Source of the DNA: Perkinsela sp. CCAP 1560/9
Taxonomy: Eukaryota > Protista > Euglenozoa: Kinetoplastea
Assembly (NCBI GenBank): GCA_965644495.1
Contig: CBFFSA010000003.1
Location: forward strand, 558,001-622,000
Length of the DNA: 64,000 nt
Reading direction: 5' to 3'
The translations under genes were made by a program, and so were the position numbers. The notes beneath the pieces were generated by a model, which was given only the letters and a program-made list of their open reading frames with translations, was not told where the DNA came from and searched no databases. Each line of letters opens with the position of its first letter. Position 1 is the stretch's first letter. This document shows positions 1-64,000 of the stretch, in pieces.

Positions 1-1029
1 TAAGGATACAACTTTATCTCGCTCTTCAAAACAAATTAATAATAGAGAGCAAAAAATTCCCAACAAAATTATTACAGAAAATGAATCAACCAACGTAGAC
101 ATACTTAGTACTCTGTTGTAGTAGTTTGGTCTTGTCACCAACATAATTTTTGGAAAAACAGGTAAAAATTTTGCACTACCATTTTTACCTTCTCTACACA
201 GCATCCTCTGGATGAACATGTGGAGCCTTTTCTTTTTTGCGATATGTCATTTAAGGCGAGAACGATGAATCTATAGACGGGCAATTAGTGGTGCTTGAAG
301 TCTGAACGTGGAAGTAAGGTGACGCATGTATTGGAAAATGATTCGCGGGTGCACAGATTCAGCTCCGGGTTGCAGTAGAAGTACAGTGAAGTATCTTTTA
401 GTGAAGTAATCTTTTTCCAATTTATCTGTGTCGTTGCTATGTTGAAATAACACAGGTACGGCTCGCGTGCTGCAGCAATCGTGCTATACTCGAGCTTCTT
501 ATGGAGACTTTCGTTCGTGCTATTTTCGCTTCGTGTTCATTTCCAAATTTGCGCGCGGCGAGGCAAGATGCAATTCTGGTGCGGTATCATTCTGGTGCTG
601 CCAGTATCATTTTTAGTGTATTGAAAATACTATATCTGGTCCCTCTCATGGCCTATGCCATCCCGTATTAATTGGTATGACATCACCCTTATTTTTCCCA
701 ATTATAGTATCTTCCGGTGCTTTTAATGTATGTAAACAACGAATCGCATGTTGACACTCTTCTAATTTACTCTTCCTTTTAGCAAGACAAGAAAACCAAA
801 GTCCTTAATTATGCCCTCAAAATTTGAACCATTGATTCCGTTTAGAAAAATAACAAAACCTAGGACACTGATCTTTTCTCCATCTTTTCATCTTCCTTCT
901 CGCTCCCACCCTCCATGCCCCATCCCCCCACCCTCATTCCGCTGATCACCACATTGACCATGACCCCACCCTCCCCATCGTAACCTAACCAACCACCAAC
1001 CACCCCCTCTCTCTGCTTCGTACCCCTCC

Positions 1030-2346
1030 ATGCCCCTTCCCTCCACATTCTTCTTCTTCTTCTTCTTCTCCCTTATCACTTTCACCCCTCCCCCCTCCCT
1101 CGCGGCCAGCCGTGCCCCCACCCGTGTCCAGTGCGGCCGCGACTTCACCTGCAGCCGTTACTTCCCCATATGCTGCGGCACCGAGGAGCCCAACAGCCAG
1201 CCCTACTGCCTTCGCGGGGGCTACTTCTGCTGTGACCACACCGGGGGCTCCGCGCGCCTGGGGTGTCCCCTCGGCACGAGCTGCTGTATCGCCACCGACG
1301 GCAGCGATCGCTCCTGTTGCGGTCCCGGGGAGAGCTGCACGGGCGCGGGGCGCTGTGTCGGGGACAACTGCACGGTGTGGGGGGACCCGAAGGCTTGTGT
1401 GGCCCACCGACATTGTGGGTGGTGCTGTGCCACGGGAAAGTGTCAAGCCAGGGGGAATGAAACGAGCTGTGGGGGAAAGTTTTTGGTGGCAGAGGGTACG
1501 GAGGAGGGGAAGGAGGAGAGTGGGGGGCGTACATTGCTCGTCAATGAATGCCCCGATCGCTGTACGTTTTATCATAACTGTACCTCCTGCCGTGCGGAGG
1601 GGTGTGAGTGGTGTTGTAGCCAGGCGAGATGTGGGTCGCCCGGGCGCACGGGGTGCTCCCCGTTTAGTATTCCACAAGGTGACACTTCGTGTAGTGTGTG
1701 CGAGCGAAATGGCAAGGGGGTTGTGGTCGTACGCCGCGATTCTCCTACCCCGAGCTCGTTTTGGTGGTTTGTGACGCTAGTGGCCATGTTTTGGCTATTT
1801 CATTCGCTTGCGGGGCTGTTCTTGTCACGATTTTTACGACGTCGATTGATAAGAAGGTGGTGGGAGAATGACAACGGGCCGTCCGATCCAGGAGGCGAAC
1901 ACGAGCCCTCTGTCGTGGATTTTTCAGATCATCCGAATCCATCCTCTCGGCTGGACCTCAGCGCGACGTTTGCCAAGGAATACGGTGCGACGCCTCCCTT
2001 TACTCCACGCGGGAGTATTCCACACTCTTTTGCTCGATTCTGGGACGAAATCCATGATGACCCGATTTGTGTCGTATGTTTGGAAGATCCGGCTGGGGTG
2101 TGGTGTGCTCCTTGTGGTCATGTGGTGCTGTGCGTATCATGTTGGAAAAAATTACAGCAAAATCACATCTCGCAGAGTCGTACGCGGATTGCACAACACC
2201 GTGGCTCTACCGCACGTGGCATAGCTTTGGGACCACCTCCCTGCGTGGTTTGTCGTGAGCCTATTGTGGGGGCCATTTACCTGCGGTCGTATTTGGAAAC
2301 CGGAAAAGAATCGGAAGTTCCCGGACGGAAAACCGAAACTACGTAG
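1030..2346 (+). CDS. Single-pass membrane RING-type E3 ligase with Cys-rich/PSI-like ectodomain
   Basis: Hydrophobic N-terminus; Cys-rich repeats (CxxC..CGWCC..C, PSI-like); TM segment FWWFVTLVAMFWLFHSLAGLFL; C-terminal C3HC4_3-type RING CVVC..PCGHVVLCVSC..CVVCR. Confidence 0.8.
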   Translation: MPLPSTFFFFFFFSLITFTPPPSLAASRAPTRVQCGRDFTCSRYFPICCGTEEPNSQPYCLRGGYFCCDHTGGSARLGCPLGTSCCIATDGSDRSCCGPGESCTGAGRCVGDNCTVWGDPKACVAHRHCGWCCATGKCQARGNETSCGGKFLVAEGTEEGKEESGGRTLLVNECPDRCTFYHNCTSCRAEGCEWCCSQARCGSPGRTGCSPFSIPQGDTSCSVCERNGKGVVVVRRDSPTPSSFWWFVTLVAMFWLFHSLAGLFLSRFLRRRLIRRWWENDNGPSDPGGEHEPSVVDFSDHPNPSSRLDLSATFAKEYGATPPFTPRGSIPHSFARFWDEIHDDPICVVCLEDPAGVWCAPCGHVVLCVSCWKKLQQNHISQSRTRIAQHRGSTARGIALGPPPCVVCREPIVGAIYLRSYLETGKESEVPGRKTETT

Positions 2347-2595
2347 GTTTTACCTCATTTGTGATGTAATAGTGGAGTATCCACTAGATCTTGGACCTTT
2401 AGGAGGCTTGCTTTGGTTGTATAAAGTCAAGGTTATAGGTTTATGTTTTAGCATGTTTTGTAGAGTGGATTTGAACATTGCTTCATCGCAGGATAACTGA
2501 TACTTGGACATATTTTTAGGATACTTGACGATAATTGTTTCCCTACCGATGAGAGAGTGATCTCTTATTCTACAACGTTCCTCAGCGAAGTGCAA

Positions 2596-2982
2596 ATGAT
2601 TTTCTGGAATATGGCTTGTCTTACGATGTGTCACGGCTTTCTTGCCTTTTTTTCCTTTACCACACGTTCTCGGCTTGATACCTTGTGTGAATCTACGAAC
2701 AGCGCTACTGGTGATTATCCTACAGTACAAGCCATGGTATCACTTCTGCATCAGCTTTTTCTGCCATGTACGACTGGATGGGTAGTGATCGCCTGGGTCT
2801 CGTGGTACTTTGAGTGGTCACTTTACAAATTGTGGTTTGCGCTTCCTTTCGCTCACGCAGCGTTGTTCCTTCTTGTTCTGTTCGCTACTAGAAACGACTT
2901 CACAAATGAAATGGAGCACGCCCGCCGTGCTAGAAGCGCATTGCCAACATTGACTATACATGACGTGGACCAATACGACTGA
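2596..2982 (+). CDS. Small hydrophobic hypothetical membrane protein
   Basis: ORF on the cluster strand with ~3 hydrophobic segments; first ATG at 2596. Confidence 0.5.
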   Translation: MIFWNMACLTMCHGFLAFFSFTTRSRLDTLCESTNSATGDYPTVQAMVSLLHQLFLPCTTGWVVIAWVSWYFEWSLYKLWFALPFAHAALFLLVLFATRNDFTNEMEHARRARSALPTLTIHDVDQYD

Positions 2983-3268
2983 CTTGTTTGAACGCTTGTG
3001 TTACGGTCTGCAAACCGAATGGTTGCTTTGTGATTCCAAACACTTACAGTTAATGTATCCTGCTTAAAAGATTACTTCTTTTTAAAGTTAATTTTTTGTA
3101 CTATGGCTGCTACAAAAAAAGGACAGGGATTTATGTGACAAAATGTTTGCTAGGGCATGGCTTTATCAACTAGATTAATAGTAATTTTCGTATGCGTGAT
3201 TATGAGCAGATTCGACTGCTTATTAGAATATCTGAAATTAGAATATATTCATACTGGATCTAGACAAT

Positions 3269-4414
3269 ATGGGGGATATCTCAGGGTGGTGGCTACCACC
3301 TCAGGACTTGAATCAAACTCCAACGTTGCCATTGGAAGCTATGTCTATGGAAACCATACAGGGTAATCAAGAACAGAGTACATCTATTAAAATACCATCC
3401 GCATCGTCTTGCTCTTCTCAAGAAGCGCCGCGTTGGAAGGATGGCTCGTGGACCCCGTGGATGACAAAGCCGGACAGTCGCCCCCCGCCCCTTATTCCCG
3501 AAGACAAGGTTGGTCGATTCGTTGTGTGTGAAAAACACAACAAAATGCGCATCGCTGCGGTGTGCGAAAAAGTCAAAGACGCTGACGGGAAGTTCAAACT
3601 ACAATGCAAACCATCTGACCAATGTTTCATGGGGGATCCTGGCGTGGAGAACCCTACACCTAGTAGTGTACCGAACAGCCGACGTTACTTTGCATTCAAG
3701 TTTCGTGATAATGAACCCCCACGAGTGTGCTGGAGTTGTGGAAGTCTGGCACACGAGGCTCCACAGTGTCCGGTTAATATTTGCCAGCGTTGCTTCACCC
3801 CCACCAAAGATCACGTGGGGGCACTAAAGCTGTGCACAGATGTTGCGGAGTTCGACGTTTGCAAACTTGTGAAGGAACTCGATGCTGGGCACCTTCTGGA
3901 TCTCGCTTGTATCTACTGTGGTGAGTCAGGTCATGCGGACTGTTCGAAGCCTCTGCCGGCGGGTCGCAAGTATTGTATCTCATGCGGGAATATTGGTCAT
4001 CATGGCTTTGAATGCTCGATACGACTGCGTATTCTACGTCAGCGTCGTGAGCGAGCAGCCAAACAAGCCACGGGAGATTTTAGCTCCCCTGTTGGGTATC
4101 GTAGTGAGAGCTCCCCGGGTCGTGGGTGTTGTTTCCGATGTGGGCAGTCAGGGCACATTGCACGGGACTGTCCCGAGGTCCAAGGCAGACTAGCGTTTGA
4201 ATCGGGTGACGTCTTGCCCTCACGGAATGATCGTAATGATTTGTACCGCACGGTTCCCAGATCAGAAAATAAACCGCAGGATACTGAACCTGAGGTACAT
4301 AAGCGCAGCAGGCGCAATCGCGGTTCTCGAGCAAAAAAATCGTCTGTAGAAGATGGTCAAACCAAGGGTAAACGGTCGTTGCAAAAGGAGGCAAGAAAAA
4401 ATGAAGGACGATGA
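3269..4414 (+). CDS. Multi-CCHC zinc-knuckle RNA-binding protein (Air1/2-like)
   Basis: Knuckles CWSCGSLAHEAPQC, CISCGNIGHHGFEC, CFRCGQSGHIARDC, plus degenerate CIYCGESGHADC. Confidence 0.8.
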   Translation: MGDISGWWLPPQDLNQTPTLPLEAMSMETIQGNQEQSTSIKIPSASSCSSQEAPRWKDGSWTPWMTKPDSRPPPLIPEDKVGRFVVCEKHNKMRIAAVCEKVKDADGKFKLQCKPSDQCFMGDPGVENPTPSSVPNSRRYFAFKFRDNEPPRVCWSCGSLAHEAPQCPVNICQRCFTPTKDHVGALKLCTDVAEFDVCKLVKELDAGHLLDLACIYCGESGHADCSKPLPAGRKYCISCGNIGHHGFECSIRLRILRQRRERAAKQATGDFSSPVGYRSESSPGRGCCFRCGQSGHIARDCPEVQGRLAFESGDVLPSRNDRNDLYRTVPRSENKPQDTEPEVHKRSRRNRGSRAKKSSVEDGQTKGKRSLQKEARKNEGR

Positions 4415-5621
4415 GGGGAACAATTGCATATACAATATGCAATATTGTACTAAGTGGTATCGATCGCGCCTCATTCCTTTTTATGCACGTAGTAAGTGCA
4501 GCAATAGTAGTCCACATTGTAGTAATAGCAGTTATTGTGTACGTATTTAGATGGTTCTTTGAAACACTTTCGATAATAATATCGATTACCACTAGGCTGA
4601 GCGGCAGCATAGCTAAAATATGCTGTGTACAATACACATTCTCAGCTCTAGATTTGTTTTTTTTTGATCTTGTGCTCATTACTACCCCTAGAGTCCCTGT
4701 ATTTTTCATTTATCTATATCATTTTCTGTTAAACGCATGCCTATTTCTTTTGAAACATCGAAGGTCGAGAGGATCAGGCCCGATGATACCATGGAATGCC
4801 TCACATTGCTTGGCAGGAGCGCTCGGTTCCGCGCAGGTTACCGCAACGTTCAGGTATGATTTTCGATGGAAAAGATGCGGTTCTTGCTTTGTGGGAACAG
4901 GCTTAGATGGGAGGCGGCTGCTCGATCTGTCATATTCTGCCTATCATACATGTAGGTGATTCTTCATGTGTAATACCTTTTCTTTTCCTCCTTGGATAGA
5001 GTTGTCCGGTGGTAACAGAACGAAACATCAAACCACTAGGACAATGTCCACTGACAGGCGTGTGGAGGCCGACCCTCACTGAGTTGGTAATAACTTACGA
5101 CCGTGTTGCCGAGCTACTCATATTTCTTTAACAATTTCCTACCTACTTAACCCATTTGAGTACCACTAACATTTGTGGTACTTGTGTGCATTTGTGTAAC
5201 TTATCCCAGGGGCAGAGAAGTCATTGATACAGTCATGGATACAGCTTCTCTACCTTGTTGCTATTTAACCTTAGTTCATCTTTTCTTTCCCCAGCAAACC
5301 CACGGCTGCCTCGACAATCGTGTTCACCTTCATTTTGGTCCCTACGTGGTTAAGGGAGTAGGGCGTCGCCTGAGTAGAAAGGAACTTGGAACGGGAACGA
5401 TTGGTACGAAAAACGGTGGTATGCAAAATACTTCCGAAATCGGCCAGAATACATGACCTGTAGGGGGGGGGTACATATTGTTGCCTATCACTGTAGACTG
5501 GATGGCCCAGACTTGTGTAGCTTGAATAATCTTGAAGCGTATGTACCTGTATAGTAGTACCTGTATACTTTGCTTTTGTAAGAAAATAAGGTTTCGAATA
5601 TTTTTTCCCTGATACAAAGAT

Positions 5622-5963
5622 ATGAAGGCTTTGTGTAAGTTGAGCGTTTGCTGGATAACTGCGCCGAATAGCGTAACGGCCGAAAAGATTGCCAAAATGC
5701 TAGTAGAAAGAAATTTAGCTGCATGCGTTAATATCATTCCACAAGTAACTTCCGTTTATCGATGGGAAGACAAGGTTCAGAGCGATTGCGAGGTTTTAAT
5801 GATGGTTAAGACGCGTACTACGCTTGTAAATCAGCTTTGTTCGTCAGTTCGAGACATTCACCCATACGATGTGCCTGAAGTTATTTCTGTATCGGTTGAT
5901 CAAGGCTTGCCCGAATACCTAAAATGGGCAGAAGAATGTACTTCAGATTCTGAAAAAAAGTAG
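5622..5963 (+). CDS. CUTA: CutA divalent cation tolerance protein
   Basis: LVERNLAACVNIIPQVTSVYRWE ... HPYDVPEVI motifs. Confidence 0.95.
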   Translation: MKALCKLSVCWITAPNSVTAEKIAKMLVERNLAACVNIIPQVTSVYRWEDKVQSDCEVLMMVKTRTTLVNQLCSSVRDIHPYDVPEVISVSVDQGLPEYLKWAEECTSDSEKK

Positions 5964-6100
5964 AACACTGGTGTAGTTAAATTTTAGGTACGAAATTATC
6001 TTCGATAAAACAACTAAGTACGGATAGTACGGTACTTAGTACGTACGAAATATGGGGTCCGTACTACGTTTAGTACGAGGTACCGTACTGCAGAGATATA

Positions 6101-6876
6101 CAGGGGTGCAAATCAGATGCTGGAGGGGGGTCTAAAATTAGCAATGTTTGCGCAATTTTGGAAAATAATAGCGCATTCGAGAGCTCTCGCAGAGATCTAT
6201 GTTTTGGCGCTATTATCACGTTAAAAGAAAACAAATTTGAAAAAATATTTTTTTAAAGGGTTTTTACCCCCCCAAAACTTGCAGAATTCTCAATTTTTGC
6301 AGTTTTTTCCTTGCTTTTTTTGTTTTTCAGCTCACTATTATGCCGCAAAAGCGATCCCGCTCTAAGCAAAACAGTAAAAGCTTATCTGATAGATCACGTG
6401 AACCCCCGGGGCACACAAAATATTCACACAGGATGCTTCTCGTTAAAGATTACGAGAATACAAACTCCTACAGTGCCACTTGCCAAAGACAAGGCGTCCA
6501 CGACAGCATGTTAAGTTGTGGGTTAAGCGATTTGAGGAAACCGGGGATGTTCTATTGAAAAGGCGGTTGATTACATTAAAACAGATGGTCATGACATGCT
6601 CATGAACACTTTGAACAGCATGCCGCGGCGTTTCGACATAGTAGTAGAAAAAAAATGGGAAACTTGTAATTATTGAACGTACAAAACTTTTCATTCATTT
6701 TTTGCATTTTGACGTTTTTGGGCTTCTTCTCAGTTGACCACACCCTTACACCCCGGGAAACCGCCTATCCAAATACATAGATCTCTGCGAGAGCTCTCGA
6801 ATGCGCTATTATTTTCCAAAATTGCGCAAACATTGCTAATTTTAGACCCCCCCCCAGCATCTGATTTGCACCCCTG
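6101..6876. mobile_element. Non-autonomous TIR element (MITE-like), ~100-bp TIRs starting CAGGGGTGCAAATCAG
   Basis: 6101-6202 is the near-perfect reverse complement of 6775-6876; TA on the left but CA on the right, so the TSD is not intact. Confidence 0.85.
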
Positions 6877-7324
6877 CAAAATCTACGTTAAAAAGTGCGT
6901 CACCGGTAGTTGCGTTTTTATTATATTCTCCTGCATATCAATGGTCATATTCTGAATATTTATGACATTGTTTTTGAACATGCCTCAGTAGCACGTCAGG
7001 CTAACGTCCTAGACAGACTTTTTCTCACTTAGAAATACGCTCAAAGGATCCTTACTTGATGTATTTTGCTAAATGCCCTCAGCAAATGCCTGACGAAAAT
7101 ACGTGCGGACTACAATGCAAGTCACAATTTTGAGAATGGTCAGTTGCACATTGCCCCGTAAAAAAGCACGTTTTTGCAAATTTTTGTGACAATTCTCAGA
7201 ATTGACCTGTTGAACGTTGGAAGCACTTTATTTGCAGAAATTGAATGGATTCTCATTTTTTCTGATTTTCTTTTTTCGAAAAAAATGGTAGTCATAAAAA
7301 GGGGAAGTACATGGAAAAATAACA

Positions 7325-7504
7325 CCCGGGGTGAAGCGGACGAGGGAGATACCAATAGTGTAGTTACGGCAGTTTCCCACAGGAAAAATGGCATCTCCAC
7401 CTTTTTAGGCACCTGTCTTCATGCCATGAGGGAGATGCCGTTTTTCCTGTGGGAAACTACCACACCTACTCCATTGGTATCTCCCTCATCCACTTTACCC
7501 CGGG
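7325..7504. repeat. Imperfect palindrome (~74-bp arms, ~30-nt spacer) upstream of a solo GGGGGGACAG-TA element end at ~7597-7609
   Basis: CCCGGGGTGAAG...GGCATCTCC pairs with GGAGATGCC...CTTTACCCCGGG, ~10 mismatches. Confidence 0.85.
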
Positions 7505-8324
7505 TTACACAGTAAAACCATGTTAAAAAAAATACCACTTTTTTTGACCCGGCTAATTATGCGCAATTTTATTCCAAATCCGGGTTTCATTTAAGTGGGG
7601 GGGACAGTATACCCTCCGACTTTTTGATGACTCCCCTGCATATCCTATGTTTGAAGTGGCTCCGGGATATAAAGATTTCGGGGACGGGTCTTTGCAGTTT
7701 TTACAGTTTTTTCAAGGCTGGATCGAATTATGGGCGATCTGGTCCCTTTTTTAACCAGTCGTCTCTTGGCAACACGATGAGCACGGCTAGAACAGTACTG
7801 AGCGCCTCTTTTCCTATTGCGTGCCAGCTGATGACATACACTGTACTGTACTTGTCGACTTGTCGATCGACCGTGCAATTTCCCTCTTCGTGTCACCACT
7901 TTCAAACATCGTTTGAATGTCTTTGCGATCGTTCTGGGTTAATCTTCTGTACTTTGCCATGAATGAAGTGAAAAAAGTAAGGACCTGAATCTTATCTACT
8001 ATTATGTAGAAACAAAACTAGCCTTTTGTTGCGCTGATTATGACAATTTTTTAATTATACTGAGTATGCTAATTTGTTGCACTGACGTTGACAATCCACC
8101 AGGTCTCTCGGAGCGGATTAGGCTCGGGAAGGTGGCTGAACGATCTCAAAACGAGATCACGTGAGATCATACCCGTAGTCCCTTATACAGAGTATGAGTT
8201 ATATACATCAGAGTATCATTTAGAGTATGAGCTGTATATATCTCATACAAGAACGGCAATTTACCGAAATAGTTTTACTGAAATATTTCGATTACCAAAC
8301 CATAAAAGAATTCATGTGAAAACA

Positions 8325-9272
8325 ATGTATAATAATGAATCGAGTGAAGAAAGTGCCGCCGTTGCGTACGAGAAATTACACGTACATAATGTTTATCAGG
8401 ATATTGCACATCATTTTAGCAACACACGATACAAAACTTGGCCTTTGGTTGAAAAGTTTATAGTTCACAACTTTTTCATCGAGAAACCGGAAAAGTTCTC
8501 TGTGCAAAAAACCAAAATAGGCATCCCTTCTGAGTCTGGAGCTAAGTGCTCGGACGAGACGTTTTGCGAATCACCATTGTGGATTGATATAGGCTGTGGA
8601 AATGGTAAGAACATACCACATTTTGATTCTCACTATATCAGCAACGTCTGTGCGGATTCAATTAAGTTTGGAGCCCGATTTCCAGAATCATTCTCAAAAT
8701 ATGAAGAACAGAATTCACGCACGCCCCGTGTGATTGGGGTTGATTATTGTTCAAACTTGCTTAGCATGGCTTCCAAGCAAGACATCCGAAGAGAGCTATG
8801 TGTTGGCAATGCGTTACACCTTCCTTTTCGCAGCGGTACATTTGAAGGCGGAATTTGTATTGCGGTTCTGCACCACATCAGCACGAAAGCACGTCGCTTG
8901 CAACTACTACGTGAAGCTGGCCGGGTGTTACGTAAGGGGTCAGCTCTGTTGCTCTATGCGTGGGCTTTCGAACAGAAAAAGCGAATCACTGAAGATCAGG
9001 ATACATTTATTCCCTGGATGGCTAGTCAAAAGCAGCTAGGTAACAACAGTAATAAGGAAGAAGCGCCTTTGATTTCAGGAGAGAACGTTACGCACAAAGT
9101 TCGTAAGGAACCTGATAAAGGCCCCCCCTTTCTTAAGAAGTACCTCAGGTATTGCCACCTCTATAAGAAAGGGGAACTTGAGTCGTTACTTGCCATGTGT
9201 GGTGATCTTTTTATCGTGGAAAAGACTTACTATGATAACGACAATTGGTGTGCTGTTGTTCGTCGAATATAG
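8325..9272 (+). CDS. TRM9: tRNA wobble-uridine methyltransferase Trm9/ALKBH8-like
   Basis: YEKLHVHNVYQDIAHHFSNTRYKTWP, DIGCGNGK, IAVLHHIST..RR, RYCHLYKKGEL, NWC; ATG at 8325 preferred. Confidence 0.9.
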   Translation: MYNNESSEESAAVAYEKLHVHNVYQDIAHHFSNTRYKTWPLVEKFIVHNFFIEKPEKFSVQKTKIGIPSESGAKCSDETFCESPLWIDIGCGNGKNIPHFDSHYISNVCADSIKFGARFPESFSKYEEQNSRTPRVIGVDYCSNLLSMASKQDIRRELCVGNALHLPFRSGTFEGGICIAVLHHISTKARRLQLLREAGRVLRKGSALLLYAWAFEQKKRITEDQDTFIPWMASQKQLGNNSNKEEAPLISGENVTHKVRKEPDKGPPFLKKYLRYCHLYKKGELESLLAMCGDLFIVEKTYYDNDNWCAVVRRI

Positions 9273-9644
9273 CGCTTTAATGGTCCGTATTGCCCTACAG
9301 TAGCTATAGCTCCGCTAGGCATGCTTTCGCACCGAGACATACACGAAAATTCCCGGTTCCTGCACGTACCGTCGTTCCCTTAGAAATATCAATCCACTTT
9401 TTCGGCGTAAAGATGGATATAAACATCAGTTGAATTTTAAATTCCATATTTAAATTTCCTACTTTAAAGGGGGACACGTCTGGAAAGCAAGTCGTCCAAT
9501 TTGTGGGTGGACCTTAGGGTCCCTTATGATAAACTTAACGATATAACAAGAGTTGTTATGAGCGACCTTTTTGCTATAATAACTTTCTCGTTCGTACATG
9601 TAAACTTTCTTATGTGACTTTCTTATGTAAACTGTATAGCTGGC

Positions 9645-9929
9645 ATGTCCATTCATGTGGTAATTAAAAGACGCAGGCAAACAGTTTTTCTGCAATGTCA
9701 ATTAAGCGACACAGTTGCTCATGTAAAGGAACGCATTTCAACTATACTTGGTTTTCAAGTAAATCATCAACAACTATTCCACAAAGAAGTTCTATTATCG
9801 GACTGTGCTCATTTAGAACAATTTGCTACGTTTACTGATAATGCAGAGGGGCTAGAGGATTTGCGATTCGAATTGTCGCCGAATAATATACACGACGAAG
9901 AAGGGCAGGAGTCCCATCACGAGAATTAG
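9645..9929 (+). CDS. Ubiquitin-like protein (Elongin-B-like N-terminus)
   Basis: IKRRRQTVFL...DTVAHVKERI..ILG....QQLF ubiquitin-fold pattern. Confidence 0.65.
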   Translation: MSIHVVIKRRRQTVFLQCQLSDTVAHVKERISTILGFQVNHQQLFHKEVLLSDCAHLEQFATFTDNAEGLEDLRFELSPNNIHDEEGQESHHEN

Positions 9930-10014
9930 AGGACCCTGCAATAAAATGCAAGGCTTGATTTGGGTTCACAATGCGCTTGCTCATTTAGGAATAAAATAAA
10001 TCTATTGAACAAGT

Positions 10015-11610
10015 ATGATACGAAAAGTTGCACTACGTTTTATAGCTCACCTTCGAGTTGCCGCATTATGGACTCTAATACTGTTGCTTTTCTCATTACT
10101 CTACCTCGGACCCATTTTCTTTGCACGTGCGTGGTATTCAGATGAAAATGCACTACTTCCTGGGGGTGCCACATCATTGAGCACGGATCCTAAGCACATT
10201 ACTGTGTACGGAATGTACGAACAAGAACGTGAAAAATCTTTAGCACATAACGTGGAACGTGATGCGCAACAGTCGACGATTCGTTTAAACAAGAGAAACC
10301 ACGTGAACGCGAAGTCTCATGCTTCCGTTCCCCATCAAGGTTCATGTCAATTACACGAGCAACTTTTAGATGCCCCCGTTGAATCATTCACTTCATACGA
10401 AAAAGATAGCAAATTCAATTTTGCTGATCGCCTTGATTTGTACAGTGCAGCCGTACTACAGTTTTCAGCTATTTGCTCGAACTGTGAATACGAAAATATT
10501 CACTCAGATCACGGAATCGAATCTTTGCGATTGGTAATTTTTACTCTTCGCGCGACACGACTGAACAGTAACGAAATTATTTTAATACACCTCTTCCACG
10601 ACACTGCGAGTAGTCTGCTTCCTAGTGTTATAAGGTTTATGGACGTCTGTGCAACTGCAGGATGGCTTAGTCGTGACTTGGTCATTGCCTTAACTGCACC
10701 ATCGCTCGGATCTGGCTTTTCGTTAAAGGAACATCTCGCAAGGCAAGGACTTTATACGTTTTGCATGATTTCACTTGATCGAAACCAAGTTCAAGACTCC
10801 AGTCAGCCGCAAATACAGTTTCGTGGCTTTAGTACGCAAGTACCAAATTTAGATTTTGTGAATTTAGCTGTAAAAATGGGTGATATATCTCGTTTACTTC
10901 CGCTTTTGCACCGGGACGAATTGTTTGCTCCTGATTTCTCTAGTTTGATGTACTACTGGATGTTCTTAATTTCTACATTGAAAAAACTTCCAGATAGGGA
11001 GCACTTACGAGCAGAATTTATAGCGCAGGATGTACCCAGTGTTTCTTTGATTATGCCGTCCTACCGTTGTTCAAGGAACATATCAAGAATAGAGGGCGTC
11101 GATTCTAACACTACTGAAGACGCGAAGTTGACTTTGTGGCTTGAGCATTTCGTTCATTCTATCAGTAATTTAGAAGAGCGACTGCATCACTCCACCAACC
11201 TTTGGTTTCCGATTTCTGCCAAATATTTCCTCCCCGGGAGCATTGTTCTAATATCAATTTACGGCGCTTTTGCCGTAATGATACTTTGTATATCGAACAC
11301 GAGAGGCCTACGATTGAATTGGTTGGCGCTTCCATTGCTGTGTTTTTCGATCCATATCAATGACGGCTTGCGATTCGATTTCCTATTTGGATATTTCTCA
11401 ATAGGTATTATGATTTGGTCTACCAATATTTTGCTTAGTAGTTATATTGTGAACTCTTCACATGTGCTTTCATTACGCTCCCCTACCCACTATGTGTACG
11501 CAATCACCGTTACAGAAATGCTAATCGTGAACCCCGTTGCATCTTTCGTTTGGGCATCTTTAATTGCTCTTGTTTACGTTTTTGTCGGGTCAAATACCAA
11601 GAAGAGCTAA
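10015..11610 (+). CDS. GAA1: GPI transamidase subunit Gaa1
   Basis: N-terminal TM, ENALLPG, WLSRDLV, PNLDFVN, SISNLEERLHHS, C-terminal TM helices. Confidence 0.88.
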   Translation: MIRKVALRFIAHLRVAALWTLILLLFSLLYLGPIFFARAWYSDENALLPGGATSLSTDPKHITVYGMYEQEREKSLAHNVERDAQQSTIRLNKRNHVNAKSHASVPHQGSCQLHEQLLDAPVESFTSYEKDSKFNFADRLDLYSAAVLQFSAICSNCEYENIHSDHGIESLRLVIFTLRATRLNSNEIILIHLFHDTASSLLPSVIRFMDVCATAGWLSRDLVIALTAPSLGSGFSLKEHLARQGLYTFCMISLDRNQVQDSSQPQIQFRGFSTQVPNLDFVNLAVKMGDISRLLPLLHRDELFAPDFSSLMYYWMFLISTLKKLPDREHLRAEFIAQDVPSVSLIMPSYRCSRNISRIEGVDSNTTEDAKLTLWLEHFVHSISNLEERLHHSTNLWFPISAKYFLPGSIVLISIYGAFAVMILCISNTRGLRLNWLALPLLCFSIHINDGLRFDFLFGYFSIGIMIWSTNILLSSYIVNSSHVLSLRSPTHYVYAITVTEMLIVNPVASFVWASLIALVYVFVGSNTKKS

Positions 11611-11951
11611 CCACTTCGTCCGAGTTTGATCACGTGTCTAACAGCTTGTATATTTTTGCAATTTAACGAACTTATTGAAGGGATGACTACACCCAACGTA
11701 TTGTCCTTTGTTTATTTATATTCAGTTAGATTTGGGAAGGCATGCTGCAAATATTTAAGGCACAAAATACAGTGAAGTCCCAGTAGGTGTATACATAGAA
11801 CAACTAGTTTCTACTACGCACGTCAAGGACTTATTATACCGGTGGAAAGATTTGGAAAATTACATACAAATTGTTTTGAGCAATTACGTCGTTATTTGTT
11901 TAGTCAACCTACGTGTTTTTTGAGCTACTATATAATTCACATTTTCTTAAA

Positions 11952-12320
11952 ATGTCTTCTTATACAACCGACTCCGGAGGAGGTCCTGTCAATAACAATA
12001 TTCCATCACCGGCCGCACTTCAAGCCGAGAAGGAAAAAGAGGCTCAACAAATAGAGAAAGCTGATACGTTCATGCGTGCCATGTTAAGCGCAGAAGCAAG
12101 AGAGCGCTTAAAGCGCATTGAGGTGGTAAAACCGGAGAGAGCTCGTTTGGTGTCTCAGCACATTGCTAAATCCGTCCAAACACGGCGATTGTTACCGCCA
12201 GTGTCGGATGACACTCTTAAAAGCATCTTATCATCGTTATCCCAACAGGAAAATGAGTCTAATGGACTTCGTAATCAAATTACATTTCTCCGTAAGACGA
12301 GAGACGATGATGATTGGTAG
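11952..12320 (+). CDS. PDCD5: PDCD5-family dsDNA-binding protein
   Basis: LSAEARERLKRIEVVKPERARLV...DDTLKSIL, acidic C-terminus DDDW. Confidence 0.9.
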   Translation: MSSYTTDSGGGPVNNNIPSPAALQAEKEKEAQQIEKADTFMRAMLSAEARERLKRIEVVKPERARLVSQHIAKSVQTRRLLPPVSDDTLKSILSSLSQQENESNGLRNQITFLRKTRDDDDW

Positions 12321-12509
12321 TTCGTTCCAGAACCGTCGCATGCAGCAATAGAGGATACAAAGGTGCAACATATTCTTTTCCGGAAATTTTGAGGGTTTAT
12401 TTTGGAGTTGGAGTAAGTTAATACAATGCATTACCGCTCTACATCTCTATTCACGAATTACAGTAATGTAAATTTCACTTTATTTTCTGCCATCTAAGAC
12501 CTTTTATTA

Positions 12510-15500
12510 ATGAGTCGCAAGAAAGCTTTGGTTTGTGTGACTAGCCTAGTCACACCCGCGAATTCATGGACGACTTCTCCTATCTGCGCGAGGTCCCACA
12601 TTCCCCGTGTTTTTTTTTGCTATGAAAACAGGACAGATTCTGGAATTAACATTGGTTATTCGAACATTCTGGTAAGAACCCAGCGGAGGATCTTTTGCTA
12701 TACTCGGATGTTATTTGGTATGGACGAAAGTGCATCTTTTGTTGAGCCACATACATTTCAAAACGTTATGGATCTTGGGTCTCTTCACAGTACTCCCGAG
12801 AAAATAGACTCTAAAACGGGTGATGGTACGTTGGACCAACTGAACTCCAGGACTGAATCGTCGAACTCTAATACAGAATCAGTTCTAACCTTTCAAGACC
12901 TTGCAGATCGTAGAGTACTTCAGGAAGAGACTCCACCAGAAATTAATGTAGCCTTGCACTTAACTGACGAACTGCATACTATGCGACAATTTGATCTGGC
13001 GCGCTTTATTCGATCCAAACGGAATGCACGAGTAACGCCAATGGAAGAATTCGTATGTACCCCGGGTACCCGTAAACAAACACAACTGTTGCTTGAACTA
13101 ATTCACCATGCCGAGGAAGAAGCTGAAGGAACCTATGGCTTCTCGAGTGTCACCCAAAAGTTCGGACAAATTGAAGAAGAAACTAAGAAGGCACTTCGGT
13201 CGCGTGAATGGAACGACCGAAGCTTGGAAGCGGCACATTTGGAGTACAGCTGCAAAACCTCTATTCAAAGAGATACAATGACATGGAAGACACCGGAGCT
13301 CTCTCTCCGTCGACATGGAAGAACTGTGAGAATTCTGGCACAACGCTTACTAAAGGCAGCGCACGAAGAATATGATTCGGCCTCAATTGCCGCTGTAGGG
13401 GGAGTTCATCGTACCTTTCGAGAACAATCGTTGGCTGCACTTCGCACAGTGCCTTTGAGGGATCTCGTCGCTGTGTTTTCACGTTTTTGCGCAAAGCACA
13501 TAATGCACACCGGTTGTCCTGCGTTCATGTCTGTGTCATCCCATTTAGGAAACACATTAGTTGATCAAGGTGTGTTATGCCGCCCGACTTCCGAAGACAA
13601 TATGCTCTCACTTAGTCGTATGATGGGACTTCTTGATACACTTGAAAGTGAGGTTGAGCATTCATTAAACTTGAAGAACCTGCAAAATGAGAACGTCGCT
13701 TCTGCTCTGTCAGAGAGAATTACACGTCATAAGAGTAGATTTGCTCAGATTAATACCAGCAAGGATGTGCCAGAATTTGTACTCACATTGGCGTCTCAAT
13801 TTCAACAATGGGAACGCTTAGTAAGAAACGATATTCCTATCCTAAGTGAAGTGAGCGAAAAAATATTTGACGACATTTTGTTGGGTGTCACTACTGTGCG
13901 CATCATGAAAGTATTCACAGATTCGGTTTCCACCTCTATTTCGATACCTTTTGTTCGAGATTTCACGCGCATTTTGCGATACGATCTTGAAGTTGAACTT
14001 AAAGACGACCACATTGATGCTATTGAAGCTCTAAATGGCTACTGCAGTTTGCCAAATGAAAAGGTGAGATTGGATGTCACCTTATTCGAAACTATCAACA
14101 ACGCTCATCTTTCAGCCATCGGTATGGACAATACCCCACCTTCACGCGAGCGTTTGGGTTTAATTATGTGGCAAGTTGCACGCGTGGCATCAGAGGCACC
14201 AGGGACATATTCACTGTACGAGCTTCTTGTAGGTGTAACAAAAGATATGGCTTTTCACCTGCGGTATGGAGAATTATACAAGCGAATGAGTGTTTACAGT
14301 CGCCATGAGTTACTCTTTAGTAAAACCGTTTCATGGGACAGGTTGCGACATCTAGAAAAGGAACACAACATAATTCCAATGAGTACAAAGACAGTGGCTT
14401 TCATGTGTACTATTTTTATGTATCTACTTACCATTAGCACCATTAACCCTACGTTGAACGGCTTCGGCGCAAGAAAAGATGCTCCACTACTCAGGTTTAT
14501 CCCGCCTTGTGAAGTTGACGATTTTTCCGTACTAGGGCTTACCTGGCAGAAACCGAGTACGGACCTGAAAGTCGCACTGCCACCCCAATTCGAGCATCGG
14601 GGATGGATGGACGCCGATCAAGATAAAGGTATCTATCGCATGCTGCCCAGTAAGCCAGTCCTTGGTGCTATGAGTGACCTCTTCGTGCGCACAAAACCAC
14701 CAATGATGGCTGCCATGGACTGTCTTTCTCGGGTTCCTTGGCGCATCAACCGCTTTATTCTACACGTGCAGGAAATGATTGTTGTAGAGGGGTTTGGATT
14801 TCACAAAATTATGCCTGCTTTTCATCCATTGCCTTACTTAAGCATGCCGACTGGCTACGTGCCTTGTAAAAGCATCGAAACGAGCGATGAATTTCAGTCG
14901 CTACGAAGATTTATGTACGATGACAACTCTAGAATCGCTTTTCGCGCTCAACGTGAAGCAGATAGATCGGGGGCACTTCAAGTTTTCTCGTCTCGGCAAC
15001 ATTACTTGATGGCGTGTCGCACAGCTCGTACGATGGTCAACAAGTCCAAAATATATTTTCCACATAAACTTGATTTTAGGGGTCGAATGTATCCCCTTGT
15101 TGGAAGATTAAATCACACTGGATCAGATCCTTTTCGCGCCATGGTCGAATTCGCCGACCCCGTACCTCTAGGAAAAGACGGTTTTTATTGGTTGAAGGTT
15201 CACCTAGCCAACGTAATGGGACAAACGAAGCTGACCTTCGAAGAACGTGTTCAATATGTTGACGACCACCTCGACGATTTGGTCCAGAGCGCGGAGAGTC
15301 CCCTAGGCGGGGATCGGTGGTGGCAAGAAGGAGATGAACCACTCCAAGCACTCCAAGCGTGTCGAGAGATCTACAACGCAATGTCCTACAGTCAAAACAT
15401 TGAGGACTTTCCCTCACACATTCCTGTCCACATTGATGGCAGCTGTAACGGGCTGCAACACTACAGTGCGATCGGGCGTGACTACGAAGGAGGGGTACAC

Positions 15501-16388
15501 GTGAATCTGGTTCCCAGTAAGCGTCCGCAAGATGTGTACATGGGCGTGTTAAAGGAACTCATTTCAATGGTTGAGGAGGACGCCGCGAATGAAAATGCTG
15601 TAGCACTACGTTGCTTGGGTAGCGGGGTAAATCTTGACACCGGTCACTTGAAGCGAAAGACCATCAAACGGGCAGTGATGACTCAGGTCTACGGTGTTAC
15701 GTTCTTTGGAATGCACGACATGATTCTAAAGGAGTTGGAGATGCAGAACAACAACCACCACCTATGGACGACAGTGGTGATGAAGGAAATGGCTACGTAT
15801 CTGCGTGACAAGCTGGTGCGCTCGCTGGGGAAGACCTTTGGGAAAGCCCAGGCCTGTCGTCAGTGGTTGGATAAAGTTGCCGCGCGCATCTGGATGTGTC
15901 AGCCCCCTAGCATGCAGCAATGTTTCCAGTGGACTACTCCACTGGGGCTAATCGTGCGGCAACCCTACACGAAGGGCTCCAATACCCCAATTTTCACCCC
16001 ATCAGGGTGTATTAAAGTAGAATGTGGAATGGTTAACCATGCGAGTCGCTCACAACTCAGCGCACTTCCGCCGAATGTGATTCATTCTTTGGATGCGTGC
16101 CACCTGGCGATGACTGCACTGGAGATGGACCGACTGAACCTTAGTATGGTCGCCGTGCATGACTCTTTTTGGACCCACGCCGCGCACTTGCCCGATCTCA
16201 GCCGCGTTTTGCGACAAGAGTTTGCGAATTTGTATTCTAATTACGACCCCTTATGGGAGTTGAAAGAGCAGTGGGAAGAACAGTACTTTATTGACTTGCG
16301 CAGACATGGGGTATCACTACCAGACCCCCCGGAGAAAGGAACGTTGAACCTACAGGATGTGTTGCAAAGCAAGTATTTTTTTGCCTAG
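12510..16388 (+). CDS. Mitochondrial phage-type (T3/T7-like) RNA polymerase
   Basis: DFRGRMYP, DGSCNGLQHY, RKTIKRAVMTQVYG, PPNVIHSLD, VHDSFWTH, terminal YFFA. Confidence 0.97.
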   Translation: MSRKKALVCVTSLVTPANSWTTSPICARSHIPRVFFCYENRTDSGINIGYSNILVRTQRRIFCYTRMLFGMDESASFVEPHTFQNVMDLGSLHSTPEKIDSKTGDGTLDQLNSRTESSNSNTESVLTFQDLADRRVLQEETPPEINVALHLTDELHTMRQFDLARFIRSKRNARVTPMEEFVCTPGTRKQTQLLLELIHHAEEEAEGTYGFSSVTQKFGQIEEETKKALRSREWNDRSLEAAHLEYSCKTSIQRDTMTWKTPELSLRRHGRTVRILAQRLLKAAHEEYDSASIAAVGGVHRTFREQSLAALRTVPLRDLVAVFSRFCAKHIMHTGCPAFMSVSSHLGNTLVDQGVLCRPTSEDNMLSLSRMMGLLDTLESEVEHSLNLKNLQNENVASALSERITRHKSRFAQINTSKDVPEFVLTLASQFQQWERLVRNDIPILSEVSEKIFDDILLGVTTVRIMKVFTDSVSTSISIPFVRDFTRILRYDLEVELKDDHIDAIEALNGYCSLPNEKVRLDVTLFETINNAHLSAIGMDNTPPSRERLGLIMWQVARVASEAPGTYSLYELLVGVTKDMAFHLRYGELYKRMSVYSRHELLFSKTVSWDRLRHLEKEHNIIPMSTKTVAFMCTIFMYLLTISTINPTLNGFGARKDAPLLRFIPPCEVDDFSVLGLTWQKPSTDLKVALPPQFEHRGWMDADQDKGIYRMLPSKPVLGAMSDLFVRTKPPMMAAMDCLSRVPWRINRFILHVQEMIVVEGFGFHKIMPAFHPLPYLSMPTGYVPCKSIETSDEFQSLRRFMYDDNSRIAFRAQREADRSGALQVFSSRQHYLMACRTARTMVNKSKIYFPHKLDFRGRMYPLVGRLNHTGSDPFRAMVEFADPVPLGKDGFYWLKVHLANVMGQTKLTFEERVQYVDDHLDDLVQSAESPLGGDRWWQEGDEPLQALQACREIYNAMSYSQNIEDFPSHIPVHIDGSCNGLQHYSAIGRDYEGGVHVNLVPSKRPQDVYMGVLKELISMVEEDAANENAVALRCLGSGVNLDTGHLKRKTIKRAVMTQVYGVTFFGMHDMILKELEMQNNNHHLWTTVVMKEMATYLRDKLVRSLGKTFGKAQACRQWLDKVAARIWMCQPPSMQQCFQWTTPLGLIVRQPYTKGSNTPIFTPSGCIKVECGMVNHASRSQLSALPPNVIHSLDACHLAMTALEMDRLNLSMVAVHDSFWTHAAHLPDLSRVLRQEFANLYSNYDPLWELKEQWEEQYFIDLRRHGVSLPDPPEKGTLNLQDVLQSKYFFA

Positions 16389-16664
16389 GTCAATATTACT
16401 CAAACACTGCATCTAGCGGTGCGATCACAGTCCATTAGCACACCTTAACCGGAATATTAGAACCTTGTTTTTATGCATTGATTGTTCATTTTTCATTTCT
16501 TCACCTATAGCTTTATTATTTTCCGAGACTTGGTGAGTAGTACAGTATTACCGCTCACAGTATATTGGTGTCATTTTATACATTTTTCTGCTGACTTCCT
16601 TATCTCGAATGTAATACGCAACGAGAATTTGTTATTGTCAACCTTATTCGTCTCGAGAATTGCT

Positions 16665-17231
16665 ATGGGGTTTCTCACGCAAATACGAAAAATTAAAGCC
16701 AAAGAGAAGGAAATGCGACTTCTCCTCTTAGGTCTGGACAACGCTGGAAAGACCACGGTTTTAAAACGAATTATGAAGGAGGATGTCCTTGCCGTAAGTC
16801 CGACGTTTGGCTTCAGCATTCGCAGCATAGCCCAAAATGGCTACATGCTAAATGTCTGGGACGTGGGAGGACAGGAGTGCCTAAGAATGTACTGGAAGAA
16901 CTATTTCGAGCGCACCGACGGTATTTTATGGGTGATTGACAGCACAGACATCTCCCGCCTTCAAGATAGTCGCCGAGAACTCTCCGAAATACTATCCGAA
17001 GAAAGACTTGCGAGTGCGCCCCTAGTGGTGTTTGCGAACAAGCAGGACATACCTGGAGCCTGGACACGTGACCGTATTATGCATGCGTTACAGTTCGATG
17101 AGCTCAGTAGGCCCAATTCTCGACCCATCTACGTTGTCTCTTGTAGTGCGTACACAGGCGAGGGGATACTTGAAGGCTTGAACTGGCTTGTGGACACAGT
17201 GGCCTCTCGGCTCTACATGCATGGACGGTGA
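16665..17231 (+). CDS. ARL2: ADP-ribosylation factor-like GTPase ARL2
   Basis: MGFLTQIRKIKAKEKEMRLLLLGLDNAGKTT, WDVGGQ, YWKNYFE, NKQD. Confidence 0.93.
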   Translation: MGFLTQIRKIKAKEKEMRLLLLGLDNAGKTTVLKRIMKEDVLAVSPTFGFSIRSIAQNGYMLNVWDVGGQECLRMYWKNYFERTDGILWVIDSTDISRLQDSRRELSEILSEERLASAPLVVFANKQDIPGAWTRDRIMHALQFDELSRPNSRPIYVVSCSAYTGEGILEGLNWLVDTVASRLYMHGR

Positions 17232-17725
17232 AAATACGTACGACTGATCCTACAAAGGCAGCGCAGATTTCAAGTTTGTTGTGCGGAACGCAACGCGTAT
17301 TTTTCGCCGTATGCTCCTGAACCACCAGCAAGACACTACTGTCCCTGCGATTCATATTGATTGAGACAAGCTTCTAGAATGATATTTTCTCGGATTATTA
17401 TTATTGTTGAGGTTGTACATAACTACCGCTCTACTCTCGATTATTTAAAAAAAGTGAAGAAAAACAGTGAAAAAGTAGAAAGGAACACAGTAGAGGGGCT
17501 TCGGGTGAGGCCCAAAAAGAGATCACGCGAGATCTCTCATTTATTAAAGGCCTTGAAGGGGTAGAGTAATTTGTTTTTGAGATTATCTTTCTTACGACAG
17601 TAGTGACCGGGGAGTACCCTACTTTCTCCATACCATCTTTACGCTTTAAGAACCCTCCTCTGTCCCCTCTTAACACCACCTTTCACCTCCCTACCCTCTT
17701 CCCCACATCCCCCCCCACCACCACC

Positions 17726-18700
17726 ATGACCCTCCCCCCTCCACTCGATCCCATTATCCCCAACACCGTCGCCTCTTCGTACGCTTCGCACCCCTCCTCC
17801 CCCACCCCCGCACCCCACCCCGAGTCTCCCCCCCAGCTCCGTCTCGGGACCAAAATCATCCCCGCCCCCGGGGCCTCCGAGCTCACCAACCCCGACGGCA
17901 CCATCCTCTCCATCCACACCGAGTACACCCCGGAGGGGGCCCGTGTGAAGAAGCGAACCCTGCTGCGTCGTGTGCCCCGCACGGAGGTCCAAACCCCAGC
18001 GGCGCAGCGACGACAGAACGCGTGGAAACCCTTTGGTCGCGCCACCGACGCGAATATGGAGAGTCTCACCTCCGTCCCCGCGAACCCCCCCGTGCTGGTG
18101 CTCCGCCAGGAGGGGAGGCGGGGAGCCGGGGGGACGGGAGACGCGGGGGGGAGTGGGGGGCGCATAGGGGAGGTGGGCGCCGGGGGGAGTGCGGAGCGTA
18201 TGACCTCACGAGCGTTGGATGAGCTCGAGGCCGCGTTCGCGCGGGAGGCGACGCGGGTGGAGCAGTTGAAGCGGATGGAGCAGAGTGGGGGAGGGGGGAG
18301 CAAGGAGAGTGGGGGAGGGAAAGGGGTGGGTCGAGGGGGGGATGGGGGGGAGGGCTCACCGTTGAGTGGTGCAAAGGCCGGGGTGTACCGTGCGCGAGGG
18401 AAGGAGGGGGCTACGATGCATGATAATGCGGAGGTGACGGCATTGCGGGTGTCGAATTTGAGCGAGGATACGAATGAGGAGGCACTGCGGTTGTTGTGTG
18501 CGAAAATTGGGCGGGTGCAACGAGTGTATGTTCCGATGGTGACGGAAAGGGATCCGAATACTGGGGTGGCGACGCAGAGGAATAAAGGATACGCATTTGT
18601 GACGTTTACAAAAGTGTCGGAGGCGGAGAAGGCGTTGGAGAAGTTGAACAAACATCCCTTCCAGGGAGCTTTGTTGTCGGTGACCTGGGGATCGAAATAG
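17726..18700 (+). CDS. eIF3g: Translation initiation factor eIF3 subunit G
   Basis: N-terminal eIF3g region (R..WKPFG) and C-terminal RRM LRVSNLSEDTNE...KGYAFVTF...LSVTW. Confidence 0.88.
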   Translation: MTLPPPLDPIIPNTVASSYASHPSSPTPAPHPESPPQLRLGTKIIPAPGASELTNPDGTILSIHTEYTPEGARVKKRTLLRRVPRTEVQTPAAQRRQNAWKPFGRATDANMESLTSVPANPPVLVLRQEGRRGAGGTGDAGGSGGRIGEVGAGGSAERMTSRALDELEAAFAREATRVEQLKRMEQSGGGGSKESGGGKGVGRGGDGGEGSPLSGAKAGVYRARGKEGATMHDNAEVTALRVSNLSEDTNEEALRLLCAKIGRVQRVYVPMVTERDPNTGVATQRNKGYAFVTFTKVSEAEKALEKLNKHPFQGALLSVTWGSK

Positions 18701-19084
18701 CTTTGACTACCTCACTGGAATACAGATTCTATGTAAGTGACTTCAGTTGTCTACTTCGTCTTCAACTTCGGGAATTTTGCACATCTTATAGTGATTGATA
18801 GCCTATGCCCTTTGAGGCGCGGCTTGTTCGCATCATTTCTTTGAGTCAATAAAAATGTTACTTGTTTGAAATTCGTAGAAGGAAAGCTTATATGTTGTGC
18901 TGCTCGTAATTGTATTAACCACTATTGGTCGTTCAAAAAAAAATGAATTTTAAGGGCGAATAAGAGATGAATTTTAAGAGCTTCTACACTGTGCTCGATA
19001 GTAACATTTTCGCCAATTTACAGTATATTTAAATTTTCATAGGTTGGCTTACTCAATTTTCTATTTTTCGATGCAAAAGGAATC

Positions 19085-20926
19085 ATGTTATCATCGTGTA
19101 TTGTGTCTGAAACGTCCTTAGAGGCATATCGCCCGGATTCCGCAAGCTTTGTTTTAGAATTGGGTATTCTGAATCCGGAACAGTACGTCGCCGTCATGCG
19201 GAGTGGGATTGCGGTGCAAACAACTTCATCTAGTCCTTTAAACAGCCCGTACTACCTACACCCACACGCCGTGCTCCCCACATCATTAGTACATGGTATG
19301 CTGTTCTTTTGCGAGACACAGCCCAGATTTATGAAGAGACGTATGGGGGGTCATTTCTTTCGTGTTTACGAACGCGTCTACCGGGACGAGTTTGAAATTA
19401 ATTTACTTCGGTGTGAGTCGAAATGTTCCACTCTACGACCTCCCTCCTACCATCATTATGCATGGATTATCCGCGAGATAGTTCCCCACGGTACTTACAA
19501 TATCAAGGGCTTAAGATCGTGGGGCGGTAGTGAAGTTTTGGAAATATCGGAGCGTGCCGTACGAAAACCACCTCTTCCTAAACGATGCAGTTCGCAGGTC
19601 GCTTTATATCACGTGCATCGACTTGACATGTGCATGGTAAACAATTGCCAGCTATTAACTGCACAACTACAGAGTGCTGCGTTACAAACCAAACACGACA
19701 ATGACAGACTTTGTCCTCTGCATGTCTGCGAGGATTCCTTATCCACTACCGTAGCTCTCCTTACGGAAGAAAGCGTGTTTTTGTCACCCAACGTTCTACG
19801 TGGAATTCTTCTTGGCTACTCATACATTGGTATGCCTAAGCTGCGCGATATTCCAGCATATGAACATCACCCAGCTAGATTACAGAACCGTGATGAAAAT
19901 GGTCTGCTTTATCAGTATCACGGAAGTTGGAGTAGCCTGCCAAGATTTCCACATGATGAGAATATAAAGGGTGCTGCGTCCCACGTTATGGTGCCGACAC
20001 GGGACAGTGTGCACCGGTGGACTCGAGAAAACAAAAGTCTGCGGCATTTTCACAGTGGTTACCGTTGGAACATAGTGTACAATACGGAGTTCTTGTTGAA
20101 GGTTCCCGAAGAATGTAGGGGGAGATTTTTTAATCATCTGTCTAGCTCAGAACTTGAACTTTTGAGTACGGAACTACCTTTACTAGTGTGGTGCTTTTGT
20201 GGTAGAGCAACTACCTCGTGCCGAGAAAAGAGAGGACGCACTTCCTCAGGAAAAACTATGAAACTTCCGATAAGAATAGAGAGTCGTAAACGGCGCAGAA
20301 CACTTTGCTTAGAAAACCGAAATAACGAGTCAGAGGGAAGACAATCTTCATGTAATACGAATGCAGCAACTAGTTTTCACACAAGACGCCCATTTATTAA
20401 ATACGTGGTTGGCTTTGGTCAACCCGCGCCATGGGCCACAGACTGCAGATCACGAGACTCCTTAGTTAAAGTAAATGATCCGTCCCTATACGTTCCAGCG
20501 GATAACATCACTTGTCTGTGTTTTATCAAAGCCCTACATCAAGGCAGGGTACCGTACATCAACGAAATTCAGTCTCTAAATGAAATACACCGAAGATGGG
20601 ATGGCATTAATGCTTGTGAAGGGCCAATTCCTATTACAGTGCCTCCAAACGATATCGACATAACCTATCAGGCGAGCGATGCGGATTCTCAAAGCCTTAC
20701 AGTTCCCCCAGAACAATATCTTACCGTTTTTTCTCATCTAAACATACTTCGTCAGAAGGTGCGTCGGCACTTAGTCAGCAAAAACATTACATATCAGGAG
20801 GCAGCGAAGCAGATGGGATTGGCTAAAGGAACTTTATCTATTTGGATGAACCATGATAACCGTGTGACTGCAGTAGTCAGCTCCAGAATATTGCTTTGGT
20901 TGAAAAGGGTGGATGGAGAAAACTAA
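19085..20926 (+). CDS. Hypothetical protein with C-terminal XRE/lambda-like HTH
   Basis: 613-aa ORF; ITYQEAAKQMGLAKGTLSIWMN at the C-terminus. Confidence 0.7.
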   Translation: MLSSCIVSETSLEAYRPDSASFVLELGILNPEQYVAVMRSGIAVQTTSSSPLNSPYYLHPHAVLPTSLVHGMLFFCETQPRFMKRRMGGHFFRVYERVYRDEFEINLLRCESKCSTLRPPSYHHYAWIIREIVPHGTYNIKGLRSWGGSEVLEISERAVRKPPLPKRCSSQVALYHVHRLDMCMVNNCQLLTAQLQSAALQTKHDNDRLCPLHVCEDSLSTTVALLTEESVFLSPNVLRGILLGYSYIGMPKLRDIPAYEHHPARLQNRDENGLLYQYHGSWSSLPRFPHDENIKGAASHVMVPTRDSVHRWTRENKSLRHFHSGYRWNIVYNTEFLLKVPEECRGRFFNHLSSSELELLSTELPLLVWCFCGRATTSCREKRGRTSSGKTMKLPIRIESRKRRRTLCLENRNNESEGRQSSCNTNAATSFHTRRPFIKYVVGFGQPAPWATDCRSRDSLVKVNDPSLYVPADNITCLCFIKALHQGRVPYINEIQSLNEIHRRWDGINACEGPIPITVPPNDIDITYQASDADSQSLTVPPEQYLTVFSHLNILRQKVRRHLVSKNITYQEAAKQMGLAKGTLSIWMNHDNRVTAVVSSRILLWLKRVDGEN

Positions 20927-21139
20927 TATGCAAGCACGGTTTTAATCGTATGTAGATGGTGTCACCACATTTTAGTATTACGCACGATGGCAATAATAAG
21001 GTACAAGGCAATGATAATAACGAGTATGATCATACCGGATTGCCTAAATCCAGTAAAAAAATCCGTCCTAAAAAGTATTCCAGACGTCGTGTATTTCCAA
21101 TTTTCTACTTTAGGGTTGATTTTAGCACTCTCTTATACA

Positions 21140-21715
21140 ATGACAGGAATTCGAGGGAAGAGAACTCGTCGAGCGAAGCGGATTATTAACGTCCGAACGA
21201 AGGCTCACCGCTCCAAGCGCCACGCAGAAGAAAAGATACTGCGCCATCTCTCAAAAGACAATGAGCTTTCAAGAACATATTTGGCACCCCGATGTCTAGA
21301 GCGTAAGTCCACAAAAGCGGCTTATAGTGTCCTGGGCATGCAATGCTCCGTCATGACACGTCAAGATTTGTCACATGCTCGTCAGAAAACTGCACAAGTA
21401 GTAAATGATGAAATGAGCGATGTGTCTCTTGCGACTAAAGGTGTAAAAAGGGAAGCAAGTGAAGATAACATACACCTGGACTTTGAGTGTGAGCAACGCA
21501 AGGCGAAGCTCCCACATTTTTCCTCCGGAATGTGCGCATGGCTTGCAGAGCTAATAAAAATACATGGTCAAGATTACCGTGCAATGTTTTATGATCTGAA
21601 ACACAATCCATACCAGCTTACAGAAAATAAACTGAGGAAATACTGTACAGCTTATGAAAAGCTACGTGAAGCCTCCGCAGATCATTTTTCACATGAGTCT
21701 AATGATATCTCTTAG
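21140..21715 (+). CDS. NOP16: Ribosome biogenesis protein Nop16
   Basis: Basic N-terminus; WLAELIKIHGQDYRAMFYDLKHNPYQLTENKLR. Confidence 0.85.
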   Translation: MTGIRGKRTRRAKRIINVRTKAHRSKRHAEEKILRHLSKDNELSRTYLAPRCLERKSTKAAYSVLGMQCSVMTRQDLSHARQKTAQVVNDEMSDVSLATKGVKREASEDNIHLDFECEQRKAKLPHFSSGMCAWLAELIKIHGQDYRAMFYDLKHNPYQLTENKLRKYCTAYEKLREASADHFSHESNDIS

Positions 21716-21916
21716 TGGAGCGCATATGTCCCGAAAGGTAATTCTTCCAGGCATATGATGTGTAAGAAGGCCACAAAATGTTCGGCCGAACGGAACAGAA
21801 CCCCAACCATAATTGGAACTATTTCGTTATTGTGAATTTTCTAGTATTTGTCTACTCTACTGAATATTCTTACTTACCAATGCTGACTTTACTCTCATTT
21901 AAGCCCTTCTGTCCCC

Positions 21917-24277
21917 ATGTCTGGGTTTCCCCAACCCTCTCCCAGCCCCTGGGGTACCCAACCCAAGCCTGGAAATCCATGGAACCCCACCGCCCCTCCC
22001 ACACAAACCCCCACCGCCCCCTCCTCCTTCCCGACCTCAGGTACTACCCTCTCCTGGGGCAGTGCCCTCTCCTCCGCACCCACCCCACCTCCCTGGGGCG
22101 GGTCTACCTCGAACTCTGCCAACCCACCCCCCTCAACGGGGACCACGAGCAACCCCTGGGGTTCAGCTCCAGCCCTTTCCAACCCAACCCTCTCCTCCTC
22201 TTCTTCCGCTGCTCCTCCCCCCACCCCCGCGAGTACCTCTACCACCTCCCATCCCTGGGGCGCGACGACGAGTACGACGGCGGTGGCTCCCTTAGTAACC
22301 TCTCAACCTACAGCCTCAGCTACGGCCCCTCCCACGGGCTGGGGCTCTACGACTTCAGCATCCGCACCGTTCAGTGCCAGCACTACGCCCTGGGGAGCCG
22401 CCGCGAAAGTGACACAACCCGCAGCGCTGGCCTGGAATGCCCCAACCGGGGCTTCAACCGGGGCTTCCATTCAGCCGGTACCCCCGACCGGGTCCTCACT
22501 CTCTTGGGGGAGTGGAGCAAGAGAAGGCGTAGGCGGGGGTTCAACAACAGGAGCTAGTGGATCTGTGGGGGGGATGACGACCACGGGGAGTGGTCCATCA
22601 TGGGGGAGTACAGCGACAGGAACCCCAGCCACGACCACGGGGACAACGGGGGGGTTCGCGTCTTCTACGGGACCTTCTGTCCCAGGTACAGGGTTGGGAG
22701 AGGTCAAAGCAGGATGGGGAGGGGTGGGTGGGACGTCTGGGACGGCGTCCCAAAGCGCGCCGGGTTCGTTGTGGGGGGCACCCAAGACGGGGAGTTCGGC
22801 GGGGGGTACCGGCACCTCCGGGACCTGGCCAGCACCCTCCGGGTTAAGTGCGGGGTCTGCGACCAGTGGTACAGCGACGGCGGCCTCCTCCGCTACGCCG
22901 TTTGGTGGCGGTACGCTCCTAGGTGCAGTATCCACTTCGCAACCCATGAAGGCCTCAGGTGGGGTCTCCTGGACACTTGGTTCCTCGCCCGCTGGTACAA
23001 ATAGTGCTTCAGCTGACAAGCCCGCGTGGGGGGCATCGCAACCGTCCCAGATCGGGACGATTGCCGGCAAATCAGAGATCCAATCTGCGGGTGCGGCGAA
23101 GAATGCCTTCGGTTTTACCCCACAGGACACCAACAAGCCTACTTCAAGTGTGACAAATGCGAATCCATTCGGGGCACAGCCCGCTGCGTCAACGACGACT
23201 CCTGCCGTGACCAGTACGTTCGCCATGGCACCAAGTGCTACAGCTTCTGTCCCGGCGATGCCTACTTTTCCTGGTGCATCGGTCAGTGCTCCGAGTATAC
23301 CACAACCACCGCCCCTAACGAGTGATTCTGCTAAGTCCACTGGTGCGACTAGTTTGTTAGGCAGCTCAACCACTTCCTCGGGGACTGGTACGTTTCCAAG
23401 TACCTCCATGAATGTGACGAAAACTGTCGGATCGGAAGGCACGGCACACAAACCAGGAATAGGGTCTACGGGAAGCTCTACGGATCCGCCGAAAGCTCTG
23501 TCAGGCGGTTTCGGCTTTGGGGGCGCCGGGACAACACTCAGTACTACGCCGTCAGCGCCCAGCACCGCAGTGAAGAGTACCAGATCGGATACAAGTTTGT
23601 TAGATGATCGGTTACAAGGACGCACTCTGGGACAAATTTTGACCGACTGGGATACCAACTTCTCAGCTGATACGGAACAGTTCCAGAATTGGTGTAAGAT
23701 TGTGCAGCAATGGGATCAATACATTGTTTCGAAGGGAGATACTTTACTTAATGTACAGGAAGTCATAAAAAGTCTACACGACAGACAAGTGAATTTGGTG
23801 GATGAGATCGGGCTATTGGAGAAATTGGAGGAGAAATTAGAGGGCGAAACAAGCCGATTGACTGAAGAAATCAAACAACCGTACGGCGCAATGCTCGCTG
23901 AAGCTGGAGTACAGGAGGGTACTGATGGATCTGGGCTTACGGTCAAATCAGAGGTGGAAGCCATGAGTCATAATCAATCTTTCCAGCAAAAGGTAGGTTT
24001 AGAAAACACTCGGCGCCGCTTACAGCTCTATGACGACATTGATCTCATTGCAAGTAAGGTTGAATATTTGGATAACCGAGTTTATGATGCACTCCAATCT
24101 CTAAGCGCGGCGCGCCCGTCCACGACGATCGAAAAACTATCAGCTTCGTGTGAGCCTTCGGGCTCTATGCTGAAGGAAATACTAGGGAACCAGTTGACCA
24201 GCTTAGACACACTGGTTTCTCAATCGGAAGAGCTGGAAGATCTGCAACGGAGAGCATTAGAAAATCTTCCTGCCTGA
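21917..24277 (+). CDS. NUP62: Nup62/Nsp1-like nucleoporin
   Basis: S/T/G/P-rich region with WG/FG dipeptides, then Nsp1_C-like coiled coil (TLGQILTDW...F...C..VQQWDQYIV). Confidence 0.8.
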   Translation: MSGFPQPSPSPWGTQPKPGNPWNPTAPPTQTPTAPSSFPTSGTTLSWGSALSSAPTPPPWGGSTSNSANPPPSTGTTSNPWGSAPALSNPTLSSSSSAAPPPTPASTSTTSHPWGATTSTTAVAPLVTSQPTASATAPPTGWGSTTSASAPFSASTTPWGAAAKVTQPAALAWNAPTGASTGASIQPVPPTGSSLSWGSGAREGVGGGSTTGASGSVGGMTTTGSGPSWGSTATGTPATTTGTTGGFASSTGPSVPGTGLGEVKAGWGGVGGTSGTASQSAPGSLWGAPKTGSSAGGTGTSGTWPAPSGLSAGSATSGTATAASSATPFGGGTLLGAVSTSQPMKASGGVSWTLGSSPAGTNSASADKPAWGASQPSQIGTIAGKSEIQSAGAAKNAFGFTPQDTNKPTSSVTNANPFGAQPAASTTTPAVTSTFAMAPSATASVPAMPTFPGASVSAPSIPQPPPLTSDSAKSTGATSLLGSSTTSSGTGTFPSTSMNVTKTVGSEGTAHKPGIGSTGSSTDPPKALSGGFGFGGAGTTLSTTPSAPSTAVKSTRSDTSLLDDRLQGRTLGQILTDWDTNFSADTEQFQNWCKIVQQWDQYIVSKGDTLLNVQEVIKSLHDRQVNLVDEIGLLEKLEEKLEGETSRLTEEIKQPYGAMLAEAGVQEGTDGSGLTVKSEVEAMSHNQSFQQKVGLENTRRRLQLYDDIDLIASKVEYLDNRVYDALQSLSAARPSTTIEKLSASCEPSGSMLKEILGNQLTSLDTLVSQSEELEDLQRRALENLPA

Positions 24278-24631
24278 ACTATTCGGCACAAATTTATGCT
24301 TTTGCGCAGTACTCTTAAGTAGTACTCGTATCATGAGGAGAAATTGTAGTATTCCGGTTCACAATCCAGAGGATTCACGTTTTTAGATGTTTTCAGCGAT
24401 TGAATTTAAGCGATGCTTGCTTGACGCTCGTAATTCGTCCCCTTGGATTCCACTGCTAAGACAGGAATAACAAGACGTGAGTATGGTTTTACATTCTATG
24501 TAAAAGCTTTACGAAGGATACAGACTTCATAATATCGCAAAGAATTGAATAGGAAGACATAGCGCGTGTTCGATTTAACTTTCCAACTTATATAAACCTA
24601 CTTCTTCTTTTTACCCTTAACTTCACATGAC

Positions 24632-26197
24632 ATGAGGCGCTGCTTTCGACTTTTACGCCACTCCGCTCTGCCATGGGAATCTACCTTAAAACAGAAAATT
24701 CCCACCCTTCACGATCGCGGGAGTCCGTACTACAAAGCGCTCGGGACGGCTATTCTGAATGAGTCCAAAGTATGCGACGCAGGGGAGGGCACCTACGCGG
24801 AGTGTCTCATTGCACGACGACAGCTGGAGCAAATACTCCGCAGCATGGGGTACGAGCTTGATGTCCTGTTCTTTGGGGGTCTCGTCTCCCTGGGATTCTT
24901 CGAAGTCAGCGGGGATTTAGACTTTGTCGGGCTCGGCGACGTCGAGCCTCGACATGAGGAGGCGGCGGCGATTGCACAGCGTGTGTCCAAGGAGATGCGA
25001 CGGCTGGGACTGCGCTCGATGGCGATTCCCAGAGCAAAAGTTCCCGTGGTGCGCTGTGATCGCACTTCCGTGTGGCTCCCCGGGACTCCCGTGACACCGG
25101 AGAGTGCGACAGTGTCGTTTCCCTTCGCCCGCCCGCTAAGCTCCGAGGAACGTGACTCATTCTGGTCTCGGTTAGAATCTCGTTACGGTGTCCGGCTGCG
25201 ACAAACGTGGCGAGCGGACCACCAGTGTGTGGCAGTACAGTTTCACAACACCGAGGACGCTGTGCACGCGATGACGAGTATTCGCAGACACGGGGATGTG
25301 GAGATTCCAGTGCGTGCGCCGCTGGATGCGAGAAACGCCCCCGAGCTGTATCGCTACCCCTTTGACCTGTGTTTCGGCTCTATGGGATTGCAAAATACAT
25401 TTTTGATGCGTCGCGCGTTGATGGCCTATCCGGGAGCCAGACATCTATTGTTAGCGCTGAAGAAATGGGGAAAAGGTTGCAGGACGATAAACTCATTGGA
25501 TGGGTATTTGGCGTCCTATGCGTACACTAGCATGCTAGCCCACTTTTTGGTGCAGTGTGACAGAATAGCACCACTGAATCCAGAAGAGTTAATGACGGAA
25601 CCACAGCTGCTACCGAAGGATCCGGAATACGTGTCGTTGCGCGCAGACAGCCCTGATCCAACTGATGTAGGATACCTGTTTGTGCACTTTATTTGCTACT
25701 TTGCTCACAGTTTTGATTACGATAACAGTGTGGTGTGCTGCACGACGAAGGATATGTCTAAATCTTCTCTTCATTGGACCACGGAACTCGAAGGGGAAAA
25801 CGGAAAGCCTCCGTATTACTCATTTGCAATGAAAGATCCGTACGGTTCAGAGAACATTGCGCGAGTTGTTGATGCAACGCGACTCAAATTTATTCGAGAC
25901 AGCTTCTCACTGGCAGCACACGTGCTGTGCTCCGAAGCGAACGACCCCGAGTTCGCGTTGAAGCATCTCTTGGAAGATGCCCCAAGACCTTCCATAAAGC
26001 AAAATTTAGAGACATCCATGGAAACAGAAGACGCTCGACGGCTTTTGTTCAAGAAACAATTTCAGCATCAACGACACCGTAAGGATACGTACGGTGAACA
26101 TGCCATGCAAGAACAAAAGCAACAAACTGCTGCGTCTAGCATTGCGCAAAGCGTCGTAGGATGGTTAGGGACTCGGAAAAAACAATCACAAAATTAA
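24632..26197 (+). CDS. Mitochondrial non-canonical poly(A) polymerase/TUTase of the KPAP1/RET2 family (most likely KPAP1)
   Basis: Mito-type N-terminus; FGG..GDLDFV catalytic motif; RET2-like middle-domain insertion; PELY..FDL, GYLASYAY, KDPY...NIAR. Confidence 0.82.
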   Translation: MRRCFRLLRHSALPWESTLKQKIPTLHDRGSPYYKALGTAILNESKVCDAGEGTYAECLIARRQLEQILRSMGYELDVLFFGGLVSLGFFEVSGDLDFVGLGDVEPRHEEAAAIAQRVSKEMRRLGLRSMAIPRAKVPVVRCDRTSVWLPGTPVTPESATVSFPFARPLSSEERDSFWSRLESRYGVRLRQTWRADHQCVAVQFHNTEDAVHAMTSIRRHGDVEIPVRAPLDARNAPELYRYPFDLCFGSMGLQNTFLMRRALMAYPGARHLLLALKKWGKGCRTINSLDGYLASYAYTSMLAHFLVQCDRIAPLNPEELMTEPQLLPKDPEYVSLRADSPDPTDVGYLFVHFICYFAHSFDYDNSVVCCTTKDMSKSSLHWTTELEGENGKPPYYSFAMKDPYGSENIARVVDATRLKFIRDSFSLAAHVLCSEANDPEFALKHLLEDAPRPSIKQNLETSMETEDARRLLFKKQFQHQRHRKDTYGEHAMQEQKQQTAASSIAQSVVGWLGTRKKQSQN

Positions 26198-26651
26198 TGG
26201 ATTTATGTAGTGTGCCGGATTTTTTTGCTTTGAATTCTTGTAGCCGGCCGCAAACGAAGATTATTTTAATATTATCGCGATAGAAATACACGTATAGTAC
26301 ATATGCCACTATCATGCACTTTGACGCATGTCCTAGGAGACAGACTATATAGAATGTAATCTCCGCATTAGAATATCTACGTGAGTGTTACATCTGTGGC
26401 TTTGTCTGGTATTTCGTGATATTCATGTTCATCGGAAGATACTTCGTATTCTACAGAAAACGGAATAATCGCGCAGGATGGGCACGATTGCTTCCGCCTG
26501 GTATTTCTTCTTTTTGCACTTCAGATAATGGTGCATCCTAAACTAGACATCCTCATTAGACATTTCGGTCAGTAAAGCTTATGCTTTACACTTTGGTTCT
26601 TTATATAGTACACGTTGGTTCTTTAGTGTCCACTATCTCACTTACTACTAC

Positions 26652-28808
26652 ATGTTGAATTTGAAACGAGGACGAAAAGACCAACCTGCAAAGCGAATTA
26701 ACGTTCCAGGGAGAAAGAAGCGTAGTCCAAAGCCGGAGCACCCTGAAAAGGGAAATGTTAAGAAATCTCAAACTATGCACGATTTCTCCCCGGTGGTTCA
26801 TAAGGGCTCTGGAACGAGGATTAGAGTGACATGTCTCCCGCGTGATGTTAAAGAAGGGGAACTCCGAGATCGTTTCAGCGCAGAAGGTGAAATAACTGAT
26901 CTTGTCATCTTACGTACCGTACTTGGGATCCCTCGCATGGCATTCATTGGGTATAAGCTACCTCCCGCAGCCACTAAGGCCATAAAACGTCACAACAGTT
27001 CGTTTTTCAAAAACTGCAGGATACAAGTCGAACTTGCTCGCCCGCCAGAACTTTGTACGCGCGCAAGTCAGGAGGCATTGTTGAACGAAACGCATATAGC
27101 TTTGAAAAACAGAACTTCAACACTACGGGAAAGCAATACGGGAATTTCAAGGTCGGACGATTCGAAGGGTGAAACGGCAAACCTTCCATCTCAAAACTCT
27201 GCAATATCTAAAAGCGATGCACATTTTCTTGCGTCTATTACAGCTGCAAACGAAAAATTCGATGATACGCCAGTTGTTGACAGCTCGAAGGTTTCTGAAG
27301 AATCTGAAACCATATATTTAAATGAAATATCTCCCGACACAACTCGCATTATCTTGAAAAATATACCGTATACCGCTCAGGATACGTCGATTCGAAAAAT
27401 GTGTTCGAAAGCTGTGGGTCCAGTGGAAGAAGTGCATATTCCACTTACGCTAGATTCTCGGCAATCCAAAGGCGTGGCGTTCGTTACATTTTCTCGTAGC
27501 AGGGATGTCATAGATGCGTTAAGGAAATTGAGCGGTCGCATGTTTCAGGGACGTTTGTTGGTAGCTGAAGTGGCAGAGGAGATACCAACACGTAAATTTG
27601 ATTCGTCGAAAGATGAACAGTTTCGGAAGAAAGCAAAAACTGAGACAGCGTCTGCTCTATCTAATCCGTTGTATATCAACACAAATACTGCTACAGCAGA
27701 AGTCGCTTCCCGACTCAAAATTACCAAGCACGACCTTGTGAATACTTCAATTGAAAATGTAGCTGTACGAGCGGCAGCTGCGGAGGCCCTTCTAACATCG
27801 GAAACACAAGTAGTTTTAAGTAAAGATGGAATAAATGTTGAATGCCTTCGACCTGAGAGACTAAACATCAATACTCCAAGGAGCAGCGACACGCTGCTTG
27901 TAAAAAACCTGCCTCAGTTAACGGCCACCATTATGGATGAATTGAAGACACTATTCGAACAACATGGATCCTTAGAAAAAATATGCTCTCCGAGCAGAGT
28001 CGGTCCTGTCATAATTTCTTACTTACACGCAACAGATGCTGGCGCGGCATTTCGACGACTTTCATTTCATGTTTTTCATGAGAAGCCCTTGTTTCTTCAG
28101 TGGGCACCTTTGGGTTTACTGACTACTCAAACCATAGAAAAAGAAGTCCAAGGGGACGAAATTGATGTTGATGATACGGAATTCATGAGTGGGTCTACTG
28201 TCCACGTAAAGAATCTTCCACATTCGTGTACCAACACTCAGTTGCGAGAGACGTTTTCAAAACATTTTACAAAGGTGAAACGGAATCCTGAATGCATTCG
28301 TAGCATAAAAGTACTAGCTCAGAAAGGGTATGGATTCGTAGAGTTCGTGGACGCAAATGTAAGGAATTTGTGCTTACGAGCTTTTGAAAATGCTTGTGCT
28401 ACCCTTGATGGTAGGATATTGACGCTTGAAAAGGCGCACACCCATGCAGGTGCGCAAGAAGAGACGTTGCACCGCACAGAAAACCATTCGACGACGTTCA
28501 ATGATGTGGAGGATATATTGAGGTGTCCTCCGGGATATGACCCCCTGAAGCTAACGCTGAAGAACGTGCCTTTCGAGGCAACACCTAGCGAAATTAAGTC
28601 ATTGTTTTCTGCCTTTACAGAAATTCGAACTGTTCGCATACCAAAACGATTGTACCGATACGACACCACCAGAAAAAGTAATCACAGGGGATTTGCATTT
28701 GTTGAGTTTACTACGGAGGATGGAGCACGTGAAGCTCTTCGAATGCTTAGCCAAACGCATTTATACGGACGACATTTGATTTTGGAGTATGCTAAAATGG
28801 GCGACTAA
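26652..28808 (+). CDS. MRD1: Multi-RRM ribosome biogenesis factor Mrd1/RBM19
   Basis: Five RRMs, including LLVKNLP, LFLQWAP, KNVPFEAT, HRGFAFVEF, THLYGRHLILEYA. Confidence 0.9.
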   Translation: MLNLKRGRKDQPAKRINVPGRKKRSPKPEHPEKGNVKKSQTMHDFSPVVHKGSGTRIRVTCLPRDVKEGELRDRFSAEGEITDLVILRTVLGIPRMAFIGYKLPPAATKAIKRHNSSFFKNCRIQVELARPPELCTRASQEALLNETHIALKNRTSTLRESNTGISRSDDSKGETANLPSQNSAISKSDAHFLASITAANEKFDDTPVVDSSKVSEESETIYLNEISPDTTRIILKNIPYTAQDTSIRKMCSKAVGPVEEVHIPLTLDSRQSKGVAFVTFSRSRDVIDALRKLSGRMFQGRLLVAEVAEEIPTRKFDSSKDEQFRKKAKTETASALSNPLYINTNTATAEVASRLKITKHDLVNTSIENVAVRAAAAEALLTSETQVVLSKDGINVECLRPERLNINTPRSSDTLLVKNLPQLTATIMDELKTLFEQHGSLEKICSPSRVGPVIISYLHATDAGAAFRRLSFHVFHEKPLFLQWAPLGLLTTQTIEKEVQGDEIDVDDTEFMSGSTVHVKNLPHSCTNTQLRETFSKHFTKVKRNPECIRSIKVLAQKGYGFVEFVDANVRNLCLRAFENACATLDGRILTLEKAHTHAGAQEETLHRTENHSTTFNDVEDILRCPPGYDPLKLTLKNVPFEATPSEIKSLFSAFTEIRTVRIPKRLYRYDTTRKSNHRGFAFVEFTTEDGAREALRMLSQTHLYGRHLILEYAKMGD

Positions 28809-28971
28809 TTTACTCTTCTTTCAAGAATATCGGATTCGAATGAAGTTTCCGTAAATAATTGACTTGTGTGTAAACATACTCATCTCTTACAGTGCCAACT
28901 GCTTTGGAAATCAAAAACTCTATACGTTTCATAACTCCCAATAACGTAATACAATCGCACATTATTCTACT

Positions 28972-30831
28972 ATGGTATTCGGAAATGATTTATGGTCGCC
29001 CATCAATAGAGGTCAAAACAATAAAATGAGGAAATCCGCATTGATTTACGACGCTGCCTGTGCACTGCATCGCTCTGAACAATCTAGTACACATCCGGAA
29101 TGTCCAGAACGCGTTACGGTGACTCTTCAGCACTTAAAGAATGCTGGCCTATTGGAAAAGGTCGCGCTTGTTGATTCAGCACCACTATGCTCTCAAGCGA
29201 GGTTATCGTACGCGCACGATCCTGAATATGTCGAAACAACGGTGGAGTTTCTCCGCAGTCGACAATACATCCCGTTAAGCGACAACAATCAGGAGTGTGA
29301 TGCTGATGAGTTATTGGACATGATAGAGAACGAAGACCTTTCTAACAAATGTTGTTCGAATGACGTCACTGATACCAGACGGTTTGAGGCAACTGACCGT
29401 AATGAAACTTATGCCACAGATTGCGAAGAAGGAATGAGCTCTGGCACTGCAAGTGAAACCGTATTTGACCAATCTAGTGATTTGTTTTATAATCAATATT
29501 CCCACGACGCATGTCTAAAGGCTGCAGGTGGAGCTGTGGAGGCGGCACTCATGGTCGCGAGAGGTGAAGTGCACAATGCGTTCTGTCTGACACGTCCTCC
29601 CGGTCACCACGCTGACTATAAGAAAGCCAGTGGTTTTTGTTTCTTCAATAACGTAGCAGTGGCAGCCCAAACATTGCTACGCGAGACTTCCCATATACGC
29701 AAGATTCTAATATTTGACTGGGATGTCCACCATGGGGACGGTACGGAAAATATCTTTTATGACGACCCGCAGGTGCTTTGCTTTTCAATGCATCAATTTG
29801 CAAAGGGTCGCCCGCATATTTTACTTGCGAACAATAAAACGATTCTTTCGAATGAAAAACCTCTGGGTGACGATGTGCAAGCATATCACCCTGACGCGTC
29901 AACTAGCCACGCGGACGATCCCAATAAGGAAGGGGGTATAATCAAGAGAGAAACGCAACATAAAGAGGTCAAAGAGCCTCCTACGACTTTTGAACATGGC
30001 AAACCAAGGTCATTCGCTGATGTGGAAGACGAATATAGAGGAGACTTCAATGAGTCTGTCAAACGAACCAGAAGATCTCGTAATATTGACTACGTTTCTC
30101 TGGCTAAAAACTTGGAAGATCAAGGCAGATTAAACGACAATTTTTTCTATGATGAGCTTTTTACGCAAGAAACCCGGGTTAACCATCAACTCGACGACGT
30201 CAGAACGTTCGGATATAGCAAAGAAGTGCAATCCCCGTCCCGCGATGGGGCCTCCGTCCGATCACTTGCTGAGGAATCGGAAGCTGACGATTCCGATTTC
30301 TCCTATGATCCAGAGGGATCATCTTGCGGCTCATTGTCCAACGCCGAAACGTACGACAGTACACAACCTTGCTTCTATCCCGGAACTGGAAAAGCCGACC
30401 GACTAGGTGGAGTTGGTGCGTTAGGTCGGAATATAAATATCCCGTGGCCGGCTCACGGTTTTGGAGACCTAGAGTATTGCTACATAGTGGAACGAATTCT
30501 CCTGCCAGTAATAGACAATTTTCAGCCTGACTTTGTATTTATTGCCTCCGGATTTGATGCCGTTCGTGGAGATACCTTGGGGAGCATGAACGTTACTCCA
30601 AGTGGTTTCGCACGCATGACTGAACTTATCTTGAATAGTGTGCCTCATGGTAGAGTCGTATGTACACTTGAAGGCGGATACAATGTTTCTCAAGTAGCGC
30701 TTTGCGCAGAATCTGTCATTCGGACTCTTTTGGGAGGAAAAGCAATACAGGAATCTCCCATACTGATACACCGTGCTCAACGGCTCGCGACAGAGACACA
30801 TAAAGGGATTCAACCACTCTTCAGGAAATGA
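28972..30831 (+). CDS. Class II histone deacetylase with large acidic insertion (DAC3-like)
   Basis: HPECPER, RPPGHHA, GFCFFNNVA, DWDVHHGDGT, YPGTG, ASGFDA, LEGGYN. Confidence 0.95.
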   Translation: MVFGNDLWSPINRGQNNKMRKSALIYDAACALHRSEQSSTHPECPERVTVTLQHLKNAGLLEKVALVDSAPLCSQARLSYAHDPEYVETTVEFLRSRQYIPLSDNNQECDADELLDMIENEDLSNKCCSNDVTDTRRFEATDRNETYATDCEEGMSSGTASETVFDQSSDLFYNQYSHDACLKAAGGAVEAALMVARGEVHNAFCLTRPPGHHADYKKASGFCFFNNVAVAAQTLLRETSHIRKILIFDWDVHHGDGTENIFYDDPQVLCFSMHQFAKGRPHILLANNKTILSNEKPLGDDVQAYHPDASTSHADDPNKEGGIIKRETQHKEVKEPPTTFEHGKPRSFADVEDEYRGDFNESVKRTRRSRNIDYVSLAKNLEDQGRLNDNFFYDELFTQETRVNHQLDDVRTFGYSKEVQSPSRDGASVRSLAEESEADDSDFSYDPEGSSCGSLSNAETYDSTQPCFYPGTGKADRLGGVGALGRNINIPWPAHGFGDLEYCYIVERILLPVIDNFQPDFVFIASGFDAVRGDTLGSMNVTPSGFARMTELILNSVPHGRVVCTLEGGYNVSQVALCAESVIRTLLGGKAIQESPILIHRAQRLATETHKGIQPLFRK

Positions 30832-31036
30832 AAACTTGCCTGGCCTGCCAGTGTGAAATACATAGGGGATTAGGGATAATGCTAATACGGAGGAATCGGT
30901 ACGACTGTGGTTCGTTCCATAGATTTTATATGTATTACGATACTATGATAGAACCTTTCCACCTTGTGTGCTCAAACTTCCACGCACCTTCCCGCAAAAA
31001 CGCTTTTTACCATCATTTTTACCATTTTTTCCAAAT

Positions 31037-33262
31037 ATGTTTAGTCGTTCCTTTTTTCGCAAACTAACTACACAGCATTTGGCTCGTTTACAAAAGATTC
31101 GAAACATTGGAATCAGTGCCCACATTGACAGTGGTAAGACAACCCTTACTGAACGGATCCTGTTCTATACAGGGAAAATCAAAGCGATTCATGAGGTCAA
31201 GGGAAGCGATGAAATTGGGGCTACAATGGATTCTATGGAACTGGAACGTGAACGCGGGATTACAATACGCTCTGCGGCGACACACTGTCACTGGAAGGAT
31301 ACCCCGATCAATCTCATCGATACTCCTGGACATGTGGACTTTACCATCGAAGTGGAACGTGCGTTACGGGTGTTGGATGGCGCGGTTCTGGTCGTTTGTG
31401 CCGTCGGAGGGGTACAGAGTCAGACAATTACTGTAGACCGTCAGATGCGTCGCTACGGAGTACCGCGTTTGGTTTTCATCAACAAAATGGACCGAGATGG
31501 CGCCAACCCAGAGAAGGCAATCAAGGCGTTGCGGGATAGGCTACACATTAGATGTGCGCCGATGCAGTTACCCATAGGTGTTGCCCACGAATTTGAGGGC
31601 GTCGTAGATATTTTGGACGAGAAGGCTTACTACTTTGAAGGGAAATATGGTGAAAACCTTCGTGCGGAGAACGTTCCTGACTTCTTGTCAAAAGAGGTAC
31701 ATTCTCAAAGACAGGAACTATTTACATTATTAGCTGAAGTCGACCCTGAACTGGAAGATATTTTTCTAAACGACAAGATACCGAGTTCGGAACAGCTAAG
31801 AGCAGCTGTTCGTCGTACGTGCGTGAATCGGACGTTTGTTCCTGTGTTCGTTGGATCGGCGTACAAAAACAAAGGGGTACAGCAGCTCTTGGACGCCGTG
31901 GAAATGTTCCTACCGAATCCGAGGGAAAGGGTAAATAGCGCCTACACCATCAAAGATGTTGCAGACGATGAAGGTTCTTCTCAACGCGTAAGGGGAGAAC
32001 GCGTTGAGCTTGCGAATGATGACGAAAAACCTCTTGTTGCGCTTGCGTTCAAATTGGAAGAAACCAAAAGTACAGGGCTTTCTAATCACGTTCGCGTTTA
32101 TCAAGGGAAGATCCGTAAAGGAGATTCCCTGCGAAATGTTCGAACAGGACAGAATTTCTCTGTCCACAAACTTGTTCGTATGCACTCCAACCATACCGAA
32201 AATGTTGATGAAGTGCGCTGCGGAGAGATTTGTGCGGTACTGGGCGAACTTGGTTTAAGTAGCGGTGATACTATGGTGAAAAATGTTCCGCCGTCAAGTC
32301 CCATGTGGGCTGGTAATATCGTATTAGAAAATATGTTTGTTCCTCCGCCGGTAATGTCTTTTACGATTAAACCGAAAAGGTCTGTCGACAAGCATGAAAT
32401 GGAAACTCGTTTGAAAGCATTTATGAGGGAAGATCCAACATTATGTGTGTCGAACAATGCGGAGACCGGTGAGCTTATCACAGAAGGAATGGGTGAATTA
32501 CATCTTGAAATTTATTTCGAACGGTTGCGCAGGGAGTACGGCATTGACACGATAGTTGGTCGACCAACTGTGAACTACCGCGAAACTATACAAGAAAAGA
32601 TGGTTTTCGACTATACTCATAAACGACAAACAGGAGGACAGGGCCAGTTTGCACATGTGAAAGGTGTTATAGAGCCAATGGAAATCGACTTAAAATCCGA
32701 CGTAGGAGTAAAGAATCGCATTGTACTTCGTTGTCCGAATTCAGAAATTCGAGAAAATTTACAAAAAAGCTTTCTTAAGCAGTTCGAAATGCGTATCCTT
32801 GGCAAAGGTCCAATGATGCGAGCACCTCTGTGGGGGTTTCGTCTAGTTTTAGAAGGTGGCAGCACGCACGATGTTGATTCGACTGATATTGCCTTCAGAG
32901 CTTGTGCACAAAATTTATTTGACGAATACTTTCCCAAATGTAATCCTACTCTTCTTGAGCCATGGATGTCAGTTGAAATCTCAACACCTGGCGACACGTT
33001 TACCGAAGTCATGAGCGAGTTTCAAAGGCGAGGCGGAACTGTGGCGGACACCACCGTAAGCCCTGCGGAAGCTATATTAAATGGTGAAGCAAGTTTGGAT
33101 TCCATGTTCGGATTTATTACCAGATTGCGCTCCTTGACAAAAGGTGTTGGGACATTCAGTATGGAATTCCTAGAATACAGACCTATGAATGTACACACCG
33201 CTCAGGAGATTATTGATCGTCGAAACAAAGAACTGGATCGCGAAACGCCGTTCAGACTGTGA
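31037..33262 (+). CDS. GFM1: Mitochondrial elongation factor G1
   Basis: RNIGISAHIDSGKTTLTERILFYTG, DTPGHVDF, NKMD, GMGELHLEIY, KRQTGGQGQF. Confidence 0.96.
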   Translation: MFSRSFFRKLTTQHLARLQKIRNIGISAHIDSGKTTLTERILFYTGKIKAIHEVKGSDEIGATMDSMELERERGITIRSAATHCHWKDTPINLIDTPGHVDFTIEVERALRVLDGAVLVVCAVGGVQSQTITVDRQMRRYGVPRLVFINKMDRDGANPEKAIKALRDRLHIRCAPMQLPIGVAHEFEGVVDILDEKAYYFEGKYGENLRAENVPDFLSKEVHSQRQELFTLLAEVDPELEDIFLNDKIPSSEQLRAAVRRTCVNRTFVPVFVGSAYKNKGVQQLLDAVEMFLPNPRERVNSAYTIKDVADDEGSSQRVRGERVELANDDEKPLVALAFKLEETKSTGLSNHVRVYQGKIRKGDSLRNVRTGQNFSVHKLVRMHSNHTENVDEVRCGEICAVLGELGLSSGDTMVKNVPPSSPMWAGNIVLENMFVPPPVMSFTIKPKRSVDKHEMETRLKAFMREDPTLCVSNNAETGELITEGMGELHLEIYFERLRREYGIDTIVGRPTVNYRETIQEKMVFDYTHKRQTGGQGQFAHVKGVIEPMEIDLKSDVGVKNRIVLRCPNSEIRENLQKSFLKQFEMRILGKGPMMRAPLWGFRLVLEGGSTHDVDSTDIAFRACAQNLFDEYFPKCNPTLLEPWMSVEISTPGDTFTEVMSEFQRRGGTVADTTVSPAEAILNGEASLDSMFGFITRLRSLTKGVGTFSMEFLEYRPMNVHTAQEIIDRRNKELDRETPFRL

Positions 33263-33689
33263 GATCTATTCGGTGAAACAGCATTTTTTTTTTGAGATTT
33301 TCATTAGCGAATTCTTCGAAGCATAAATTTTTTTTTATTTGCAGCCTGAAAAAGGTACGCAGTTTACTTCATAAATGAAGGTAAATAAGTTGAAGTGTCG
33401 AACTGGTACTCGCTTCCGAGAACTTTAAAAGTTTTGCTTATGTCTTTATGAGGAACGGCGAAATCAATTTATCCCCCCTTTAACAGTACGCAGCTCCAGA
33501 AGACCGCAACTATTTAAATAGTGTAAAATTCTTATTTGGAAGTATATCAGAGATTTCTATTTTTGTAGAAAGAACCCATTAAAAAATTTATTTTTTGTTG
33601 ATTTGCATAGATGAGCGCGCTCGCTCCACCCAGTGATTAGATTTTTCACGCCGAGTTGTAACTTGCACGGATAATCAGTTTTTACAGAC

Positions 33690-34811
33690 ATGGCTTCGAG
33701 ATTTCCATCCTCGAAGGCTGCGCATCTGATTGCTTCTCTAATACAGAGGACTGGTGAGAACACTGCCAGGGAAATTGAATTTGCACCTTTAAAACTTTAC
33801 AACGAAACTCAGAGAGCTTTGGAATTCGCATTACCCACCATGTGTGAGGCTACTCCTGAAACGATGCTGCATGATCTGTACAACACAATGTACATACGTG
33901 AAATGGAGGTGTCATGCGACGTTGCCTACAAGCAAAGGAAAATACGGGGATTTTGCCACTTATACAATGGACAAGAGGGTGTGGCGGTTGGAGTGGAATC
34001 CGCGCTGAAGGACAACGACCTTCTTGTGTCCTCATACCGCTCCCATGCATGGCACGTGTTGCGAGGCGGCACAGCTTTCGAGGTGTTCTCCGAATTGCTT
34101 GGGAAACATTTTGGATGCTGCAAAGGAAAAGGTGGTTCAATGCACCTTTGTAAGGTCTCAGCGAACTATTACGGAGCGAATGGCATAGTTGGGGCTCAAG
34201 TTCCGCACGGCATCGGACTTGCACTAAGCTTGGTATACGACAAATGGAAGGATAGGAGTCCGGAGGCGGTAAGCGTGACCGTTTTTGGCGACGGAGCCGT
34301 TACACAGGGTCAGGTCTGGGAGGCGTACAATATGGCGGCATTGTGGAAACTACCTTGTCTTTTCATATGTGAAAATAACCAATTCTCCATGGGTACTCCG
34401 CTTGAGGGTCATAGTGCGAACGCTCAAATTTACACACAGTGCCGATCGTTTCCAGGCGTTCAAGTCGACGGCATGGATGTTTTCAGTGTGCGAGCTGCAA
34501 CAAGATGGGCTAGGGACTGGGCACTTAAGGGGAATGGTCCCGTGTTGTTAGAGCTGAAATGTTACCGGTATTCAGGACACTCCATGTCCGACCCGGGTAC
34601 TACCTACCGTTCGAAATCTGAGGTGCGGGACATACGACGAAGCCAAGACTGTATTGAACGACTCAAGAAGCACCTTGTTGCGGACACCCTGGTCACCTCA
34701 GAAGGATTTGATAAAATAGAATCCCATGTCAGGGAAGCAATAGCTGAAGAATATGCGCAGGCGGACGCCGGCGCAAGGGTGCAGCTTTCTGAACTCGAAA
34801 CGGACACCTAA
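33690..34811 (+). CDS. PDHA1: Pyruvate dehydrogenase E1 alpha subunit
   Basis: IRGFCHLYNGQE, GKGGSMH, GDGA..QGQ, YRYSGHSMSDPG. Confidence 0.96.
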   Translation: MASRFPSSKAAHLIASLIQRTGENTAREIEFAPLKLYNETQRALEFALPTMCEATPETMLHDLYNTMYIREMEVSCDVAYKQRKIRGFCHLYNGQEGVAVGVESALKDNDLLVSSYRSHAWHVLRGGTAFEVFSELLGKHFGCCKGKGGSMHLCKVSANYYGANGIVGAQVPHGIGLALSLVYDKWKDRSPEAVSVTVFGDGAVTQGQVWEAYNMAALWKLPCLFICENNQFSMGTPLEGHSANAQIYTQCRSFPGVQVDGMDVFSVRAATRWARDWALKGNGPVLLELKCYRYSGHSMSDPGTTYRSKSEVRDIRRSQDCIERLKKHLVADTLVTSEGFDKIESHVREAIAEEYAQADAGARVQLSELETDT

Positions 34812-35370
34812 AGGTATTCTTCAACGAATGACATGCATTCAATAAGCTCACAAGTCCCATACAGCTCAAATTTTGCTCATGTGGGAAATTGTTAATATAA
34901 TAAAATATATAATTGTTAATATAAATTGTTAATATAATTGTTAATACATTTGAGACGTGCCTATAAAGGTAAGAGGATATGTATGCTGGGGGGACATACA
35001 CATTGTGTATTGGAGATATACCTGAATGCATTACGCATTGATGCTCCTCTATGATTCGTATAGCGTACCTGTAGAACCTGTAGTACGGTCCTATGGTACT
35101 TAGTATGTGTACATGTTACACATGTAAAAAAACGTATGCACTTACATAGTATTTGTATTTATGCAAAAATGTCCTCGTTTTTTTATATAAAATTATTACA
35201 AAATTATTATCAAATTGGTCGTGTAGCATTGGTTAGCTCTGACTAGTACTACCCAACTAGCTTGGAACTACTACTGTATATGCGATTTCCTAGTGCTGAA
35301 ACTCTTTCTACTTCCGTTGCATACCATTACCGTAACGTTCATTCTTTCCAGCCGTTTCCATGCAAATGAC

Positions 35371-36834
35371 ATGATCGATAGCCACATTGTCGATCGACGC
35401 TTTGCGCGACTTGGAGATTTAAAGCGCATGTGGTCGAATGTATCACCGAATCTTTCTCAAGCAATATCAGTATGGTCTTTGTTTTGTTTATGTCTTGAGC
35501 AAAACCACCTAGAAAGCATAATTTCGGAAGTTCTGGCATATATTTTTGTCGAGGAACCTCTGTTTATTATTCAGTGCGTGGACGGTAGACTCTCTGTACC
35601 GCTCACACTCAGCACATTCTTCGAAAAGCCTTTTCCAGCAAATCAACGCGTAGAGGAGGCTACAATGCTTGTGTTTGGTGCGACTATGATGCTTGGCATA
35701 TACATCTACATTAATGAAAAAAGATTGCGCAACGGAACACTGGATAATTCAGCAGCGCATGAAACATGTATCCCTGGTGCAAACGCAAAAGTTTATATGG
35801 ACTCCGTTTCTACTACTAATGCTCCCGGAATGTATCCTCCTGTTGAAGCTGTTGAGCATCTAGCCCACCTATTTCAGATTTTGCTTAACCTTGTGGGGAT
35901 TAAGGAATTTGAACTAGTCGATGTCATACGAGAGACTATTCTGAAAATTGATAGCTTAATTACATGTTCCTGTTGGACTCCGTTTAGTGCTGTCCATCCA
36001 CTTCTCCGAAGTACGCTCACCCTTCGCACAGCTCGTTGTCTCCGAGAATGCATTCACTTTGATCCGACACATTATTTTGACACACAAAAGGCATTGAATG
36101 AAAAACACAGACGGCATTTGTCACCTTCCGAGTTTGGTCGGCTAAAAGACGTATTTTTCGACTTCCGTCATGATCAACTACAGGAAGTTTCCTTAGGTTT
36201 TATACAACACGTTCTAGCAGAGGAGAAACGTCTAACAGGTGAGGCAACGCCAACCAACTCTTTCTGTTCAGCAAGGCAACATCATCAGGTGAAATATAAG
36301 GACGCGATTAACTACGATGATAAATGCAAGATAATTACCTCTGAACTCACTTATCATCTTCACATAGCGTTACAGATTGTTATTGTCTGGCTCTGTTCGG
36401 ACACTCGTCGGAAAGATTTTTTTCAGTTCCTAGAAGGTTCTGCTTCGTCGATCATTTCTGTTGACGCCCTAGACGCGCGATCTTCTAGTGTTACCCAAAG
36501 TGATGTTTTCATGAGGTCAAACTTTATGTGTCGTTCCAGGAGATTGCAATATGTTTATGAAATATACGACTTCTTTGGTTCAAAGAATTTTGTAGGGCGA
36601 GAGAGAGGAGAGCACCTTCAAATGAGAGTAATTATGGTAGGCTACATACTACTAAAGAAGGATTCGTTTTGGAAAATCGTGAATCATTGTCAGCAGAGTG
36701 AACTAGTGCTATGTGTTATTGCTTGCTATAGAAAGATACGTTCACTTTTTTCGCACGCACGGAAAAAATTATTTGCGAATAGCCAAGAAAAACGAACTAA
36801 TACAAATACTCCCTATATTTTAGTACGTGAATAG
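35371..36834 (+). CDS. Hypothetical protein
   Basis: Long ORF on the cluster strand; no motif recognised. Confidence 0.7.
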   Translation: MIDSHIVDRRFARLGDLKRMWSNVSPNLSQAISVWSLFCLCLEQNHLESIISEVLAYIFVEEPLFIIQCVDGRLSVPLTLSTFFEKPFPANQRVEEATMLVFGATMMLGIYIYINEKRLRNGTLDNSAAHETCIPGANAKVYMDSVSTTNAPGMYPPVEAVEHLAHLFQILLNLVGIKEFELVDVIRETILKIDSLITCSCWTPFSAVHPLLRSTLTLRTARCLRECIHFDPTHYFDTQKALNEKHRRHLSPSEFGRLKDVFFDFRHDQLQEVSLGFIQHVLAEEKRLTGEATPTNSFCSARQHHQVKYKDAINYDDKCKIITSELTYHLHIALQIVIVWLCSDTRRKDFFQFLEGSASSIISVDALDARSSSVTQSDVFMRSNFMCRSRRLQYVYEIYDFFGSKNFVGRERGEHLQMRVIMVGYILLKKDSFWKIVNHCQQSELVLCVIACYRKIRSLFSHARKKLFANSQEKRTNTNTPYILVRE

Positions 36835-37380
36835 ACACGGAATCCCTGTATCACAACGTTTGAAAGAAATTTGAGGCAAGTCATTGATATTCCAATTGCC
36901 GAAAGGCCCATTGCGTGTACCAAACTATGAAAAGATGCGTCTCAAGATACGAGGTTGAAAACCAACGATCTGTGCCATCATAAAAACGTGTCTCTATAAT
37001 TTGAACGCTTAGATGAATATGAAAGGAAAATGCACATACAAATATATAATGTTACAATGCCTCGCGGGATTGTCTTCTAAGGGATATGTTTCTGTGAGGG
37101 TTAGAACTAACAGAAACTAATCTCTTGATCATTCGTGTACTTGCTCGTAATAATTGAAATACTATTAAAGTTGGAGAAATATTTTCTCCAATATTGCGCC
37201 AACGTATTTTGACACCGTCAGATCTCATAATGTTGTGCTACAATTGTTTCACATGTAATATTATGAGGGCTTGCTGTGTCCAACACTTGCCCGGTTGGAC
37301 CGACCCACATCTTGCAATATCTGACCATAATAATTTCAATAAATATCACTTTCACTTACGACTCATTTATTCAGTATATA

Positions 37381-38303
37381 AACCCCCCACAGCGAAAAGT
37401 CACCCCCCTCTAACTTTTCAGCCAAGTGTCCGTTTGAGCTCATTTTTGTTGCATTTTGCTGTTCCCAACATAAAGACTATGCGCGTTATAGCATGAAACC
37501 AAGGCTCTCAAATGCGTGCATCCGATAGATGGATTATCACTTTCTTCACATTTTTCAAGAGGCCAATTTCTCACACTTTAACAAATTATATCTTCTCCTC
37601 CCATGAGAATTCTAATTATTTTTGTCCGTTTTTGCTGATTTTTGTTGCAAACGAGAGATCTCGTTCTCCTAGCAAAGATCTTTGCCGCTATTTTTTAATA
37701 TTGACCCACTTGTGCCCCCTGGCCGCGGAGTGTTTGTTTTCCTAAATTAGTGTGGTATGACGATGCAAAAAAATCAAACCTAAAAACAATTTTCTTCTTC
37801 AGTTTCTAAAATGATCTAAAAATGGTGGGAACGTGTAGATCTCAGAATTTTGAACGAGAAAATGATATCTTAACCCCCTTAGGCCCCTTCAAGCAAAAAC
37901 TAAAGGGGACAGCTTAAAAAAGGTGATTTATCACCGTTTCAAGAAAGAACCAATCAAAGACAAATATTCCACCACGTGACAAATTGAATGTTTGTTATCT
38001 GTTTTTGATCATTTTTGTTGCAATCGAGAGAGCTCGTTCCCCTAGCGAAGATCTGTGACACCATTTTCATGTTGACCCCCTTCCCCCCCTGGTCGAGGAA
38101 CATGAGATTTTTTGGGTAATATTGGCATGACTATGTAAAAACGTCGTTAAAAAAATGAGTTTTAATTTGTTATCTGTGAAGAGGTCTAAAAACAGCGGGA
38201 ACGTGCAGATCTCAAAATTTTGAACGAAAAAGTGGTGCCGCAACCCCCCTAAGCCTCGTTGTACAAAAAAAAGAGGGGGGTGACTTATTCGTTGCGGGGG
38301 GTT
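37381..38303. mobile_element. Non-autonomous TIR element A with TA TSD and internal ~250-bp diverged duplication
   Basis: TA|AACCCCCCACAGCGAAAAGTCACCCCCCTCT vs AGAGGGGGGTGACTTATTCGTTGCGGGGGGTT|TA; ~37640-37890 resembles ~38012-38260. Confidence 0.85.
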
Positions 38304-38719
38304 TATTGTCACCCCCCCCCTTTATACTTCAGGGGGGTCAACCCCCCCTTTATACTTCCGTTTTCATCCAGATGAAAAATCAGCCCCCTCCCTTTATACT
38401 TCCGGTCCCAAAAAAACTGCGCCGCTTCGCGGCGCAGTTTTTTTTAATAACAATTTTCTACTTTTTTTTATATTAAACGTTAGAGGTGTGTGTAGACATA
38501 TTGCTAGATATACATTTAAATTATTTGCCGTATTTTTTCCCATGTCAATACTCGCAGTGGGTTAAGCTTTATCCCCCTCTTCATCGCGTTCGGCCTCCCA
38601 ACGAAATAGTGGTTTCAAGCGCGGAGCCTGCGACATTACCTGTGTCCGTCGGTTTACCCCAGGGAGGAAAGAACCCAACAATGTAGGAGAAGTTGAATGT
38701 GTCTCATTCGAGTAGAAGT

Positions 38720-39010
38720 GCTCCACAAATAAGCGAGAAGTACGGCGTCTGATCTCGAACCATCCGCTCCATCCGGAAAAATGGTGTCGGATTTTTCCAG
38801 AAAAAAGTAAATCTATCGTAGTTGCAAGCGCGATGGGGTTTGCACAAGAACAAACATGTCGAGATGCGAAAAAATTAACGAACTCCTCCTTAGCGAACTG
38901 GGCGGGATGACAGCTAGCGCGGACATGCGCCTGCTGCAGCAAAGGCGAATGTACCTCGTTTCAAAGACTGTCCCATGAAGCTTCTAATGGTAGATCGTCC
39001 CGACACGTAT
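38720..39010 (+). pseudogene. Remnant of pogo/CENP-B-type transposase N-terminal DNA-binding domains
   Basis: Manual translation gives QISEKYGV*SRTIRSIRKN (HTH-psq/CENP-B-like) and, downstream, EASNGRSSRH (cf. ASNGW..RF..RH); stops and frameshifts present. Confidence 0.6.
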
Positions 39011-39102
39011 TCACTACAGCGTAATAAACAGCGTATGTTGATTGTGTGCAAGAGGAACACGGAAGCCAACATTATGCCCTGCATGTTTGGAGATTGGATA
39101 AA

Positions 39103-39590
39103 GATACAGTTTCTGTACCTTGTTGGTACATTTTCCTTTAGTTCATCTTTTCTTTCCCCGGCAACGGGCATAGTCTTACTGTTATATGCCCGTTGCCGGC
39201 CGGCACTAAGGCCGAAACTGTCCCTCTTTCTCGGCGAAGTAGCGGACGTGCTTCCACCCCATCACCCCTCCCCGGCTCACTCTTTGAGTGAGTTTTCTTC
39301 CCTCCCCGGCTTTCTTCCCTTCGCGCCCTTTCCTTCCCGGGGAGCCATGCGCCATGGTGGCCTCCCTTGAGGACCACTGGGCGTGGCTCTGCCTCGTCTT
39401 ATCGCGAGGCAGCGGTCGGTTGCAGTGCGCCCCTCCGGCTGCGTAAAGAGAGGGCGAGTTACCTGGACCCCCTCTACCGACATAGTCCGTGCTAATCCCC
39501 TTGGTGCGACATCCGTCATTACGGATTGTGCCGATGATATCGGCTGTCGCATCAAGGGCTGTATCTCTGCGCCAACGAGCGTATGAACAT
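39103..39590 (+). ncRNA. Spliced-leader RNA-like locus 1 with structured tail
   Basis: GATACAGTTTCTGTACCTTGTTG|GTAC matches the 3' half of the kinetoplastid SL exon and the GT donor (39126); hairpins follow. 5' and 3' ends are uncertain. Confidence 0.7.
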
Positions 39591-39910
39591 CAAAACATTG
39601 ATTTTTAGCTAGAATAATAGGAAACGAGCGCCGCTAAGCGGCGCATTTTTTTTGCCCCTTTTTCAAAAATATTCGTTTCGCGGATTTTTCAAAAAATCAG
39701 ACCCCCCCCCTTTATACTTCCGAAAGTGAGACCCCCCGTTTATACTTCCAAAAGTACCGAAACCGGCGGAAGTTTAAAGGGGGGGGTGACAGTATTTTTC
39801 AAAGCGTCACTAATTAGTGAAATTCTATCTCCCTGACGATTAAAAGAAGTCTCTGATACTCTAGCAGCGCTACACATCTTCTGAGAGCAAATACTTTCTT
39901 TTCTTTTTTA

Positions 39911-40059
39911 TAAAGGGGGGGCTCGTCTATTGTTGGCAATGGGTCAAAAAAATCTAAATTAATTAAATGTCAACAATAACCGATTTCCAACAATAGGTGA
40001 TTTTATTAGTTTGCCAACAGTAGATGATTGCCAACAATAGACGTACCCCCCCCCCTTTA
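39911..40059. mobile_element. Short MITE (~150 bp) with ~30-bp TIRs
   Basis: TAAAGGGGGGGCTCGTCTATTGTTGGCAAT ... ATTGCCAACAATAGACGTACCCCCCCCCCTTTA; internal CCAACAATAG-like repeats; related solo end at ~5461. Confidence 0.85.
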
Positions 40060-40078
40060 TTATCTTGTAGCTTGGTTT

Positions 40079-41587
40079 ATGATAGGTGTGCTTTCGTTCT
40101 ACACTAGTGTTCCGATTGATGACAGTTTTTCTAAAGGAAGATTCGTCGACAGCATAAGAGCCGACGATGGTACGGATCACAATTTTCAACAAAACAACGC
40201 TACAGTGGACCTTTCTGAGGTCAGCAAAAAGAACCCAGCACCCATTCATGCAGAACCTCAAAGTGCGTGCGAAGATATTCAAGGTGCGATCACTCATGAT
40301 AGGAATGAAGTATGGAAAAAGTGGCAGAAATATTTATCAGAAAATCAGGAATTCCCTTATTTGAATATTGGGGACGAGCCTGAAGCGTATACATTTGTAC
40401 CACTATCGGGGGAAAGTCTAACCATAGGTCGCGGAGGGCCAACAATCCAGATCAAGAAATTTTTTAGAAATCATCGGAATGTTCCTAGAGCTGCGTGTAC
40501 TGTGCAAACGACAACCATACCAACAAGTAGCTCTGAAGATTCAGAGGTCACTTTGCGCTTGAGATGCCTCAGAGGCTTCCTGCGGGTTCATGCGCATGCC
40601 TGTCCAAGTAATTATGAGGAAAATACTTTGATGGACTACGTTCAGCGTGGGTCCGAAACTGAGGCAAATGCACGACAATCCGTAAATTCTAGGCTCCGTA
40701 AATCTCCTCTTTCGAATCAGGTACATCGTTCCGCTACTTCCATTCCGAATTCCAGCACTTCTTGCCCGGACACAACGCCCCGCATATCAAATAACGAAGC
40801 TTCTGAAATGCACACTAAGTTGTCAAAAATAAATAGCTTGGGAGATACCCAGGTGTTTAGCAATCCGAAACAGCGTCGTTCGACGAGCTATAAGATCATG
40901 CCTGGCTCAATTTTTCTTCTTAAGCCTGGAAATATTTTTACATTTGGGAATAGCTCTATCGGGGCTGTTTTTCACTGTTACCATACAAGCGTTTTGTCAC
41001 CCGATTTATTTTACAGACCCCGACTAGAGTTGATAGAAGAAATTATTCGGAATCGTAAAGCATTACTTGGCAACGCGGGTGCGTTGAAAGAGAGTTTGTG
41101 TATATTATTAGAGTTTCTAGACAATCACACCCAAATCACTACCGGTGGCATGGAGGCTAGCTCCACGCAACTGACTCGCAATAGTCGTTTGCCATTGTCG
41201 GAACCTTCGCGCATATTAAGCGATTCTCCATTGCCGATACAAGTCGGATCATATCAATCTTGCGCTTCTCTACTCCGCGGAGTAAAATGTTCAACTAGTT
41301 TTTTTGGTGCTGTTCAGCATTTAGAACAACTTCTAGGCGTAGCGCAGAGACTAACATTTGAAGAGAATCACTCAAATACACAGGAGGACAATGACAGAAG
41401 TGATACAATTGTAGAGCCTTTGTCAACAGTAATAGAAGAACCAATTGTAGTTCCACACAGAGAGACACGGAAAAGGACTGTTTCCTCCCATAAGTTCGCA
41501 CACGAGAAACCGTGTACTACATTATCCGAAAATGCAGAATGGTACAATGGCATTGCAGAGTCTCAGGTCGTAATATACGATCATTAA
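40079..41587 (+). CDS. Hypothetical protein (possible degenerate FHA-like region)
   Basis: Long ORF; LTIGRGG and L.PG.I.TFG motifs loosely FHA-like; ATG at 40079 lies just outside the MITE. Confidence 0.65.
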   Translation: MIGVLSFYTSVPIDDSFSKGRFVDSIRADDGTDHNFQQNNATVDLSEVSKKNPAPIHAEPQSACEDIQGAITHDRNEVWKKWQKYLSENQEFPYLNIGDEPEAYTFVPLSGESLTIGRGGPTIQIKKFFRNHRNVPRAACTVQTTTIPTSSSEDSEVTLRLRCLRGFLRVHAHACPSNYEENTLMDYVQRGSETEANARQSVNSRLRKSPLSNQVHRSATSIPNSSTSCPDTTPRISNNEASEMHTKLSKINSLGDTQVFSNPKQRRSTSYKIMPGSIFLLKPGNIFTFGNSSIGAVFHCYHTSVLSPDLFYRPRLELIEEIIRNRKALLGNAGALKESLCILLEFLDNHTQITTGGMEASSTQLTRNSRLPLSEPSRILSDSPLPIQVGSYQSCASLLRGVKCSTSFFGAVQHLEQLLGVAQRLTFEENHSNTQEDNDRSDTIVEPLSTVIEEPIVVPHRETRKRTVSSHKFAHEKPCTTLSENAEWYNGIAESQVVIYDH

Positions 41588-41914
41588 AATACTGGGGTAA
41601 TAGGCAGTATAAATGCAGGTTGAAAGTGAAATTTTTGAATATTTTTCGAATCGATTTTTTTTGAAAGAAATGTGCAGGAGAAATATTTTCAATACGAATT
41701 CGAACTTCTTTGGACACATACTCCCTATATTTCGGACCTTTTTCACTTCCCAAATGCTCTGTACGAGGTGTACTACTTTGGCCTATTTGCTGCCAGCGGC
41801 CTCAATTTCGCTGTTAACGACGGAAAAAACGGTGTGCTGGCTGCAAAATCACTGTTTCGGGTTAAACGCCCCTTGTGAATGTTGTGTCCATCATGACAAG
41901 AGATCTTCAAGTGG

Positions 41915-42206
41915 GGGGGAGTTAAACCTCGAGAAACCTCTCCCGAATTTTGGTGAAGTCTGGGTGCAGCCTCAAGAAACCTCGATGACACCTTTCGGAA
42001 CGTTGATGAAACTTCGCGAAACCTCAGTGAAACCTCACGAAATGTTGAGAACATGATAAATCCCTGGTCAAGGTTCGTGAAACCTCGTCACCCGCAGCCC
42101 CTCAAGTAAGTGACGACATCTAGAGAGCAATGTTTTCTAGAGGGAATCTAGAAGGAATCTAATAAAAAATCTAAACACTAAAATTTAGTAAATAGGGGGG
42201 ATAGTA
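41915..42206. repeat. Degenerate GAAACCTC short-repeat tract and a decayed element end (AAATAGGGGGGATAG-TA)
   Basis: Recurrent (G)AAACCTC; the end resembles the AAATAGGGGGGGACAG-TA terminus at 52315. Confidence 0.55.
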
Positions 42207-42834
42207 AGTGTAAAATCGAGTGTAAAAAAGTTGAAATACCATTCGCCGCTAAAGCCGTTTACCAGACGTCTAAATGCAATAGAACAACCATTCAAGGTTG
42301 AAATTTATTAAAAGATTTAGCTTGGGGGTACGTTCGTTGATATCTCAACGAAAATCCGGATTTTCGTTGAGTATTTTCGTCGAGCATATACATACTGTAT
42401 GTATGTTGTCCATACAGTATCGATACGCTACCGAGCTCTACAAGTGTGTCACGATAAAGATACATTATCACAGACTTCATAAACACGCTTGTCACCGATC
42501 CCAAGCCCGGCGTCGTCTTCTTAACAAGACGAAGTGTGAGGGTGAAGAATGTCATTGTACGATAAAGTACGATTTTTTAATATCTATTCATCTCTTCGTT
42601 TGTTGAACATACACACTATATAATCATTGGTTCCGATCCAAAGATAGGATATACATATTTTATTTACATGTTGACATTCCATGTGGGACCGAGCCTGGCA
42701 CCACATTCGTGATTTTATTCCGGTTCGTTTTGGCCCTGATCGGTAAAAACATACCGTTCCGCGCCAAAATGCACTACCCCGAGGACCTTTGTGACTACGA
42801 CGATTATTATTATCATTATTATTATTATTATTTG

Positions 42835-43100
42835 CCTCGAGGTCCTTCGGGACTGACGGTTGGCACTCCACCTCGAGGTTCTTCGGAACTGACGGTTGGC
42901 ACTTCACCTCGAGGTTCTTCGGAACTGACGGTTGGTGGTTATACTTTGCCTCGAGGTCCTTCGGGACTGACGGTTGGTGGTTACACTTTGCCTCGAGGTC
43001 CTTCGGGACTGACGGTTGGCACTTCACCTCGAGGTTCTTCGGAACTGACGGTTGGTGGTTATACTTTGCCTCGAGATCCATCGGGACTGACGGTTGGCAC
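42835..43100. repeat. Tandem array of 7 x 29-bp core with 7- or 13-nt linkers (36/42-bp period)
   Basis: Cores CCTCGAGGT(C/T)CTTCGG(G/A)ACTGACGGTTGG at 42835, 42871, 42907, 42949, 42991, 43027 and 43069 (last one diverged). Confidence 0.95.
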
Positions 43101-43550
43101 ATCACTTAGAATCATCATTAAGGGTAGATTTCTTGTAGTCGTAAATTTAATGATTATTGTAGGCAAAGATTGCTGATCATCACACTGTACCACTGCTGTT
43201 TGTGTTGTTTTCCAGTGTACTGGAAGTAAAGAAAACGAAGTGGATAGAAAAAATGAAATTGTCTGTGTGACGCACCTTATACGACTCGCGCAGGCGGGTC
43301 AGTTTTGCACTGCTTTTTTTTCGCGGATTTCTAATGCAATGCCTTTACGGCTACGCATCTGTGTGACGTATCTAATAAAAGATGCTTAACACATTACACA
43401 CCCCTTAGAGTTTTGTTTTACGTTTCAAAACCTAGAATGATGACAAGAAGGGGAGGAGGGAGTTGATCTGCGGTGCCAATGGGCATGCCTGTCACTGGGT
43501 TTGGTCCTGGTATAAAGGCTGTTCCTCGGTGAACCGTTCCGTCGTGTGGT

Positions 43551-44063
43551 GAGGTCTTTGAGACTTGCTTCGCGTTCCGGATTTTATGATCCGAGGCCCC
43601 TTATGGCTCTGTTTCCACTACACTTGTAGTGAGAGGTCCTTTGGACTTGTTTAGTGTTCCGGATTTTATGATCCGAGGCCGTTTATGGCTCCATTTCCAC
43701 TACAATTGGTGTAGTGAGGTCCTTTGGACTTGTTTTATGTTCCGGATTTTATGATCCGATGCCTTTTATGGCTCTATTTTCACTACAATTGGTGTAGTGA
43801 GGTCCTTTGGACTTGTTTTGTGTTCCGGATTTTATGATCCGATGCCTTTTATGGCTCCATTTCCACTACAATTGGTGTAGTGAGGTCCTTTGGACTTGTT
43901 TTGTGTTCCGGATTTTATGATCCGATGCCTTTTATGGCTCCATTTCCACTACAATTGGTGTAGTGAGGTCCTTTGGACTTGTTTTGTGTTCAGGAGTTTA
44001 TGATCCGATGCCTTTTATGGCTCTGTTTCCGCTACAATTGGTGTAGTGAGGTCCTTTGGACTT
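43551..44063. repeat. Tandem array of ~6.2 x 83-bp units, each with four mini-hairpins
   Basis: Units start at 43551, 43633, 43716, 43799, 43882, 43965 and 44048 (partial). Confidence 0.95.
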
Positions 44064-44632
44064 TGTTTGCGCGATGAGGAGATTTCGACCGGAGTATCGG
44101 AGATTCAGATCCGATTTGATGTTGTTTTTTAATGTATTGTTTCAAGTCCTTTTTGAGGTGAAGGAAGAAGAGGAGGATTGGTGGCACCATCCATAGCTTG
44201 ACTGATGTTTGTAGGATGAAGGTGCTCTGGAAATGTGTGAACATTTCCTACGATTGTCAGAGAGAAAAAGGAAGCTTTTGTTTCGAATTGTTACTTTTGA
44301 AAAAGTGAAGAAAAGGGGGTATAGAAATAAGGAAGTCTACTTTTCAAAATGTGATCGCCTCGCTGTTTGATCCAGCGCGCCGTCAAACGTACCGCAGTTT
44401 AGAGCTTTTAGTAGCGGTGGTCTTTGTGAATGTTAGTGTGCTTTACGAACGGTAGGTGACTCGGGATATGACGTCCGAAACTGATCTTCGAACGATGTGA
44501 GCAAGCATATGGTCCCGCTTTTGAGAGATAAGAAGAAGAAAGGAGAAAAAAGAAGAGCTATTCGGTGCCATGGCTTTCCAGGCGTACTGGGCTTGGTCCC
44601 GGTTCCAAGGTGCTTATGAAGTCTGTGATAAT

Positions 44633-46008
44633 GAGGTGTTGCTAATCTCTGGACAGTATGCTGCCCAGGGACACTGCAACTCCCCATTATCTCGGCGTAG
44701 TAAACACGCCTTGGCTTGCCTGGCACTGTGATCGCCGAGAAAAAAAAACGTGATCATGCCGCTCTCGGCAAATGCCCAGCTCTCGCGATTCTCGTGGCAC
44801 GAGAAGGAGAAGGCTGAACAGAAGTCGGAAGATCCGGTGCGAAGTACGCACGAATGATTTGGATCTGCTTGAAAGAATTTGTATGAGGGGCCTCCCCGAG
44901 AAGATGTAAAGTCCCGTGAGGTGAAGCAAGATCTCGCCCTGGTCGCTTCTGCAAAAAAGAAAAAAAAATAAAGGGTTGGTAAATTACATCCCGCTATGGG
45001 AGACGAGTAAGCGAGTAAGTTGTAGGTTGTAAATACATTGCCAACGCCGCATTATTGGATGCATTACGCGGGTCGCGTTGATAGAAAAGGAAAAAAATCA
45101 CTAATATTAGAAGTTTTCTTTAAGATGCAGGATTTTAGATCTTTATGATGTTCGCAGCCTTATGACAGATTGTTTGTGACCTTTGTGATCCGTTATTCGA
45201 AATCTTTGTGACCTATTGTTTAGAATGTTAACGATCGTTTGTTTAGAATCTTGTTTTTATTTGTTGTTTTTTGTGGTATTTGTCTTTGCGACTCATTATA
45301 AAAAGAGCCTTTTAATCGGTTATTTGGGGATCTTTGTGACCCGTTGTTTGGGACCTTTGATATACGTTATTTGGGGTCTTTGTGACCCATTGTTCAGGAG
45401 CTTTTTGATCGGTTGTTGAGGATTGGTTGTATGGGGATCTTTGTGATCTGTTTTTTTTATGATCTTTTCGACCCCTTACTTAGGATATTTGTGATCGTTT
45501 GTTTGGTATCTATGAAGTCCTTATGACTCATTGCACGGGATCTTTGTAATCGGATGTGTATATTACCTGATTGGTTTGTTTGTTTGTTATCTTTGTGATC
45601 GGTTTACTTGAAATCTTAATGACCCATTATTTGTTATCTCGTGTTTGGGATCTTTGTGACCCACCGTTTGTGGCCTTCGTGATCTTTGTGATCAGTGCTA
45701 AAAAAAAAGAAATTCTTAAAAAAAAGAGCTTATTAAACGTGCGGGTACAGCACATACTTGCACACCCTTCCGTATCCCAGCCTGCTTGACGCACGTCGAA
45801 AGACGTGTTGCCGGGGAGATCACTCGGATACGGAAACGGGCCCCTTAAGTGGGAAGTATTCTGGGCTGTGAAATGACTCGGGAGAAATATTTTTTTTCCT
45901 CTCGGCGATCACAGTGCCAGGCAAGCCAAGGCGTGTTTACTACGCCGAGATAATGGGGAGTTGCAGTGTCCCTGGGCAGCATACTGTCCAGGGATTAGCA
46001 ACACCCTC
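44633..46008. mobile_element. Element E with ~110-bp near-identical inverted terminal repeats and no visible TSD
   Basis: 44633-44748 is the reverse complement of ~45890-46008; the interior has degenerate GATCTTTGTGACC repeats (~45130-45700). Confidence 0.85.
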
Positions 46009-46700
46009 AGTTTCTGTACCTTGTTGGTACTTTTTTTCCTAGCTCATCTTTTCTCTCCCGGAAACGGGCATATTTTTACAATGTCAATGCCCGTTTCCGG
46101 ATGGCGCTAGGAGAGGAACTGTCCCGCTTGTCGCAAAGTAGGGGTGCGCCTCCCTTCCCTCATCTCCCAGCTCCCCGCTCGGAACACGGTTCCGAGTCCC
46201 CATGCGCTGCAGGACCCTACTACGGGACCACGCGGCGTGCCTTCACTATCCGGCGACACCGGTACTTCTGCGCGTAGGAGGCTTCCATATACCGGAAGTC
46301 TCCCACACGGCGAGCAAACACGTTGTATGCGTGTTCTAGAGGATGTTCTATGCACCTCTCTTGCTCACCAGCCGTGGCGGATTCTGTGGGACCCCGATAC
46401 CTATGATGCATCATGAACCATGACTCCATTTGCCAGCATGCATCCATGGCCCTGACCATGTTGTATCATGAACCATGGAAGTCATTTGTAGCATGTACGA
46501 TGGGAATATCATCCGCGTCCCACAAATCCGTATATCTTTCCTGGCGCACTGCGCTTACGAAACATCTCGGGACTTCTTATCCCGATGAGGCCGTCTCTTT
46601 TCGCTTTCCTGGGGAGGATATCCCGCGCTTTTCCCTGTGTTGCCTCGGAAGGCGTAAAGGTCCAGCAGGGAGCGTTGATTGCGCTTACCCCTGCTCGACC
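46008..46700 (+). ncRNA. Spliced-leader RNA-like locus 2 with structured tail, 5'-truncated by element E
   Basis: CAGTTTCTGTACCTTGTTG|GTAC (donor 46027); ~150 nt homologous to locus 1, then many hairpins. Confidence 0.68.
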
Positions 46701-47011
46701 TAATTATCTCTACAGGTACTGCCCTGTATGAACAAACAACCTTTTGTCAACCTGGTGTGCCACAATTTGACACCTAGAAAAGGGAGATTCCACCAAAAGT
46801 GACAGATAACTAGGGGGGGGTAACGTGTGACAAATAACCATGGGGTTTACAGTACTTGCGAATTTGTATATCCATTTGTATATCCATTTGTATATTATGT
46901 CGTTCACGTTGTATATTGTTTGTGTATTATATCGTCTATGAAAGAGTTTTCTTGAAATCCACATCAGACTTAACTTATTTCTAGCCACAGGTGTAGTTTT
47001 TCTTGAATTTC

Positions 47012-47443
47012 ATGCGAAAAGCTTTGTGCCTAGCCTCTCAAAGCGTTTTGATCCCGCGTAAACTCGCCATAAAATACGGTATTTGTGTCTCTTGGGATAG
47101 CGTGAGGCGCCAAGGCTGTGTAAAGGAAATAGAAACAGGTCTTGAATTTCTTGCGAAGGAAGATGAACTGTTTTTGTTGGACCACACTCCGGGCGGTGTC
47201 CGGTACGCTGGTCGGGTTCCAGCACTTGCAACAGACAGATACCTTAATGTGAGTGAGGAAGTCGAATTTCGGACACTTCGAACAAGAATAGGCCTCATTG
47301 CAATTCAGATTACAGGTCCGGGTGGGACTTCGCTTCGAGGAGAGCGCTATCCTCCTAAATATGGTGGACCTGAGAATCAAACGAATGAAGAGTTTAATGA
47401 ATTTGCCGAGAGTTCAATCAGTTCAGAACCTGTGGAACGATAG
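47012..47443 (+). CDS. Cold-shock-domain-like protein, probably mitochondrial
   Basis: YGICVSWD..RRQG.V ... EEVEF ... AIQITGPGG OB/CSD pattern; MRK-type N-terminus. Confidence 0.65.
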   Translation: MRKALCLASQSVLIPRKLAIKYGICVSWDSVRRQGCVKEIETGLEFLAKEDELFLLDHTPGGVRYAGRVPALATDRYLNVSEEVEFRTLRTRIGLIAIQITGPGGTSLRGERYPPKYGGPENQTNEEFNEFAESSISSEPVER

Positions 47444-47719
47444 AACGTCGAGTTTTCTGCGCACCTTCCGATCCTTGCCATTTTTCATGAGTTCTAAAGG
47501 ATGTCTATCGAAACGGAGAGAATACTCTGCATGCGCAGCTGTCCTCCCCACTTTACAGAGTTTGCTTCAGCAGTTATTTTTGTAACCAGTTTTGACGTTT
47601 ACTACAGAAAACATTTTGCTGTGATTTTTTGCAGTTTCGTTGAGATAATAGTATATAATTTTCTTTTTTAATGTCTTCGTTAAACTCGGTGGCTGTTTTC
47701 AACTTAGAAATCACTCATG

Positions 47720-47868
47720 CTGTGCCCCCTCGACCCGCCCCTGTCCCCCCTGCCCCCCCTGGACACCCCCTTCGACCTCACCCCTGGGCCCCCCCTGCCA
47801 CTCCCCCCTGCCCCCCCCTGGACCACCCTCTGCCCCCCCGCCCTGGACCCGCCCCTCTGGACCCCACA
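47720..47868. repeat. Intergenic C-run tract (G-quadruplex-forming potential on the - strand)
   Basis: Many C4-C8 runs with a recurring CCCTG/CCCTGGAC motif. Confidence 0.7.
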
Positions 47869-48051
47869 TTTTTTTTAATTTTCTTTTCAGTTTTGGACCA
47901 CCGGAGACCCCTTTTATATTTTTTTCTATAGTATATTACTGTGTTCCTCTTTATATTTTCACTGCTTTTGTTCACTTTTTTTCAATAATCGAGGGTAGAG
48001 CGGTAGTTATACAACCACCGCAATAAGCAGCTATAGTGTAGAGCCATAGTT

Positions 48052-48891
48052 ATGATTTCTCGAGTGGGTTCTAAATTATTTTCCTTTATTAGTTCCAATA
48101 TTGGTCGAAGCCATAGAGATTATTCTGAAATGCACGACGTGAAAAATGTATTCTGGGAAACTTCACTACCAGAGCTCTTGATTGATGACGTGTTCAATTT
48201 AACGCTTTTTTCAATTGTAAAAGCTACAGGAGCTGAATCATTTGATACGGCAGAGTGCAGTGACCATACCCTAGAGATTGCTGCCATGTTGTACTCTATC
48301 ACAGGAATTTTTATGAGCGTCAAAGTTCTCACGAGCTACCTTTCTAGAGCGACATCTCACTTTGGCTCCTTGGATAAAGCATTAGATGCCTACACATTTA
48401 TTCCTAATGCACCAGCATTACAAAGCATTATTAAAGACTCGTCAAGTGATCCTACTTTTAACATCTCGTTGACCCGAGAATGGTTCCGGAAAAAAAGACA
48501 AGCGCGGGGAATGGATGCGAATTCGCACCCTAAACAAGAGCGAGTCTTTCGTCCAGTCTTTCAGTCAAAACTTTTGCACTGTTTAGATGTATGCTGTACA
48601 TTTCCGGGCAGCGGTGTTTTTCTTTATCCAGTTGAATCCAGCGTTTTAATGACGTACGGAGGTGCGTTCGCTGGTCCATATAGCAACACTGTTTTGCGTC
48701 CGATCGACCTTTCTAGCATACGTAGAGAAATCGAACATGGAAATATAGATACCATATCCAAATTACTTCTTTGCATTTTGCGGCTAGTTGCCAACTGTGT
48801 CTTCTTCAATGCACCTGAAAGTGATTTTCCCTGCACAGCACGCTCATTTTTGAAACACTGCTACATCACAATTTTTGATGCATCACAATAA
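48052..48891 (+). CDS. Bromodomain-containing protein
   Basis: FLYPV...YSNTVLRPIDLSSIRREI...LVANCVFFNAPES. Confidence 0.85.
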   Translation: MISRVGSKLFSFISSNIGRSHRDYSEMHDVKNVFWETSLPELLIDDVFNLTLFSIVKATGAESFDTAECSDHTLEIAAMLYSITGIFMSVKVLTSYLSRATSHFGSLDKALDAYTFIPNAPALQSIIKDSSSDPTFNISLTREWFRKKRQARGMDANSHPKQERVFRPVFQSKLLHCLDVCCTFPGSGVFLYPVESSVLMTYGGAFAGPYSNTVLRPIDLSSIRREIEHGNIDTISKLLLCILRLVANCVFFNAPESDFPCTARSFLKHCYITIFDASQ

Positions 48892-49678
48892 AAAAAAATA
48901 GAGCGGATGGTAAAATTCACCAAAACAATTTTCGATAAATGAAGGTTGAGGACTGGTCTCGAGGGATCAAGCGGAACCTTTAGCTACTACGCGTTACTAA
49001 TGATACTCTTCTAATTACTGCTACATGTACAACCCCGTTCGTGATTTTTGGGACAAACGTCTTGAGAGCGTCATGCGAGCTTCTTGACTGATTTGTTTTG
49101 CATAATACGTGACTCTGACAAGAGAACCACGAATAACTAGTCAGAATGCGCTGTCTTTGGCTCCATAGAAATGAGATTTGTTTTAACAAAAAATTATTAG
49201 TTTATGATATTTCGGCAAAAAAATATTTCTAGGTAGTACCTAGATCGCAAATCTCTGTCCCTGGTACAGATGTCCATAATCCTGTATCTAAGATACATAA
49301 TCGGATAATCCTCCGCTCATGATAGGACTAGGAGAAAGTATTTCTTCCGCGGAGATGTTGACTCGAGTAAACTCCGAGCCGTTCTTTAGCTTTATCCAGC
49401 GATCTGGTCGGAGCGTGGTTTCTAGACTTCAAAAAGCTTCCGTATTAAGTTCACCCTAAACTCTACCACCAAATCTTCATTAAATCACGTGTTATTCTTG
49501 CGCAAAGTTAAGTTTCGTGTTGGATTTGTGCATATACATGAGTTATGTGTTAGATTTATCTTTGTCCTATACCCAAATCAAATTACTGTCCCCCCCCTAT
49601 TTAGTGTTGAGTGAAATTCCGAAAAATTCAACACTAAATAGGGGGGGGACAGTAATTTGATTTGGGTGTAGGACTCTT

Positions 49679-50704
49679 GAGGGGTGACTCCTATCCAGGC
49701 GCTTCTAGGCGCTTTTAGGCGCTTCCAGTGAACTTCTGTGGAGTTCGGACTTGGTAATTTGAGGATTAGCAACGTAAACCCCCCTATGTGGGGACATGGG
49801 GGGTATACTTTTTTATTTTCTAAAATTTTGTCCAAGGAAGTGGCAGATTGGACCGTGGCTATCGTTCGGTCCCGGTAATAAGGCATTTTGCACTGCGTCA
49901 ACAAGAGATGAATGTCGTAAATTGTTGTTGTTTTTGTTGGTAACAAGAGCGCCCGCAATTCCCCCATGCAAGCGCCGCAAGTACCACTCCGGCTCTCGGG
50001 ATCCGCCCGAGTACGGGGACGCAAGGCTCTCCTAGGTCGCTTCACTAGCGTGCGTGTGTCTGTGCGTGTGAGTCAAGCCAGTTGGCTCCGAAGAGCTCTG
50101 GCTTCCTACTTCACGCATAGGTCGCGCTACCGGTTCTCCACGCGAAGCGTGATCTTTTAACACGAGAGAGTCGAAACCCTCAATCATACAAGAAGACCGG
50201 ACTTTCCTCATGAGTGGTCAGGCGGGCGGCGCATGGGTGAAGGAAGGTGCGAAGAGGGCGTGGCAGGGGGGCGAATTGAGTGGTCAGGAGGATGGCCAAG
50301 AGTGGGGGCGAAGAGGGCAGGCCAAGACGGCAGGCGAGGAGGGCGGCCAGGGGGCGCCGAGGAGAGCGGCGAAGAGCGATATGTGGGAAGCCTCACCAGT
50401 GACAATGAACACTCCATAGTTAGCCTACCATGTGTCAAAAAGATAAAAAACGGCTCCGTTGGTCCAAAATTGAAAACAAAAATCAAACAATGGGGGGTCG
50501 CCACACCTGAGGATGACCTCCCTAAAATATTCTAAAATATGTTATGCGGTCGAAACCATGATAAAGTCTTGTAGGCTAAACATTTCCAACAACATGATTA
50601 CCACATCCTCTAACTGAAGCTAATAAGATTAAGAAAAAGTAAAAAGAAAAATTAAGACAAAGGTCCTTGGCGCTTCCAGGCGCTCCCACCCAGAGTCACC
50701 CCTC
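49679..50704. mobile_element. Nested element D with short TIR GAGGGGTGACTC
   Basis: GAGGGGTGACTC ... GAGTCACCCCTC|TA; GGCGCTT(C/T)(C/T)AGG repeats next to both ends. Confidence 0.6.
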
Positions 50705-50885
50705 TAGATAGGGGGGGTAAGAAATCTCCTCCCCTCAAAAGAAAGCGCTCCGCTTCGCGGCGTATTGTTTTCAAAACCATGATTGTAGTATTTTTTTCAC
50801 TCGGTTGGGGATACATCTTTATGAACGCTGTGGGACATTTGTATAAAAGCCCTGTGGGGGGACATATTTTACAAACTGAACAAAA

Positions 50886-51272
50886 ACTGCCTTGATTCTT
50901 CTCTTGGATTGCTGCTCTGTACAAACCACGCGCTCTGTACTTATCACGCGCAACGAAGACACTTTTTCATGGTTGCGAATTGTGTACATTCCAGAAAAGT
51001 GCACATGAAGACTTCAGCCTTGCGATGTGGGTCTCTTTAACCGCTGGAAGCCAAAACTACTATACTACCTAATCTTGGCCTTACTGAAATACTGTCAGAC
51101 TCAATACACTGAGGGAAAGCTAATCGGTGACACTCGGTCGATCGGAGCAAAAATAGCAAAGCACAGCTTCTTGACAGTATTATCAAAACGTACGCCCACC
51201 TTAATGATAATCGGCAGAGGTATGCTAATGTTCAAGCGCGGAGTAAGGTCGGAATTTCGCCGTAAAGTCTAA
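50886..51272 (+). pseudogene. Decayed pogo-type (DDE_1) transposase catalytic fragment
   Basis: In-frame translation LILLLDCCSVQ...RIVYIPEKCT*RLQPCDVGLFNRWK; Asp codons at 50907 and 51024 (38 codons between); TGA at 51006. Confidence 0.85.
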
Positions 51273-51561
51273 ATAAGCCAGAAAACATCCTTGAAGCGAT
51301 TCGCCGGGCGAGCGAACTGTTTACAGTGATACCGGTTCTTGATGCAGCAGAAGAAAATGAAGAGGACATGATTTCTCCTGAAAGTGCTGATCACCCCTTT
51401 GTTTTGTAAAAGCCTTCGTAAATTTATTTACCACCAGTAGTTATTTTTTTAGATAAATTTGTTGTTAGAAAGAGCGCTTCTCTCGACGCATTTTCATTAC
51501 TTACTCTATGTTTACTTACCGGAACAGAACTAAAACTTCTGAACGGATGTAAAAAGTCGAT

Positions 51562-52245
51562 GTAAAAATCAGTATCCTTGGGAAGCTTTCTCATTGATTT
51601 TAATAAATATAAATAAATTTATAAATTTTCGTTTTTTCTATAAATTATATTTATAAAAATCAATGAGAGGGAGAGTAAACAATCACAAATAACAAGCAAA
51701 GATAAGGAAAAAAAGTTTTTGAAAAAAAATTAATAGCCGCTTCGCGGCGCCTACAACCCCGTTCACGAAAAATGGGACCATCCTTGTAACAGCTGCGAGA
51801 CTTGTTTTTAGATAATGTTTTTTCAGGCATACTCAGATTACCACAGAGAACACCGGAGATACGTTTTTATTTTGTATTTTATCCGCTTTTCGTCTAATTA
51901 ATGAAAAGATTTTTAAAAATTATAAAATAAAAAGTTCCACATTTTAACATTTCTCGATTTTTCAGAAGACTTCTCCAGGTTTTATTTATTCGATCAACGT
52001 CCTATGAGTTGTAGCGATAGTGAAGAACTATCAAGCAGGGTGACTCTTTCGGTAAAAATCAGTATCCTTGGGAAGCGTTCTCATTGATTTTTTAAAAATA
52101 ATTATAAATTTTCATTTTAATTTTTGCTATAAGTTATATTTATAAAAATCAATGAGAGGGAGAGTAAACAATCACAAATAACAAGCAAACATAAGAAAAA
52201 AAACGTTATGGTGGAAAAAAATTAAGCGCCGCTTCGCCGCACCTA
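51562..52245. repeat. ~190-bp diverged direct repeat (51562 and 52052), each copy with an AT-rich stem-loop
   Basis: GTAAAAATCAGTATCCTTGGGAAGC...TCTCATTGATTTT/AAAATCAATGAGA...GCCGCTTCGC occurs twice. Confidence 0.9.
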
Positions 52246-52448
52246 TACGCACCAAACCCCAAATTCAACACTAAATAGGGGGGTTGAGCACTCAATAGTA
52301 AATAGGGGGGGACAGTACATCCATTTAATACACCTGTCTAGTTCTGTCATGTACCGAAGTAAGCGATCCCGAATATCTCGAAATACATGTCATGTAATTA
52401 TGATTTAGGTACACTCCTACATTTTTGCACATTCAATATCTTATTTTG

Positions 52449-54476
52449 ATGTTTTCCTCGAAGGATAAGCTTCCCCAAGCCATTGAAACTGCTTTGCGCA
52501 AAGAATTTAGGATTAAATCACTTTTTGCGATTCAAGACCTGACCTTGGACCACTTACACAACTGCGCAGTACAAGAACATTGTAGCGATATTTGCCTATC
52601 CTCTCCCACTGGATCTGGAAAAACATTGTGTTATGCACTCCCAATAGCAAAGTATCTCGGGAAACGATTCCAATATTACGTTCAGGCTGTAGTACTTCTA
52701 CCCACTAAGGATTTGGCTAATCAGACCTACCATGTGTTTATAAAACTTTGCGCTTCATTACCCATACGTGTTGCCCTCATAAACGGATTTCACCCACTGG
52801 AAGACGAAGGAGTGCTTCTCTCGGGGCATTCAGAGCATCCTTACCAGGGAGTGTCATCTAAAAAAATTAAAAATCATCCAGATCACCATAAACTATGGAA
52901 TCGAGTAAACGCCAATTTTCATGCTCATATTGTTATCGCCACTCCGCAACGGCTTCAAGAGCATTTGGAAATTATCCCTGATCTCTTACGTCGTACTCGA
53001 TTTTTGGTCTTTGACGAAGCTGACGCTCTCCTATCTTTCTCAAATGCTCTGGCGTTGCACGATATTGTTAAGTCCACAAATCGATTACCGCTCGCACCTC
53101 CTTTACACAAGGTTTTTTGTAGTGCTACGTTTAACGTACAACTAGCGTATGAATTTAACATTTATCCGGTAAATCCTTTTATGTTAGATAGTCCTTTATG
53201 TACTTCTACTCTAAGAACAGGTATTCACAAACAAAGCGATGCGCCAGCGCGCTGCAATTACGAAAAAATGGAGCCGCGTACACCCTGTTCAATGGAGCCC
53301 ACGGAAAATATAACGTCAAAAAAAGAAAACTTTGATGACGTGCATGTGCGTGATTCATTGGATCTAGTGCTCCCGCCCGAATTGATTGAGCATTTCATAG
53401 AAACTGATGAGGATGTCAAGATTAATACATTGTGTTCACTTTTGCTGGCACTAAAATGTGAACAGCAACACTTTGAGTCTGATTCACGTATCGAACGTAA
53501 GGAAACGCACTTTGCTCCTCTCGCGGCTGGAGATTTGCTAATTGTTTTTTGCTCTTCTAGAAGACGGTCTCATCGACTTCATTGCCTTCTGAGAATATTT
53601 GGATTTGCTAGCTGTGAATTTTCTCACCGCACTTCAAACCGAGATCGCGGCAAGCAACACTCTCTTCTTTCCGCTGACAAATTTCAGATAGTTCTTACGA
53701 CAGATTTGCTGAGTCGGGGAATTGATTTTGACCAGCGTGTACTATACGTTGTACATTATGACGTGCCTACAGATGCCAAAACGTACTTGCATCGCTGCGG
53801 GCGAACAGCTCGAGCGTTTCGATCCGGCTTTAGTATCACTCTCGTCGATAGCGCGGGGGTGGAGTTTCTCCAACAGTTACGATCATTACTTTTGCCCAGG
53901 CGGCCCATAATAATGCAAAACATACCAGATCTTCATGACACTTTCAGCATTGCCCTTTCCAAAGCGATGAACTATATGGCAGATATCTTAAGACAGGAAG
54001 AAGAGCACGTTTCAGATCGCAGCTCCCGCTCATGGTCAACCGTTCCGTTAGTAGATATAATGTCGGGTGAAACATATGATCGCACCACTCATCGCCATAT
54101 AACTTCTGCTTTCCCTCTTAGGGAAACAAGAGATCATGACAGCGTCGAATGGGCCGAGGACGTTCATTCCAACGCAACGGATCAGAAGTATGCAGGACTT
54201 CCCTGGATCTGTGAGCTCTGTAAGTATACGAATCTACCTCTTAATACCAGTTGTCATCGATGTAGAACCTTGAAGTCCTTTTATTCAAAAGAGTATCGAG
54301 GCTCGTTGACTGATATTGAACATGGAGGCATGTGGAAATGTAGAGAGTGTGGCATGCGGCATCAGCCTCGTGCTCTAATGTGCGACAATTGTCAAAGGCG
54401 TCGCCATCGAAATGACCCAGTCTTGTTCACCATTACGGCCAATAGAAAAGGCTTCACAAAAGAAGAGCATGCATGA
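52449..54476 (+). CDS. DEAD-box RNA helicase (Dbp6/DDX51-like) with two C-terminal RanBP2-type zinc fingers
   Basis: SPTGSGKT, LPTKDLA, DEAD, SAT, RGID, HRCGRTAR; WICELC..N....C..C and WKCREC....C..C. Confidence 0.9.
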   Translation: MFSSKDKLPQAIETALRKEFRIKSLFAIQDLTLDHLHNCAVQEHCSDICLSSPTGSGKTLCYALPIAKYLGKRFQYYVQAVVLLPTKDLANQTYHVFIKLCASLPIRVALINGFHPLEDEGVLLSGHSEHPYQGVSSKKIKNHPDHHKLWNRVNANFHAHIVIATPQRLQEHLEIIPDLLRRTRFLVFDEADALLSFSNALALHDIVKSTNRLPLAPPLHKVFCSATFNVQLAYEFNIYPVNPFMLDSPLCTSTLRTGIHKQSDAPARCNYEKMEPRTPCSMEPTENITSKKENFDDVHVRDSLDLVLPPELIEHFIETDEDVKINTLCSLLLALKCEQQHFESDSRIERKETHFAPLAAGDLLIVFCSSRRRSHRLHCLLRIFGFASCEFSHRTSNRDRGKQHSLLSADKFQIVLTTDLLSRGIDFDQRVLYVVHYDVPTDAKTYLHRCGRTARAFRSGFSITLVDSAGVEFLQQLRSLLLPRRPIIMQNIPDLHDTFSIALSKAMNYMADILRQEEEHVSDRSSRSWSTVPLVDIMSGETYDRTTHRHITSAFPLRETRDHDSVEWAEDVHSNATDQKYAGLPWICELCKYTNLPLNTSCHRCRTLKSFYSKEYRGSLTDIEHGGMWKCRECGMRHQPRALMCDNCQRRRHRNDPVLFTITANRKGFTKEEHA

Positions 54477-54748
54477 GTAAATACGTGAGATCTATACACT
54501 GTACAATACACGTTTATTGATCTATACAATCCGTTTCCTATTGACAGGCGTCGTGATGACACTAAGGAGAATAAGATGACTCCTTTTTAGCTTTGGAGTT
54601 TTCACTTTCAAAGTGTTGAATTTTTCATCAAAACACTATTTTCATTAAATACTGGAAAGGGGACAATAACCCCTTCCCCAAAGAAATGGCTTTAAGTTTA
54701 CTCATAAACGTACATACTTGTATATACTTGTCTTAACGTTTTCGGCAC

Positions 54749-55327
54749 ATGGAAACAGCAACGGGACTTTTTACATCGGGGTTTATTCACGTATACTCTC
54801 GAATCTTGGCAGAGTCTTTCTCTCGGAAAAGGAAAGCAAAGATCAATGGCGCTGCGATAAAGTTATGGAACAAACGGTGCGAACGTGTGCTGAAGCGATA
54901 CCCAACCGACCCACAACGCATTTACGAGACTCAACTTAATGCCCATGTCGGGAGAGTCAAAAACCCAACGGGTCCAAATTTCAATGTTATTGTAAAACAG
55001 CAACCGAAGTGGGATGAGCTGAGGCTGACCCAGCAAGAACCAATAATTCGTATATGTACCAGAAATGAACATGCAAGACAAAAGTTTTTTGAACAAATGG
55101 CTTCGCTTTCGCGAACCCCGTTTCAAGCTTTTCAAATGCATGCAAACAGAATAAAACTTTTCGCTTTCCCGCCGAATCAAGCGATGTACAGAGCTCTTCC
55201 GTTAGCAGACAAGTTGTATTACGCCCGTGTTGCTCAAAAAGAGAGATCTCGTGCATCAACTTATTTCTACAAATTTGATGCCTCTCTTTCTAACCAAGTA
55301 ATGCTAATTCCTTCCGGTAAGAAATAG
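54749..55327 (+). CDS. Basic protein, possibly HMG-box-like kinetoplast-associated (KAP-type)
   Basis: RTPFQAF...MYRALPLADKLYYARVAQ resembles a degenerate HMG box. Confidence 0.55.
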   Translation: METATGLFTSGFIHVYSRILAESFSRKRKAKINGAAIKLWNKRCERVLKRYPTDPQRIYETQLNAHVGRVKNPTGPNFNVIVKQQPKWDELRLTQQEPIIRICTRNEHARQKFFEQMASLSRTPFQAFQMHANRIKLFAFPPNQAMYRALPLADKLYYARVAQKERSRASTYFYKFDASLSNQVMLIPSGKK

Positions 55328-55783
55328 GTCTCGATAAGATATTTCAATAAGACTTAAAATCTTAAAATAAGACTTAAAATCTTTTATTTTATCAATGAAG
55401 GCCATCCAACGACGACTGATCTATGCAACCACAGAACGTTTTTGTAATTCTATTTAGATGTCCGTTAACTTTGAGAAAGGTGTATAGAGGAAATAGTTAA
55501 AATGTTTACTTAAGGGAACAGCGTAATTTATCTAATGGTCCTGAACATGAAGTAAGATCTAAGTTAGATATTGCTTGTTAGATCATTTTTTGATAGTCAT
55601 GCACTAAAAGTGCAGAGATTAATCTTGTTAGATCATCTAGCAAGAGTAAAAGGGGCAATATATAGATTATGTAGACTCACTTTTTCATCAATCCTCGATT
55701 TTGCAAATTTCATTATAACGGACATTCTTGACCTCTTTCTACATGAATCAAGGTTCATTTTCTTTTGATGCTAATTTTATTTA

Positions 55784-56146
55784 ATGAGCACACCAGCCCC
55801 TAACCGTCCATCACCAAAGGCTCCAGAACTCGGCGCTTTTCCCTTAGACCACCTTCGAGAGTGTAAGTCAGAGATCGCGGAATACTATCGTTGCCTTGAA
55901 GCCGAAGAATTTCTAGCCCCCAAGTGTCGTGAATTTGTCACAAAATACTTAACGTGTCGCATGGAGCGTGGTTTGATGGCGAAACAAGATATGAAAAAAT
56001 TTGGCATTCCTAAGACAAATTTCGTGGAAACACGTGCTGAACAGAAAACTGCGTTATCCACTTCTCATCGTACTGGCGTAACGCATGTTCCTGTTGGAGT
56101 AAACAATTATAATCTACAAGGAAACGACGGATATGAAGTTGAGTGA
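55784..56146 (+). CDS. COX19: Cytochrome c oxidase assembly factor Cox19 (twin CX9C)
   Basis: PELGAFPLDHLREC..YYRCL...CR...YLTCRMERGLM. Confidence 0.92.
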   Translation: MSTPAPNRPSPKAPELGAFPLDHLRECKSEIAEYYRCLEAEEFLAPKCREFVTKYLTCRMERGLMAKQDMKKFGIPKTNFVETRAEQKTALSTSHRTGVTHVPVGVNNYNLQGNDGYEVE

Positions 56147-56600
56147 ATTCATTAGCATAAGTGTTTGGGTCGAATACACCACCTTTTGCTACAAGATTTC
56201 CGTTCTTTTCCATTTTGATATAACGTGAAAAGTTGGACAAGAAGGTAAAGCTCACCGTACTAAAGGTGCGCACAGTACGCCGAAGTCTGTGTACACACTG
56301 CTGCTTGCGCAAGGCGAATTTTCGAAGCCTCCCCGCACAGCTTTTGTGTCCCATCTCGTATGGGAATTTGTGGTCTCTATATTTAGAGCTGTACTATGAT
56401 CATACTGAAGACAGAACAACTAGGCTTACGTTGGGTATTTAGATCTTGATTTTTCTTTTTCGTTAGAAGTAAGAGAATTTTGTAAATTCTCCAAGACTGC
56501 AAATTAGAAACCCAGAAAGGTTAGGCTTAAGCTTAACATATTAGAAGTAAAAATCCGGCACACGTATTTCCGTAGTTTTCGTAATCACTATACATAACGT

Positions 56601-57527
56601 ATGTCGCAGCGTCCGCGCTCCACTGGGAAAGCTATGTTTGCCGCCAAGCGGCGGAAGGTGCATCCGATACCATGTGCTCCTATTTTTACTCCTGGCCTTC
56701 TTCGAGTAGGGCACTCAAAGAATCCTCTTCAGCAGAAGCAAAACAAGTACGTTGCCGGAGGCCAGGCAGCTCAAGAGCAAACCGACACCCCGCCGCGTCT
56801 TGAGGGCAAAGTCTCAAAAATTAAGTTCGAATCTGAAGAAGATGCGCAATTTCACGCTTTCACAGACTTCATTGAGGGGCGGAGACTAGGAGACATTCTT
56901 AGTGCCCGTAAATTTCAAAAGTTTTACGACACCTGCGCTGCACAAGATGAAGTTATTGTTTGGCTTTGTATGACTGCCATGGCTGTACTAAATCCGGGTG
57001 ACATGCAGTCGCGCTTACTTTATCAGCATTTAAGCGCTCTCATGAAGGCCGTGGCCCTTAAGGAAATGCATCCTCGAACAGCATTCTACTTTTATGAAAA
57101 TGCAATTAAAAGTCCTGCGTTTCGACAATTTTCAGAAAGGCAGCTGGAGAATGGAGCGCGCACCCGACTTTTGGGAATTTGCGCCGCAGCGGATGCGATG
57201 CGCGAGGCAAATTTATGTAGACGACCTATGCAACCCTACTTCGAGTTATACCAGCGGATCTCTGAAAGGAGCGAGTTTTTTACCCCATGGGGGTTTCCTC
57301 CATTGTACCAATTTGATGATCGACTGCAACTCATGCAACGACTTCGCCCCTTCTCTCGTGTGCACCGCATGAGAAGTGAAATAGCGCGCCGCAAAATTAA
57401 AGATATGCATGGAACATGGAGGAAATATTTTTCACATCGTATCTTTTGGATCCCTCCTTTGTATATATTCACGCGCACGTGGCAAGGCCCTTTTTACACT
57501 TTTTTCAAAGGTGTAATTCCTGATTAA
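56601..57527 (+). CDS. Hypothetical basic protein (possibly mitochondrial/mitoribosome-associated)
   Basis: 308-aa ORF, R/K/aromatic-rich composition; no family recognised. Confidence 0.7.
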   Translation: MSQRPRSTGKAMFAAKRRKVHPIPCAPIFTPGLLRVGHSKNPLQQKQNKYVAGGQAAQEQTDTPPRLEGKVSKIKFESEEDAQFHAFTDFIEGRRLGDILSARKFQKFYDTCAAQDEVIVWLCMTAMAVLNPGDMQSRLLYQHLSALMKAVALKEMHPRTAFYFYENAIKSPAFRQFSERQLENGARTRLLGICAAADAMREANLCRRPMQPYFELYQRISERSEFFTPWGFPPLYQFDDRLQLMQRLRPFSRVHRMRSEIARRKIKDMHGTWRKYFSHRIFWIPPLYIFTRTWQGPFYTFFKGVIPD

Positions 57528-57882
57528 AAACGTATCGCATCAACGTTTCTACCATAGTTCGGGCCTTTTAATCTCCAAGTTCGATTAAAGTCTGGTTAAA
57601 AGCTGTACACTTACATCAACACTCTTTTTTTCATGAGATTCGTAGATATATTTTGTATGTTACAAGAGAGGAAACAGTTGTCAATATTCCTAGCTTAAGA
57701 AAACGATGTACAAGAGATGTAGTAGAGATGTAGTACAAGAGAGTAAGAGAACGTTCTTCTACTCTGCCTTCACGTCAACCAGTACGTGAATGCAGCGTGT
57801 TGGTACAGACTTGTAAGACTTTACGTTATTTTCCTGCATATACGTCAAATAAGCATTCCTTCTATTCTGTTCCTTTCTTCAG

Positions 57883-59730
57883 ATGTGCTCCCTTCGTCAA
57901 GATCAGGTCGAATACCTACAGAATTGTAGTAATATTTTGTCTAATCATTGCTTCGACGATGTGGACGAAAAGAATTCTTTTGTCGATGGCGTTCTCGTAG
58001 AGCTACTTCGGAATTTAAGAGAGAACAAACTCTACTTCAGTCACAAAAGTGTTACACAAACCTTAGAACAGATAATATCTAGTGGTCTCTCGTCTTCTCA
58101 GGAAAGCTCTATATTTGTTGCATTAGCAGGTCTGTGGGGAATTCTTTCTGAGCGTCCGGTGGCCTCCTTTGCACTTGAAGCCCTTGTCAGGCATTGCTCT
58201 GAACGAAACAATATTATTGCTGTCGCAAAAGAGGTCATCATAAATGAGCCAAAACTGAATCTTGCCTGGACGAGGTGCGGCAGTTACATTCTTCGCGCAA
58301 TCTTACAAAAAATGCGCTCCATGTTTAAAGATGAAACAAATGTAAGTGATGAAAATATTAGCATCACCGACTCTTGGTTTAAATGCGTCGAAGTGGTTCT
58401 TGCGCGACTTTCTGCTAAACGATCCATGTGGCAAAACCGTTACAGTGGACCTTTGCTCTGTGTTTTCATCGAGCTACAGACGTCTCCAAAACCTACACAA
58501 ACAATGTCTCGAATATTGTTAGAGCACATTTCTACAGGAGGGTTACCGCCATTAATTGAGCTCGCTACCCACCCAATCAGCAGCCATATAGTGGAGTTAC
58601 TTCTACAAAGACACTATTTGACTTTTCTAACCGCTTTTTCGGATCATGGGCGAGTAACTCTAGAAAACGGTAGCGAAAATAGTAGCATACAAACTAAAGA
58701 TATGTCCGATGATAATGTCATTATTAAAAGTATGCAGAGAGGCATGTTAGCAAGGCTTGCATTGAATGACGCAGGAATGCGCGTGCTCGCGGCAATTATC
58801 AGAGGAGCTCCCACAGAAAGAGTAGTTAAACGACTATGGAGAGCCGGTATTTCTCCCCATGTCTCAAGCATGCTCGCAAATCGAAACTTTGCCCCAATCC
58901 TTGAGCTTTTTCGTCGCCGCGATTTTCTTCTCAACATATATCGAGTGATTGGTTTATTAAATGACGTGGATGAGAAAACTATTTCAGACCTGCAAGAAGA
59001 AAGGTCTCGACAAGAATCGGACACAAAGTTGATATCTAACGAAGATCACCCAACGGGAGACTTGCAACGTCTCCATAACTCCGTTGCACCGGAGTCAATA
59101 AAAATCGGCGTATCAGGATCCTCTGGCAGTTGGTTTGGACCTTTGCACAAACTACTGACCTCATCGATTTTTCATGGGAAGAAAGGTCAAAGCTTTGGGG
59201 TGCAGTTTGTGCAGGCAATTATCGACAACCTTAGCGAAAAATGTAGAGAATGCGATTCAAACGCAACGTATGAGGAGCTCGTTACATTGATTACAAATGA
59301 TTTCAATCACGTACCGAGTGAGGTACTCCGTCATCTGGCTCTTCAGGCTGACGGTTCGCGCTTGCTACAGACCTACCTAGCTTTCTTAAGAAATATTTCT
59401 TCTTTGCCACAGAGGGAAGCTAGTAGTATCCCGCGAAACGAAATGATCGAACGATTCATACGTCGCTTCCGTAGTATGCTACCAACCCTAGCACAAGACA
59501 CCTACGGGAGTCACTTTCTGGAGTCAGTGCTTAACCACTATTCCATGAAAAGGCCAAAATGGGTGGACCACCAACTTCTTACAGCAAAGGTAATACAAGC
59601 TTTGCGCCAGTCGAAGTCCGGTAGGATCATGATTCAAAAATATAATTTAGAAACAGAACAACGTAACCGGCTACGAAAAAGGGAGAGACCTTTATCTGCG
59701 ACTACGGGAAAAAATAAGAGAAACATATAA
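57883..59730 (+). CDS. NOP9: Nop9-like Pumilio-repeat protein
   Basis: Repeats LATHPISSHIVE, LALQADGSRLLQ, LAQDTYGSHFLE, L..SKSGR. Confidence 0.78.
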   Translation: MCSLRQDQVEYLQNCSNILSNHCFDDVDEKNSFVDGVLVELLRNLRENKLYFSHKSVTQTLEQIISSGLSSSQESSIFVALAGLWGILSERPVASFALEALVRHCSERNNIIAVAKEVIINEPKLNLAWTRCGSYILRAILQKMRSMFKDETNVSDENISITDSWFKCVEVVLARLSAKRSMWQNRYSGPLLCVFIELQTSPKPTQTMSRILLEHISTGGLPPLIELATHPISSHIVELLLQRHYLTFLTAFSDHGRVTLENGSENSSIQTKDMSDDNVIIKSMQRGMLARLALNDAGMRVLAAIIRGAPTERVVKRLWRAGISPHVSSMLANRNFAPILELFRRRDFLLNIYRVIGLLNDVDEKTISDLQEERSRQESDTKLISNEDHPTGDLQRLHNSVAPESIKIGVSGSSGSWFGPLHKLLTSSIFHGKKGQSFGVQFVQAIIDNLSEKCRECDSNATYEELVTLITNDFNHVPSEVLRHLALQADGSRLLQTYLAFLRNISSLPQREASSIPRNEMIERFIRRFRSMLPTLAQDTYGSHFLESVLNHYSMKRPKWVDHQLLTAKVIQALRQSKSGRIMIQKYNLETEQRNRLRKRERPLSATTGKNKRNI

Positions 59731-59907
59731 ATCCCACTGCACGTCTGATTTATTTTTTCATGGAGTCTGATGATACGATTTTGCTTTCCTTGCAAAAAAA
59801 GAATGTAATCTACAATGTAAGCTGAAAAACGTTTTCGAAGCACAATTCCGTATTTTCATAGGTTTTTGTAGTCAGTTTATTTTGTTTATAGTTTTCTTTT
59901 TTTGGCT

Positions 59908-60702
59908 ATGACGTCCGCTGAAGACGGAAATGGTAACCCTCCTGCCTATCGGCAAGAGCTCGCCATTCAGGCCCACATCCTCCGATGGTTTCGTCAGCGT
60001 AAGATGCATGATCTGGCGCGAGCGTGCGTAGCGGAGTTCTACACAGAAGCTGTACAAAGAGCAAACGTCCTGTCTCACTCGCTGGAGGATATTGTCTGTC
60101 ACACGCTGCTTCGAATATCCTACAGTGGAGAGCTACAGCGCCAGCGCAATCGTTCCGGAGCGAGGTTCAAAAAACGAAAACTGGCACGTACTTCTTCTGA
60201 CAATTCCGAAAGGTTAGCGAATGAAAGCCGAAGAAGTATAAACCAAGAGAACGAGTCGGTAGTAACGCAGCCCGAGTCGGCTGCACTTGAGCAAGAAGTG
60301 AAGACAATGCCTCAATCGAAACGAAGGAAACATTCTAAAGAGATCCATGGTGTGACAGCTGTAGTATCCGAAAGCGAAATCGTGCCAGACATCATGCCAA
60401 GTACTGCACCCCATAGGGAGTTGCTTCCCCAGGCGAATCCGAGTCAAAAAGTTGAGAAACCTCAAGAACAAGCCACATACAACGCAGCCAATTTAGTTTC
60501 TACTAAAAGCATTCCTGAGCGCCCGAAATCGGAATCACGAGGCCATGATTTCCATTCTGAAGCTCAAGCAGCAAGAGAGCGAGCGCGACCTCCGCATTCT
60601 CAAATGCAAGATAATAAAGCACATGAAATTTCTCAACGACAACATCTCTCTCTTAAAGCGATGGAAGCTATGCTTGACAGTGCCTCCGACGATTCAGATT
60701 AA
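59908..60702 (+). CDS. Hypothetical protein
   Basis: ORF following a polypyrimidine tract; basic NLS-like segments. Confidence 0.65.
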   Translation: MTSAEDGNGNPPAYRQELAIQAHILRWFRQRKMHDLARACVAEFYTEAVQRANVLSHSLEDIVCHTLLRISYSGELQRQRNRSGARFKKRKLARTSSDNSERLANESRRSINQENESVVTQPESAALEQEVKTMPQSKRRKHSKEIHGVTAVVSESEIVPDIMPSTAPHRELLPQANPSQKVEKPQEQATYNAANLVSTKSIPERPKSESRGHDFHSEAQAARERARPPHSQMQDNKAHEISQRQHLSLKAMEAMLDSASDDSD

Positions 60703-60945
60703 TTTTCTCCATTAAAGCATGAAATACAGGGTTTTTTAAAACCCAACTAATACTTATTTTCTCATCTATGGGCAACGTTTCATTCGGATAATAAAATTTC
60801 ATTTGGATTTATTTCAACAAATCCTTACGTTTCCCTCTATTTCTTCAGAAACCAGGAAAATCCAATGAAGCTAACCATTCGTAAGTTGTTTTTATCATGC
60901 AATACTGGAATATCGATTTTAAACTACTAACCACACGATTCATTG

Positions 60946-61386
60946 ATGCTTACGAGCACTGAGGGTCAAATTAAAGCGACGCAAGCTTCTGCTTTAACGT
61001 ATCGCAGTGGTATGAACTATGGATGTGACATCGTCATTTACGATGATCGAAATGGAAATATGGCCGCCGAAGAAATCTCATCGAAGCGACCTCATGGTAA
61101 ATTTTGCGTACATGTGATTCCACAAAAAACAGGGTCAGAGAGCGCATTTTTATCGTCCGCACTGGTGGGCATGGTGCGGGCGACACATCTCGCAGGAAAA
61201 CAAACGTTGCTTTGTTCCACCATAACGGCAAAAAAAGATATCCAAGAGAAAGATTCTCGTAACTCCAATTTTTGTTTACGTTGCGCAGAACGTACAGTGT
61301 TGCCCAAACTCAATACTTGTATTCACTGTACGCAATTTATACGTGTTAGATGGTTGTGTACTCCCTTTTCTCAAGACGGTGATTAA
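60946..61386 (+). CDS. tRNA-intron endonuclease catalytic subunit (Sen2/Sen34-like), short
   Basis: YRSGMNYGCDIVIY ... PHGKFCV ... VRATHLAGKQTLL (Y/H/K triad pattern). Confidence 0.75.
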   Translation: MLTSTEGQIKATQASALTYRSGMNYGCDIVIYDDRNGNMAAEEISSKRPHGKFCVHVIPQKTGSESAFLSSALVGMVRATHLAGKQTLLCSTITAKKDIQEKDSRNSNFCLRCAERTVLPKLNTCIHCTQFIRVRWLCTPFSQDGD

Positions 61387-61449
61387 ATCCAAGAATTTGA
61401 GTTGTTCATTGCGGCGCTTATTCAATACTTTACAACTTCCATTTCTAAA

Positions 61450-62802
61450 ATGCCTGCACTTACACTACATGATGGCTTTTGCGCACAAAGTGTCGCCTTT
61501 TCCCCGTGGGATGAAACTGCCTTTGTTGTATGTGCGGGCCAAGATTCGTCTTTCACTCCTTCAGGAGCAGTGTACGTTGCGTCTTTGTCCTTTGGCAGCT
61601 CTGATACAATCACACAAGTGAAGGCAGAGGAAGGCATCCAGCTACTTTCCCGTGCCCTCGACGTTAGCTTCTCAGAAACCGACTCCGCACTAACCTACAT
61701 CGCCAGCGGACAAGACATTACCATTCTTTCCCACAAACCCCACACTACCTCGAGAACACACACAAATCTCAAACAAACCCTTCGTGCTCACCATGACCCC
61801 GTCACGGTCGTACAATGCAACACTCTCACCAACGACCGCTTCCTCACAGCCTCCTCAGGTGGAGAAATAAAACTATGGAGCACGACACGGAATTGGCAAC
61901 CTCTCTGTACCCTAACCCCCCCGTCCACTACCACTCCTCCTCCTCATACGACTCCTCCAGCAGTTACCGATGCCACGTGGTCGACCCACGACCCCACACA
62001 ACTCTGTAGCGTTACCCTGGACGGGTGTCTCCATCTATGGGACACCCGTCTCTCGCCTACCTCCCCCAGCTGCTCTACGGCTTCGGTGGGCTCCGGTGAC
62101 CACAACGACAACAACAACGGCAGCAATAAGGGGAAGCCGTTGTTTGCCGTAGACGGGAACCCCTACGACCCCCACGTGGTCGTCACCGCGGCGGGAGATG
62201 CCTGTGTGTATCTCTGGGATCTCCGCAAGCTGCGGCAGCCCGTGGTGGTTCTGGCCAATGGCCACCACGCCGCGGTACGGGACGTGAGGTTCTCCCCCCA
62301 CAGCCGTACCGAGCTGGTGAGTGCCGGGGAGGACGGGGTGGTGTGTCACTGGGGGTTGAACCGACCCCCGCCGGGGGGGGCGGAGGGGGGGGCGTTGGGG
62401 CTAGTGGCACGGTACCGGCACCATGGCCGTAAGGAGCCGGTGGTGGGGGTGGACTGGAGCCGGTTTCGCCCCGGGGTGTTGTGTAGTGCAGGGGGGAGGG
62501 GGAGGGTGTTTGTGTGGCGTTTGGGGAGACCCGCGGGGGAGGGGGAGAGTGGGGGTGGGGGGTTGCCAGCATTGAGGATGGTGGAGCCTGTGGAACCGGA
62601 GGGGAAGCCGGGGGGTGAAGGCAAAGGAAGTGTTTTTTGCAAAGAAGGACGTACGGATAGGGTGAATGGTTCGTTGTGTTCTGGGACGGGAACCTATCCG
62701 CGTCCAACCACTCAACCTCCGGCCGCTCCAATACCAAGTTCACGCCCTCCGGCGCCTCCAATACCGAATACACGGCCTCCAGCACGGGCGGGTATATTTT
62801 AA
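61450..62802 (+). CDS. PEX7: PTS2 receptor PEX7 (WD40)
   Basis: GFCAQSVAFSPW, GHHAAVRDVRFSPH, HH...PVVGVDWS. Confidence 0.8.
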   Translation: MPALTLHDGFCAQSVAFSPWDETAFVVCAGQDSSFTPSGAVYVASLSFGSSDTITQVKAEEGIQLLSRALDVSFSETDSALTYIASGQDITILSHKPHTTSRTHTNLKQTLRAHHDPVTVVQCNTLTNDRFLTASSGGEIKLWSTTRNWQPLCTLTPPSTTTPPPHTTPPAVTDATWSTHDPTQLCSVTLDGCLHLWDTRLSPTSPSCSTASVGSGDHNDNNNGSNKGKPLFAVDGNPYDPHVVVTAAGDACVYLWDLRKLRQPVVVLANGHHAAVRDVRFSPHSRTELVSAGEDGVVCHWGLNRPPPGGAEGGALGLVARYRHHGRKEPVVGVDWSRFRPGVLCSAGGRGRVFVWRLGRPAGEGESGGGGLPALRMVEPVEPEGKPGGEGKGSVFCKEGRTDRVNGSLCSGTGTYPRPTTQPPAAPIPSSRPPAPPIPNTRPPARAGIF

Positions 62803-63106
62803 ATGTTTTCAATGCGTGAAGTGGGAGTACATGAGCCGAGCTACATAGTTAAAGTTACGCAACTGAATTTCTAGTGCAATGTGTATTCGTGTGAAAATTT
62901 ATTCGTAAAAATGTAGTGCGTGTAAAGTTACTTCATTTATCAAGTTCTTCACAGTTAATCAAATAGATTTTTCGATATTTGTGACGCTTTTCAAGTTGAC
63001 AATAGAGTTCTATTTTATGAAACCTGATCTGCGCCTAAAAACTGCACGGTGTTTGCAGCTTGTACTGAGGGTGAGGCAGTGAACAGTCGATTTAACGAAG
63101 CGGGAT

Positions 63107-64000
63107 ATGCTGACTACAAGAAGCAGTGCGGTATACCGACCACTTAACATCTCAGAGATTCGATTACTGAATCCGGAACGTCAATATGGTATTGAGGCAT
63201 TAAGCGCAAATGAAACAATAGAGCTCAATGAAAAGTGGCCAGCATCGCATCTCTGTTCTTGGTTGGAGTCACACAAAGAGTCCTCGCGAAACGGTGCTAG
63301 AATAGCAGATATAGGAATTAAAAATGAAACCGACCACTATCCAGAAACGGAAGGATCTCCGGATGAACGTCAGTTTCTAGATGTGCAGAAAGAAAGACCC
63401 AGCAAACCTGGGACGTACAATATGTATGTATCCAGCATACCTCCCGATGCCTCTCCTGAGAAAGTGGTGATAACATATCCTATTCTTTGTAATTTAAGAA
63501 AGTCTTGCTGCCCTGACAACCGAGGTCACTCATCACTTGCAGAATGGCTCGATATTTCCAAGATCTCACTGGACGATATGGAATCTTATCTTTCATGTCT
63601 TGAATACGTCGCACATATCGGATGCGCGCAATCGGCGTTTATAACATTAAGAGAAGCCGTTCCTGTTATTCCCTCCCTTCTCTCGAAATTCATACCAAAT
63701 CTAAATTTAGAAGATTATTCATATAATGGACAGAAGGTCTATCGAATTATCAGTTCGTGTGGTCGCAAGGATGTGCCCATGTCATCTCTATATCGCCATC
63801 TGTACGAACAATGGTTGGAACTCCGTCTATGTAGAACACAGGGAACACATCTCCCTTGGGGAACGCCACTTATACCGGACTATGCCGTAGACCTTGAGCT
63901 AAAGTTAGGAGCTGCTCATTTCGGGGGTTACTTCTGTGACACTTTAAATGAAACAGATGCGCAGCTCCCGCATAAGCATGTATGCACAGATGACAATCTA
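63107..64000 (+). CDS. Hypothetical protein, runs off the window end
   Basis: Manual translation from ATG 63107 (MLTTRSSAVY...) is open for 298 codons to position 64000. Confidence 0.7.
   Translation, partial: MLTTRSSAVYRPLNISEIRLLNPERQYGIEALSANETIELNEKWPASHLCSWLESHKESSRNGARIADIGIKNETDHYPETEGSPDERQFLDVQKERPSKPGTYNMYVSSIPPDASPEKVVITYPILCNLRKSCCPDNRGHSSLAEWLDISKISLDDMESYLSCLEYVAHIGCAQSAFITLREAVPVIPSLLSKFIPNLNLEDYSYNGQKVYRIISSCGRKDVPMSSLYRHLYEQWLELRLCRTQGTHLPWGTPLIPDYAVDLELKLGAAHFGGYFCDTLNETDAQLPHKHVCTDDNL

Follow-up and report, generated by a model that had tools for sequence, protein, structure and literature searches.

A non-coding, probably LINE-dependent retroposon headed by a spliced-leader relic and inserted in a MITE of a kinetoplastid genome

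The sequence analysed is a 64,000-nucleotide stretch of DNA, referred to here as the window. Positions 39100-39596 of the window probably represent one copy of a non-autonomous, non-coding, non-LTR retroposon which depends on a LINE, carries at its head a spliced-leader (SL) sequence derived from a trans-spliced RNA, and is located inside a MITE. An earlier note on the same DNA had proposed two readings of this locus, namely an SL RNA gene, long and dispersed, which a DNA transposon had captured or mobilised, or an SL-headed, SINE-like or retroposed RNA. The first is contradicted by the absence of SL nt 1-9/12, by an unrelated intron and by copies of the transposon (element B) that lack the insert. 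The second agrees with what was found, a dispersed, non-coding and structured repeat featuring ragged SL heads and the 3' design of R2-like LINEs. The reading of the locus as an SL RNA gene is consequently rejected, and the locus is a retroposon copy of ~500 bp instead. The features identified are the following.

38306-39792, strand not assigned: host element B, a non-autonomous TIR element (MITE) of ~990 bp without the insert (inverted repeats; other copies)
39100-39596, plus strand: whole retroposon copy, short form, 497 bp (genome search; boundaries from empty sites)
39097-39125, plus strand: spliced-leader relic, SL nt 10-38 (exact match to the true SL exon, L038/L039)
39126-39141, plus strand: 16-nt pyrimidine-rich segment GTACATTTTCCTTTAG with an AG trans-splice acceptor at its end (SL-TTCATC joints in 16 copies)
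39156-39203, plus strand: 5' long hairpin with a 15-16-bp stem (inverted-repeat pair; two compensatory pairs, CG to UA and CG to AU, in a divergent sub-family)
39214-39384, plus strand: central helices 39214-39254, 39274-39294, 39302-39344 and 39349-39384 (RNAalifold; pair counts)
39499-39557, plus strand: 3' three-way junction, in which an outer stem encloses two hairpins (between sub-families, seven pairs of that stem show compensatory changes)
39562-39596, plus strand: 3' terminal module composed of ATCTC, a hairpin and TGAACATCAAAAC (same design in R2-like LINEs)

The genome from which the window derives is 21 Mb in size. Its open reading frames, which include those of a mitochondrial-type RNA polymerase, EF-G, an HDAC and RRM proteins, are arranged in long, same-strand, intron-less arrays. 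Such arrays are a kinetoplastid-like feature, as are the SL core ACAGTTTCTGTAC and the SL intron GTATGAGAAGC. Three window proteins had no match in an exact-sequence look-up, and a 19-mer of the SL was absent from the papers searched. The genes around the retroposon copy form an array on the plus strand, to which the copy is in sense orientation.

The true SL RNA gene of this genome maps to contig C1, at ~661 kb, where two tandem 297-bp units adjoin a 5S rRNA gene (99 bits). The exon, 38 nt in length (AACTTTAACGATAAAGATACAGTTTCTGTACCTTGTTG), starts with AACTTTAACG and ends with CCTTGTTG, and the intron starts with GTATGAGAAGC/GTATGAGAAGCTTCG, followed by a GC-rich stem-loop and a T-run. The exon-intron joint is found eight times in the assembly, in the two array units and in six singletons. 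The 27-mer quoted in the earlier note is present at 39103-39129, occurs once in the window and is found in 0 of 100 shuffles. The leader to which it was attributed is the species' own, as the relic is identical to SL nt 13-38 of the true gene, or to nt 10-38 if the preceding GAT is counted. GAT (39097-39099) matches SL nt 10-12, yet it is present in the empty target too, and hence represents a junction microhomology located outside the insert. The part of the relic that belongs to the insert is 39100-39125 (AAAG...TTGTTG, SL nt 13-38). The 5' part of the SL is missing, as had been observed before.

Every testable defining feature of an SL RNA gene failed at the window locus, and its identity as such a gene is rejected on this ground. 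A complete, capped exon starting with AAC is absent, as the window carries only SL nt 10/13-38, and the sequence upstream of the relic is MITE sequence also found in the empty sites. Past TTGTTG the window reads GTACATTTTCCTTTAGTTCATC, which has only GTA in common with the true intron. Beyond GTA, comparison of the 470 nt downstream with L038 revealed no homology to the SL intron (GTATGAGAAGC, stem-loops and T-run; RNA of ~110 nt). Neither a tandem array nor a 5S linkage occurs at the window locus, which is a solitary insertion. The GTAC at the start of segment 39126-39141 had been taken for a splice donor of the T. cruzi style, but the T. cruzi SL intron opens with GTATGAG, not GTAC, and the true intron identified here starts with GTATGAG as well. 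The locus resembles a kinetoplastid SL RNA gene in featuring 26-29 nt of exon followed by GT, whereas the exon 5' end, the intron, the array context and the length all differ.

The locus is not unique but is a member of a repeat with at least 60 copies. A genome search with 39050-39650 (393 first-look candidates) identified 78 matching pieces distributed over many contigs; most are 92-98% identical, and a few come from more divergent copies. The 3' 30-mer of the retroposon occurs 60 times genome-wide (up to 3 mismatches), and 113 candidates were obtained with the 3' 159 nt. The family is young, dispersed and non-coding, and comprises 60-113 copies of 500-580 bp each. The segment common to the copies extends from (AT)AAAGATACAG through GAACATCAAAA(C). 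Most copies measure ~577 bp due to a 77-bp internal tandem duplication, which is missing in the window copy, a ~500-bp short form. Divergent sub-families (L036/L027b, L037/L040 and L004b/L054) have the first ~290 nt and the last ~90 nt in common and differ in the middle. A truncated relative of 38 bp, flanked by a 13-bp target duplication, is located at 55586-55623 of the window. Retroposon 3' ends spaced by 5.2 kb were also observed, from coordinates alone, at C1:394-407 kb.

The surroundings of the 33 examined copies are many and unrelated, and include LRR genes, LINE tails and a (TG)n tract. Six copies share one position in leucine-rich-repeat units (...DL..LP..L..L/; here and below a slash marks the junction), for which the Pfam assignment is weak (LRRNT_2, 22.7 bits; LRR_1 under its threshold). 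The copies are many, dispersed and near-identical; their 3' ends are well defined and their 5' ends vary, as is typical of LINE-dependent retroposons. The 5' flanks of many copies end with T-N-GAT, like the MITE target. This pattern fits a sequence-selective endonuclease plus microhomology joining, which together would cause the heads to cluster at SL nt 10-13.

Coding capacity is absent, as evidenced by the 77-bp duplication and by 1-nt indels, which shift frames between copies, and a Pfam domain search of the open frames of the retroposon gave no match. Searches for a tRNA gene in the retroposon were negative. No Rfam family reached its gathering score in the window; relaxed thresholds gave chance-level matches only and detected no HDV-like ribozyme. 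A classical Pol III SINE, carrying a tRNA, 7SL or 5S head, was considered and discarded, as there is no tRNA gene and no Rfam family, and the head is a fragment of the Pol II SL exon.

SL heads range in length from 23 to 33 nt (mode 27-29) in 33 independent copies, and one further copy has a head of at least 34 nt. In 27/27 exact instances of the body start, the base in front of it is the final G of the SL, and no SL-less retroposon copy was found in the assembly. At the acceptor of GTACATTTTCCTTTAG, the SL is joined directly to TTCATC, right after TTTAG, in 16 genome copies (L006 and L036 among them), which belong to at least two sub-families and lack the whole GTAC...TTTAG segment. Tandem SL relics, in which a complete SL 3' end is followed by a truncated second SL no more than 6 nt away, were found in 14 places. 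The second SL restarts at T23 in eight of them and at A17 in two more. The SL contains just two AGs, and each of these ten restarts falls directly behind one of them (nt 22/23 and 16/17). Heads of the LINE type start at C3 of the SL in 12 of ~20 cases. The first SL nucleotides are modified in the cap-4 structure, and a reverse transcriptase stopping at the first modified nucleotides would give C3 starts. Most LINE heads reach SL nt 3, compared with none of the retroposon heads in the 33 loci examined. TTTAG joints, AG restarts and C3 starts together suggest that the SL heads most likely derive from trans-spliced RNA.

No copy has AG in front of the main joint, TTG/GTAC, and therefore simple trans-splicing of daughter copies cannot regenerate this joint. 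The counterpart joint in LINEs, SL/AATTATTTTC, lacks AG as well. An SL-less master reading AG/GTAC and a source reading AG/GTACATTTTCC were sought in the assembly and not found. The link between trans-splicing and mobile DNA proposed in the earlier note holds, but in the opposite direction, as the element RNA appears to gain an SL and supplies none; the idea of a mobile trans-splicing donor is not supported.

Element B carries TIRs starting with (C/T)TGTCACCCCCCC and sub-terminal repeats, and is flanked by TA at 38304-38305 and 39793-39794. The locus was correctly placed between the inverted repeats of a TIR element by the earlier note. At least eight other copies of element B, 86-94% identical, ~965-990 bp long and TA-flanked, have the same ends, and all are free of the retroposon. 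Eight of these copies provide empty sites, which read ...GGAGATTAGAT-G-ATTGATTTTTAGC, i.e., GAT-G-ATTGA. The filled site in the window reads ...GGAGATTGGAT, followed by the insert AAAGATACAG...CATCAAAAC and by ATTGATTTTTAGC. Upon insertion, one target base (G) was lost and no target-site duplication was formed, and the junction features a 3-nt microhomology. Variable junctions are usual for R2-type elements. The eight empty paralogous sites define a discrete insertion and set its limits at 39100-39596. The retroposon is inserted secondarily into a pre-existing MITE and is not cargo of the MITE.

The description of element B as a pogo-type transposon stands in part. The TIRs and the TA target-site duplication are present, but a DDE/D transposase with its HTH (DDE_1, HTH_Tnp_Tc5/CENP-B) was not found, and the decayed transposase HTH reported upstream of the locus was not detected; neither an HTH nor any Pfam domain was found in the open frames of element B. 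The genome holds 59 or more DDE_1 (pogo-type) matches, one of them, by its coordinates, 2 kb away from a further copy of element B on C2. In view of the TA flanks and of the genomic DDE_1 matches, assignment of element B to the pogo type is plausible, and element B is best described as a candidate. Element B is like Tc1/mariner/pogo-type MITEs in its TIRs and TA flanks, its size of ~1 kb, its multiple copies and the absence of an intact ORF; it differs in that no transposase remnant was detected. In the literature searched, Merlin is the only DNA transposon described in kinetoplastids (PMC8101967, PMC12278014).

The plus strand of the retroposon folds with an energy of -209 kcal/mol (z = -9.4 relative to shuffles). 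From 22 copies representing four sub-families, RNAalifold predicted 110 pairs, and 96.6% of the cells are canonical. Both sides have changed in 26 of the 110 pairs, compared with 2-13 in controls in which the partners were slid by 1-3 columns, the structure being derived from the very sequences tested. On the minus strand the same helices are 89.5% canonical, as 194 G-U cells become C-A. These counts indicate that the predicted structure of the plus-strand RNA is supported by covariation.

The hairpins and the junction predicted from the single sequence were recovered in the alignment. The hairpin at 39158-39199 is real and features a 15-bp perfect stem, the hairpin at 39276-39292 is predicted by RNAalifold at 39274-39294, and the three-way junction at 39498-39558 is predicted at 39499-39557. 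In the central helices, 91-98.5% of the cells are canonical and many G-U pairs are possible on the plus strand only; compensatory changes back helices 39302-39344 and 39349-39384. The terminal hairpin (39568-39583) is formed by TGCGC/GCGTA in the window copy, while GCGCA is found in most copies, and shows one GC to AU compensation within the retroposon families. A 5'-3' panhandle pairing AGATACAG with CTGTATCT, suggested by the single-sequence fold, is not kept in divergent sub-families and was dropped.

More than 1000 reverse transcriptase (RT) candidates were counted in the genome at first look. RT-bearing elements L079, L085 and L011 end with ATCTC, a 5-7-bp hairpin, TGA and an A/T-rich tail, which is the design of the last ~35 nt of the retroposon. 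Their terminal stems differ in sequence and covary. ATCTC-hairpin-TGA motifs occur 15 times in the examined loci, compared with 2 in shuffled sequence. The best match of the L079 RT is Bombyx R2 (8gh6, E = 1.6e-30), and L011 has a C-terminal ORF with a match to the R2 endonuclease region (E = 4.4e-6). At the 5' side, the 27 nt following the SL in the retroposon are ~78% identical to the 5' UTR of LINE L059. The design common to the retroposon and to LINEs L079, L085 and L011 is confined to the last ~35 nt, and a covariance model of the 3' 110 nt of the retroposon had no match in the 3' UTRs of these three LINEs. This model, R1, retrieved only copies of the retroposon, the truncated 38-bp copy of the window and a further 3' end, in L035. 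At C10:470-473 kb, an RT match within a 1612-aa open frame is followed, 2 kb downstream on the same strand, by a 27/30 match to the 3' 30-mer; this candidate partner LINE is known from coordinates alone. Taken from sequence likeness, mobilisation in trans by an R2-like LINE is the probable route, and the C10 element is the candidate partner.

In the mechanism that we propose, the element RNA would be trans-spliced like every kinetoplastid Pol II transcript. The plus-strand RNA would fold into the conserved helices and carry at its end the short ATCTC-hairpin-TGA module with its A/T-rich tail. Recognition of this module by the reverse transcriptase and endonuclease of R2-like LINEs in the genome would lead to target-primed reverse transcription at a nick in the target, and the complete RNA, leader included, would be copied into DNA. 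The first 26-29 bases of the element would thus be the DNA relic of the cell's 38-nt spliced leader. Ragged heads (23-34 nt, mode 27-29) would result from a 5' junction formed by microhomology, provided by GAT in the case of the window copy, which would have entered the TA-flanked MITE at ...TTAGAT/G/ATTGA..., deleting one base there and duplicating none of the target.

It is possible, and here we are tentative, that the relic acts together with the polypyrimidine-AG segment as a functional 5' module, such that trans-splicing frees the element RNA from a polycistron and adds a capped leader, and retrotransposition obligatorily proceeds via trans-splicing. A read-through transcript of the host polycistron would be trans-spliced within or just after the relic, and a further mechanism, e.g., homology-guided template switching onto an SL-bearing RNA, would keep the head single.

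Other explanations of the SL head and of its location were considered. One of them takes the window locus for a working SL RNA gene of the dispersed kind, or for an alternative donor in trans-splicing whose tail is long and structured. It is suggested by the exact 26-29-nt match to the SL 3' part followed by GT, by the retention of this GT in 27/33 copies, and by the strong structure of the downstream RNA. In the remaining copies, however, GT is mutated or deleted with no compensation. Across copies, variant junctions read GGTAAA, GGTATA or GGCACA, have lost one G, or lack GTAC. Neither the supposed donor nor the stem proposed between GTACC (39117-39121) and GGTAC (39125-39129), which can indeed pair in the window copy, is therefore conserved. 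Moreover, SL nt 1-9/12, with the cap-4 positions, and the upstream region of the true gene are both missing; past GTA there is no likeness to the true intron, nor to its stem-loop and T-run; and the copies behave like insertions with ragged 5' ends. We consider this explanation highly improbable. It is hardly conceivable that the SL-like element is cargo of a DNA transposon and spreads together with it, as its position between the TIRs of element B would suggest, given that eight other full copies of element B carry no insert and that the other 32 examined retroposon copies are all outside element B.

Two further explanations concern the origin of the SL-GTAC joint. The founder of the family may have inserted into an SL RNA gene after the intron GTA, so that the strong SL promoter made an SL exon-GTA-element RNA, the ancestor of all copies, and trans-splicing would have had no part in the origin of the head. 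This would account for a main joint that lacks AG and whose first three bases coincide with the true intron start, GTA, and for the presence of the relic in every copy. LINEs living in SL genes and using the SL promoter are known (SLACS, CZAR and CRE; PMC12278014), and a deleted retroposon fragment adjoins the SL array at C1:661 kb. The fragment, however, is oriented opposite to the array, none of the eight exon-intron junctions provides a copy with a full SL plus GTAC in the SL array, and several lineages read TTGTTG/TAC rather than GTAC. In addition, the homologous 5' UTRs of LINEs read SL/AATTATTTTC, which implies that the SL junction is older than the GTA coincidence, for which the chance is 1 in 64. 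An SL-gene founder thus seems unlikely. Template jumping, whereby the reverse transcriptase of the LINE, upon reaching the RNA 5' end, jumped to the 3' end of a free SL exon, the trans-splicing intermediate, or, by homology, to an SL-bearing RNA, and so fused the SL to any 5' end that the RNA possessed, is in our opinion a similarly doubtful source of the heads. R2 reverse transcriptase performs template jumps in vitro. Joints away from AG (TTG/GTAC, TTG/TAC and TTG/ATTTTCC, and CCCC/TTTTCTTCC in a LINE) are compatible with jumping, as are the stuttered partial SL pieces found upstream of some heads (L004, L013, L016 and L046-L050) and the head-to-tail LINE-retroposon and retroposon-retroposon chimeras (L004, L027 and L079). 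In contrast, the testable alternative joints lie exactly at AG, 16 of them after TTTAG and 10/14 inside the relic, which is a signature of splicing, and the free SL exon is short-lived. Derivation of the heads from trans-spliced RNA remains the preferred reading.

SL sequences encoded in DNA at a retroposed 5' end are also found in dinoflagellate retrogenes with relict SLs, described as 'recycled' processed cDNAs (PMC5585692, PMC6050394, PMC12014239). In these retrogenes, serial truncated relics arise as a fresh SL is spliced at an AG within the old one (PMC5585692, PMC6050394), and 10 joints of this kind were found here. The dinoflagellate retrogenes, however, are host protein-coding genes with a 22-nt SL, whereas the elements described here are LINEs and non-coding partners in a kinetoplastid, and most copies feature a single, 5'-ragged relic. 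SLACS, CZAR and CRE1-2 (PMC12278014, PMC4728078) are R2-like (RLE-type) LINEs of kinetoplastids and are likewise tied to the SL sequence. Their insertion point, SL nt 11/12, is near most head starts of the retroposon family. In contrast, they sit inside SL genes with the SL halves flanking them, whereas the retroposon carries the SL 3' part as its own head and is dispersed over LRR genes, MITEs, microsatellites and LINE tails.

RIME (ingi), NARTc (L1Tc), SIDER and the SIDE derivatives of R2 are short, non-coding elements whose 5' and 3' termini resemble, in sequence or structure, those of an autonomous LINE, and which presumably rely on mobilisation in trans. The retroposon resembles RIME, NARTc and R2-SIDE elements rather than a Pol III SINE. 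Non-autonomous partners in trypanosomatids start with the 77-nt Pr77 promoter/ribozyme and have unspliced transcripts (PMC3383444, PMC1874656), whereas the family described here has the SL relic at its start and, next to it, a polypyrimidine-AG acceptor. SL-headed mobile elements in kinetoplastids are not reported in the literature searched, an absence which is no proof of novelty.

The family gives the SL sequence of the species straight from DNA, and SL-headed copies date and mark retroposition events. The window contributes a clean comparison of filled and empty sites, in which the insertion junctions are fixed to the base. TA-flanked MITEs and many pogo-type transposase matches are found here, compared with Merlin alone in the kinetoplastid literature retrieved. 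To judge from its joints, the family appears to show that transcripts of mobile elements enter the trans-splicing pathway. It also spreads SL-like sequence, along with polypyrimidine-AG acceptors, across polycistronic units, and could thereby alter the processing of neighbouring mRNAs. If the relic and its acceptor do form a working 5' module, trans-splicing would serve R2-like LINEs and their non-coding partners as the HDV-like ribozyme serves R2 and L1Tc.

The window carries a second, older copy headed by the spliced leader (SL), as well as an insertion comprising only the terminal module that ends the retroposon:

Window 5238-5300, plus strand: second, older SL-headed copy; head GATACAGCTTCTCTACCTTGTTG, with 2 mismatches relative to the SL
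Window 55573-55636 with flanks, minus strand: 38-bp insertion (55586-55623) of the terminal module; 27.9 bits in a match to R1, the covariance model of the retroposon 3' 110 nt

The head of the older copy is followed by CTATTTAACCTTAGTTCATCTTTTCTTTCCCC, which is similar to the divergent L054 sub-family of the retroposon; beyond this segment, the likeness to L054 fades. The 38-bp insertion consists of ATTAATCTC, the hairpin TGCAC/GTGCA and TGACTATCAAAAA, with no other part of the retroposon, and a perfect 13-bp direct repeat, ATGATCTAACAAG, is found on both sides. It has the appearance of a retroposition event that was severely truncated at the 5' end and produced a target-site duplication.

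The intergenic region around element B, the TIR element that hosts a retroposon copy, is a nest of DNA-transposon relics, including the following:

Window 37378-38303: TIR element of ~0.93 kb, abutting element B; ends ATAAACCCCCC...
Window 39915-40052: 138-bp MITE near element B; 26-nt TIRs (GGGGGGGCTCGTCTATTGTTGGCAAT)

At least 59 matches to DDE_1, the pogo-type transposase domain, were detected in the whole genome assembly (best E = 3e-17), several of which lie within open frames of 400-770 aa. The assembly has both DDE_1 matches and TA-flanked MITEs. In the literature searched, Merlin elements are the only DNA transposons reported for kinetoplastids (PMC8101967), and none are reported for trypanosomatids (PMC12278014).

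Six retroposon copies (L018, L021, L022, L027, L029 and L030) interrupt ORFs of the leucine-rich-repeat type, all at the same position of the repeat unit (...DL..LP..L..L|). Head-to-tail pairs occur at L004, L027, L079, L011 and C10:473015-473161. In some pairs, a retroposon is followed immediately by a copy from a different sub-family, the joint being CATCAAAA|GATACAG; in others, the retroposon begins exactly at, or within, the tail of an R2-like LINE, and at L011 it is located within the (TG)n tail of the LINE. These pairs represent either template-jumping chimeras or an insertion preference for element tails.

SL relics also head LINEs. The motif AATTATTT(T/C)C, placed right after the relic, is common to at least nine different LINE families (L041-L061), which differ in sequence further downstream; most heads preceding this motif span 36 nt, beginning at SL nt 3. 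Partial, stuttered SL pieces occur just 5' of the heads at L004, L013, L016, L025, L031 and L046-L050. For instance, AAAGATACAGTTT(C/A)TTACAAT is repeated three times in the 5' flank of L004 and ACTAATATACTATA five times in that of L031, while ACTTTAACGATAAGATACA precedes the 36-nt head at L046-L050.

True SL RNA genes form a tandem array, and their exon-intron joint, CTGTACCTTGTTGGTATGAGAAGC, also occurs in six solitary copies elsewhere in the assembly:

C1:659819-663149 (L038/L039): true SL RNA gene units with a 297-bp period; 5S rRNA gene adjoining
C1:410098, C2:801598, C20:10940, C25:23931, C49:34382 and C86:12043: solitary exon-intron joints

An apparent tRNA-like segment lies on the opposite strand of each unit, and an internally deleted retroposon fragment of ~200 bp is found directly beside the array in opposite orientation. 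The solitary joints may stem from retroposition of entire SL RNAs, or they may belong to SL genes that are dispersed. At 14 places in the assembly (e.g., C1:4017995 and C17:79173), the SL 3' end directly abuts a second, truncated SL, which begins at T23 in eight cases and at A17 in two. Both restart points immediately follow the two AGs within the SL, and these tandem truncated SLs resemble the SL recycling pattern of dinoflagellates.
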